Below are positions 1 through 64,000 of a stretch of DNA of 64,000 nucleotides, piece by piece. The notes below the pieces were generated by a model. It saw only the letters and a program-made list of their open reading frames with translations, was not told the DNA's origin and made no database searches. This DNA is from Eledone cirrhosa (Eukaryota). The translations under genes and the position numbers were made by a program. The stretch lies in contig OZ024745.1 of NCBI GenBank assembly GCA_964016885.1, forward strand, positions 96,906,001 through 96,970,000, written 5' to 3'. Position 1 is the first letter of the stretch. Each line of letters begins with the position of its first letter.

Positions 1-1119
1 ACTTTTAACATTTTCTCTATATGCTAGAAAGACCTAGAAAGATCAAGTAAATATAAAACCAATGTGATAAGTCCGCTGTTACAACCATACAATAATAGTC
101 TTCTGTTGCATATTACTTTAACTTTACAAATATATATATTTGCTGTTTATTAAAAAAATAAATATACCAACGAAATAGAATATCTCAGCTCAGGAATAAA
201 TGAAATAGGTAAACAAATTCAGCGTGTTTTTTATTTTCATTTTTACCAGATTGATATTATTTGGCAACCGATAGTTTCATCATCATATTAAGGAAAAACA
301 AGGACGTCCATTTTCGGTTTTTTTTTTTTTAATGTAATGCGATAACGCCTCGACAGTTCAGCTGAAGTAATAAGAATTGAAACAGTTAATGAATCTTTCT
401 CCTGTTTCTTTTGGGAAATTAAATATGCCATTACATTAGACAATTTTAAATTTGACTTATTTGAAAGAGTTTGGAGAACGACGTTCCCACAGCACTACAC
501 CCTTGTTTATACGAAACTAAGTTATATGATACATTTTTTCCCATTGAACTGTCATATATGTGGAATGTTTAGACACTTAGACGTTCACTTCACGAGAAGG
601 CTATTCCGTTGATCGAATAACTGGAACAGTCATCGTCGGAACCGATGGAGGTCCATTCCACTTCGCTCATGTTTCACTTATTTCAGTGCTTTCAATTGCT
701 CGGGTTTCATGCCGTTCATTCCACCTGAGAGAAATGGATTTAACTCTACACCGTTATCTGTTTGCGCATAAATAATGTGACATGGAATTGCATTCTATAT
801 TTTGTAGAAAGTTCTGTATCAAACCGCTTGAAACCACCTTTGATTTTGTGATATAAAACCTGTATATTTTAAAGTATTTATATTTATTCAAAAACATCCA
901 CCATAATTTTATGTTATGATTGTTGTTAAGCAATGTTTCGAATAGGAGCTTCTTAATGAAAACGTTAGTTACATCAAATCTTTCTAAATTCTTAATTATT
1001 TGCAAAATGACTAATGAACTATGTGCAGTATGTTTCATAACAAATTCAGAAAGTAGAGAAATCAGGAGATATAAATAATATTTGAAATTGCCTATAACAT
1101 GAAATCAGTTTCAATATTA

Positions 1120-1400
1120 GTGAAGGCACAACACTGCCATTACATAGTGTCCGAGTATCGCTGACTTATGGGCTTATGTTGAACATCTGCTGGTGTGTGT
1201 GGGATGGATCCGGCTATCAGCTGAGTCCATCAGTTGATAGCCCTCTATCACTGCCTGCCCTTCTTTAACCAGGAAGGGCAGGCATTTTTATATCTGCCTG
1301 GTGGCCATGGTGAAAGAGGTCGTATGGTGGACGCATCTGAAAGGTTTGAAGCCGGGCACTTTCCTTTTCGGCGACTCTCTCATTAATTTTTTTCATTGAA
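1120..1400 (+). pseudogene. 3' fragment of Tx1/L1-clade ORF2 (same family as elements at 20926-32845)
   Basis: Matches the reverse complement of the ORF2 C-terminal region of the Tx1 copies (e.g. tgtccgagtatcgctgacttatgg, ggtggccatggtgaaagaggtcgtatggtggacg). Confidence 0.75.
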
Positions 1401-1450
1401 ATCTTTTAACTCAAAATGTGCTAGTTTTCAATATATGTGTTGGTTATAGT

Positions 1451-1605
1451 TGCAGGCATAGTTGGGTAGTTAAGGAGCTTGCTTAACAAACACATGGTTT
1501 GGGGTTCAATCCCACTTTAGACAGGTGTACCTGCTATTGACTCAGGTTCACGATGCCTTGTGAATGAGATTTGGAAGACAGAAACAGTGTTGACGCTCGT
1601 GGTGT
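1451..1605 (+). mobile_element. Decayed tRNA-derived SINE
   Basis: A-box-like tagttgggtagttaagg, B-box ggggttcaatccc, ends in a TA-rich tail. A probable relative lies on the minus strand near 18680-18835. Confidence 0.5.
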
Positions 1606-1617
1606 ATATATAGGTAT

Positions 1618-1803
1618 ATAGGAAAAGAGTCAGGACCCGGACGACAGAGCGCCGGCCGTTTCGACAGCTAGATCTAGTTGTCGAAACGGTCGGAGCTCAG
1701 CCGTCGGGGTCAATGACTCTTTTCCTATTACCTACTCGACTACGCTAAATATCGAGTATCTGGTGCATTATGATCCACCCGGTAACTTACCACACCCTCT
1801 TTG
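1618..1803 (+). mobile_element. Fold-back PLE pseudo-LTR fragment carrying the 3' half of a hammerhead (GAAA-stem III-UC-gggg)
   Basis: Imperfect ~110-nt hairpin ggaaaagagtca...ctagatctag...tgactcttttcc. Related to 3663-3905, 45725-45830 and 48166-48293. Confidence 0.6.
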
Positions 1804-1812
1804 TTATATATG

Positions 1813-1824
<12 letters not shown>

Positions 1825-1852
<28 letters not shown>

Positions 1853-1921
1853 AGTGTTTGTGTGAGTGTATGTGTGAGTGTGTATGTGTGTGTGTGTGAG
1901 TGTATGTGTGTGTGTGTGTGA

Positions 1922-1956
<35 letters not shown>

Positions 1957-2565
1957 TGTGTGTGTGAGTGTGTGTGTGAGTGTATGTCTGTGTGTGTGTG
2001 TGTGTGAGTGTATGTGTGTGTGCGAGTGTGTATGTGTGTGTGTTAGTGTGAGTGAGAGTGTGTGTGTGTAAATGTGTGTGTGTGAGTGTGTGTGTGTGTG
2101 TGTGTGAGTGCGTGTGTGAGTGTGTGTGTGTATGTCTGTGTGTGTGTATGTGTGTGAGTGTGTGTGTGTGTGCGAGTGTGTATGTGTGTATGTCTGTGTG
2201 TGTGTATGTGTGTGAGTGTGTGTGTGTGTGCGAGTGTGTATGTGTGTGTGAGAGTGTGTGTGTGTGAGTGTGTGAGTGTGTGTGTGTGTGAGTGTGTGGG
2301 TGTGTGTGTGTGTATGTCTGTGTGTGTATGTGTGTGAGTGTGTGTGTGTGTGAGTGAGAGTGTGTGTGTGTGTGTGTGTGTGTGTGAGTGTGGGTGTGTG
2401 TGTGAGTGTATGTCTGTGTGTGTGTGTGTGTGAGTGTATGTGTGTGTGCGAGTGTGTATGTGTGTGTGTTAGTGTGAGTGAGAGTGTGTGTGTGTAAATG
2501 TGTGTGTGTGTGTGTGTGTGAGTGCGTGTGTGAGTGTGTGCGTGAGTATATGTGTGTGTGTGTGT

Positions 2566-2596
<31 letters not shown>

Positions 2597-2987
2597 AGTG
2601 CGTGTGTGCGTGAGTATATGTGTGTGTGTGTGTGCGTGTGTGTGTGGGTGTGTGTGTGAGTGTGTGTGTGTATGTCTGTGTGTGTGTATGTGTGTGAGCG
2701 TGTGTGTGTGTGCGAGCGTGTATGTGTGTGTGTTAGTGAGAGTGTGTGTGTGTGAGTGTGTGTGTGTGAGTGTGTGTGTGTGTGAGTGTGTGTGTGTGTG
2801 TGTATGTCTGTGTGTGTATGTGTGTGAGTGTGTGTGTGTGTTAGTGTGAGTGAAAGTGTGTGTGTGTGTGTGTGTGTGTGAGTGTGTGTGTGTATGTCTG
2901 TGTGTGTATGTGTGTGAGTGTGTGTGTGTGTTAGTGTGAGTGAGAGTGTGTGTGTGTGTGTGTGTGTGTGTGAGTGTGTGTGTGTGT
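1825..2987. repeat. Compound (TG)n microsatellite with TGAG/TATG interruptions
   Basis: Seen directly. Explains the His-Thr and Val-Cys pseudo-ORFs. Confidence 0.98.
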
Positions 2988-3074
2988 AAAACAAATGAAA
3001 CTCAAGCCAAAATCTCATTTTGGGTGGGTAAAAGCTAATCGGCTACAAGAAAATCGCTTTTAAGTTATATAACA

Positions 3075-3170
3075 CCCGACCATGGTTTCTGGAACTCAAG
3101 ATACAACATCTGCTATTCCAAGACATTGGAGTAACCAATATTGGAAGAATTTCAGTTCCTTCATCGGGGG
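3075..3170 (-). ncRNA. Type I hammerhead ribozyme, variant core CCGAUGA, long stem II
   Basis: Minus strand reads ccc-CCGAUGA-A-GGAACU...AGUUCC-A-GAAA-CCAUGG-UC-ggg, with palindromic stem III. Confidence 0.7.
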
Positions 3171-3595
3171 GAAGAATTCTTAGGAATAAGGGGACAAGTT
3201 GAAAATATATTATACATCCCGTTTCGTTGCTAGACTGCATGGTGAACAAGGTGTATCATTGAATTACTATATCAATATATTCCACCGAAAGGGACAAGTT
3301 GAATATATATCATACATATGATGCTGTTAGTATACCACCTGGTGAACAACGTGTTGCAACGCTGAATATCTCGCACTTAATGTATTAACACAATACGACG
3401 AGCTTATAATGATGCTAGAAATAGCAGGCAAAATTGTCTAAATCAGCTCAAAAATGATGGAACAGTCAATATTGATTTATAACTCTATAAAATCTAATAT
3501 ATTTTAACACTTCCCCTCTGAGTAGAAAATTTGTTGATATATCGTAATCTTTCATTGGGGTGTTTATATATCAGAGTCAGTTAACTTTATCGAGT

Positions 3596-3662
<67 letters not shown>

Positions 3663-3664
<2 letters not shown>

Positions 3665-3900
3665 CGAAGGAAATGTGGTAAGGAACCAGGTGGACCATAA
3701 CGCACCAAAGTACTCAATACTTGGGGTAGTAGAGTGGGTAATAGGAACCAGTAAGACCCCGACAGCTGAGCTCAAGTCGTTTCGACGGCTAATTCTGGAT
3801 TCTAATTCTTCCCCCCGATGAAGAAATTCTTCCCCCCGATTAAGAGTCCAGAATTAGCCGTCGAAACGACTTGAGCTCAGCTGTCGGGGTCTTACTGGTT

Positions 3901-3905
<5 letters not shown>
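3663..3905. mobile_element. Fold-back PLE pseudo-LTR mini-element between (TA)n tracts, with hammerhead-like motif
   Basis: Inverted repeat of about 60 bp (3741-3800 vs 3846-3905). Plus strand has cccc-CCGAUGA (3815)...GAAA (3863)...G-UC-gggg (3883-3889). Stem II is scrambled by a short duplication. Confidence 0.6.
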
Positions 3906-3936
<31 letters not shown>

Positions 3937-4140
3937 TAAGTTAAAAATGCATACTGAAATACTAGTATGCATATGAATACACACACGTATACATATGTAG
4001 ATGTACCAAGTCTTTCACTGGTTACTTTACTGTGAGTATCCAGCTATTCTGTATGTAAACACACAGACAAACCGGTTTTTAGAGTCATACTGGTTGTTGA
4101 GGAAACACCTTTCCTCTATTCTCCAGAAAGCCAGACAAGG

Positions 4141-4185
4141 AATATTGAACTAGTTTCGTTGTTGTTACAACTCATCAGCAATATT
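4141..4185 (-). ncRNA. Minimal type I hammerhead ribozyme
   Basis: Reverse complement of 4394-4438. Confidence 0.85.
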
Positions 4186-4393
4186 TACCTATCTACCGGC
4201 CTTTCTGGAGAATCGTAAAAGCACATATCGTTATATGCTTTTTCTATGAAAATTAGTAGTGGGCAGACTAATTTGCATAGAGTGTGAGTACTCACACTCT
4301 ATGCAAATTAGTCTGCCCACTACTAATTTTCATAGAAAAAGCATATAACGATATGTGCTTTTACGATTCTCCAGAAAGGCCGGTAGATAGGTA

Positions 4394-4438
4394 AATATTG
4401 CTGATGAGTTGTAACAACAACGAAACTAGTTCAATATT
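4394..4438 (+). ncRNA. Minimal type I hammerhead ribozyme
   Basis: AAUAUUG-CUGAUGA-GUUGU(AACA)ACAAC-GAAA-CUAG-UU-CAAUAUU: 7-bp stem I, 5-bp stem II, palindromic ACUAGU stem III. Confidence 0.85.
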
Positions 4439-4726
4439 CCTTGTCTGGCTTTCTGGAGAATAGAGGAAAGGTGTTTCCTCAACAACCAGTATGACTCTAA
4501 AAACCGGTTTGTCTGTGTGTTTACATACAGGATAGCTGGATACTCACAGTAAAGTAACCAGTGAAAGACTTGGTACATCTACATATGTATACGTGTGTGT
4601 ATTCATATGCATACTAGTATTTCAGTATGCATATGTAGATGTACATTTTTAACTTAATTGTTTAAGCGTCAGTCATACAAAAGTGAGTTACAAACGAAAC
4701 GAAATTTAATTTCGTTTCGTTATTTG

Positions 4727-4789
<63 letters not shown>

Positions 4790-4792
<3 letters not shown>

Positions 4793-7700
4793 TTGGGTAT
4801 GACATTAAACTACATCCAGTGGCAAGGCTCCAGTTCGGGAGTTCAGGAGATGTGGGGAATATGGAGTTACCCCTTAGTTGTCATGACTCCCAGGTCTGCC
4901 CTGGCCCGGGGTGGTAGTACCTGTTAGGGCTCCATTTATGGGTTAAATAACTACCTTATTCGAGTGGCGCCGGTAAGGTATTGTCAGCCATTGAAAAGAA
5001 ATATGGAGAGTCGATCTAACAGCACTAGGGTTAGAGCCCCTAATTACACTGTCAAGGAGCAGCCTGGTCGTTATGACTCTGCTGGCTTAGAGCCACAGAG
5101 AGGGCCAGTGGATGATGGATCAGCTGTCTCTGAGACAAATATAAAGAATGCAGTTTTGTCCTGCAGAAGAGCCATCAAAATGGGCACTTTGAATGTGAGG
5201 ACTATTCGAACGCTGGAGAAGAGAGAGGAGTTGGGACATCTGTTCGAGGAGAGTGGTATACAGATACTTGCGATCCAAGAACACAGGATTCTACACGATG
5301 AGCCCGTGAGGAGTGTGATGATCGGGAGGAAGAGCCAGCTCATCACTACATCGGCAGTGAAGAACACAACAAATGCTGCAGTAGGAGGAGTGGGTTTTGT
5401 GTTCAGTGCAAAAACCAATCTGTTGGTGAGGGAAATAATGCCTATCTCCCCGCGAGTGTTGAGGGTGACCTTCAATGGAAACCCAAGACTGACAGTCATC
5501 TCAGCCTATAGTCCAACCGAGGGGGACAGTGATGTGAATGCCGAGGAGTTCCATGAGGAAGTGTGTAGAGCTGTCAACACCACTCAGGCACACAATATCC
5601 TGCTTGTTTTGGGGGACTTCAATGCACATCTGAGTAAGGAGGGCAGTGAAGATCCTTACTGGTACTTCCATAACAACACCAACCGAAATGGAAGACTACT
5701 GAGAGACACCCTGCTGGAGGCGAACTTGATGGCGACCAACCTAAGGTTTAGGAAGAATCTGGGGAAGATGTGGACCTACATCTCAGATATGCACCTGTCC
5801 AAGTCCCAGATTGATTTCATTCTGGTGAGGAAAAAGTGGCGGAATAGTGTTCTGAACACGGAACCATACAGCTATTTCAGTACACTGGGTAGTGACCACC
5901 GGCTTGTTATGAGTGAGGTCCGCGTGAGCTTAAGAAAGAGCAAGGCTCAGCCCCGGAGAACAATCTATGACTGGGGAGCTTTCAAGGAAGATGATAAGCT
6001 ACAGGAGAGGTTCACAGTGGAAGTGAGAAACAGGTTTAGTGCTCTGTGTGGAGAGTCAGAGGAGAGAGAGATTGGATGGACTGAGGAGAGTGTGACGAGG
6101 AGGTACGGGCACTTCACCAATGCAGTGGCGAAAGCAAGTGAAACCCTGGTGCCGAGGAAAAAGAACAAAGGGAAGCACGTCAGCTCTGCAGACCCAAAAG
6201 TGTGTGCAGCCAGAGAACACCTGAAAGCTGCCAGGGACCAATTCTATGCTGATCCTACGGAGGAGAGGATGGAGACTGTGGAGGTGATGAGGGAAGAGCT
6301 CTGTACCGCTTACACTGAGGTCAGAGAGGAGGCACTGATAGAGAAGATCAGAAGTGTGGAGAGAGCGGTTGACAGATCTGGATGTAAGGAGAGCTGGATG
6401 ATCATCAACGAGATCACAGGGAGGAAGAAAAGGTGTTCGAGTCAGATCCAGGGAACGGGGCCCGAGGATAGGAAGAGGAAATGGCTAGACCATTTTAGGA
6501 CCCTACTAGGAGAGCCACCCTCCACAGCCCAGAGCACTGGGGAGATCAGGCGGCTGTTTGAGGAACTGGATGTTGAGACAGAGCCCTTCACCAGAGAGGA
6601 GCTTCAGAGAGCCAAGAAGAAGATCAAGGAGGGCAAGGCTCATGGAGAAGATGGAGTAGCATCAGAGGTGATGAAGTGGTGTGATTTTGATGATATCATC
6701 CTGGGGTTCTGTAACGGGGCACTGGAGAAAGGAGTTGCCCCGAATCAGTGGAGGATCAGTAACATCGTCCCAGTGCCAAAGAAGGGAGATCTCTCTAACA
6801 CCAACAACTACCGGGGGATCTCACTGACGTCACTTGTGGCAAAGACCCTCAACAGGATGATTCTTAACAGGATCCAGCCTGAGATGGAGAAGAAGCTCAG
6901 GGACAACCAGAACGGCTTCAGAGAGGGTAGATCAACCACCAGTCACATCCTGATGCTGAGGAGGATATTAGAGGGAGCTAGAGCAAAGTGCCTTCCTGCG
7001 GTCATGGTTTTCATTGACTTTAGGAAGGCCTTTGATTCTGTGGACCGTTACTGCCTGATGAAGATCTTACAGGCTTATGGAATCCCCAAGAAGATAGTGG
7101 ACCTGATATCACTGCTCTACACCAACACCAAAGCCCAAGTCATTACACCTGATGGGATGACAGAGTTCTTTGAGATACTGGCTGGAGTGCTCCAGGGAGA
7201 TACATTGGCTCCCTACCTTTTTGTCATCGTAGTGGACTATTGTATGCGCCTTGCACTGGAGAAACACCAGGACTCTGGCTTTACTGTAGCACCGGCTCAG
7301 AGCAGGAGAGTTGGGGCGAAAAAGGTATCGGATGCTGAATTTGCCGACGACATAGTTTTGGTGACAAATACAGTGAAGGAGGCAGAGGATTTGATGCGGG
7401 AGGTTGAGACTGTGTCGATGAGTGTGGGGCTGAGAATGAATGAGACTAAAACAAAATATCTGGTAGAGAATGTTGAGAAGCCAGAGGGGATCACTAATGT
7501 AGGCGGGAAGCCGCTGGAATTGGTTGAGGACTTCCTGTATTTGGGAGCAAAGATTGGGAATACGGAAGATGATGTGGTTGAGAGGAAGAGCAAGGCCTGG
7601 GCGGCGTGCCACAGCTTGAGATCGGTGTGGAAGTCGGACCTTCGTAGAGACCTGAAAATCCGCCTCTTCATTGCTGTAGTGGAGTCTGTGCTGCTGTATG

Positions 7701-8098
7701 GGTCTGAGACTTGGACACTGACCAAGAGACTCACTCAGATGGTGGATGGGTGCTACACGAGAATGCTGAGGATGGCTCTGAACATTAATCAGTATACACT
7801 GAGGATGAAAAACTCAGAGCTGTATGGGAGCCTCCCAAAAGTCAGCTCAAAAGTGACACAGAGGAGACTGAGGTTGGCTGGACATGCTCACCGACATCCA
7901 GAGTTGACATTGCACTCCGTGCTCCTTTGGGAGCCCCTACATGGACACACTGGAAGAGGAAGACCAAGGTTAACATATGTTGATGCCCTAAGGACAGACA
8001 CTGGTCTGTTGGAGACGCAGGACATGGCAGCGATAATGAGGGACAGAGACCGCTGGAGAGAGCTCGTCCATGGATCTCGGGAATTTTACCCGCCTTAG
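4790..8098 (+). mobile_element. Full-length RTE-clade LINE inserted in (TA)n
   Basis: GC-richer island bounded by (TA)n on both sides, with a short 5' UTR and a single EN-RT ORF. Confidence 0.93.
4964..8098 (+). CDS. RTE LINE protein: APE endonuclease plus reverse transcriptase (first ATG at 5003)
   Basis: Motifs GTLNVRT, AIQEHR, YSPT, GDFNA, IDFIL, SDH (endonuclease); [38 protein letters not shown] (RT); C-terminal RGRPR...R..W. No internal stops. Confidence 0.95.
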
Positions 8099-8728
<630 letters not shown>

Positions 8729-8778
8729 AAATCAGGAAAGAAGGTTGACATGGTTTGCTATACAAAAAAGGTTTTTAA

Positions 8779-8902
8779 TCTCATAGCTGACAATTGTTTC
8801 TCTGAACTGGTAGGTCTAGAGATCGCTATTCGCTTATTTTCACGTTACTCGATCGCCAATACAAAAAAATTATAACCAGTCAGTTCTTCGGAGCATGCGA
8901 GA
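8779..8902 (-). ncRNA. Type I hammerhead, variant core CCGAAGA, very long stem II (3' pLTR of PLE1)
   Basis: ucucgcaugcu-CCGAAGA-A-CUGA-CUGGU...ACCAG-U-UCAG-A-GAAA-CAAUUG-UC-agcuaugaga. Confidence 0.72.
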
Positions 8903-9266
8903 ATGAAGAGTATACACAGGCAAGAAAAGAATATACAGGCTACTATATGAAGTAGTAATGGCATTCAGTTAGAACAATAACAACAATGCTATTAATAAAT
9001 TATTTGAGGAGACCCTGACATTACTTAGGTGGGGGGTATAGTGTATCTAAGATTACGGCGTGTAAAACTAGCTGTCATGAGGCAAATGTAAGAGTTTGGC
9101 ATGTACAGAGTATCGAAGTGTGTATCAATTTTAAATTATAAAGATAAGCCAGTATTTACAGTCTTTCTTTTCATCTTCAATAACATACAGGAGTGGGACA
9201 ACACTGTCAAAGCTAAATAGTTGTTGAGTTAATACAGAGGTTAACGAGGTAATATACGCATATATT

Positions 9267-9363
<97 letters not shown>

Positions 9364-9676
9364 GCATGTGTACATAGACACATACATACACATCAATATA
9401 CACTCGTACAAAAATATACATACATGCAAAGAGATAAGCGTGCTAATTGTAATTATGGCAAAAGGAAGGTAAAGTTACATTGTAGTAGTGATTTGAGAAA
9501 AACTAGGATTTAGGATCATATGATGGCAGCAGCTGAGAAGGAATAAGTTTGTGGGTTGATGAGGTACTTACAGACATTTGTGTGGTATAGACTTGTGAAG
9601 GCTAGAGTATACTTAATGGATATATTTCTGTGGGTAGTAGGTATCCTAATTTAAAGCTATGTTGTGTTGGTTCGAT

Positions 9677-12079
9677 TCACGGAGGTTTGAATCTTATGAA
9701 TTTAGTGGCAATTCTATGTCTGCAGAAGATAGATCTTTCTAACTTATTGTTAAGTAGCCTTTTTACATTTTTGAGGATATACAATAGCTCAAGATCACAT
9801 AGCCCGCAGTGGGACATCCCTGTACTATAGGTTTTAGCAGCCGACAACTTCGACCAGTTGATACTGTAGTTAGTGCTACTGTCCTTTAGTTCCCATATTT
9901 TTTTGGCGAGGGTTGTGGAACCCATAAGTGTACGGTTCTTCATTGAGTGCCTGTGCACATACCATCTTTTTTTAAAAGAACCCGCGGTGGATCCTATGTA
10001 ATTCCAGGTGGAGTTACCCGAGATGACCGTGCACATGTACACTAGGCTCGAATCGAGACATCTGTTCGCCAATGGGCACCTATCTGGTAGGTGACAGTTA
10101 CAGTTTGAGGCGCTATTTTGTGCAGCTTTTACATTCCTGTTTAGTACTCTGTTATAAGTGGGTTGTGATATATGCCCAATGGGGTTTTGCTGCTGCGCAT
10201 TTGTATGCGCTTGTGGTTGTGATGTTGTGATGTGTTTGTGCTTATAATTTGGTGCTACGTTATGTATAGGTGCAGTTTATTTACTAGAGATATTTCTGTG
10301 GTTGATCTTGCGTATGTGTGATTCTATGTTTGCTGCTGTTGAGTATGAGAGTTTTATAGTAGATCTATTGAGTATTTTGTGATATCTATGCGAGATAGGG
10401 AAGTGTTTATCTATTAGTTTAAAGAATGTAGAGGGCAGTCTAGTTTTTATAGAGGAGTTGAATATTGGGTTGAACCATAGGTATTTTCTTTGTCTGTTTC
10501 TTCTATTGTTTCTTGGGTTTACGTTATTAGTGTTTTGGCCGTTTACTCCAGGTGTTACGTGTCTAACCCTATGTCTAGTCAAGTTATTTCTATTATTATG
10601 TGAGCGGTTGGAGTAGTAATTACTAGGATTGTTTACGTTGTCTTTATTCACTATATACTGCAGTTTATCTTTATGACCAGCCCTACGTAATGCTGCATTA
10701 TAATAGTCAGCATGCTCGTTAAAGATTTCTAGGTTTGAGGATAAGCGGGATATTCGGAGGGATATACTACGTGCTATGGATCTAATTATGGATTTGGAGT
10801 AATTTGAGTTGTAACTAATGTAGGCAAGATTTTCATTATTTTTGTGGAAAGGTTCTATTAATCCAGTATTTAGATTTAGAGTCACATCTAGAAAATTTAC
10901 CTTCTTATGGTTCAGTTCGTAGGTAATACCTAGGCCTAGTTTTTTTAAGAATATTCTAATATTTTTTCTTAGTCTTTCCATGCTCTGGTTGTTTAGGTTC
11001 CTAGCTATAAGTAACGTGTCGTCCCTATAAATTCCTCCTTGGAGGTTACTGAATTCCTTATGTAGGTTGTGTGCTATGAATAGCTCCACGATATCTGTGA
11101 TTTGCACAGAATCATTTGATCCCATTGTTATATCGAAGCTATTTATTCTATCCTTTCTTACCCAGTAGCTATTTTCAAATTTATGATAGTCCTTCTAGCC
11201 GCTATTATTATTTCAATTTCATCATGGGTAAGATCAGAGTTATTTTGGGCAAATATAAGCGCCTTATCTAGGGTAGCTGGGGATATGGATGCATAGTAGT
11301 CGTCTATATCAAATTGTATGAAGTTACACGTCTCCCTATTTTGTATTTTATTGAACCATTTAATTGCCTCGTTAGTGTTGCCCCACAAATTGATTTCTAG
11401 TTTACCCTTTATTTGTGCGATTACCCTATCTAGAATGTTCTTGCTAATTTTACCTTTGTCTGACTTGGATGGGCATATTAATCTAATGGTGGGATTAGTT
11501 TCAAAGTTATTTTTGTGATCCTTCAGGTTAAATGTTGGGTTGCACGGGGTTAGCGGTTCGGTCCTATCTGGAATTCCGAGTTTATTAACTATCTTGAGGC
11601 CCTCCATGTTTATGCTGGTCAGTGTAGATTCATTTGTTTTTTTATATTTTTTTATGTAGTTCACGCTGGATAAAGCTAATGTATGTGTTAATGTCCATAG
11701 AGTATACGTTTGATGTTTTGTCTGCATTTACTATGATACCGTTAGTGTCTTTTAGTTTTTTTAGTAATGTATTTAAGTCATTTTGCAATTTGTTGTGATT
11801 TGTTCCTTTTTTAAATTTAGTTTCACTTATCATGTTCATAAGGTCCAGCTCGAAGGCATCGAGTGCTGGGTTGTTTGGCGGGTTTTTGCAGGATTTAAAC
11901 CCGTAATTCTCCTTAGAAAATTCCTTTGCGTTGGTATTCGGTCCCTTATCGAAATGGTAAGCTTTCCATCGGACCCTGCGGATGAAATCATTAGTCCGTC
12001 GTATCATGCCCAGTGTATAGTCCTTTTTTGTAGGTATAGGTATGTTTTTCAGTGACATACCTATACGGTGCTTCTCCAT
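9677..12079 (-). pseudogene. PLE1 RT-GIY-YIG ORF broken by frameshifts and a TAA at 10277
   Basis: ORF-track pieces join up: NADKTSN, FIQFDIDDYY, MGSNDS, GIYRDD, NFLDVTL, WFNP. The linker CNC...CPL...CL is in frame after the stop, followed by LVY...YIGST...FKKR, CGLC, CRH. Confidence 0.92.
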
Positions 12080-12350
12080 GTTGTTGCCGTGCGTTAATGG
12101 TGTTGCTCGACCAGGTGGGAGCTAAATATACGGGGTAACAAATAATAGTTAAATGCAGTCCACTTAGGTATAGTCCAGTTATGGTATTCCAGGTAGTGGA
12201 TGATATTAACGCTTGGCTTGGTTTGACTCAACAAGGCGTTTTCATAGTGATGCTGCGGGTATGCTGTAATTCCTATGTTGTAAACACTTGGAGTAATAAT
12301 AAATCAGGAAAGAAGGTTGACATGGTTTGCTATACAAAAAAGGTTTTTAA

Positions 12351-12471
12351 TCTCATAGCTGACAATTGTTTCTCTGAACTGGTAGGTCTAGAGATCGCTA
12401 TTCGCTTATTTTCACGTTACTCGATCGCCAATACAAAATTATAACCAGTCAGTTCTTCGGAGCATGCGAGA
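12351..12471 (-). ncRNA. Type I hammerhead, variant core CCGAAGA, very long stem II (5' pLTR of PLE1)
   Basis: Second copy of 8779-8902. Predicted cut between 12361 and 12360. Confidence 0.72.
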
Positions 12472-12794
12472 ATGAAGAGAATACACAGGCAAGAAAAGAA
12501 TATACAGGCTACTATATGAAGTAGTAATGGCATTCAGTTAGAACAATAACAACAATTACAACAATGCTATTAATAAATTATTTGAGGAGACCCTGACATT
12601 ACTTAGGTGGGGGGTATAGTGTATCTAAGATTACGGCGTGTAAAACTAGCTGTCATGAGGCAAAAGTAAGAGTTTGGCATGTACAGAGTATCGAATACAG
12701 ATATACAATACAACAGGAGGAACATAATAGCACCACTGACGGTGTTGCAGCTGTGCAAGGAAATAACTTTATTAGACTATATATATGTGTTTAT

Positions 12795-12978
12795 ATTTAT
12801 ATTGTATCTGTATTTTTGACCGTTGGTCAGTCAGTGGTAAACATTGAGGACCGAATGAATTAACTGTGGAGATATAAAAGATTCAGAAGCGAAAACCAAC
12901 CAAACAGTGAGTGTGTTCTGTTATTAATTCTGGCAATATTATTACAACAATATGACCATCCCCAAGTATAACAATATA
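12795..12978. repeat. Dispersed ~180-bp TA-flanked repeat (also 19695-19872 and inverted at 63525-63678), probably a PLE terminal fragment
   Basis: Shared string gaccgttggtcagtca...cagaagcgaaaac...caaacagtgagtgtgttctgttatta...cccaagtataacaa. Confidence 0.75.
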
Positions 12979-13413
12979 TATATAAGGGGGTGACAATGCT
13001 TGTGTGTGAGTGTGTGTGCATCTGTTTGTGTGCGTGTGTGCTAGTGTTTAAGCTTGCTGACTATGTCCCGTAACATACCATAGATATTCGATTAAGAAAA
13101 ATCAACAAATCATTTTCAGACTTTAAAAAAATACATACTGGTGTCGATATGATCGACTAAATCCGTTCCAAGTGGTGCTCCAGCATGGCCGGGGTCTAAT
13201 GGCTGAAAACTAACAGGAGTGTTTCTACTTCATACAGTGCTAAAATATACCTATGAAAACTATTGACGGAACTTGTGTAGACGGATATTCAGAGTTAAAT
13301 GTTTCTGCTTTGGTGACGTTGATAATAATCGAACATCAATCGATATGTCTGTACTTTATCGATGTGAATGACTTATTCGACTTTTGCCTTATTTGAAATG
13401 TCAGGATAAATTG

Positions 13414-13725
13414 TGGAAGACGCATGGCTTAGTGGTTAGGATGTTCGGCACATGATTGTATGATCGTAATTTCGATTCTCAGCAGTGGGTTGTCTCCTTA
13501 AACAAGACACTCTATTCCACCTTGTTGTAGTCCACTCAGATGGCAAAAATGAGTTGTACCTGTAATTTAAAAGGCTGACTTTGTCATACCTTGTGATAGT
13601 CTGAATCGTTAATGATTACATATGCCTGTGGAATGCTCAGCCACTTGTATGTAAATTTTATAAGCGGGTTGTTCTGTTGACCAAACAACTGAAGCACGCA
13701 TCTTCGGAACCGACGGAGATCCATC
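13414..13725 (+). mobile_element. tRNA-derived SINE, family 2 (CORE-like central part)
   Basis: A-box tggcttagtgg, degenerate B-box ttcgattc, central tccttaaacaagacact. A homolog lies inverted at 39868-40163. Confidence 0.75.
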
Positions 13726-13807
13726 ACACGAGTTAAGCCTTTATCTGTAATAAATCATTAAATTCTATCTACGAGAAATTGCTGCGGTTGTTGGGTTTTA
13801 TTTCACC

Positions 13808-16068
13808 AATAACAACATCACAACTACCACTAACAACAGACAGAACAACAACGTCACAACTATCACTACCAACATCACAAATATCACTACCAACAGACAG
13901 AACAACAACGTCACAACTATCACTACCAACATCACAAATATCACTACCAACAGACAGAACAACAACGTCACAACTATCACTACCAACATCACAAATATCA
14001 CTACCAACAGACAGAACAACAACGTCACAACTATCACTACCAACATCACAAATATCACTACCAACAGACAGAACAACAACGTCACAACTATCACTACCAA
14101 CATCACAAATATCACTACCAACAGACAGAACAACAACGTCACAACTATCACTACCAACATCACAAATATCACTACCAACAGACAGAACAACAACGTCACA
14201 ACTATCACTACCAACATCACAAATATCACTACCAACAGACAGAACAACAACGTCACAACTATCACTACCAACATCACAAATATCACTACCAACAGACAGA
14301 ACAACAACGTCACAACTATCACTACCAACATCACAAATATCACTACCAACAGACAGAACAACAACGTCACAACTATCACTACCAACATCACAAATATCAC
14401 TACCAACAGACAGAACAACAACGTCACAACTATCACTACCAACATCACAAATATCACTAACAACAGACAGAACAACAACGTCACAACTATCACTACCAAC
14501 ATCACAAATATCACTACCAATAGACAGAACAACAACGTCACAACTATCACTACCAACATCACAAATATCACTACCAACAGACAGAACAACAACGTCACAA
14601 CTATCACTACCAACATCACAAATATCACTAACAACAGACAGAACAACAACGTCACAACTATCACTACCAACATCGCAAATATCACTAACAACAGACAGAA
14701 CAACAACGTCACAACTATCACTACCAACATGACAAATATCACTACCAATAGACAGAACAACAACGTCACAACTATCACTACCAACATCACAAATATCACT
14801 AACAACAGACAGAACAACAACGTCACAACTATCACTACCAACATGACAAATATCACTACCAACAGACAGAACAACAACGTCACAACTATCACTACCAACA
14901 TGACAAATATCACTACCAATAGACAGAACAACAACGTCACAACTATCACTACCAACAACAGCCTTACAAATAAACAAACTACATCCCAACTACCACTATC
15001 ACTACCAACAGCCAGAACATCACAACTATCACTACTAATAGACAGAGCAACAACATCACAACTAGCACTATCACTACCAATAGACAGAACAACAACATCA
15101 CAACTAGCACTATCACTACCAATAGACAGAACAACAACATCACAACTAGCACTATCACTACCACTAGCCAGAACATCACAACTATCACTACCAATAGACA
15201 GAACAACAACATCACAACTAGCACTATCACTACCAATAGCCAGAACATCACAACTATCACTACCAATAGACAAAACAACAACCTCACAACTAGCACTATC
15301 ACTACCAACAGCCAGAACATCACAACTATCACTACCAATAGACAGAACAACAACATCACAACTATCACTACCAATAGACAGAACAACAACATCATAACTA
15401 GCACTATCACTACCAACAGCAAGAACATCACAACTATCACTACCAATAGACAGAACAACAACATCATAACTAGCACTATCACTACCAACAGCCAGAACAT
15501 CACAACTATCACTACCAATAGACAGAACAACAACATCACAACTATCACTACCAATAGACAGAACAACAACATCATAACTAGCACTATCACTACCAACAGC
15601 CAGAACATCACAACTATCACTACCAATAGACAGAACAACAACATCACAACTATCACTACCAATAGACAGAACAACAACATCATAACTAGCACTATCACTA
15701 CCAACAGCAAGAACATCACAACTATCACTACCAATAGACAAAACAACAACCTCACAATCGCCACTATCAATAAACAAAGCAACAACATCACAACTATCAC
15801 TACCAATAGACAAAACAACAACCTCACAATCGCCACTATCAATAAACAAAGCAACAACATCACAACTATCACTACCAATAGACAAAACAACAACCTCACA
15901 ATCGCCACTATCAATAAACAAAGCAACAACATCACAACTATCACTATCACTATCACTACCAACAGACAGAACATCACAACTAACATTGCCAACATCACAA
16001 CTACCACTATCACTATATCACTATCAACATCCAGAACATCACAGCTATAACTACCAATAGACAGAACA
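13808..16068. repeat. C/A-rich minisatellite: ~20 copies of a 57-bp unit, then shorter variant units
   Basis: Unit acagacagaacaacaacgtcacaactatcactaccaacatcacaaatatcactacca. Subunit composition switches near 14960. Confidence 0.95.
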
Positions 16069-16559
16069 CCTCTGGTTCTTTTATTTATCTTTCAATAGAT
16101 AACAAAATACAGAGATGGGAAAATATTTCAGATTCATTCGTATTTATAAAGACCAACATAGGTCTACCTATCAGTTGAACATATGCCTCAGGTAAGCAGT
16201 ACGAACGTGTATTGTAGTCAGTTGTCGATGATTATCAAAAATTACATTTTTTTCCAAAGTAAATATAACAAGTATGGCGCTTGCCAGGAAACACATGCAA
16301 CTAATTAAAATCTACTTTACTGTTCACATGATAATTAAGGAATTAATAAGAATTAATTAGACATTTAAGACACTGATGATAAAACTTACATCATTGCAAA
16401 TATATACATTCACATATATTTCAATACTTACACAATTAAATATATACATACACATGCAATCATTCTTACACTAACAATATATATATATGAGAGGAACAAA
16501 TCTATAAATAGCACATATGTTTATGTATGTGTATGTGTATATGTATATAAATGTATGTA

Positions 16560-17325
16560 TGTATGTATGTTTCTATGTTTGTATGTATGTATGTTCTGCT
16601 GACTTTATAATTTCACAATTTTTTGCCAATAGAGAGAGAGTCGGTTTCTAACATAGACACAAGACTCTCTCATTGGAATTTATACATCATCAACTATGTA
16701 GATATGTCTGCATGTCTGCATGCATGTGTGTGTGTGTGTGTGTGCAGGTGTGGATGTTATTGTATGTGTAGATGTGCATATGTTTTGTATCTGTACAAGT
16801 GTATATGCAGATATTCGATGCAGAATGTTTGGAATGTTTTACATATATATATTTATGTATGTATGTTCTTCTGGCTTTATAATTTCACAAATTTTTGCCA
16901 ATAGAGAGTCGGTTTCTAACATAGACACAAGACTCTCATTGGAATGTACACAACATCAATTAGGTAGATATGCCTGCATGTCTGCATACCTGCATGCATG
17001 CATGTGTGTGCAGGTATGAATGTTATAGTATGTGTGGATATGTATGTTTTGAGTTGTATGTGTGCATGTGTATATGCTTTGTATCTGTACATGTGTATAT
17101 GCAGTTATTAAATGCAGGATTTTTAAAATGTTTTACATATTTTTACTGTTGCATTAATGGATTGTACTTGTAATTTCCTAACTAGTTGTGTTCTTTCTGT
17201 TCCTGTGAAGCCCAGCGTCTCAAGATTTGTACTGAGACAATTACTAACATATCCCAGTGCCTCAATAATCACAGGTATAAATCTGAAGGTACAGTCAAGG
17301 TGGAATATGTGGAGATTTATCATTA
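16560..17325 (-). mobile_element. 3' end of an RLE-type (R4/Dong-like) LINE with a duplicated 3' UTR and (CATA)n tail
   Basis: 17123-17315 translates FIPVIIEALGYV...LETLGF...LQVQSINATVKI, resembling R4-clade C-termini. Segment 16585-16860 is duplicated at 16855-17125. Confidence 0.6.
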
Positions 17326-18194
17326 GTTCTGCATATGTATGTATGTATGTATGCATGTACGTACTTATGTAGGTATGTATGTATGTATGTATGCATGTAC
17401 GTACGTATGTAGGTATGTCAGGTCACCAGTTGGTGCTACTGGTAACATGTATCCCAGTACAACCTGTCCCCTGGTCGGGTCGTTGGCGACTAAACTGGCA
17501 ACCCCACCAAGGTTTCTTGGTGAGGAGGGTGACTTTGGACATCCTGCAGGACTAAAAACAAAACCTGTCAAAGGGCAAAGGAGCTCTTAAGAGTCAATGG
17601 CCATCCAAAATCACCGGGAGAGATGACCCCTTAGCCTTTGTCAAGGCAGAATTCTAGGAGATGGAAAACTCTGATATAACACCTGCAACTCTGATGGTAT
17701 CCAATGATGTTGACTTGTTCTTCTTTTTGGTAAATATCATCTTGGTTAAGAGAGTGTGACTGGCTTTGTGCAGTACCTTTGCTCACTATAAAAGCTTCCC
17801 GGCACATGCATTGCTTTATATCTGGAGATCGCTCTGCACTTGTTGTCACATGGTACTATGGGCCCAGCACTGTGTCAATAATTGTCACAAGTGTAGTGTT
17901 TGTACCAGAATGCATCGGTAGGGGTTCTCCTACATGGATATAAAGTGGTGGCCGTACTCGAAAACGAGTTGGCAGCCACCATGTAGGTATGTATGTATGC
18001 ATGTACGTACGTATGTATTCATGTATATGTGTGTGTATGTATATCACACTGATATTAGAACAAAAACCTTCAACATCAATATATGCAAAAGCAAAAATAT
18101 ATTCTACGTGAATATATATACATACACATAGACATTTTTTAACACATACACATACACACACACACTCATATATATTTATGTGTGTGTGCGTTTT

Positions 18195-18251
<57 letters not shown>

Positions 18252-18842
18252 TCAAAAGCTTTAGGACACACGTACATGATATATTTATGTATCTTAATAT
18301 ATGCATCTTTATTCATTCATGTATACACATATAAACACAGCTTTCATTATAAATGTGTAAAGAACTATACACATACATCAATATTAGTGAATACATACAC
18401 GTACATACATTTCAACGAAAGAATGCATTTATCTTATTGTTTTATATATCTTCTTGCGCTAACACGCTATCTTAAATATATTTAAATATATTGTTGTGCT
18501 AACACGCTATCTTAAATATTTGGGATACTAGGATTTGTTGAAAAGCATTTAGATTTTCAATCAACTGAACATCAGACTTATTAAATTAGAGTGCAATTGA
18601 CTTATTATTCTGCAAACACGTATTACCTTAATGTATTCTCCAATTCAAATCAATATGTGGCACCACTTGATATCTGAATTACGGGCTTCCACACAGTTTC
18701 TGTATACTCAATTTAACTCACAAAGTTTGGAATGTACTGAGGATATAGCAAAATATATTCGCCCCTGATGCAACGTAGTTGGATTGAAACTAAGACCTAA
18801 TGATTGTGTAATGAACTTAACAAAAAAGCAATGCCTGTTACT

Positions 18843-19030
18843 GGGTTGGCAGTATCGGTAGAGAGTCGGACGCTCTGCTTTGCGGCATAAAGTTACAGCC
18901 CTTTACGATCTGAGTTCAAATCCCGCCAAGGTTAACTTTGCCTTTCATCCTTACGGGGTCGATAAAATAAAGTACCAGTAATGCACTGGGATAATTGTTG
19001 GCCTTGTGGCCAAAAGTAGAAACAATTATA
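18843..19030 (+). mobile_element. tRNA-derived SINE, family 1
   Basis: A-box tggcagtatcgg, B-box gagttcaaatcc, conserved gcctttcatccttacggggtcgataaaataaagtaccag. Confidence 0.9.
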
Positions 19031-19611
19031 TTGATGAAATTGTTTAGTGACCTGGTTATGTACATGGTGACATTATTGAATGATATTTTTGCATGGCGTG
19101 GAGGAGGCAAATAACGAAATGGGTGATGAAAACCACTAATTCCTCATGAACTGAAAAACTTTTATTAATGATGGTATTTAACCAGTGGTGAGCTTAACAT
19201 AAATAGACCTATGGTGAAAGCTTTCCAACCATGAACATCCATCGATTTGTATACGAGGTACTTCACTCTCTACTCCCTTCTTTTTTTGCAAGTGATAGGA
19301 AGTAATTTGGTTGCGATTTGGATGATATTTGTAGTATTTCAAGTGACCACGTAGGGACTACTCCATATATTAATTCTAATTTCAGTTAATTAGATAATAA
19401 TATTCTTTATATGATGTATTTTGGGCTAGTTTTCCGTTTGTTGTGTTTAGTCGTTGAGAAGTGTGGTGTAAGAAAAACTTAAATATAATTTATTATCTCT
19501 CTGATACAGTATTGACAAGGATCTCGATTGAGAAGTCTTTGGTAAGAAGGGAGTTTCCAACTGGGGAATTAATTGTTGTGTTCTTTTAGTTGGTTTAGGG
19601 TTGTTGTTATA

Positions 19612-19650
<39 letters not shown>

Positions 19651-19899
19651 GATGTGTGGCGAAAGAAATTTGATAGACTATATATATAAATATGTATATG
19701 TTGATATCTGTATTTTTAACCGTTGGTCAATCAATGATAAATATTCAATGCCAGATAAATTGTAGATATAAAATATACAGAAGCGAAAACAACTCAAACC
19801 AAACAGTGAGTGTGTTCTGTTATTATTTCTTGCAATATTATAACAATATGACCCTTCCCAAATATAACAATATATATATATATATATATAAAAATATAA

Positions 19900-20198
19900 A
19901 AGGACGATTTGTATGTCTTCATTACGTTTATTTAGTGACGCGCGTTTCGCTATTGATTCTCTCATTACAACACCAGATATCCGAGGAGCTTTTGATTCCA
20001 GAGTCGTGCCAGATCGATACAGATCGAACCGTGAACTGATCAATAGCGGAACGAGCGTCACCAATCAACAAACATAATGAAGACATAACAAATCGTCCTT
20101 GTATTATTATATTTACACTCTGTTTAGTTCTACACCTCTTTACAGACGTGAATCTATACATCGAATGCTCACCTGGGTGAACCTACAGTAACAGCACG

Positions 20199-20200
<2 letters not shown>
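19900..20200 (+). mobile_element. Fold-back pLTR mini-element with a decayed CCGAGGA-core hammerhead (19975-20066)
   Basis: Inverted arms 19900-19957 and 20038-20100. Reads CCGAGGA-GCUUUUGAU...AUCAAUAGC-GGAA-CGAGCG-UC; the inverted arm keeps GAAA-CGCGCG-UC. Confidence 0.65.
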
Positions 20201-20259
<59 letters not shown>

Positions 20260-20518
20260 GTATTAAGGATACTATTTATGGTTATGTATGTAATAAAACC
20301 TTTTATGGTAATATATTTATTTATACAACCCTAAATAGTGAAAGATAGTCATTAATTACTATCCTATTACCAGTAAGATAAATAGCTCAATGTAATAACA
20401 TCAGTTGTTTTACAGAGCTCGGTTTGGAGGAAACAATTGTAAGCAAATAAATGACTTAAACTGAACTTTGATTATTGTAATCCCTCTCTCTCTCTATATA
20501 TATATATTTATATATATA

Positions 20519-20702
20519 GTAATAATTGTTTCTACTTTTGGCACAAGGCCAGCAATTACCCAGTACATTACTGGTACTTATTTTATCGAGCCCGTAAGGA
20601 TGAATGGCAAAGTTAACCTCGGCGAGATTTGAACTCACAATGGCAAGGGCCGTAACTCTATGGTCAAAGCATGGCATCCAGCCCTCTACCGATACTGCCA
20701 AA
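20519..20702 (-). mobile_element. tRNA-derived SINE, family 1
   Basis: Reverse complement of the family-1 sequence. Confidence 0.88.
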
Positions 20703-20880
20703 TACGACACCCCGTAAAGGGGTGCCGTATTATTTACGAGTGAACCCCTGTATTAGGTGGATCACTTCTTCTAAACTTTTATCAAATTTAAAACTTGAAT
20801 AAAATGTTTAGAACAGTTGAAAACGAGGTAAAATGTTGAAAAGAACTGGAGGCGATAAGAAGCGTGACTTCACCAACAAC

Positions 20881-20927
<47 letters not shown>

Positions 20928-21169
20928 TTTCTTTATTAACCACAAGGGTTTACATAAAGTAGACATTAAGGACAGTACAGGACAATACAGGACGGTACAA
21001 ATGGGCATGTCTGCGTGTAAAAGAAAACAGAGGATGTAATAAAAAATAACAATGAAAAATTCCCCAATAGGGGGGAGTCTTCCGAGGGACATTTGTGGAG
21101 AAAGCCCATTAAAAGGCCACAGTAACCCTGACCACCAGGGCAAGTGCCCTCTCCCAGTTTTCCACCTTT

Positions 21170-24100
21170 AATTTACAGACACATACTCAGAGTAGGCCCA
21201 TTCACTCGGGCCATACTTGCTTCTCTCACCCATCTTTCAACAAAATGCTGGGAAGAGAGCACTTACCTCTCTACCCTGATTTTCCTTTTCAAATGAAATT
21301 TGAAAAAGTTAATCAGGGCATCACCGAAGAGGTAAGTGCTCGTCTTCAGCCCTTTCAAACGTGTCCACCATACTATCTATTTCACCATGGCCACCAAACA
21401 GATAAAAACTGCCTGCCCTTCCCGGCTAAAGGAAGAGGGCGGGGCAATCCTCACGATGGACTCAGCTGATAGCAGGTGTTCGACATAAACCACAAGTCAG
21501 CAATGCTCGGACACTGGACGAGTGCGTGCAGGACGGTTTCGTCGCCCTGCGCGCATCTCGGACATGCCTGGCTGACGGCACCTCCATGCCGGTAGAGTTT
21601 ATCCCGAACTGGCAAAGCTCCTCGGTAGCACTGCCAGGCCAGGGATCTCTGGAAGTTGTCCATAGGCCTCGGCCCGAAAGTCCTTCCGAAGAGATTGGCT
21701 AGTTGATTTTCGTCGACGCCTAGAATTTCTCCGAGTACGTCGTCGCTCTTCCCCTCCACTAATCCTCTATAGAACGCCAAGGTGGAGTTTCCACCGATCA
21801 CATTGCCCGATTGGTCGAGGGCTGTGAGCACCTGAAGACATTCCAGTCTACAAGTGCTCCCTCTCGGTCTTCGCTTGACCCAGGCCTGCAGCTCCGTCAA
21901 GGAGACGAGCTGGAGAAAGACGTGTCTAGCAAACGGCGACCACACCTGATCACCGTCGAGGAAGAGGTGGAGATGTCGTAGCCTGAGCGCGTGTCTACGC
22001 ATCATCAGCCACGGCATGCCCAGCCCTCCACCTAGCGGGTGTGAACAGCAGATGGACCGCCTGACCATCGGAGCACGTCCCTTCCACAAAAAGCGAAAGA
22101 GCAAACGCTCCAGCGCAGTCGGGCGATAGTAGATGACGGATGCGATGTACGCATTCGCCACCTCCGCTCGACCTTTCAGGGATAGCTTCCTCTCCGCCCA
22201 TTTCTGGGTGAGAGAAGCCACCCTGCTCGTCACCTCGTCCCAGTTTTTGTCCGTCTGGAGGTCCGGACCGAACCAGATCCCTACCAATTTAACCGGTCCG
22301 TCCAGCGCCCGACGACGCTGTTGGACGGCATGGACCTGCCTCTCCAGGTACCGAGCTGCAGGTCCATTGACTTTTCCTGGTTGATCATTGCTCCTGTCAC
22401 CGCTTCGTATTCTCTTAGTGTAGTGCCGATCGCCTCGATGTGTTTGGCGTTCGACACCACTACGGTGACATCGTCCGCATATGCTGACACAGATCTTCCG
22501 CATCCTAGTTCGCGCGGGACCCCCCCCCCCCTCAACGTCTCCAGTTTGTGCAGTAATGGCTCGAGAGTCATTACGTACAAGAGGGACGAGAGGGGACATG
22601 CTTGGCGGACCGAGCGCATGATGTTGAACGGTTCCGAAAGGTGACCGTTCACTCTCACCACAGAGCAGATGTCGCTGTGCATGGCAGCGATCCAACCTCT
22701 GAAGACGGGTCCAAAGCCAGCCGCCCTCAGGACTGCCGCTAGGTAACGATGGTCGACCCTATCTAAAGCTTTCGACTGATCTAAATTGATCAAGGACCCA
22801 CCCGTGCCAGGTTCCTTAGCTACACTCTTTACGATGTATCGCATAAGGTGGAGGTTGTCGTGGATGGATCTGTCGGGAATGGCGCACGTCTGCGGCTCTC
22901 CCACCAGACCACCAACGACAAGCGTCAACCTCTTTGCTAGCACCTTGGCCAAAATCTTGAACTCTGTGTTTAGCAGAATTATGGGTCTGAAATTATCTAT
23001 GTTATCCCCCTTGTTCGGATCCTTTCTCAGCAGCGCCACAGCACCTCGGCTCACAGAGCTGGGAATTCTCCCGTTCTGTTGCCAGTTGCAGTAGACGTCC
23101 GCCAAGAGGCCTCCGAGCAAGTCTGGCATCTGTACGTAAAGTTCATAGGGCAGACCATCCAAACCAGGCGATTTACCCCTTGTGCAGCCAGTCATTGCCT
23201 CCCGTACTTCAGCGGCTGTTATCGGCTTTTCGCAACACTCCGCCTCAGTGACCGAGAGCCGCGGCAGTCCGTCGAGGTAGACACTAAAGTCCATCCCTCG
23301 ATTCGGCCCGCCGCTGCCCCCGAACAGCTGAGCGAAGTGTCGCTGAAAAGCTTCACACATTTGCCCGGGATCGAGTAGCATGCGCCCGTCGTGGTCCACC
23401 AATGACCGGATCGTGGTTTGTTGCCACGACGCGCCTCCGCCACTCGGGCCCATTGAACGGCTTTCGTCCCCTCGTGTCTGAGAGCACGCACCCTAGCTCT
23501 GACAACGCAGACTTCGTGCTTTGCATTGAAGAATTGGTCAAGGGCCAATTTCGCCGCAAGTACGTCGGTCGCGATGTCTTTGCTAAGCGCCTCGTCTAAT
23601 TTTCTAACTAATTCCCCTCTGCTCTATTTTTCTCTATTGCTAAAGCCTTACTAAACCTAATGGACTCTATTCTAATTTTTCTTTTCAGAGCAAACCACCA
23701 CTTGTTGTTGACGATGGCCCCCGTCAACGCCCGCTTAACTAGTTCGCTAATCCGGTCTCTGTAGGCCTTGAGCGCTGGTAAGGACGCGTTTAACTTCCAG
23801 TAGCCGGGTCCTCGTCTATGAAGCCTATCTAAGTCAAGCACACAGATCACGAATTTGTGGTCCGTGTAGGTGACTACTTGAATTGTGGACAGTCTATGGT
23901 AGACCTATCTATTTCCCTACAAAATACTCTATCTAGATATGATCTGGATGACCCTATGCGAATTGTACAAGTCCACATTGGCACATTCGGGAAATCCAAT
24001 CGGTACCTGTCAGACAGTTCAAAACGCCTGAGCAGGTTCGTGAGGCTCTTGTACCCTCCTCCCCTATCCGCTAATCCCACACAGTCCCAGCGTGCATCTA

Positions 24101-24542
24101 AGATCCCGTTCCAGTCGCCCACTAACACTAAAGAGCGGGACGTTCCAAGAAAGGTCTCCAGACGCCGGAAGAAATCAGGCCGCCCTGCTCCTGTTGGGGC
24201 ATAGACGGCCACTAGCCTGAAAGCTTTCCCGTCTCCGCTGGTCACGTCCAGCACCACCAACTTACCTTCTGGGTCCAGGAAGATGTTCCGTATGGCGAGA
24301 TCCAAACCTCTCCGAAAAAGCACAGCAACTCCCCCCCCCCCCCCCGATCCAGGACTGTTGGGAGATGCGTACACATCGTAGACGCCGAAGATCGGTGCGA
24401 AGGCCCGTGCTTCGGAGATTCTGGTCTCGCTGATGGCCACTACATCTATGTTTAGTGACCCAAGGTTGTTGAGCAGGTGGCCCTGCTTCCATGACGACCC
24501 CAAGCCACGCGCATTTATGCTGCCTATTCTGAGTGAGGTCAT
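21170..24542 (-). pseudogene. Copy A ORF2 (APE endonuclease, RT, C-terminal Cys/His motif), frameshifted
   Basis: GSINARG, AISET, VYAP, GDWN, YLDR; GYWKLN; KSPGLDG, NFRPI, LDQSKALD, YADD; CPRC...ETVLHAL.QC. Confidence 0.92.
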
Positions 24543-24574
24543 GTTGAAATGGAGTGGAAAAGAAGGGAAAGATC

Positions 24575-26240
24575 ACTTACCTTACTTTTCGTAGATGAAG
24601 GATGGTTTCTCCATCCCTTTTCACTTGATCGTCTGGTGAAGGGACCGTTGAATCGTCCCTTTGGCTGGTCGTCGTCTCTTTTATGGTATGTCCGAATATA
24701 CTCTCCGGTTGAGAGTCCCTCCTAGGTCTCTGAAATCACCAACTGCGTTGGGGAATTTCGTTTTAATTTTTGTGTATTGTTTCTGTGCTGTTCTTACCAG
24801 TCTTATGTTCGTTCGTGTTTTGATTGGTGCTGGTATTATGTAGTCGTGCTGTGAAATGTCTGTGTGTTCAATTATGTAAGTCATTAGTTTCTTGTTGTGT
24901 GTATTTATTGCTGTGCATTTCTTTTTCTGGGGGTGGGGTGTGGTTCTGCTATTTTCTTGTCGTTGTTGCTGGGTGTGTGTCTTTTGTTGTTGTTTTTGCG
25001 ATGTTGGTGCTTGTGGTGGTGGTGTTGAAGGTGTTGTTGTTGTTGGCGGTGGAGTTGTCGCCGGTGGTGATGGTGGTGCTAGTGTGGGTGGTGATGGTGT
25101 TGGTGGTGTTGCTGCTGTGAGTCTCTTTGCAGTAGCCTTTACCCTTTTTTCATTTCTTTCCTCCCTTTTCGAAGGCGACGATGCACTGCTTCTGCATTTG
25201 TGCCTTCTTGCGACCTTTTGCCATCCCTCTCCCACCTCACACTCCATGTCCGATTCTGTGAGGTCGGGGAGGGGTACCAGCTCCACTCTTTCACTTGTTG
25301 TTGTTGGTGATGTCTGCAGCTGCAGTTGGTATTGCTGTTGTTGTTAATACTTCAACTGCTGCTGCTGTTCTTGATTTCCGTGGCGTGGGTATGGGTGCCA
25401 CGGACCTATCCTTCCTGCTTCCCGCCTGTTCTGTTGCTGGTAGCAGTGGAGCCGGTTTCGGGAGGAGGGGGTTTTCTCCTTTCTCAGGGTCTTCTCATTG
25501 CAGAAGGCCCTGAGGTGAGTCTTCGATCCACAGCGAAAGCATTTCGGGCGTTTGCCCTCAACACTTATGGGCAGTTGAGTGCCGTTATCGAAGTCTATCA
25601 CATCCCGGATAGCCTCGATGCACTCCTGGTTGGTTTGGATTAACATCTCAATGGAGGCGCCGACCCAATCTTCTCGTACTTTTTTCTGTACTTGCAGTAC
25701 AGTTGTTTTGTCCTCGATTCCGACGAGGACAGACGCGGCCAGCCAAGAAGGGGCCATGCCGGGGGGGGGGGTCAGTTTGACCCTCACGATTTTTTGTCCG
25801 CAGTAGGAGGGCAGCAACACCATTTCCTCGCTCCTTAGGGTCACTAAGGATTGAGCCTTTGCCTCCTGGGGTGTGGGAAAAAGCACGTCCACGGTGGCAT
25901 ATTTCTTGCCTAGGGTGATATGCGTTTTCCGCTGCCACACAGACCCTATGGATTTTTGTATTTGAGCCTCTGTGGCTCTTTCAACCCTACGTGATTTTGT
26001 GCTTACTGTACGGTACGTGACCGTACAGTGCTGTTGGGTTTCGAAAAATCTTTCGGCTGCCTTGCAGATTGCTCGGTGTCCGGTTTTCGTCACCATCTTC
26101 TTTGCTTCCTGTAATTGCTCATTTGTTAAACGAGCTTGGTTTTTCTTTGTTGTTGTTGTTGTTGTCGTCAGAGCTGCTGTTACTTTTGTTGTTGCTGCTG
26201 GTACTACGATCGCCGCCTCCGCTGTTGCTGTGGTTGTTGT

Positions 26241-26272
<32 letters not shown>

Positions 26273-26670
26273 TTGCTGCTAATGCTGTTGTTGTTTATGC
26301 TGCTGCTGATGCTGTTGCGGCTGCTACTGTTCTTTTCCTTGTCACTGTTGCTGCTGCTGCTGTTATTACGGCTGCTACTGCTATTATTCATGACGTCAGA
26401 CGAATGAAATGGCTTTCCGTATTTACTGCACACATTTTTCGTCGTTGTTGTCGTCGTGGAGAAATGTTCCACGTTTTGCACGTGCTCTTGGAAACTATCA
26501 GAAACTATATTTTTCTTTACTGGCATCGCTTGCGAAAGAGAAGGGAGGGAGAGAGACACATTTAGAGAAGGGAGGGAGAGAGACAATCTTCTCTCTGCTG
26601 TAGTGACGATTGAGGAAGAAGAAGACGGAATGAGTGGGAGTGACTTGTGAAAATTCTTTTTTGTAGCCAT
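24575..26670 (-). pseudogene. Copy A ORF1 (gag-like, CCHC knuckle; Asn/Ser- and Pro/Thr-rich), interrupted
   Basis: Pieces 26119-26670, 25344-26096 and 24681-25286; knuckle CFRCGSKTHLRAFC. Confidence 0.85.
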
Positions 26671-26885
26671 GTTTTTTTTTTATTTAAAATAAATATTGGG
26701 CACAAAACCCCAATAAGCGGTTATTTAACCCCGAAGGGCCAAATAACGGGCAGAAAGACCCCTCTCACGAAGAAGAGGGTGTTTTTGTCTACGATTTGGT
26801 TAAAGTGTTAAACAATTTATAATTGTTATAGCGGTTAAAAATTACTATACGTTAGAGAGCCTAGCCTGCGTCAACCATGGCATTC

Positions 26886-26923
<38 letters not shown>

Positions 26924-27216
26924 TGATTTCTTTATTGGCCACAAGGGCTGACATCAAGAAAAACATTACAGACGGCACAGGACGGCACAGGACGGTACGA
27001 TGTGTTTGTGCGTGTAAAGATTTTTATTATTTATATAAAAAAAGAAAAAAAAAGACATATATATACATAAACAATAAAAATGAAAATTGAAACAATGAAA
27101 AGTTCCCCAATAGGGAGGAAACCTCTCTGGTTACTCGTGGCGAAAACCGCACAAAAGACCACGGCCACCCTGACCACCAGGGCAAGTGCCCTCTCTCAAT
27201 TTTTCCATTTCTCAAA

Positions 27217-30200
27217 CTACAGGCGTATATTCAGAGCGGTCCCGTTCACTCGGACCATTCTCGCTACATTCAACCACCTTTCAACAAACTTGCTAGAAGG
27301 CAGCACTTGCCTCTCCACCCTAATTTTCCTCTTCAAGTGAAACTTGAAAAAGTTAATTAGGGATTCGCCGAAGAGGAAAGTATCTGTCTTTAACCCTTTC
27401 AACCATGTCCACCACACAATCTCTTTCGCCATGGTCACCAGGCAGATGACAACCGCCTGCCCTTCCTCCTCGAAGGAAGACGGCGAGACCATCTGCACAA
27501 TGGACTCAGTCGATATCCGGATCTGTCCTACACGCGACAGCAACTGTTCGACATAGCTCCACAAGTCAGCAATGCTCGGGCACTGAACGAGTGCGTGCAC
27601 GACGGTTTCGTCGCTCTGCGCGCATCTCGGACAGGCTCGGCTGACAGCACTTCAGTGCCTGTAGAGCTTATCTCGAACCGGCAACGCTCCCTGGCAGCAC
27701 TTCCAGGCCAGGGATTTTTGGAAGTTATCCATAGGCCCTAGGCTGAAAGTTCTCCGGAAGAGAGCAAACAGCTGATCTTCTTCGACGCCCAGGATCTCTC
27801 CGAGAACGTCGTCGCTCTTCCCCTCCACTAGTCCTTTATAGAACGCCGAGGTGGATGTTCCACCGATACTGGTGCCTAGCTGGCAGAGGGCAGTGAGCGC
27901 CTGGAGACATTCCAGTTTCCAAGCGCTAGCCCTCGGTCTTTTCCTGAGCCAGGACTGCAGCTCCGTCAAGAAAACGAGCTGTGGGAAAATGTGCCTGGCG
28001 AACGGCGACCACACCTGTTCACCGTCAAGGAAGAAACAGAGATATCGCAGCCTCAGCGCATGTTTGCGCATCATCAGCCATGGCATTCCCAGTCCTCCAC
28101 GCAACGGGTGTTGACAGCAGATGGATCGTCTGACCATGGGAGCGCGTCCCTTCCTCAAAAGGCGGAAGAGGAGACGCTGCATTTTGGTGAGAGTTGGGCC
28201 GGGGGAAGAGACGACGGTGAGGCGGTAGCAGATGACGGATGCGATGTACGCATTCGCCCCTCCGCCCGGCCTTTCAGGGACAGCTTCCTCTCGGCCCCTT
28301 TCTGGGTGAGGGAGGCCATCTCGTTCGTCATCCGGTCCGAACCAGACCCCGAGCAATTTAACCGGCCCGTCCGTCCAACTCCCCATGACGCTGTCGGACG
28401 GCATGGACTTTCCTCTCCAGGTGCCGAGCTGCAAGTCCACCGACTTTTCCTGGTTTATCTTTGCTCCTGCCACCGCTTCGTATTCCTTGAGAGCGTTGCT
28501 GAGCATCTGGACGTGTCTGGTGCTCGACACCACCACGGTGTCGAGCACCAGACACGTCCAGATCGCATCCTAGTTCGCGTCCACACACGCATCCTAGTTC
28601 GCGTGGGACGCCCTACATCGCCCCCAGTTTGTGCAGTAACGGCTCGAGAGACAATACGTACAAGAGGGACGAGAGGGAACAACCCTGGCGGACCGAGCAC
28701 ATGATGCTCAACGGCTGCGACTGGTGACCGTTCACCCTCACAACTGAGCCGATGTCGCTGTACATCGCAGCGATCCAACCCCTGAAAACGGGCCCGAAAC
28801 CGGCTTCCTCGAGGACCGCCGCAAGGTACCGATGGTCGACCCTATCGAATGCTTTGGATTGATCCAAGTTGACCAGGGCCTCACCCATGCCAGGTTCCTT
28901 AACCACCCTCTCTATGATGTATCGCATGAGGTGGATGTTGTCGTGTATGGATCTGTCCGGAATGGCCTATGTCTGCGCCTCTCCCACCAGACGCTTGACG
29001 ACAAGGACCAACCTCGTTGCTAACACCTTGGCCAAAATCTTCAACTCTGCGTTTAGCAGGGTTATGGGCCTGAAGTTATCGATAACATCGCCTTTGTTCG
29101 GGTCTTTTCTCAGCAGCGCCACCGCTTCACGGCTCACAAAACTGCGAATGCTCTCATTCCGCTGCCAGTTGTAGTAGACGTCTGCCAAGAGGTCACCGAA
29201 TAAGTCTGGCATAAATGCATAAAGCTCGTAGAGCAGACAATCCAAACCTGGCGATTTACCCCCTCGTGCAGTTAGCCATCGCTTCCCGTATTTCACCGGC
29301 TGTTATTGGCTTTTCGCAACACTGTGTTGCGGTCGTCGAGAGCCGTGGAAGCCCATCGAGGTATGCACTGAAGTCCCTACACCGATCCGGCCCACCGTTG
29401 CTCCCGAACAGTTCAGCAAAGTGCTGCTGAAAAGCTTCACACATCTGCTCGGGTTCAAGCAACACGCGCCCGTTTTGGTCAGACAAAGACCGAATTGTGG
29501 CTTTGTTGCCACGTCGCGCCTCTGCCACCCGGGCCCAGTGGACGGCTTTTGTCCCCTCGTGTGTCAGAGGACGCGCTCTAGCTCTGACAACGCAGCCTTC
29601 GTGTTTTGCGTTGAAGAATTGGTGGAGTGCCAATCTCGCCGCAAGCACGTTGGTTGCGATGCCTGTCCTAAACGCCTCTTCTAGCTTTCTGACTAGCTCT
29701 CCCTCTACTCTATTTTCCTCTATCACTAGTCCTTTGCTAAACCTAATCGACTCTACTTTAATTGCTGAACCACCACCTGTTGTTGACAACCGCCCCCGTC
29801 AACGCCCGCTTAACTAATACGCTCATCCGGTCTCTGTAGGCTTTGCGCGCCGGGAAAGACGCGTTAAGCTTCCAGTAACTGGGCCCTTGTCTATGAAGTC
29901 TGTCTATGTCGATCACCCAGATCACAAATTTGTGGTCTGTGTAGTCTTATACTAGCCTTATCTAGTTCTCTGCAGAATACCCTATCGAGATACGTTCTGG
30001 ATGACCTAATGCAGTTTGTCCATGTCCACATTGGCACATTCGAGTGATCCAGTCGATACCTGTCAGACAGTTCAAAACGTCTGAGCAGGTTAGTGAGGCT
30101 CGAGCACCCTCCTCCTCTATCCACTAGCCCCACACAATCCCAGCGTGCATCCAAGATACCGTTCCAGTCGCCCACTAACACTAAAGAGCGGGACGTTCCA

Positions 30201-30586
30201 AGAAAGGTCTCTAGACGTCTAAAGAAATCTGGCCGTACTGTCCCTGTCGGGGCATAGACGGCCACTAGCCTGAAAGCGTTGCCTTCGGTGCCGCTTACGT
30301 CCAGCACCACCGACTTACCTTCTGGGTCCAGGAAGATGTTCCGTATGGCGAGACCCAAGCCTTTCCGAAACAACACAGCCACTCCGCCCCCCGCTCCCGG
30401 ACGGCTCGGAGATGCGTACACCTCGTAACCGTCGAATATCGGTGCGAAGGCTTGCGTTTCGGAGATTCTCGTCTCGCTGCTGGCCACATCTATGTTTAGT
30501 GACCTGAGGTCGTTAAGCAAGTGACCCTGATTCTAAACCAAGCTCAAGCCACGCACGTTTACACTTCCGATTCTGAATACGGCCAT
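27217..30586 (-). pseudogene. Copy B ORF2, multiply frameshifted, YADD region destroyed
   Basis: ORF-track fragments are collinear with copy A ORF2. Confidence 0.92.
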
Positions 30587-30618
30587 GTTGGGTGAGGAAC
30601 GGGGCAAGTGAGAAAGGA

Positions 30619-32628
30619 TCACTTACCTTGATCGTCTGGTGAAGGGACCGTTGAATAGTCCCTTCGGCTGGTCGTCGGCTCTTCTGTGATTATATCCGAG
30701 TATACTCTCCGGTTGAGTGTCCCTCCTAGTCTCTGAAATAACCAACTGCGTTGGAGAATTTCATTTTAATATTTGTGTATTGTTTTTGTGATATTCTTAC
30801 CAGTCTTATGTTCGTTGGTGTTTTGATTGGTGCTGGTATTATGTAGTCGTGCTGTGAAATGACTGTGTGTTCAATTATGTAAGTCATTAGTTTCTTGTTG
30901 TGTGTATTTATTGCTGTGCATTTCTTTTTCTGGGGGTGGGGTGTGGTTCTGCTATTTTCTTGTCGTTGTTGCTGGGTGTGTGTGTTTTGTTGTTGTGTTT
31001 GCGATGTTGGTGCTTGTGGTGGTGTTGTTGAAAGTGTTGTTGTTGTTGGCGGTGGGGTTGCCGCTGGTGGTGATGGTAGTGCTAGTGTGGGTGGTGATGA
31101 TGTTGGTGGTGATGGTGTGGGTGGTGTTGCTGCTGTAAGTCTCTTTGCAGTAGCCTTTACCCTTTTTTCATTTCTTCCCTCCCTTTTCGAAGGCGACGAT
31201 GCGCTGCTTCTGCGTTTGTGCCTTCTTTCGACCTTTTGCCATCCCTCTCCCACCTACAACTCCATGTCCGATTCTGTGAGGTCAGGGAGGGGTACCAGCT
31301 CCACTCTTTCACTTCTTGTTGTTGGTGATGTTTGCAGTGGAGCCTCTGTTGCAGCTGCAGTTGGTATTACTGTTGTTGTTGTTAATACTTCCACTGCTGC
31401 TGCTGTTCTTGATTTCCGTGGCGTGGGTATGGGTGCCACGGACCTATCCTTCCTGCTTCCCGCCTGTTCTGTTGCTGGTAGCAGTGGAGCCGGTTTCGGA
31501 AGGGGGGGGGGTCTCCTTTCTCAGGGTCTTCGATCCACAGCGAAAGCATTTCGGGCGTTTGCCCTCAACACTTATGGGCAGTTGAGTGCCGTTATCGAAG
31601 TCTATCACATCCGGGATAACTTCGATGCACTCCTGGTTGGTTTGGATTAACATCTCAATGGAGGCGCCGACCCAATCTTCTCGTACTTTTTTCTGTACTT
31701 GCAGTACAGTTGTTTTGTCCTCGATTCCGACGTGGTCAGACGCGGCCAGCCAAGAAGGGGCCATCCGGGGGGGGGGGTCAGTTTGACTCTCACAATTTTC
31801 TGCCCGCAGTAGGAGGGCACCAACACCATTTCCTCGCTCCTTAGGGTCACTAAGGATTTGCCTCCTGGGGTGTGGAAAAAGCACGTCCATGGTGGCATAT
31901 TTCTTGCCTCGGGTGATATGCGTTTTCCGCTGCCTCACAGACCCTAAGGCTTTTTGTATTTGAGCCACTGTGGCTCTTTCAACCCTACATGATTTTGTGC
32001 TTACTGTACGGTACGTAACGGTACTGTGGTGTTGGTTTCAAAAAAATGTTCGGCTGCCTTGCAGATTGCTCGGTGTCCGGTTTTCGTCACCATCTTCTTC
32101 TGCTTCCTGTAATTCCTCATTCGTTATAAGGATGGTTTCCAGGTTCTTTGCGATACCTGCAAACGAGATTGGTTTTTCTTTCTTGTTGTTGTTGTTGTTG
32201 TTGTTGCTGTTACTTTTGTTGTTGCTGCTGGTACTACGATCGCCGCCGACGTTGTTGCTGTGGTTGTTGTTGTTGTTGCTACTGCTGCTGTTGTTGTTGC
32301 TGTTTCAGCTGCTGCTGTTATTACGGCTGCTACTGCTATTCTTCATGACGTCAGACGAATGAAATGGCTTTCCGTATTTACCGCGCACATTTTTCGTCGT
32401 TGTCGTCGTCGTGGAGAAATGTTCCACGGTATGCACGTGCTCTTGGTGAAAGCTATCAGAAATTATATTTTTCTTTTTCTTTAATGGCGTCGCTTGCGAA
32501 AGAGTCAACACCACATTTAGAGAAGGGAGGGAGAGAGATAATCTTCTCTCTGATGTAGTGACGATTGAGGAAGAAGAAGAAGACGGAATGAGTGGGAGTG
32601 ACTTGTGAAAATTCTTTTTTGTAGCCAT
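30619..32628 (-). pseudogene. Copy B ORF1, interrupted; zinc knuckle partly deleted
   Basis: MATKKNFHKSLP start identical to copy A; CFRCGSKT is followed by a deletion. Confidence 0.85.
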
Positions 32629-33227
32629 GTTTTTTTGGGGGGTTTATAATGAATATTGGGCACAAAACCACAATAAGGGGTTATTTAACCCCGAAGGGCC
32701 AAATAACGGGCAGAAAGACCCCTCTTACGAGGAGGAAGGTGTTTTTATCTACAATTTGGTTAAAGTTTTAAACAATTTACAATTGTTATAGCGGTTAAAA
32801 ATTACTATAACTTACAGAGCCGAGCCTCCGTCAACCATGGCATTCAATAATAATAATAATAATAATTTCGCTCTACATGGCTTTAAAAATTAGGCTTGTT
32901 TGCATAATTGCAACCGAATCGAATATTATTATTAATATTCAAAAAACTCAGTGTACATACTAGTCCGAGAAGGAAGGGCAGGGATCCATCCACACAGCGG
33001 TGTTGACAGCAAGTCCATTGTCAACGTGGAATCATAATTGGTGTCGCTTCCTTTTGAAAATACTCGCAGACAATTGAATTAATTAATATAAAGATAGATA
33101 ATGTGGATATGAGAATATATAACAATATATATATGTGAAAAGATGGAAATAGAGTTAGTCCTGTCTCTGTCACTGACTTATGAAGGCAAATATATCAACC
33201 TCTACTGAGTACTTAACATTGTTACCT

Positions 33228-33356
33228 CCCTTTACGGTATGAGTTCAAATCCCCTCGAGGTTAACTTTGTCTTTCATCCTTACGTGGGTCGATAAAATAA
33301 AGTACCAGTAATGTACTGGGTAATTGCTGGCCTCGTGCCAAAAGTAGAAACAATTA
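33228..33356 (+). mobile_element. 5'-truncated SINE, family 1
   Basis: B-box gagttcaaatcc and the conserved central domain. Confidence 0.8.
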
Positions 33357-33409
33357 AATTATGTTTCTCTCCCTTTTAGACGGGAGCAATAATAATCAGG
33401 TATATGCGT

Positions 33410-34228
<819 letters not shown>

Positions 34229-34362
34229 CATGTAAAGTTATATTTAAAATTGTTGGGTTACAACTAGTAAATATTTATAACTGATATAAAAGCACTCGAC
34301 AAATACTTGGAGTATATTTACAATATTAAATAAATGGAAAACTATATTTATAAAACCATATT

Positions 34363-34428
34363 TATTTCATTATATATATTTCGGGGATATCATATTAACA
34401 ATATGCTATGCCTTCATCAGACAAAATA
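34363..34428 (-). ncRNA. Type I hammerhead (PLE2 3' pLTR)
   Basis: Reverse complement of 37586-37651. Confidence 0.7.
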
Positions 34429-34793
34429 CAATATAAACAGTTTTATAGATAAATATATTCGACATACCGTAATGAACATCAACTTCATTTGAAGAGGTTC
34501 ACTCTAGCAGTGAAAACACAGAGAGAAAGAAAGAGAGAGAGAAAAGAGGGAAATAAGAAAGAAAGAAAGACAAAACGAAGAAAAGGAAGAAAAAGAAGAA
34601 AAAGAAGAAATGCATGGGACAAAATAGAGAGATGGAAAAATAGATAAAGCGAAGAGCTTCATGTAAAGAGACCGAAAGAGATATATATATATATAGAGAG
34701 AGAGAGGAAATAGAGATAGATACATATATAAATATAGATATAGAAAAATTAGGTAGTGGGAGGTCATTTTGAGTAAGTGTATCAATGATGCAT

Positions 34794-34836
<43 letters not shown>

Positions 34837-36030
34837 GCTCAAGTATTAATGTAAGGGAGATATAGAGAGATATAGAGAGATATAGAGAGAGAAAAATTTA
34901 AAAATAGCCAGACATATTCGAGGCGTAGAAAACCCTATGTTTTAATGTATTATTATTTATAAAACTTACACTATATTGTAAATATCAGTATTCCTGAATG
35001 AAACAAGTATTCACAATGCGTGAAAATTCATTATCTTATGTTTAGTTTTTTAAAAAATTCATATGTCTATGTGAATCCAACTGATTCACTCCGCAAATTC
35101 AAAGTTACCGGAAAACATTCTCAATGTGGTATAAACATTTGAGCGTATTATTATTCTTGCGATTACTCTACAAGATTATCTATCAAGCAGAAATAGAGAG
35201 CAGATTTCAATATACTAATCGAAAATATATATTATATTATAAGCAGAGATAACAATAATAATGATAATAAGTAAAAATATATAAAAATATAAAAATATAG
35301 AATAGAAAACTAAAAAAGAATATTACGAAAGAATATTACATAATAAAAATATTGCATATTAAAAATACTACGTATTAAAAATATTACGTATTAAAACTTT
35401 ACATATAAAAATATTAAAAATATTAAAAATATTAAAAATAAAAATTTACATATAAAAAAAAAAAAAAAAAAAAAAAAAATTTACATATAAAAATATTAAA
35501 AATAAAAATAAAATAAAATAAAAAATAAAAATATAAAAATATTATAGAATACTACAATACTAAAAGAATAAAAATAAAAATACAAATAAAAATAAAAATA
35601 AAAATAAAAATAAAAATGAAAATAAAAAATAAACCACAAAGAACAACCCTTCAAGGTTAATTGACAATATATTGCCAAGTTCACTACAAGACAAAGCCAA
35701 AAATTATCTATCAAATCACATCTAGCAAGGAATATCGCAAAAAAAAGATTATGATGTCCAATAATGTCTACATATGTTCCTATATTTAATATATAAGTTT
35801 ATCAAGTGTAAGGTTAATTCAGAAAATTTGGAGCATCGGCTTTTAGGGTAGCTTAATTTTTCATGAGGAATGTTTAGATAAAAATAAAAATAAAAATAAA
35901 AATAAAAATAAAAATAAAAATAAATACAATAAAATAAACAATAAAAAGAGTAAAAAGAGGGAATCAAAGATTTAGGAATCAAAAGATTTATCGGCTAGTT
36001 CTCATATAAATATAAATCAAACTAAATATA

Positions 36031-36660
36031 CTACATTTTAAATTTAAATTTATATTTAAACGTTGAGTTTAATCTATGTTTGCAACAACTGAATAAATTT
36101 GTCCGTAGGTTAAGGGAATTTTTAGATTTTAGTATAAAGAATATCTCCTCTGCGCAGAGGTCACATGTCTCAGAGGATGAATTAAAAGGAATCCCTCTTG
36201 AGACTATATTCCAAGCCGTCGAATATCTAACGTTATCTAGCTTAAGTTGCCAGAGTACACCTGATAGTGCCGTTGAAGATTTTTTATTTGGATCTGTGAA
36301 AGAATTCTTGTGGTTATTATAGCGAAGTTTAAATTCCGTCGATGTGGAACCGACGTAGTTAAAAGAATTAGAGTCAGTATTAACATTACAATTGTATACT
36401 ATATTTTTAACTAAGCAGTTGTTATTTAACGGACATTTAGATCTATCTCTACAGTTACATTTGTTAACTTGTATATTATTTATGCTATTATCAGTAGGTT
36501 TTAAGTTCCTATTATTTATTCTATTAATATTTTGTGCTAAATTTTTGGTGGATGAATAGGTTAATTTAATTGTATGCCTATTGAAGATTGAGTGGTACCT
36601 ATGTGTTCTAGGGAAGCGATTATCAAGAGCTTTGAAAAATAATTTAGCGATGTGGGTTTT
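36031..36660 (-). pseudogene. Start-less open frame (209 codons): PLE linker plus GIY-YIG endonuclease
   Basis: Hand translation: KTHIAKLFFKALDNRFP...IFNRHTIKLTYS...CNCRDRSKCPLNNNCLVKNIVY...YVGSTSTEFKLRYNNHKNSF...LWQLK...CDLCAEE...LN...CKH, then stop. Confidence 0.93.
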
Positions 36661-37185
36661 TAATATGCAATATTTTTATTATGTAATATTCTTTCGTAAT
36701 ATTCTTTTTTAGTTTTCTATTCTATATTTTTATATTTTTATATATTTTTACTTATTATCATTATTATTGTTATCTCTGCTTATAATATAATATATATTTT
36801 CGATTAGTATATTGAAATCTGCTCTCTATTTCTGCTTGATAGATAATCTTGTAGAGTAATCGCAAGAATAATAATACGCTCAAATGTTTATACCACATTG
36901 AGAATGTTTTCCGGTAACTTTGAATTTGCGGAGTGAATCAGTTGGATTCACATAGACATATGAATTTTTTAAAAAACTAAACATAAGATAATGAATTTTC
37001 ACGCATTGTGAATACTTGTTTCATTCAGGAATACTGATATTTACAATATAGTGTAAGTTTTATAAATACTAATACATTAAAACATAGGGTTTTCTACGCC
37101 TCGAATATGTCTGGCTATTTTTAAATTTTTCTCTCTCTATATCTCTCTATATCTCTCTATATCTCCCTTACATTAATACTTGAGC

Positions 37186-37220
<35 letters not shown>

Positions 37221-37585
37221 ATGCATCATTGATACACTTACTCAAAATGACCTCCCACTACCTAATTTTTCTATATCTATATTTATATATGTATCTATCT
37301 CTATTTCCTCTCTCTCTATATATATATATATATCTCTTTCGGTCTCTTTACATGAAGCTCTTCGCTTTATCTATTTTTCCATCTCTCTATTTTGTCCCAT
37401 GCATTTCTTCTTTTTCTTCTTTTTCTTCCTTTTCTTCGTTTTGTCTTTCTTTCTTTCTTATTTCCCTCTTTTCTCTCTCTCTTTCTTTCTCTCTGTGTTT
37501 TCACTGCTAGAGTGAACCTCTTCAAATGAAGTTGATGTTCATTACGGTATGTCGAATATATTTATCTATAAAACTGTTTATATTG

Positions 37586-37651
37586 TATTTTGTCTGATGA
37601 AGGCATAGCATATTGTTAATATGATATCCCCGAAATATATATAATGAAATA
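37586..37651 (+). ncRNA. Type I hammerhead (PLE2 inverted pLTR)
   Basis: uauuuugu-CUGAUGA-agg...cauauu/aauaug...ccc-GAAA-UAUAUA-UA-augaaaua; base of stem II imperfect. Confidence 0.7.
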
Positions 37652-37700
37652 AATATGGTTTTATAAATATAGTTTTCCATTTATTTAATATTGTATATAT

Positions 37701-37759
<59 letters not shown>

Positions 37760-37765
37760 AATATA

Positions 37766-37861
<96 letters not shown>

Positions 37862-37990
37862 GAAGTTCTATTTAAATTGTTGGGATACAACAAGCAAATA
37901 TTTTTATAACTGATATAAAGCACTCAACAAATTATTGGAGTAAAAATACGATATATTAACAAATGGAAACTATATTTATAAAACCATATT

Positions 37991-38055
37991 TATTTCATTA
38001 TACATATTTCAAGGACACCAAGTTAAATTATGGTGTGCTTTCATCAGATAAAATA
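37991..38055 (-). ncRNA. Type I hammerhead
   Basis: uauuuuau-CUGAUGA-AAGcACACCA(loop)UGGUGUcCUU-GAAA-UAUGUA-UA-augaaaua. Confidence 0.82.
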
Positions 38056-38194
38056 TAATATAGAGCAGTTTTATAAATAAATATTGACATACCCTTAAAG
38101 AATGCGACCATTTCTGTTGGAAGCTCCCGGATAGTGAAATGGTCGCATTCTTTAAGGGTATGTCAATATTTATTTATAAAACTGCTCTATATTA

Positions 38195-38259
38195 TATTTT
38201 ATCTGATGAAAGCACACCATAATTTAACTTCGTGGCCTTGAAATATGTATAATGAAATA
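38195..38259 (+). ncRNA. Type I hammerhead (inverted copy, two stem II substitutions)
   Basis: CUGAUGA at 38203, GAAA at 38240. Confidence 0.75.
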
Positions 38260-38300
38260 AATATGGTTTTATAAATATAGTTTCCATTTGTTAATATATC

Positions 38301-38353
<53 letters not shown>

Positions 38354-38608
38354 ACACAAACACATAAACGTGCTTACTAACGCACACACACACACAACAA
38401 CTACCTGTCTTTGATTAACCCATGAATATGTCTATAATTAAAAACACATGAAGAAAGACTAATTATCTCATTTATACATATTGCTTTACTTAGACAAGTC
38501 CCTTCGGAACTAATAATCCATCTATAGTTCTTTATCCACACCATCTCCCCATAGCCAACATATACGAACTATCTATCAAGAACTTCTCAGCTCATTAACT
38601 CCTTATTT

Positions 38609-38659
<51 letters not shown>

Positions 38660-38710
38660 ACGTAAAATGATGATGAATGATGATCATATATATACATATA
38701 TATATATGCA

Positions 38711-38754
<44 letters not shown>

Positions 38755-38808
38755 ACGTAAAATGATGATGAATGATGATCATATATATACATATATATAT
38801 ATACGCAG

Positions 38809-38864
<56 letters not shown>

Positions 38865-39097
38865 AACGAGCTATTGTGGTATGTGGGGAGAGTATTTTAC
38901 ATTCAGTTTATTGAAATGATGCATTAACTTATACGCACACATACACACATATACACATATAGATACACACACGAACATACATACACACACACAGGCACGC
39001 TCACATGACCACACACTTGAAGCAATAAGGTTATCTGAATATTCTAAAATGATGCTATATCTGACTATGATAACAATCTTACTTCCAAATAAATCGC

Positions 39098-39171
39098 TCT
39101 TCTTCTTCTTCTTCTTCTTCTTCTTCTTCTTCTTCTTCTTCTTCTTCTTCTTCTTCTTCTTCTTCTTCTTC
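39098..39171. repeat. (TTC)n microsatellite
   Basis: Seen directly. Confidence 0.97.
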
Positions 39172-39867
39172 CCTCGAATGAGACTGTTGCTCTCTCAGGT
39201 TGTTGTCGTTCCCTTGATCGAGATCAGAGATCAGGGATCAGTTTCCAAGGACCTCCGAGAGGAGGTCGACAGTTTGGGCCTCAATAAATAAATAGATAAA
39301 TAGATCTGATTATTCCATTCTTCTATGGCAGAAATATCGATTCTGAGTTTGGAAGGATCAATATCAGGTTTTGAATAGCCTGATTCTCCCTAGATCATTT
39401 TTGATCCATCAGATCTATGATCACAAGCATTTCTGTTATGATCCTCGCGTCTTTATCCTAGGACCAGTGCACCTATTACCATATCCAATTTCTTGCTCTC
39501 TTCTATGACTGTAGGGTATGATTTAATGGAATTTGGTTGTTATTTCCAGCAGGCGGTGCGACTGCATATATGATAATTTACACTTATTACTGTCTTTCTC
39601 TTCACATACTCTTTTACTCACACTCTTTTACTCTATCTTCCCTTACTCTCTTTCCATACCAGCTCCCTTCGTGGGGGAGAAGATTCTTCAGTTTTATAAA
39701 TCAAAATAGTATAAGATTGAAGGTCACATGACCTTTGTCATTTCCTTCTTGATATCATAATTGCAATCATAATTGTTTAGTCACAGCTCAACCTTCATGG
39801 AACAGAACTCTGTTCAGAAGAATCCCACCTGTGACCAACGAATATTTTATTTACGCAGAGAATATAT

Positions 39868-40163
39868 GAGAAGGCACTCCGTCGGTTACGACGACGAATG
39901 TTCCAGTTGATCCGATCAACGGAACAGCCCGCTCGTGAAATTAACGTGCAAGTGGCTGAGCATTCCACAGACACGCATACACCTAACGTAGTTCTTGGGG
40001 TGACATAGAATATGACAAGGCTGGCCATTCGAACTACAGGCACAATTCATTTTTGTCAGCTGAGTGGACTGGAGTAACGCGGAATAAAGTGGCTTGCTTA
40101 ATGACTTAACGCACCACCGGGAATCGAACTCATAACCTTAGGATTATAAGTCGAATACCTTAA
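39868..40163 (-). mobile_element. tRNA-derived SINE, family 2
   Basis: Minus strand A-box tggctttgtgg, B-box gagttcgattcc. Fragments of the same family lie near 580-655 and 43250-43410. Confidence 0.82.
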
Positions 40164-40478
40164 CCACAAAGCCACGCGCCTTCAGAGAATATATAGAACC
40201 ACATTATCAAATGTCTTCCCTTTTCAAGATGGTCAGATATAATTTGACTGCTACTTCTAGTATGTTGAAATACTACATAAAGGCTCTCTCATTGACATGT
40301 ATTTTCTATTAGATGCTACATTGTTAGTTAAAGGAAGACGGTTCTCACCGTATCACTGGCACTTGGCCCCATCCACATAAATAGCAGATTATCTAAAACA
40401 TTTTGTTAGCTTGCAGATTAGAATCCAAATGTGTCCATAGATATAACTTTTAAACCTTATTATTTATTCATTTATTAA

Positions 40479-40668
40479 GGGCGGAGGATTGGCAGTATCG
40501 GTAGAGGGTCGGACGCCATGCTTTCCAGCATAGTTACGTCCCTTTACGATCTGAGTTCAAATCCCGCCGAGGTTGACTGCCTTTCATCCTTACGGGGTCG
40601 ATAAAATAAAGTACCAGTAATGCACTGGGTAATTGCTGGCCTTGTGCCTAACGTAGAAACAATTATTT
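40479..40668 (+). mobile_element. tRNA-derived SINE, family 1, with probable target-site duplication
   Basis: A and B boxes; ttatttattcatttatt occurs on both sides. Confidence 0.9.
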
Positions 40669-40759
40669 ATTCATTTATTTATTTATTTATTTATTCATTT
40701 CCATAACTGTCTTGCCTGGAGGAGGAGGCTGTAATTATAATTAAAAATTCAAAGGAAGC

Positions 40760-43060
40760 AATAAAATTGTTACAATGAATTTGTTAAAGCCTTGTCGTCT
40801 TAGAGTGAAGGCAGAGCTTTTCGCCTCAAGACTGAAGGAAGGTAATATATATTTGAGCCAAATGTACAAGTGAGTTGCTATCGGAAGCAAATTTAATTTG
40901 GAAAGATAATTCCCAATAGATGCTTGCCTCTGTTATTGTAATAATATAAACTAACTCCTGAGAAACTTGTGCTAGCTTCATGTAGAATTTTATAGGCACC
41001 ACTTCAATGATACAACAGAAAGGAGATTGGAACCAGTTTTACTGCATAAAAGGAATATAGAATCACATATCTACATTGACCACTTTATCCCCGTAAAAGA
41101 CGATATATGATAATTTTAATATACTGTTTTATATCATACAATATTATGTTCAACCGTGGAATTTCCATGTTATTGGTATGTAAGCAGGATTTTAAAATTA
41201 CCGTTGTTTCTTATACTTATACCACAGTCATGCTGCTTTGGATAATAATATAATTAATGTAACTAACCAATTACCTGAATATATGTCCAATGTTTGGGCA
41301 GTGCCTTATTTCTCACCGTCATCATACAAATATATTGTTTTGATAATGAGTCATGTTGTGAAAACTTCTCACCGCCATCCTACTTCGTTTTTATGCTTCC
41401 ATTTTAAAATTTGTTTAATAAGTCATTTTGTTAAAGCTTCTTCTTCTTCTTCTTCTTCTTCTTCTTCTTCTTCTTCTTCTTCTTCTTCTTCTTCTTCTTC
41501 TTCTTCTTCTTCTTCTTCTTCTTCTTCTTCTTCTTCACCCGCTTATTCCTGAAAGGATCGTGGTAGCAGAGGCCTCAAACACTTCTTCCAGCGAGTCCTG
41601 TCAGAAGCAACCGTCTCTAACTGATCCGACCGCATCCCCAGGCGAGACCAGTTGAGCTCTTGGATGTTATCCAACCATTTTTCTCGAGGTATATTCCTGG
41701 ATCTCCTGCCGGTTGGTTTTTCCCCTAAAATCTGTCCAGTGATTCTTTCTTAAGCCATTCTAACCACATATGGTGAAGGTATTGCCAAGAAGTATATTCT
41801 TGTTTTTGTTTTATTAAAACAATAAATAAAAACAATCTACGGAGATTTAAGTGCCTTTCTAAAAGAATCCCAAACTTAAATGATAGCATTTTTTGTGGTG
41901 TCACATATCAAGGAATGTTTTTGAAGGGTCACAAAACAATGGATATTTTTGTGGAAGCGGATATCAAGGAATATTTCCTTATGGACCCATATCAAGGAAT
42001 ATAAACAAAGTTTTATCGAATATTGAGTTGGAACTCGGGTGTATTAGAATTCATAGAATAATAAGAAAACCTCGACTCAAGAAAGCTGTTAAAATAGCAA
42101 AATCCCGTCAATGACAGCGTCAGGTAAAGTTTACCTCAAAGGACAGAAATCGGCGGTTAGAAGTGGGTTGACCCGCAGAAGTAATAGGAAGAAAGGAGCA
42201 AAGGAAGAAAATGGACGAGACAAGATCACACAGACATCTTTTAACCTCTTTAGCTCTCAGACCGGCTGTGGTTTCGCTCGTGGGAACACATTACAATGAA
42301 TCATTTTGTGTGGTCGAATATCAAGGAATTATTTTGTGTAGACACAAATGAGGAAATTTTTTGGATGACGGGTATCAAGGAATATTTTTGTGAGGCTGCA
42401 AATCAGGGTTTAAACGATATTGAATTTGAAATAAAAAATATTTATTACTCTGGAATTTATAACTTGGCAGGCATTTAAGTAGCTATGTGAAAATGTCCTG
42501 AGGAATAATAAGTCATTTGTATATAGAATTGGAATCGAGAATCTCATTGATGCTTATAAAGAAATGGATGATCAAATGTCGATACATATAAACCTCCTAC
42601 ATTCTCATCTAGATTTCTTTCCAGGAAATGGCGATGCAAAATCAATGAACAAGAACAAATCCGCCATGATATCCATACAATAGAAACATGATAGCAAAGA
42701 TTTAGGAATGAAAGCAAGGCGGCTTATTATTGCTGGATGTAATATCACGACGACTAAGATGAAGTTTATAACAGAATATCGCATTCACAAAACGCTTTTT
42801 AAAAACTTTTACAATTATGTGTGTAACTATCTAAATCTATGATGTAAAAATAGGTTAAAATTAATTTAGTGAATGTTGTTCAAGCAATCAACAAATTTTG
42901 TATAAAATGTTATTTGATACACCTTAAGTGCTGATAAGATTGAGAAAAATATAACTGTCATATAAAAAATAACTTGACATGCCAGAGGGAAACTTAAAAC
43001 AGATTTGAAATTAGTGTTCAAAGCGCATTTTGCCGATGTAAACCCCAACAAAAAGAAAAG
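40760..43060 (+). pseudogene. Highly decayed DNA-transposase remnant (possibly Sola-type), interrupted
   Basis: Fragments read KAELFASRLKE, CYCNNI, WQAFK...RNNKS, LHSHLDFFPGN, HDI, YCWM, with many stops. Superfamily assignment is from memory and uncertain. Confidence 0.55.
41426..41775 (-). mobile_element. 3' fragment of an RTE-type LINE with (GAA)n tail
   Basis: Minus strand reads KPTGRRSR...KWLDNIQELNWSRLG...VASDRTRWKKCL, followed by (GAA)n (41426-41536). Confidence 0.65.
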
Positions 43061-43429
43061 AAGAAAAAAAAAAAACACATTTCACTAGTTGATTTCATTT
43101 GACTAATGAAATTAGTACCAAAGAACTAGAATCAAGTCATATTCTTTGGAATGTCCTCGAGTGATTATTCCATGGTTCTGGTTGGACTTCCGTCGGTTCT
43201 GACGAGTGTTCTAGTTGTTAAAATATTATCATCTAGTTGTTAAAATATCATATATCCTTAACGCAATTCTCAGGGAGATTCAGTGTTACAGGGTGTGACA
43301 AGGTTGGTCATTTCAACTACCAGTAAAACTCATTTTTGCCAATTGAGTAAACTGGAGCACCGTGAAATAAAGTGTCTTGCTCAAGGACACAATGCGTCAC
43401 CGGTAATCGTCACAACCTTAAAACTACGT

Positions 43430-43478
<49 letters not shown>

Positions 43479-43547
43479 GCTGCTGCTGCTGTTGCTGCTG
43501 CTATTTGTGTTATTAATACTACTACTACTACTACCATTTCTATTGAG

Positions 43548-43722
43548 ATAATTGTTTCTACTATTGGAACAAGGCCAGCAATTACCCCAGTTCATTACTG
43601 ATACTTTATTTTATCAACCCCGTAAGGATGAAAGGCAAAGTGAACCTCGGCGGGATTTGAACTCACACCATAAAGGGGCGTAACTCTACGTTGCAAAGCA
43701 TGATGTCCGACCTTCTACTGAT
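43548..43722 (-). mobile_element. tRNA-derived SINE, family 1, next to (CTA)n(CTG)n
   Basis: Reverse complement of the family-1 sequence. Confidence 0.85.
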
Positions 43723-44322
43723 AATGATAGGAATACATCGTGGAATCGAATGGCCAAGTGTATTTGATATTGGACAGCAAGTTTATGAGTTCTGGTTTCA
43801 AATATAGTAGCCGAGTTCAAACACTAATAGTTTTTCTGGGAAACTCACATTAGATTGGAGTATTCAATATAAGATTCATATAGCATCCATCTAACTCGGG
43901 ATGTTTTAATCATTGCAGTTGGTAAATGATTCAATTATCAAAAACTGTATTAGTTAGTTTGATAGCGGAGGGCGTCACAGAGTAAGTATTTCGCTGTTTT
44001 ATCGCTCTAAACATGCTAATTTTCCATACATACTAATATTATAATGCTATGATTCATTTCTCATTTCTTTTGGTCTTACGACACGATTTACGCTTTGCCG
44101 ATAAAATATGATCGAAGCATATCCAGAGTTGTCCCCCTGACTTCCTGAAATGATTATATTGGTAATATTCATTGAGAATATGTGTTCCTATTGTCACTTC
44201 ATTAGTATTTCTAATTTGATATTTTGCTCAGGATTAAATGTGTTCATCCCTGCTTAATTCAGATTGACAGCGCTATATGTACAAAATACGATGTATTCAA
44301 GTCGACAAACTATGTATATCAG

Positions 44323-44880
44323 GTACTCTTGGGTCCCGAATCATCCCCCTCCCCACACACAGTCCGCTTATTAATTTTTCAGATTTTTTTTTCAACTCCC
44401 TCACTCTTATTCCACCCACTTATTAAATTTTGCTAATCTATACCCGGCAAAATTTTATTTTAACTGGTAGCATTCCTGTGACAATTAATTTTCTTTAGAC
44501 ATTAAAAGACAGTATACATGACCAAAAAAGTACATTACGTTACAAAATAAACAGGATGGGTTGGAGGGGGGTCGCAATATGTAAACTAAATGACTAATTC
44601 TGATTTTAAAAATAATCAACCGAGATAACCTAGAAAAATTACCGATTCCCCTCTCCCCGCTTATTCCAACCCACTTTGGATTGGCAGTATCAGTAGAGGG
44701 TCTGACGTCATGCTTTGCAGCAAAGAGTTACTGCCCTTTATGGTCTGAGTTCAAATCCCGCCGGGATTAACTTTGCCTTTCATCCTTACGGGGTCGATAA
44801 AATAAAGCACCAGTAACACACTGGGATAATTGCTGGCCTTGTGCCAAATGTAGAAACAATTATTTGAGACTCGAGAGTAC
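44323..44880. mobile_element. MITE-like element interrupted by a SINE
   Basis: Imperfect terminal inverted repeats gtactcttgggtccc / gagactcgagagtac; internal ccgcttatt repeats. Confidence 0.4.
44678..44864 (+). mobile_element. tRNA-derived SINE, family 1
   Basis: A and B boxes plus central domain. Confidence 0.88.
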
Positions 44881-45435
44881 TTATGTAAAATGCTTTATAC
44901 TCTTCAGTCTAAGCACTGTTCCAAGGGGCGATGTATAAGTTACAATGTAAAGAGTGTAACAAGGGTTAAAGACATTTACTTAAGAAAAATCTACATGATA
45001 GTCAATGAAGGTAGTGAGTTGAAATACAAATAGTTGAGATGAGAAGAGGGATATCGACTGAGAGAAAAACTTGCAGGCTAGGTAAAATTATCATGTGAAA
45101 ATAAATGTAGAGATAATAAGGAAGACATTGATTTAACCAGGCCAAGCAGGAAATTGACGGAAAACTAAAGTGCAGGTCAAAAAAATAAATAAAGATGGTG
45201 GAGAAAAATTTGATTGAAAAAAAAACAACACAGGGAGCAATGGGAATAGATATCATAATATACTCGCAATATTGTTTCCTCCGGTTAAAACTATTTGATA
45301 GGAACTCACGAATATTTACACAATGCAACAAAACATTTCTAAATTGTTTCTCTGATTAAAATTACAAATATCATTTCTACTCAGTTAATTAGTTTTGCTT
45401 TTCGTTTTACTGTATCAATTGTGAATGTATATATA

Positions 45436-45506
<71 letters not shown>

Positions 45507-45848
45507 AGTATGTATATTTATTTGTATATACATATATAGTATACATACGTATATATCATATATACATATATATATATATGTATATATATACACGCACACA
45601 CACACATATATATATATATCTGTGTGTGTGTATATATATATATAATATATATATGTGTATATATATATGTATATATATATATGTATATATATATGTATAT
45701 ATATTTATATATATATATGAAAAAATGTAACCTCGACGGCAGAGCTCAAGTCGTTTCGACGGCTTACCCTAAACATTGAGTACTCTGGTGCGCTATGGTC
45801 CATCTGGTTCCTCACCACAATTCCTTCGTTATATATATATATATGTAC

Positions 45849-45879
<31 letters not shown>

Positions 45880-45948
45880 ATATATATATATATAATATAT
45901 ATATACATATGTATATAGTATATATATATATACTATATATGCTGTTAC

Positions 45949-46038
<90 letters not shown>

Positions 46039-46057
46039 ATATATATATATATGTATA

Positions 46058-46128
<71 letters not shown>

Positions 46129-46190
46129 TTGCGAGGTTTTTTATATGAAATCGTGTGTCGAAACAAATATTGTTATACCTCCCCAAGTAT

Positions 46191-46236
<46 letters not shown>

Positions 46237-46882
46237 ACACACACATATATACACACACATACACACATATAAAATATTATACATTACAATTACATATACA
46301 TTTATTCATTTATCTATTTCTTTTCCGTTCATTTATCTGCCATGAAGCATATCAAACAAAACTTAAACATGATTATATGAGGGGAAATGGAATTGATGAA
46401 TTTAAGTAAATATGAATATATATTTTATAAATACTGCGTACATGTGTGTGTCTGTATGAGCGTAACTGTGTATGTGTGTGTGTGTGTGTGTGTGTGTAAA
46501 GATAAATGGAGTGGAAAGGGAAGAGAACGAGGGAGAAAAATGATTGAGGAAAACTGTGAAATTGATTAAAATATTTAAAGATGGAATCTTTATTTTAATA
46601 AATTAATATTTATATAATATATAATAGTCAATCATTTCTCTCTTTTCTCTCTCTTTCTCTTTATATATATATATATATATATATATATTTAATGTAATAT
46701 ATAAATATAGGATTTATATATATATATGTATGTATGTTTTATCTATATATGTAATGTATGCTGATGTGCGTTTATGTATTCTACAAACACCTTGAGTAAT
46801 GACTGTATCCTTTTACTAACTCTCAACAGTATTGCACCCCCCGGTGAGACCAAGTATCTTTATTAATAATTATAAGGGTATT

Positions 46883-47252
46883 GGATTGGCACTGTCGGTA
46901 GAGCGTCGGACACCATGCTTTGCAAGCATAGAGTTATGGCCTGTTATGTTCTGAGTTCAAATCCCGCCGAGCTTAGCTTTGATTTTCATCCTTACGGGGT
47001 CAATAAAATAAGAATCCATTATTAATAACAGTAGAACCTGAGTTCAAATCCCGCTGAGGTTGACTTTGCCTTTCATCCTTACGGGGTCAATAAAATAAGA
47101 ATCCATTATTAATAACAGTAGAACCTAAGTTCAAATCCCGCTGAGGTTGACTTTGCCTTTCATCCTTACGGGGTCGATAAAATAAAGTACCAGTAATGAA
47201 CTGCGTAATTGCTGGCCTTGTGCCTAAAGTAGAAACCATTATTAATAACAGT
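46883..47252 (+). mobile_element. SINE family 1 with a triplicated 87-bp B-box/central segment
   Basis: B-box at 46953, 47040 and 47127 (third copy variant). Confidence 0.88.
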
Positions 47253-47662
47253 AGGGCGGTTGATTGGCAGAGTCGTTAGAGTGTTGGGCAAATGTGTAGC
47301 AGTATTTTCTCTGACTCTTTATGTTACGAGTGAAAACCCGCAGAAGTCAACTTTGTCTTTCATTTTTTCGGGGTTTTCTAATATAAAATACCAGTCGAGT
47401 ACTTTGGTCAATTTAATCTACTTTTCCCCCTCCTCTTACTGGCCGTGTACCTAAATTTGAAAATGTTATTGATTTCTACTTTAAGCATATATCAAACAAA
47501 TTTGATTAAATGAACCCGAGTACTTGATTGATACCTTAGTTCATCGACCACGGAAGGATGAAAGATAAAGTTGACCTCGGCGGAATTTGAACTCAGAAAG
47601 TAAAGAACCAAAACAAATACTGCGGTTGCATTTTATCCGACGCTCTATCAATTCTGCCACCG
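47253..47662. mobile_element. Two older related SINE copies, tail to tail (+ 47253-47465; - 47500-47662)
   Basis: Degenerate A/B boxes and ctttcat...gggt...ataaaataccag domain in opposite orientations. Confidence 0.65.
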
Positions 47663-48289
47663 ACCTTAAGGTAGAAATCCGTATTGTTAACAGTAGATGT
47701 CGATTTAGTTTGGTCAGCAACAGCTAACTCTTTAATGCCAAACCAACGTAACTTTCAACCACCCTAACCACTATTTCCCTTCATTCTACCCCTAGTTCTA
47801 GTCTACCTTTCACTGGTGTGTGCCATATCGATAATAAGATATTCTCAGCGTGTTTCTTCAATTTCCCAATCACTTCTCTTCTATTCTTAAATCCTATGCC
47901 AGTCAGGTTGATATGTCTAATAATGCTTTGCTCTCCATTTCTCTTGAAAATAGTATATAGATCCTATATATTCTCTGGGCCCATTACTGCCACCATTACC
48001 TCATATAACGAGTAACTAGCTATAAGATTTATTATTATATACTTTGAGAAGACGAGTGTCATATCCAAATCTACCTGCAGTTATTTACACACTTTAGTCC
48101 TCACTTTGAATTGGCTTTGCATATGTTTGTGTGTGCTTCTTTCACACTTTCCTCTTCTCTCTCTCGAACTAGATGTTGAAACGGCAAAAGCTCAGCCGTT
48201 GGGTCCTGACTCTATATAATACAGCCATACTCTACTACCCCAAGTATCGAGTATTCTGTTGAGTAATTGTCTAGCTAGTTTCAAACTGG

Positions 48290-49196
<907 letters not shown>

Positions 49197-49197
<1 letters not shown>

Positions 49198-49747
49198 TAG
49201 CAGTGGTACCCAGCGTTGCGCGGGATAAGGTATTTTGGAACGCGGGCTGCCAACAGACCTAATCGTGGAAAAACTGCATGCCTGGACAATATGTGAAGAA
49301 AATAAACCGAATACTCTGATGGCTGGATAATCTTTAAGATTTTCCTCGATGAAGCAGGAAAAATGCAGGTTTTCACCTAATGCGGGCCCTGGGGGATCAA
49401 AAAAATGAATTTTTTATGTGCATAATATGCCTTTAAATTTCGGGAAAATCGGCTAGGCGTAACGCTTCCAAAAAGCCCGAAGAAGCTGAAAAAATGAAGT
49501 TTTTCACCTAATGCTGGCCCTAGAAGATAAAAAAAAAAGGCCATAAGAAAGTTGGATTCTCTTTGCTTACGGTAGAAGAGACTGACTAATACATAGTTAC
49601 AATTTCAAGGAAATCGGTCTGAAGTAACGCCTAAAAAAACTCCTAAGAGATTTTTTTATGTGCATATCACTCCCTGAAACATAAGTAATACACATGTAAA
49701 GTTTGAAAAAAGTCGGTTGGGTACTTCTCGAGTTTTAGGGATTCAAA

Positions 49748-49819
<72 letters not shown>

Positions 49820-50104
49820 GACATCCTCAGGGAAGTGACGTAATGCAGACAGCCAGACATACAGACAGATATTATAAGGGCTCGACGTTATATGTATGTA
49901 TCTATCTAAAAAGAGAATGACTAAGAATTATAGAGCGAGATCGCTAAATCGCCTAATGCGGTCCCTAGGGCATTGAAAATTTGAAATTTTCTTTGCTCAG
50001 AACATTCCCTGAAACATAAGTATTACATGTGTAAAGTTTGAAAACAGCCGGTTGGGTGGTTCTCGAGTTTTAGGGATTCGAACTCACACACACAGACAGA
50101 TATC

Positions 50105-50167
<63 letters not shown>
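49197..50167 (-). mobile_element. Non-autonomous Helitron-like element
   Basis: Minus strand starts TC-(TA)n and ends with hairpin cccgcgcaacgctggg plus CTAG|T; homolog at 57164-58143. Confidence 0.75.
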
Positions 50168-50196
<29 letters not shown>

Positions 50197-50436
50197 AGTA
50201 TCGAGATAGAGAAGAAGAGATAGGCGATACATGTAGTTATTTGCCAATAGCATAAGCAAAGGGTGCTCAATACCTGTGCCTGCAGTATTAAATATTAGAA
50301 GTGTTAATATCTAGTGGGCGAGAAAGTCAGCAGAGTGGATACACGTGGAGAAATATATAAAGGAGAACAAACTGTTAAAACATGTTTATTTAAAATAGCA
50401 CCTACGTACGTAGGTGCTATTTTAAATAAACATGTG

Positions 50437-50534
<98 letters not shown>

Positions 50535-50705
50535 TGAGTGAGTGGGAGAGAAAGACAGAGAAAGAGAAAGTAGTGGTAAAACGACACAAATAGAAAAACA
50601 AAGTGGAAGCAGGGACAAAGAGGGAGAGAATAAGAGAGATCTATTTGTATAACAGAGGTCTGCATGTACATATGGATGTCTTATATTATATGTTTGATTT
50701 TTCAG

Positions 50706-50788
50706 AGAAAGAAAAGTTATCCTTCCTTCGCATGTTAATCAGGACCCTGGATGTACAGCATTTAATATATTTATCTGATGTGATAAAG
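50706..50788 (+). CDS. Candidate 83-nt internal host exon
   Basis: Acceptor tgtttgattttttcag-like tract ending at 50705, donor AAG|GTGAGT; open frame KEKLSFLRMLIRTLDVQHLIYLSDVIK. Confidence 0.45.
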
Positions 50789-51159
50789 GTGAGTTTACAT
50801 CGAAATTTAATTTTATCTCCGTGTGCAACATCGCCTGCTGACGTAGTGCTGCCTTGCTATCTGGAGAATATCTGCTCTCTGTTTATTGTGATACTAGGGC
50901 TAATTATTGTTCAGGGAAGACACTTTAAGGTCCGTGTAAAGTTAGACCCCATTTTAACTGGTAGCATGCACTAATGCCCTCTAGCGATAATTACCCTCTC
51001 CTGCTTCTGCTGGAATTCGTTAGATGGCGTTAGCCATCAGCTTCCAAAATTCTTAGCTTAAATGGTTTCAAATATTTATTCGTAAACATACCATATATAA
51101 TTAGATATACAAAATTCACAAACATGCATATATATACATACATAAATATATATATAATA

Positions 51160-51226
<67 letters not shown>

Positions 51227-51254
51227 TCCGGTTTTACTATTTTATACATTTATC

Positions 51255-51740
51255 ATGCAACATGGCCTGTTTGGGGGAAGCAAATGCAAAGAAAAGGGAT
51301 TATCTCTTCTCATATTCTGTATCGAAAACTAGTTGACTATCTCAAATACATTCTTCAAGTAAAAGGAGAAATACAAAAGCACATTGATGCGCCCTAGGTC
51401 TAAGCGATTGCATCTTCTTTACTATATATTAGTTCGCAAAGCAGCTTTGAAGGACGTCACTAATCTCCGAGTAATGAGAAGTGGAGAATGTTGGACAGAT
51501 CTGAGGCTTGTTCGGGTAAAATTTAATTTCTCAATCAGGCAAAATATCAGAAAGGTGGGGCCTAAAATACCAAAGATGGACTTATGAGTATGAAGATAAT
51601 CCTTGGGAGAAGTTCAAATCTCATGACTATGAAGTTGCATCTATTACTTTGAGTTTCAAATCCAAGAAATTGGCTGATTGGTTTGCTGATGATTTCGAAG
51701 TGTCCAGACCTCTGCATGGAAAACAAGTGATGTGCAAACA
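51255..51740 (+). pseudogene. Decayed RTE (BovB-like) endonuclease fragment
   Basis: MRPRSKRLHLLYYILVRK...VMRSGECWTDLRLV resembles the HPRSK.WHL.DY...CWTDH motif. Confidence 0.7.
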
Positions 51741-52180
51741 CATTCTACAGAAGTCCGAAAATCCCATCAAAACAGTAGGTTTAAGACTAATGAATAAATA
51801 AAATCAAAGCAGTCTTCGGTAAATGAAGGAAAATTGGTGGCACAAGAAACGCAATAAAGCACAAGCGGCTGTAAAACGCAGAGACACAAAGGCCTACTTT
51901 TCATAAATAAAAGAGGCATTTGGTACTCTAACATAGCGTTGTACACATGTATGTAAGTGTTATATATCGGATAATATACGAGCTGTTTATGAAAAACCTT
52001 TAATAGCCATTCGGTATGAATTTTTAAGGTCGTGATCAATGTCACTCATACTCATCTCAGCAAGGGGAAGTAACTGACAAACGCTGTTTCCCACTCGTTG
52101 GCGGTTATCAAGACTACATATTCTGCTTCTGCTCAGATTATATATATATGTGTGTGTGCGTTTGTATACATATATGTATA

Positions 52181-52275
<95 letters not shown>

Positions 52276-52409
52276 TATATATGTATATATACGTATATAG
52301 TAATAATAATAAATTTGAAGATTAAAATCCAAAGTAGGCTCGATAAGGATAAATATATATCAAATATATAAGAACCGTAGACCAAATATTTATTAAAATA
52401 ACAGATTAA

Positions 52410-52460
52410 AGTTTAAGCAAAGAATCGCTGCTTTCACCCTTAACGGGATCTTCTGAAACT
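52410..52460 (-). ncRNA. Hammerhead-like motif, core CAGAAGA
   Basis: Inverted copy of 55446-55496. Confidence 0.6.
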
Positions 52461-52486
52461 AAAAAAGAAAAGCTGACAACAAACTG

Positions 52487-54422
52487 GATAAGTTTGGGTT
52501 TAAAACCTATAATAACCCTCCGAGTAACCCAGCATTGCTACCCTTCGAATATGATGTCTTGGAACTCATACGGAGTATCAAATTTCGGAATAGGAGCAAT
52601 TCCTTCCAGTAGGACCTGAAGAATAGAATTCGTTCTGTTAAGGATTCTAATGCCGTGCACGTCCACTCCGCCAAAACTGGCAATCTATATCAAGTGGAGC
52701 GCGGTACTTACCATCAACTGCTACATAATGCTGTAACTAAGGATTACCGTAAAACTAATCGGAGCGACATTAATGAAATGAACGATGCTGGGTTTAAAAT
52801 CACCTCTGATCTCAACATCCTGGACCGAATTTCTCCCCACTTTACTCTGAAGGATCACAAATCCAATTTCCCGAACAACCCCTCTATTCGAAGTCCGATT
52901 TAGGTAGACTTAGTAAAAGGATTTTAGATAGAATTATAGCTGAAATTAGAAGTTTCGCCCCTCTTGCACCGTGGAACAATTCTTTCGCAGTGATTGATTG
53001 GTTCAACGGCATATGCAACAAGGAATATTGCCGTTTTATCCAATTCGACATCAATAATTACTACTCCTCCGTCACTTTACCACTTCTCCTTAGAGCTATC
53101 AATTTCGCTAAAACACTCACAGTGGTTAAGGATTTCGAAGTTGATGTCATCCTCAATGCCCGTAAGTCGGTGATTAATTTCGACGACTCTATTTGGATTA
53201 AAAAATCTAATAGTACCCCATTCGACGTGAGTATGGGCGCCAGCGATTCTGCGGAGGTTACTGATCTTATCGGCCTTTTCCTTCTTTTCTCTATCAAGGA
53301 AGAATTCCCCAACGTGGGCAGTGGTTTGTACCGTGATGATGGTCTTTTGGCCATGACAAAGTGCAGCCCACGTGCTTGCAACAGGTTGAGAAATGAAGTC
53401 ACAGCCTTCTTTAAAGGCTTCAACCTCTCCATACAGGTTGAGGCCAACCTCTCGGTCGTTAATTACCTCGACGTTACCCTCAATTTGTCGAATGGCTTGC
53501 ACTACCAGTATAGAAAGTCGAATGATACGCTTAATTACATAGGTAAGCATTCTAACCATCCTGCCAGCATAACCAAGAACCTGGTAAGAAATGTTTCTTT
53601 GAGGCTTCCCGTCTATCTACTAACGAGCATATTTTCAACGACCATTCCACATATTACAATGAAGCTCTTGCTCGGAGTAGATTTGTCGATAAGGTAGCAT
53701 ATACAGAGTACGAGAATAGACCTAGAAGAAATAGATCCCGACGCATTATATGATATAAACCCACCATATAATATGGAGGTGGCCACACCATTAGCTAAGA
53801 TCTTTCTCTCCCTTATTATGAAGCATTTTCCCCCAACATATAATATAGTAACATTTTTAATAGAAATACCATTAAAATTTCTTACTCTACGACTCCTAAC
53901 CTTGCACATAACGTCACAGCTTCAAATTTAGATAAACTACCTAGCCGTGGGAACACGTGCAACCCTATAGCTAGTACTAACTGTAATTGTAGGAATCAGG
54001 TTGACTGCCCCCTATCCGGGCAATGCCTCTCTAGTAACATTGTCTACAAATGTAAGGTTGAAACACCCACGTCCCGTAGGGCCTACATAGGGTTAACCGC
54101 CAATAGATTCAAGCAGCGTCTTTATATGCATAAACATTCTTTTCTTAACCCTTTAAGAAGGAATATGACGTCACTTTCAGCTTATATCTGGAGTCTAAAA
54201 GACAACCACATCCAATATAAGTTACACTGGGAGATCCTAGCTGGGGCTAGATCGTATAACGGAAATAAAAGACCATGTGACCTCTGTGCCGCTGAGGCCC
54301 TGGAAATACTCTATGCCAAAGACCACATCTTAAACAAAAAATCTGAGGCAATTTCGGCTTGTAAACATAAATTGCACAAAACTTTCCTGTATTACAGCCC
54401 CACATTATACCCTATCGGATAG
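52487..54422 (+). pseudogene. PLE3 RT-GIY-YIG ORF with stops and frameshifts
   Basis: FGFKT.NNPP.NPAL, TLKDHK.NF, FIQFDINNYY, FDVSMGASDSAE, GLYRDDGL, NYLDVTL, CNCRNQVDCPLSGQCL, IVY...YIGLT, CDLC, CKH. Confidence 0.92.
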
Positions 54423-55445
54423 TACGAACTATACGCGGATATTTTACATCTTGATGTGGTAGCTAAATATATGTTATGTTTATACCATTACTTATTTGTA
54501 TAGGTAAGTATATATTACTTGTATGTTTTGTGAAGGTGCGTATACTTTCTCGTACGTATATTTCATTGTATATGTTATGGCGTATATATTATACATTCTG
54601 GTACATATGCATTTGGTTATGTGTATACGCGTGTTTTGCGTCTGTGTTTGTATGTGGGTTCGTACGTATGTAGGGTGTGTGTATATGTGTACTTTGTGTT
54701 TTGGTTGACGTTCGTCTCCGAACATATGTGTATTTACATGTAGGTATGTGTGTGCGCGCGTTATATACGTATTTATTTATTTATATAAGTTTATTTAATT
54801 ATATGTATACACGCACACACATATATATATATATATTTTAAATATATATTTTTATGTGTATTTGGTGTATACATTTGTATGTGTGCGGGTACAGGCGTTG
54901 CGTGGGTTCTGTATGTGCGTGCGGGTTTTTTTGTGTACGTGCTTGTATTTGTATACCTATGGTGAATGTTTTCGCGTATGCTTGTGTATGTACGTATATG
55001 GATGCGTGTATGTATTTATTTAATTTCAATTAGCTCTGTATTTTATTTACTTTATTCTTAACTCTGAAGCCGAGAATCATTCGGTTTCCTAGTTAAAATG
55101 TTAGTCTACGACTTCATTTATACCATTTACGTGGTTTTGTCTTTGCGTGCAATTATTCTCCCCGCTCCACATAATGATGTATTTTCTTCGTTTTTTCCGT
55201 TCATTGCCAGAGAACGTCTCCATGAAACACCTAATAGAATATTGGTCTACGACTTCATTTATACCGTAAACGTGGTTTTGTCTTTGCGTGTAATTGTTTT
55301 TCACCGCTCCAAATAATATTATCTTCGCTTTTTCCCGTTCTTTGCCCGGGGACGTTTCCACGAACCAAAGTATCGTCTTCCTGTCTTCCTCCGGTTGCAA
55401 AGTTTTTTGAAATATTTACCTCTGCGTTCACAGATTGACTTTTTT

Positions 55446-55496
55446 AGTTTCAGAAGATCCCGTTAAGGGTGAAAGCAGCGATTATTTGCTTAAACT
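55446..55496 (+). ncRNA. Hammerhead-like motif, core CAGAAGA (PLE3 3' pLTR)
   Basis: aguuu-CAGAAGA-uCCC(guuaa)GGGu-GAAA-GCA...UGC-UU-aaacu. Confidence 0.6.
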
Positions 55497-55611
55497 TTAA
55501 TCTGTTACTTTAATAAATAAATATATATATGTGTGGGGGGGGGGGGCGTGTGTTTTTATACATATATGTATATGATATATGTATATGATATATGTATATA
55601 TATATATATAT

Positions 55612-55696
55612 AAGTTTTAATATAGATGAGATTCCTGATGATTTCTAAAGAATGAAACAGTTCTAGTCTTGTAGAATCTCATCTATATTAAAACTT
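55612..55696 (+). ncRNA. Type I hammerhead with a 23-bp perfect stem I, in a ~155-bp TA-flanked mini-element
   Basis: aaguuuuaauauagaugagauuc-CUGAUGA-uUUC(uaaa)GAAu-GAAA-CA...UG-UA-gaaucucaucuauauuaaaacuu. Confidence 0.8.
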
Positions 55697-55764
55697 TTAT
55701 ACTCTGCTATGTATTGAGTACCTTACTTACTGTGGTTACCTCCGATTCAACCCGGAATAACGTA

Positions 55765-55825
<61 letters not shown>

Positions 55826-55841
55826 TATAAATATATGTATA

Positions 55842-55899
<58 letters not shown>

Positions 55900-55957
55900 C
55901 TTATACATATATATATATGTGGGTGTGGGTGTGTATAATACACCGCACGAAATACTC

Positions 55958-56030
55958 ATGATGGTGATGACGGCGTTGATAATGATGACAAAGTTGGTGG
56001 TGATAACAATGACAATGATGATGAGGATGG

Positions 56031-56070
<40 letters not shown>

Positions 56071-56321
56071 CAAAATAAAGATAATGATGAAGATGATAAT
56101 GATGATGTTGATGATGATGATGATGATGATGATGATACTGATGATGATGATGATGATGATGATGATGGTGATGATGATCAAAATAAAGATAATGATGAAG
56201 ATGATAATGATGATGTTGATGATGATGATGATGATGATGATGATACTGATGATGATGATGATGATGATGATGGTGATGATGATCAAAATAAAGATAATGA
56301 TGAAGATGATAATGATGATGT

Positions 56322-56352
<31 letters not shown>

Positions 56353-56354
56353 AC

Positions 56355-56400
<46 letters not shown>

Positions 56401-56415
56401 GATGATGATGATGAA
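55958..56415. repeat. (GAT)n microsatellite with a ~105-108-bp higher-order unit
   Basis: caaaataaagataatgatgaag recurs at 56071, 56179 and 56284. Confidence 0.95.
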
Positions 56416-56554
56416 GAATTCATCAAACCCCGAAGAATTACACGAAATGGTACAAGAAGAATTACAATAAACATTAAAACAAAGAGAGGGATGAGTGAAA
56501 GCAGGTAGGAGGAGGAAGTGGAGTGTGAGGATGAGGAGGCAGGAGAAGCCCGAA

Positions 56555-56568
56555 TGAGTAGAAGTATC

Positions 56569-56662
<94 letters not shown>

Positions 56663-56802
56663 GTTGTGGTGCTGGTAAGAAGAAGAAGATTAAAGAAGAA
56701 GAAGAAAAAGAAGAAGAAGAAAGAAGAGGAAAGAAGAAGAAGAAGAAGAAGAAGAAGAAGAAGAAGAAGAAGAAGAAGAAGAAGAAGAAGAAGAAGAAGA
56801 AG
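56555..56802. repeat. (AGT)n followed by (AAG)n
   Basis: Seen directly. Confidence 0.95.
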
Positions 56803-57054
56803 GCAACTGGCTGTTGGAAGAAATAACTAAGATGAAAGGAACCAATTTTAGTTGGGAAATTCAAACAATAACCACGGAAGAAATTGTAAAGAAATAAACC
56901 TATTATTGTTATTGATGATGTGCTACATGGTGATACATGTGGATAACATAGTATGTAATATCATTTATGGGAGTTTTAATATGTAACTATAACCATCAAA
57001 CACTCACACACATTCGTGTACATATATATATATATTATATATGTGTATATATTA

Positions 57055-57132
<78 letters not shown>

Positions 57133-57163
57133 CGAAACATAAGTCAATTGTATGAACACATAA

Positions 57164-57171
57164 TCTATATA

Positions 57172-57266
<95 letters not shown>

Positions 57267-58143
57267 TATAAAACTGAGGATGTCTGTCTGTGTGAATCCC
57301 TAAATCTAGAGAACCACCCAACCGACTGTTTTCAAACTTTACACATGTAATACTTATGTTTCAGGGACTGTTCTGAGCAAAAGAATTTTCAAATTTTCAA
57401 TGCACTATTAGGTGATTTAGCGATCTCTCTCTATAATTCTTAGTCTTTCTCTTTTTAGATAGATACATAGATATAACGTCGCGCCCTTATAATATATGTC
57501 TGTATGTCTGGCTGTCTGCATTACGTCACTTCCCTGAGGATGTCTGTCTGTGTGTGTGAGTTTGAATCCCTAAAACTCTAGAAGTACCCAACCGACTTTT
57601 TTCAAACTTTACATGTGTATTACTTATGTGTTATGCACATAAAATTCAATTTTTTGATCTCCTAGGGCCCGCAATAGGTGAAAAACTGCGTTTTTTTTCA
57701 GGTTTTTAGGCTTATTTGAGGCCTTACGTCAGATCGATTTCCTTGAAATTGTAACTATGTATTAGTCAGTCTCTTCTTCATACCGTGAGCAAAGAAAATC
57801 CAACTTTTTCATGGCCTAGGGCCAGCATTAGGTATAAAAATTCATTTTTTCAGCTTCTTAGGGCTTTTTGGAGTCGTTACGACTAGCTGTTTTTCCCAAA
57901 ATTTCAAGGCATATTATGCACATAAAAAAAATTATTTTCTTGATCCCCTAGGGCTCGCATTAGGTGAAAACCTGCATTTTTCCTGCTTCATCGAGGAAAA
58001 TCTTAAAGATTATCCAGCCCCCAGACTATTCCGTTTATTTTCTTTACATATTGTCCAGGCATGCAGTTTTTCCACGATTAGGTCTGTTGGCGGCCCGCGT
58101 TCCAAAGTATCTTATCCCGTGCAACGCCGGGTACTACTGCTAG
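57164..58143 (+). mobile_element. Non-autonomous Helitron-like element
   Basis: A|TC-(TA)n start; cccgtgcaacgccggg hairpin and CTAG|T end. Confidence 0.78.
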
Positions 58144-58270
58144 TATATAATATATATGTATATATATATATGTATATATATATGTATATGTATATATATA
58201 AATGTGTATATATATATATATATATACATGTATATCTATATTTGTGTATATATATATATATATGTATATA

Positions 58271-58356
<86 letters not shown>

Positions 58357-58679
58357 TGAATGTATGTGTGTATATATATATGTATATATATATATCGCTC
58401 ATGAAATCCACCCAGATTAAGCTGACCGGATAACCATGCTGCTTGTTTTTTCCTATCTTTGCGTTGCTATCAATCCTTCTTGTTTGTTTACTTGTCTCGC
58501 CCGCTTTACGCGATTTACTTGTCCCAATAGCTTTATTTAGCTATTGCTCGCACCAACCGGAGGTATATGATTTTTTAAGCGATGAAATACCAATGAAGGT
58601 TGGAAAATCACTGACGAAGGACTATTTTTATCAAATGTAACCCATGTGCAACCACGCAGTATTCTTTCTTCTCATGTTT

Positions 58680-58855
<176 letters not shown>

Positions 58856-58951
58856 TGTGTGTGTGTGTTTATGTGTGTGTTTATGTGTGTATATATATAT
58901 ATATATATCAAAATGAAAATCCGAAGGCAAGGTAAAATTCCAATCATTTAA

Positions 58952-59025
58952 TCACGACACATGTTTCAATAAGAGATAGATCGATTGTGAAGCCATGATC
59001 GATTATCACTGATCTCATCAGGTGA
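58952..59025 (-). ncRNA. Type I hammerhead, extended stem II
   Basis: Inverted copy of 60522-60595; inner helix gaua-aucgau/aucgau-c-uauc. Confidence 0.75.
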
Positions 59026-60521
59026 AAATGAATTGTCTTCAAATTCTTGGTATGAGGGATTTTTGGAAGGTAACCGACCACTAACTCCTCCCTCTCTACT
59101 TTAGTCATAGAGTTCTCTCAATAAACAGACAGTCACACACTCAGGTAGTTAGACGGCTAAGATTGTTTGCGCACTTACAAACGATACTCGGCCTGTTTCC
59201 ACGGAGTTCTCACAGCTGAGTGCACTTTTTTAGAATACCAAGCTAGTAAATAGTTAGATTGATTGCACACTTAGTATACCTAGTTAGTAATTGATTGCAC
59301 ACTCAGACATGACCGATTACGCGCACCTACCTTTACTTTAAGATACCCTAACCATTGAGTTCTCTCAGTTGGGATATAGCTAGTCGTATTACACACTTAG
59401 TTAGGACTGATTACGCTCTCTATACATAACTCTACACACAGTACCCGTTCCCTTTAGACATTGAGCTCCCACAATTACGACTGTCACGTTCCTACCGACT
59501 GAACACTACACTAGGTTTTTCTCCGTGATCATCTAACCATGGAGGACTCACTGTTACGGATTGAACAATAATACTGATACACCATTAATGGGCCTACACG
59601 CATCCTTTGGATTTTACTATCCTGTGTTTTTTTACTTCACCTTCTGCGTTGGATAACACACTTCCACCACTCAAACAACTATCTTAAAAGCTCATTGGCC
59701 CATGTGACTGGAAATCGCACTTACGGACGCATTTACCCAATACCCAACCCTACACGGAGCCCTTTGCTGGCCTACATTGCGGTTGCTTGCACGCACGGAT
59801 TTGGTGACTCGGATTCTCAATGGGACAGCGGTACATACTGAGTTCAATATGAGCTGATTGCTTGCTCTTCACATGGATGTGTATATACCCGGACATACCC
59901 TTTTTTTTTACGATTCGGTTGTGTATATACACTTGAAGATATGGATGTTACAATTCAATCTATACACGTATAGCAGAACACTGAACTGAACTTACTTGCT
60001 TGTGTGTGTGTGTGTGTGTGGTTAACCCAATATTTCAAATTTACATCGTCAAATTGAGATTTGACCAATATAGCTTCTGTTGTTTTGTGAACTAATTTTC
60101 GGTGAGTGCTGTGTTGGTACATTCTTATATTTGTTTTCTTATATTTGTTTTTTCTCGGACATCGCTTTGGTGTGTGTGAGAGTGTGTGTGTACCCACCCA
60201 CACTAACTCTACAGGTTTAATACTGTGTTGATGTGTGTATATATATGTATATACTTTTCTTTGACCTCGACCCGGTGTATATGGGTGTGGAATCTGTGTG
60301 TACCCACTCACATTAACTGTGACTGACTGTATCCCTACAGATTTGATTGATGTCCAGCGTCTTTTGCAGCGATAGATATCTGAAAACTTTTATGACCTCA
60401 ACTGAAGTTAATAGCAGTCGCCGTGTCTATGACTGGTGTGTCTTCATATGAGGGAATGAATTCTGTGAGAGAACATCGTTATTTTTCTCCCTCATATCAA
60501 GAATTTGAAGACAATTCATTT

Positions 60522-60595
60522 TCACCTGATGAGATCAATGATAATCTATCATGGCTTCACAATCGATCTATCTCTTATTGAAACATGTGTCGTGA
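60522..60595 (+). ncRNA. Type I hammerhead, extended stem II
   Basis: ucac-CUGAUGA-GAU...AUU-GAAA-CAUGUG-UC-guga. Confidence 0.75.
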
Positions 60596-60778
60596 TTAAA
60601 TGATTGGAATTTTACCTTGCCTTCGGATTTTCATTTTGATACTTATACTCCGTTTTACATCATCTAGCTGTTCCCTTGAATGGAATTGGAGATATACAAA
60701 AGCGTGGAGAACTTAATATTGCTAACATTAAGTTATTGGACCATTTTACACAACCAATAATGCACCTTACTATATAAC

Positions 60779-60856
<78 letters not shown>

Positions 60857-60884
60857 ATGCATGTATCATACATCAATTCATGTA

Positions 60885-60946
60885 TTTTATCTGACGAGGA
60901 CGTACTGAAAAAACAGCACAGTACCTTCGAAATATATGTAATAAAA
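60885..60946 (+). ncRNA. Type I hammerhead
   Basis: uuuuau-CUGACGA-GGAcGUACUG(loop)CAGUACcUUC-GAAA-UAUAUG-UA-auaaaa. Confidence 0.82.
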
Positions 60947-61278
60947 CATATATTTTGATTATGTGAATGTCTACATTTATTAATATTCTGAATAATATTA
61001 ATAACTCCAGAAAACTTCACTGTAGAGTGCTTTTAATCTATTGTAAATCTATATTCATTGAGTAATAAATGAACCATATTAATCTTTTGTTATATATATA
61101 TATATAGAAATATAATACATACATATAATATATTATATTTTTTTTTATTACATATGCAATAGAATGCTAATAAAAAGTTTGAACATGAGCATTTCAGAAA
61201 CAGATATCTATATAAACATCTACTAATACACACACATATATATATACATGGAAATAGAATTTATACATACGTATATAC

Positions 61279-61410
<132 letters not shown>

Positions 61411-61735
61411 CACACACACACATTCGTATGTATATATATATAAAAACAAATAACGAAACGAAATTAAATTTCGTTTCGTTTGTAACTCACTTTTGTATGA
61501 CTGACGCTTAAACAATTAAATTAAAGATGTACATCCATATATGTATACTGAAATACTAGTATGTATATGAATACACACACGTATACATATGTAGATGTAC
61601 CAAGTTTTTTCACTGGTCACTTTACTGTGAGTGGCCAGCTATTCTGTATGTAAACACACAGACAAACCGGTTTTTAGAGTCATACTGGTTTTTGAGGAAA
61701 CACCTTTCCTCTATTCTCCAGAAAGCCAGACAAGG

Positions 61736-61780
61736 AATATTGAACTAGTTTCGTTGTTGTTACAACTCATCAGCAATATT
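61736..61780 (-). ncRNA. Minimal type I hammerhead
   Basis: Same sequence as 4141-4185. Confidence 0.85.
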
Positions 61781-62202
61781 TACCTATCTTCCGGCCTCTC
61801 TAGAGAATCGTAAAAGCACATATCGTTATATGCTTTTTCTATGAAAATTAGTAGTGGGCAGACTAATTTGCATAGAGTGTGAGTAAGTACCGGTTCAACG
61901 AAGACGATAAAAACAAATAACGAAACGAAATTAAATTTCGTTTCGTTTGTAACTCACTTTTGTATGACTGACGCTTAAACAATTAAGTTAAAGATGTACA
62001 TCCATATATGTATACTGAAATACTAGTATGTATATGAATACACACACGTATACATATGTAGATGTACCAAGTTTTTTCACTGGTCACTTTACTGTGAGTG
62101 GCCAGCTATTCTGTATGTAAACACACAGACAAACCGGTTTTTAGAGTCATACTGGTTTTTGAGGAAACACCTTTCCTCTATTCTCCAGAAAGCCAGACAA
62201 GG

Positions 62203-62247
62203 AATATTGAACTAGTTTCGTTGTTGTTACAACTCATCAGCAATATT
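62203..62247 (-). ncRNA. Minimal type I hammerhead
   Basis: Same sequence, 467 bp from the previous copy. Confidence 0.85.
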
Positions 62248-62420
62248 TACCTATCTTCCGGCCTCTCTAGAGAATCGTAAAAGCACATATCGTTATATGC
62301 TTTTTCTATGAAAATTAGTAGTGGGCAGACTAATTTGCATAGAGTGTGAGTAAGTACCGGTTCAACTTAATTATATATATATATTTATATATATATATAT
62401 GTATATACATATATATATAC

Positions 62421-62527
<107 letters not shown>

Positions 62528-62874
62528 CTCGCTCGTTCCCCCTATTTACGTATCCCAACGACTTTCTTTAGCCGTTGCTCGCACTAACCAGAGGTATATG
62601 GTCTTTAAAGCGATGAAATACCAATGAAGGCTGGAAGATCACTGATGAAGGGCTAAATTTATTCATATGTAACCCATATGCAGCCACGCAGCACGCCATG
62701 TTTTCATATTTTTCATATATATATTTTCCTCCGCTGTGGCCCGTCTGTTTCTTTCCCACTGCTTCCCCTTTTCTCTGTATCTCTCACTTCCTTTTACCCC
62801 CTCTACCAGTCACTCTCTCTGTTAGCCTCTTCCTCACACTTTCACTCACTCCCTCTCTGCTACTCCCTCTCCTA

Positions 62875-63308
62875 CTTCCTCCCGTTTGATCTGTGCGAGA
62901 TTCTTTCCTTACTCACATTTCGACCAGGTCGGATGGTCTTTATTCCCTCTCGTCTACGATTTCACAGAACTTATATTCATCGATTTCAGGGACTTGACTC
63001 CTTCTTCCTCCCGTTTGACCTGTGCGAAATTCTTTCCTTACTCACATTTCGACCAGGTCGGATGGTCTTTATTCTCTCTCGTCTACGATTTCACAGAACT
63101 TATATTCATCGATTTCAGGGACTTGACTCCTTCTTCCTCCCGTTTGACCTGTGCGAAATTCTTTCCTTACTCACATTTCGACCAGGTCGGATGGTCTTTA
63201 TTCTCTCTCGTCTACGATTTCACAGAACTTATATTCATCGATTTCAGGGACTTGACTCCTTCTTCCACCCGTTTGACCTGTGCGAAATTCTTTCCTTACT
63301 CACATTTC
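62875..63308. repeat. 129-bp tandem repeat, ~3.4 copies
   Basis: (c)ccgtttga recurs at 62881, 63010, 63139 and 63268. Confidence 0.95.
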
Positions 63309-63316
63309 TGAAACTT

Positions 63317-63367
63317 AGTTTCAGAAGATCCCGTTAAGGATGAAAGCAGCGATTCTTTGCTTAAAAT
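63317..63367 (+). ncRNA. Hammerhead-like motif, core CAGAAGA, in a solo PLE3-family pLTR (63316-63480)
   Basis: Third copy of the motif; the flank matches the reverse complement of 52290-52461. Confidence 0.55.
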
Positions 63368-63474
63368 TTAATCTGTTATTTTAATAAATATTTGCTCTAC
63401 GGTTCTTATATATCTGATATATATTTATCCTTATCAAGCCATCTTTGGATGTTAGTCTTCAAATGTATTATTAT

Positions 63475-63525
<51 letters not shown>

Positions 63526-64000
63526 CACTTGGGGAGGGTCATATTGTTGTAATAATATTGCCAGAAATAATAACAGAACACACTCACTGTTTGGTTGGTT
63601 TTCGCTTCTGTATCTTTTATATCTCCACAGTTAATTCATTCGGTCCTCAATGTTTACCATTGACTGACCAACGGTCAAGCACACCTGCAACATCATCAGT
63701 GGTACTATTATTTCCCTCCTGTTGTATTGTATATCTACGCCATTTTTACTTTATCTGTTTATTTATTTATTTATTTTTGTCTTTTCTGCGCATGCCTTCG
63801 CGTGTGTGTATAGTGTTTGGTGTGTGTTCGCGTTTGGGTGACTGTGTTTTGGTTATTGTATTCTATCTTAGTTTACTAGTGTGTATTTATATGTGTTTGT
63901 TGTTATTGTGCTTTATTTATTTATTTATTTATTTATATTTCTCTTAGGTCAGTATTGTTTGTTTGTGTGTTGTTATTCCATTCATTTTTTCTGTTTAGCT

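Follow-up and report, generated by a model that had tools for sequence, protein, structure and literature searches.

The jumping genes of Eledone cirrhosa carry thousands of hammerhead-shaped motifs in which, to judge from their sequences, the U at position 4 of the core (U4) is replaced by C or A in whole young families. In the window, a stretch of 64,000 nucleotides of contig OZ024745.1, the replacement by C (U4C, or C4) is found in both motifs of a retrotransposon here called PLE1. The best explanation, to which we give a probability of about 0.6, is that PLE1 is a young Penelope-like element (PLE) of the Hydra clade with a C4 type I motif, one of many families varying at position 4 alone, and that these motifs are probably slow self-cleaving ribozymes still under selection. 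The CUGA box passes for invariant, and the PLE hammerhead searches examined, among these that of Craig et al. (2021; PMC8557442), have it hard-coded.

Variation at position 4 across the genome

Genome-wide counts were obtained with one descriptor in which position 4 (or 6) was changed, and a control count was made alongside. The C4 descriptor gave 6,691 matches (control 644) and the U4 descriptor 13,105 (control 797). A comparable transition, A6G, gave 1,383 (control 577), which by eye were mostly one unrelated repeat, with 2-3 real motifs among 100 listed, and the descriptor with A or G at position 4 gave 2,174 (control 1,938). In 400 kb sampled blind, a structure scan recovered 39 motifs and its reversed control none. 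Position 4 was U in 43, C in 12 and A in 13 of 68 copies collected there by homology, the queries having come from fixed-core searches and self-hits making up 39 of the 68; in the same copies each other conserved core position deviated in only 0-3, and position 17 was A, U or C, never G. Scans freeing position 3, 5, 6, 8, 9, 12, 13, 14, 15.1/16.1 or G17 returned 0-2 matches each, against 41 for the reference. The near-invariance of the other core letters while position 4 varies argues against decay. Since 25 of the 68 full motifs in the blind sample (37%) lack U4, censuses of PLE ribozymes are likely to undercount, and some PLEs called hammerhead-less may carry one.

The PLE1 element and its two motifs

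The features of PLE1 in the window are the following:

8730 to 9117, minus strand: downstream pseudo-LTR (pLTR) and 3' end of the element, adjoining a (TA)n tract at 8730
8786 to 8894, minus strand: second U4C hammerhead motif, in the downstream pLTR; core at 8891-8885, 84-nt insert, predicted cut 8789/8788
9677 to 12079, minus strand: ORF of a Hydra-clade PLE, whose translations comprise reverse transcriptase (RT), CxCX5C linker and C-terminal GIY-YIG-type endonuclease; its ATG lies 281 nt downstream of the predicted cut
12302 to 12695, minus strand: upstream pLTR, with 96.5% identity to 8730-9117
12358 to 12463, minus strand: type I minimal hammerhead motif, in the upstream pLTR; core CCGAAGA at 12460-12454

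On its sequence features PLE1 is a young Hydra-clade PLE. The features of this clade that it shares are RWK and DKT in the RT, the CxCX5C linker, the GIY-YIG domain and insertion at (TA)n; its translations also contain YRDD, and the endonuclease alignment shows the C-terminal GIY-YIG with CxxC and CxH. It deviates in its C4 core, which is not canonical, and in its unit length of 3572 nt compared with the usual <3 kb (PMC8557442). The arrangement is a partial tandem with a 5'-truncated upstream unit, and the ORF of the window copy is disrupted by frameshifts and stops; a Pfam search of the ORF fragments gave no matches. Among the 40 best copies of the family, 17 are 100% identical over 141 nt.

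The minus strand of each pLTR gives GCU / CCGAAGA / A / stem II arm ... arm / A / GAAA / CAAUUG / UC / AGC, exactly as the preliminary description had reported, and two further full tandem PLE1 copies likewise have a motif in both pLTRs. Six of the seven core positions C3-U4-G5-A6-N7-G8-A9 fit, the exception being the C at position 4, and both pLTRs have G12-A13-A14 (GAAA), the A15.1-U16.1 pair and the GUC triplet of the predicted cut. C3 lies at 12460 and 8891, C17 at 12361 and 8789, and the inserts between A9 and G12 measure 81 and 84 nt. In the upstream motif the 81-nt stem II region is followed by GAAA (12372-12369), a palindromic stem III (12369-12362) and a predicted cut at 12361/12360. 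In place of the closing pair G10.1-C11.1 there is A·A (12453, 12373), and this position is unpaired in 13 of 15 relatives. The palindrome is 8 nt long, with an intermolecular duplex of -7.8 kcal/mol; a short palindromic stem III and a motif in both pLTRs are the features of minimal dimeric PLE hammerheads found in PLE1. The core mismatch makes the motif less canonical without lowering the expectation that it works like a hammerhead, because U4C is a documented active natural variant in a viroid. An alternative upstream CUGAnGA that would rescue the motif was sought and rejected, as the CCGA core is the sole CTGAnGA/CCGAnGA nearby on the same strand for either motif.

C4 is the state of the family: among the first 100 of 300 matches, position 4 was C in 97 and T in 3 (control 0). 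The possibility that the family consensus is CUGA and the window copies are private mutations thus falls away, and the proposal of a family-level variant is borne out by separate PLE lineages sharing it and by CpG decay, which reverts C4 towards U4. CCAAnGA, the CpG decay product, showed no overall excess (1,434 against 1,852), while by eye ~30 of 100 listed matches were copies of C4 families. Since C4 lies inside a CpG and decayed copies of C4 families occur, mutation erodes C4 and does not create it.

Other C4 sites in the window

Three further sites with the C4 core had been described as belonging to unrelated families:

3075 to 3170, minus strand: older, separate repeat family with a U4C hammerhead motif, CCGAUGA, A·A closure, 71-nt insert and CCAUGG palindrome
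3804 to 3823, plus strand: private 20-nt filler, not a hammerhead, identical to the element at 3167 and forming the centre of an inverted junction
19978 to 20062, plus strand: decayed copy of a third C4 family, with G10.1-C11.1 closure, 60-nt insert and GGAA for GAAA

The first and the last are real C4 families, so recurrence stands, with three families rather than four. The motif at 3075-3170 has the layout seen in PLE1 (fold z -2.64); its 21 aligned copies comprise 13 CCGA, 6 CTGA, 1 CAGA and 1 CCAA, and no ORF was linked to it in 20 loci examined. The copy at 19981 has a broken palindrome, and its parent family is a real C4 family with a U4 sister subfamily. The site at 3815 was rejected as a family: the filler was found only there and in the 3167 element ~650 nt away, and among 40 scored genomic matches the CCGAUGA part is covered by the window copy only. 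The filler lies on the truncated 3' half of another family; where the core of that family is intact, it is mostly of the known U3-A8 type (7 of the 9 copies having the 5' half).

An abundant family with A4

The preliminary description overlooked a very abundant young PLE family with A at position 4 (U4A, or A4), represented three times in the window:

52410 to 52460, minus strand: U4A motif
55446 to 55496, plus strand: U4A hammerhead-like motif, CAGAAGA, with 5-bp stem I, U·U closure, 3-bp stem II and a true hairpin stem III
63317 to 63367, plus strand: U4A motif

U·U at 10.1/11.1 is a known natural exception to G10.1-C11.1. The family has 16,635 matches genome-wide, A4 in 100 of the 100 listed; its endonuclease lies ~1 kb upstream of the motif, and open frames of ~700 aa occur at several of the 150 places scored. 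Matches with a letter other than A number 1,088, with 82 U, 11 G and 7 C among the first 100. An apparent U4 subfamily was rejected, all nine U copies examined being centres of inverted junctions where TTCAGAA meets its complement TTCTGAA, and no canonical U4 subfamily of this family was found when looked for; its identity as a hammerhead therefore rests on position and layout. C4 may be favoured or merely tolerated, the abundant family having A4 instead.

Repeated origins of C4

An endonuclease tree was built from sequences of this genome only (31 rows, 150 columns), hammerheads being linked to endonucleases by proximity at 0.4-1.6 kb. On this tree C4 requires 4 changes, at least 3 counting starred branches. 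A single C4 clade is rejected (p-AU 0.0011), also in the test on six C4 rows with two poorly aligned ones left out (p-AU 0.0019). As far as the sequences tell, C4 has arisen repeatedly in separate PLE lineages.

Stems, closure and searches with models

The A·A closure and the very long stem II, which had been presented as parts of the variant, are not specific to it. Among family representatives, hand-picked with one copy each, A·A closure occurs in 4 of 17 C4 and 7 of 28 U4, and inserts of at least 60 nt in 11 of 17 C4 and 12 of 28 U4; short inserts (at most 20 nt) occur in 6 of the 17 C4 representatives, and inserts in this genome's families reach ~116 nt. Both features were consequently rejected as compensation for C4, as they occur in U4 families. 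C4 families have a slightly shorter stem I than U4 families (3.5 against 4.5 bp; p 0.023, with no correction for kinship).

In PLE1, stem I has 3-4 bp and basal stem II pairs. A covariation check, proposed in the preliminary description, was made on 15 PLE1 relatives: the stems appear to covary (score 0.188 vs 0.141, 0 of 500 shuffles, which ignore relatedness), and the distal stem II hairpin has compensatory changes. RNAalifold recovered only this distal hairpin, with 6 pairs, and neither stem I nor basal stem II; the short-stem C4 clade covaried no more than its shuffles (62/500), and the fold of the PLE1 monomer has no unusual stability (z -0.37). The expectation that standard searches would miss C4 was right insofar as standard descriptors require CUGA and Rfam hammerhead models at gathering score gave no match within the window; it does not single out C4, as Rfam misses U4 motifs here too: in six loci that included U4 motifs, the 123 matches at E up to 10 contained no hammerhead.

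Copy ends and the transposition template

Fifty PLE1 alignments span the predicted cut. None of 29 nearby 5' ends falls at it (nearest -76 and +43), and genomic 5' ends of the A4 family show no clustering at the cut either. The 3' ends of PLE1 copies prefer two termini, at +62 and +238 nt relative to the predicted cut (23 and 20 of 51), which bound the following segment:

12123 to 12298, minus strand: PLE1 "tail", bounded by the two 3' termini at which genomic copies preferentially end

By analogy with the anole element (PMC11167929), the two termini are likely to be two reverse-transcription start sites. Since genomic copies extend beyond the predicted cut, the templates were uncut or rejoined.

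A proposed slow ribozyme and its alternatives

In the slow-ribozyme reading, the palindromic stem III would let the PLE1 motif act in dimeric form, and by cutting after GUC it would leave a tandem read-through transcript with a trimmed 5' end 281 nt ahead of the ATG. The role of U4 would be structural, in the U-turn, rather than catalytic, so that C4 and A4 would reduce the rate without abolishing cleavage. The elements can likely afford slow cutting, as new copies come from RNA with the 3' hammerhead uncut or rejoined and folding is likely helped by the PLE protein; position 4 probably varies because the elements tolerate a slow-cutting ribozyme.

A bolder extension, which we hold as speculative and rather doubtful, makes position 4 an evolvable rate dial, in which the PLE protein stands in for U4 in the U-turn, and C4 and A4 motifs cut only inside the ribonucleoprotein, leaving enough uncut template for insertion. 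If so, the A4 family, one of the genome's most successful, would offer a natural case of a protein-dependent hammerhead whose core, going by mutagenesis of isolated RNA, is predicted to be crippled.

Deep mutational scanning of a type III hammerhead found low activity for every single mutant of the CUGA region (PMC9901934), and therefore C4, and especially A4, may be near dead. This result would fit motifs that no longer cleave and persist as an RNA element whose fold, serving protein binding or packaging or overlapping a promoter, needs most core letters; so would the lack of 5' ends clustered at the cut in either family, PLE insertion proceeding in vitro without cleavage (PMC11167929) and A presumably being a poor substitute for U in a U-turn. 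We consider this loss of cleavage unlikely, given that the chemistry-relevant G8, G12, A15.1-U16.1 pair and the no-G17 rule are kept in the C4 and A4 families, and that viroid U4C is active enough in vivo (PMC3088659).

Full compensation of C4, to a near-normal rate, seems quite unlikely. A protonated C could keep the U-turn hydrogen bond, as it can replace U in the neomycin-riboswitch U-turn with a pKa >8.2 (PMC4105743), or a long stem II or PLE protein contacts could serve; C4 being common in palindrome-type motifs where A/G4 stays near background, and the compensatory changes in the distal stem II hairpin, would agree with it. It leaves A4 unexplained, however, and no compensating feature goes with C4 from one sister family to the next, U4 sisters having the closure pair and insert length in common with C4 families and stem I being only slightly shorter in the latter; furthermore, viroid U4C is slower in vitro (PMC3088659). 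Mutational decay of dead copies, which the mixed older family (13 CCGA and 6 CTGA of 21) and the decayed 19981 copy might suggest, is largely refuted and very improbable in view of the 97 C4 copies among the first 100 in a family that has members 99-100% identical, the rarity of the matching transition at position 6 and the removal rather than creation of C4 by CpG decay.

Comparison with known hammerheads

The U4C change has been described before, in a natural variant of a viroid hammerhead that has reduced activity in vitro and supports infectivity (Ambrós and Flores, 1998, as cited in PMC3088659). The substitution is identical; there it is a rare variant, whereas here it is fixed in several retrotransposon families with thousands of copies, alongside U4A. 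The Hydra-clade PLEs of PMC8557442 resemble PLE1 in RWK, DKT, CxCX5C, C-terminal GIY-YIG, (TA)n targets and a type I motif close to the 3' end, and many of their motifs close stem II with a U·U mismatch, like the A4 family. All 26 Hydra rows of File S2 have CUGA, which the descriptor required, and short stem II loops, in contrast to the C4 and A4 cores and longer inserts seen here. The minimal dimeric PLE hammerheads (Cervera and de la Peña, 2014; PMC4209133) are likewise type I motifs in both pLTRs, with palindromic stem III, short stem I and, in their case, low in-vitro activity. Their consensus conserves G10.1-C11.1, in place of which PLE1 has A·A, and leaves a base unpaired on the 5' side of that pair only; U3-A8 is the only core variant reported in the text consulted, and the two matches to CCGA in the supplement fall, in the passages shown, outside cores. 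The anole Poseidon hammerhead (Frangieh et al., 2024; PMC11167929) shares two 3' termini bounding a tail and uncut RNA as the insertion template; it belongs to the Penelope/Poseidon clade, its tail is 30-40 bp compared with 176 nt, and its cleavage, protein-assisted and dispensable for insertion in vitro, was shown experimentally. The literature searched contained no PLE hammerhead with C4 or A4; the small PLE hammerhead variants of Lünse et al. (2017), outside this search, could include such cores.

Sister families differing at position 4 offer natural matched pairs for the role of PLE hammerheads and the need for cleavage in transposition, and the U4A family is a direct test case for protein-assisted catalysis.

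Relatives in other data

A metagenome scan for relatives returned one, at 35% identity and without a recognisable hammerhead. Homologous proteins numbered 567, found without DNA context. Among the sequencing runs listed as containing the sequence, none was of RNA. One contig from a run labelled as another organism, thin support at a depth of 8.9, spans position 4, and its three differences lie elsewhere.

The hammerhead-like motif of PLE1

PLE1, a Penelope-like element (PLE) on the minus strand, carries in both of its pseudo-LTRs (pLTRs, 96.5% identical to each other) a hammerhead-like motif whose core reads CCGAAGA instead of the canonical CUGAnGA, with C rather than U at position 4 (C4 and U4, respectively), and inspection of the sequence bears out the preliminary description on this point. 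The position numbering and the NUH rule are those in general use for hammerheads.

Features of PLE1
8730-9117, minus strand: pLTR
12302-12695, minus strand: pLTR
8789/8788, minus strand: predicted cut site
12361/12360, minus strand: predicted cut site
Both pLTRs, minus strand, motif in order: 3-bp stem I, CCGAAGA, A-flanked long stem II, GAAA, 8-nt palindrome, GUC, stem I partner

The spacing between A9 and G12, comprising the long stem II with one A on either side, is 81 nt in the pLTR at 12302-12695 and 84 nt in that at 8730-9117. Folded as a monomer, the motif is not unusually stable (z -0.37), as expected because it is predicted to need a dimer. The family is young: over 141 nt, identity is 100% for 17 of its 40 best copies. 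A second PLE1 3' terminus, at 12122-12150 (minus strand), coincides with a branch-point-like TTAAC and a TTTAG that immediately precede the ORF and look like a 3' splice site; introns in PLE 5' UTRs are known. PLE1 ends in (TA)n and has the features listed for the Hydra clade of PLEs in PMC8557442, of which it is probably a member.

C4 as a family-fixed variant

C4 is a genuine variant in the core of a known type of ribozyme, and it is fixed at the level of families. In the 3.0-Gb genome searched, the PLE1 family pattern with position 4 left free had 300 matches (control, 0), and among the 100 of these listed position 4 was C in 97 and T in 3, so that the variant is not private to the copies in the window. 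With a single genome-wide descriptor, C4 gave 6,691 matches versus 644 in the reversed control, U4 13,105 versus 797, A or G at position 4 2,174 versus 1,938, and A6G, a transition comparable to U4C, 1,383 versus 577; on inspection by eye, most of the A6G matches belong to a single unrelated repeat.

U4C had also been proposed for three further sites of the window, two of which stand. That at 3075-3170 (the 3167 element) is a genuine motif of an older family. When one partial row is excluded, 21 copies of it align, with CCGA in 13, CTGA in 6, CAGA in 1 and CCAA in 1, and no PLE ORF was found across 20 loci. The motif at 19981 has decayed, but its family is C4 and has a U4 sister subfamily. The site at 3815 was rejected as a ribozyme: its CCGAUGA is part of a 20-nt filler that occurs elsewhere only in the 3167 element. 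The filler forms the middle of an inverted junction and lies on the 3' half of a different family, whose intact copies mostly (7/9) have the known U3-A8 core. The junction filler (3804-3843), with a partial second repeat, is apparently templated from the 3167 element about 650 nt away. The high-copy element at 3741-3905 (also at the outside loci L067, L218, L220 and L014) carries, in its intact copies, a hammerhead of the U3-A8 type that has a true stem III; a recognisable 5' half is still present in only 9 of the 117 3' halves found, and many copies are truncated within stem II and arranged as inverted pairs.

Variation at position 4 and in stem II

Position 4 is the sole core position that differs between families, the known U3-A8 swap aside. 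In a blind sample of 40 evenly spaced 10-kb stretches, chosen regardless of content, scanning for the structure recovered 39 palindrome-type motifs (28 U4, 10 C4 and 1 with A, or A4; reversed control, 0), a scan also permitting a true stem III found 41 (23 U, 12 A, 6 C; control, 0), and variant scans with other letters at 3, 5, 6, 8, 9, 12, 13, 14, 15.1/16.1 or G17 gave 0-2 matches each. Sixty-eight full copies collected by homology had U in 43, C in 12 and A in 13, with at most 3 deviations at each other conserved core position; because the homology queries came from a fixed-core search and 39 of the 68 rows are self-hits, the variant scans offer a fairer control.

The variant is broader than first described, position 4 being U, C or A, and narrower in the features said to accompany it. 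Among 45 hand-picked family representatives (17 C4, 28 U4), A·A closure occurs in 4/17 C4 versus 7/28 U4 families and long inserts in 11/17 versus 12/28, so neither A·A closure nor a long stem II is a companion of C4 in particular. The pairs seen at 10.1/11.1 are A·A, U·U, G-C, U-A, C·A and A·C, of which the U·U closure has been published before (PMC8557442 File S2, among other sources). Covariation of the stems was found across 15 PLE1 relatives, with a score reached by 0 of 500 shuffles, although according to the tool's own warning kinship by itself may produce such a score; in the short-stem clade it was not significant. In short-stem C4 copies (outside loci L102, 5960-6050, and L115, 2727) a further CUGAnGA lies some 45 nt upstream of CCGA and might form weak pairs with the 3' half that the CCGA core uses.

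Origins of C4

Thirty-one endonuclease fragments, taken from search hits and each assigned the closest motif downstream of it, were placed on a tree of 150 columns. On this tree C4 requires 4 changes, of which starred branches give at least 3. The data reject a single clade for C4, with p-AU 0.0011 (0.0019 with six C4 rows, two poorly aligned rows dropped), and the closest labelled sister of PLE1 is U4. The result is limited by long branches and by hammerhead-endonuclease linkage by proximity, and it does not distinguish gains from reversions. Hammerheads in PLEs, closure by a mismatch and U4C in a viroid are all known already; the literature and supplements searched contained no family-level C4 of several origins and no dominant A4 family, some of which Lünse et al. 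(2017) may nevertheless cover.

The A4 family

The A4 motifs are hammerhead-like and belong to a very abundant, young PLE family. A 26-letter pattern had 16,635 matches (control, 0), with A at position 4 in all 100 of those listed. The motif sits about 0.94 kb downstream of an endonuclease, for which a protein search gave 150 scored places (95-100% identity); at several of these the reading frame is open for about 700 aa.

Features of the A4 motif
Layout: 5-bp stem I, CAGAAGA, U·U closure, 3-bp stem II, GAAA, hairpin stem III, UU, stem I partner
55446-55496, plus strand: copy (listed at 55451)
63317-63367, plus strand: copy (listed at 63322)
52410-52460, minus strand: copy (listed at 52455)
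L152-L201: copies outside the window

The layout matches that of published Hydra-clade motifs, whereas the core is CAGAAGA in the A4 family and CUGA in all 26 rows of File S2 (PMC8557442, consulted in part). Non-A matches numbered 1,088, with T in 82 of the 100 listed; the apparent U4 subfamily was rejected, as 9/9 examined are inverted-junction products, and the putative hammerhead identity of A4 is therefore read from position and layout. At L222-L230 an inverted-junction hotspot is centred on a near-palindrome of the A4 core, one arm thereby gaining a CUGA core.

Copy ends and possible mechanism

At loci selected by similarity to the motif, PLE1 3' ends lie at +62 nt from the predicted cut in 23/51 and +238 nt in 20/51, and those of A4 copies at +29 or +114; the predicted PLE1 cut is spanned by 50 alignments, and 0 of 29 nearby 5' ends fall on it. 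Because the copies extend past the cut, the 3' hammerhead of the RNA from which they were made must have been uncut or rejoined. The anole PLE is in line with this, since PMC11167929 reports for it uncut RNA as the main template, a tail defined by two start sites, cleavage that requires protein, and hammerhead mutants that insert normally in vitro. According to parts of PMC3088659, U4 makes a backbone contact near positions 6-7 with no role in chemistry, and natural U4C is slower in vitro yet functional in a viroid; CUGA mutants have low scores in a mutational scan (PMC9901934, in part).

We favour, with a probability of about 0.6, the reading that C4 and A4 motifs are slow but still-selected ribozymes, position 4 having been relaxed because maximal cleavage would not be needed. 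The motif could instead be a structural element without cleavage, which is unlikely, and full compensation of C4, for example by a protonated C as in PMC4105743, is about equally unlikely. Decay is hardly credible. C4-G5 is a CpG; CCAAnGA, into which it decays, is not enriched overall (1,434 versus 1,852), but by eye about 30 of the 100 matches listed belong to C4 families, and mutation therefore acts against C4.

Other elements in the neighbourhood

Rfam found none of the about 12 canonical CUGA PLE-type hammerheads, of several families, in the window (4178, 34420, 38047, 59021, 61773 and 62240, minus strand; 4401, 37594, 38203, 60526, 60891 and about 55635, plus strand). An inverted-repeat PLE insertion at 34313-37701 has arms of 516 and 575 nt (99-100%), U4 hammerheads in each arm and an endonuclease fragment at 36064-36459 (minus strand). 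The outside locus L058 holds, at 4902-7933, what we take, by motif, to be Helitron-like helicase fragments. LINE-type ORFs (APE endonuclease and RT) lie at 21451-24572 and 29891-30532 (minus strand) and at 4928-8098 (plus strand), the last an open frame of 1056 aa.
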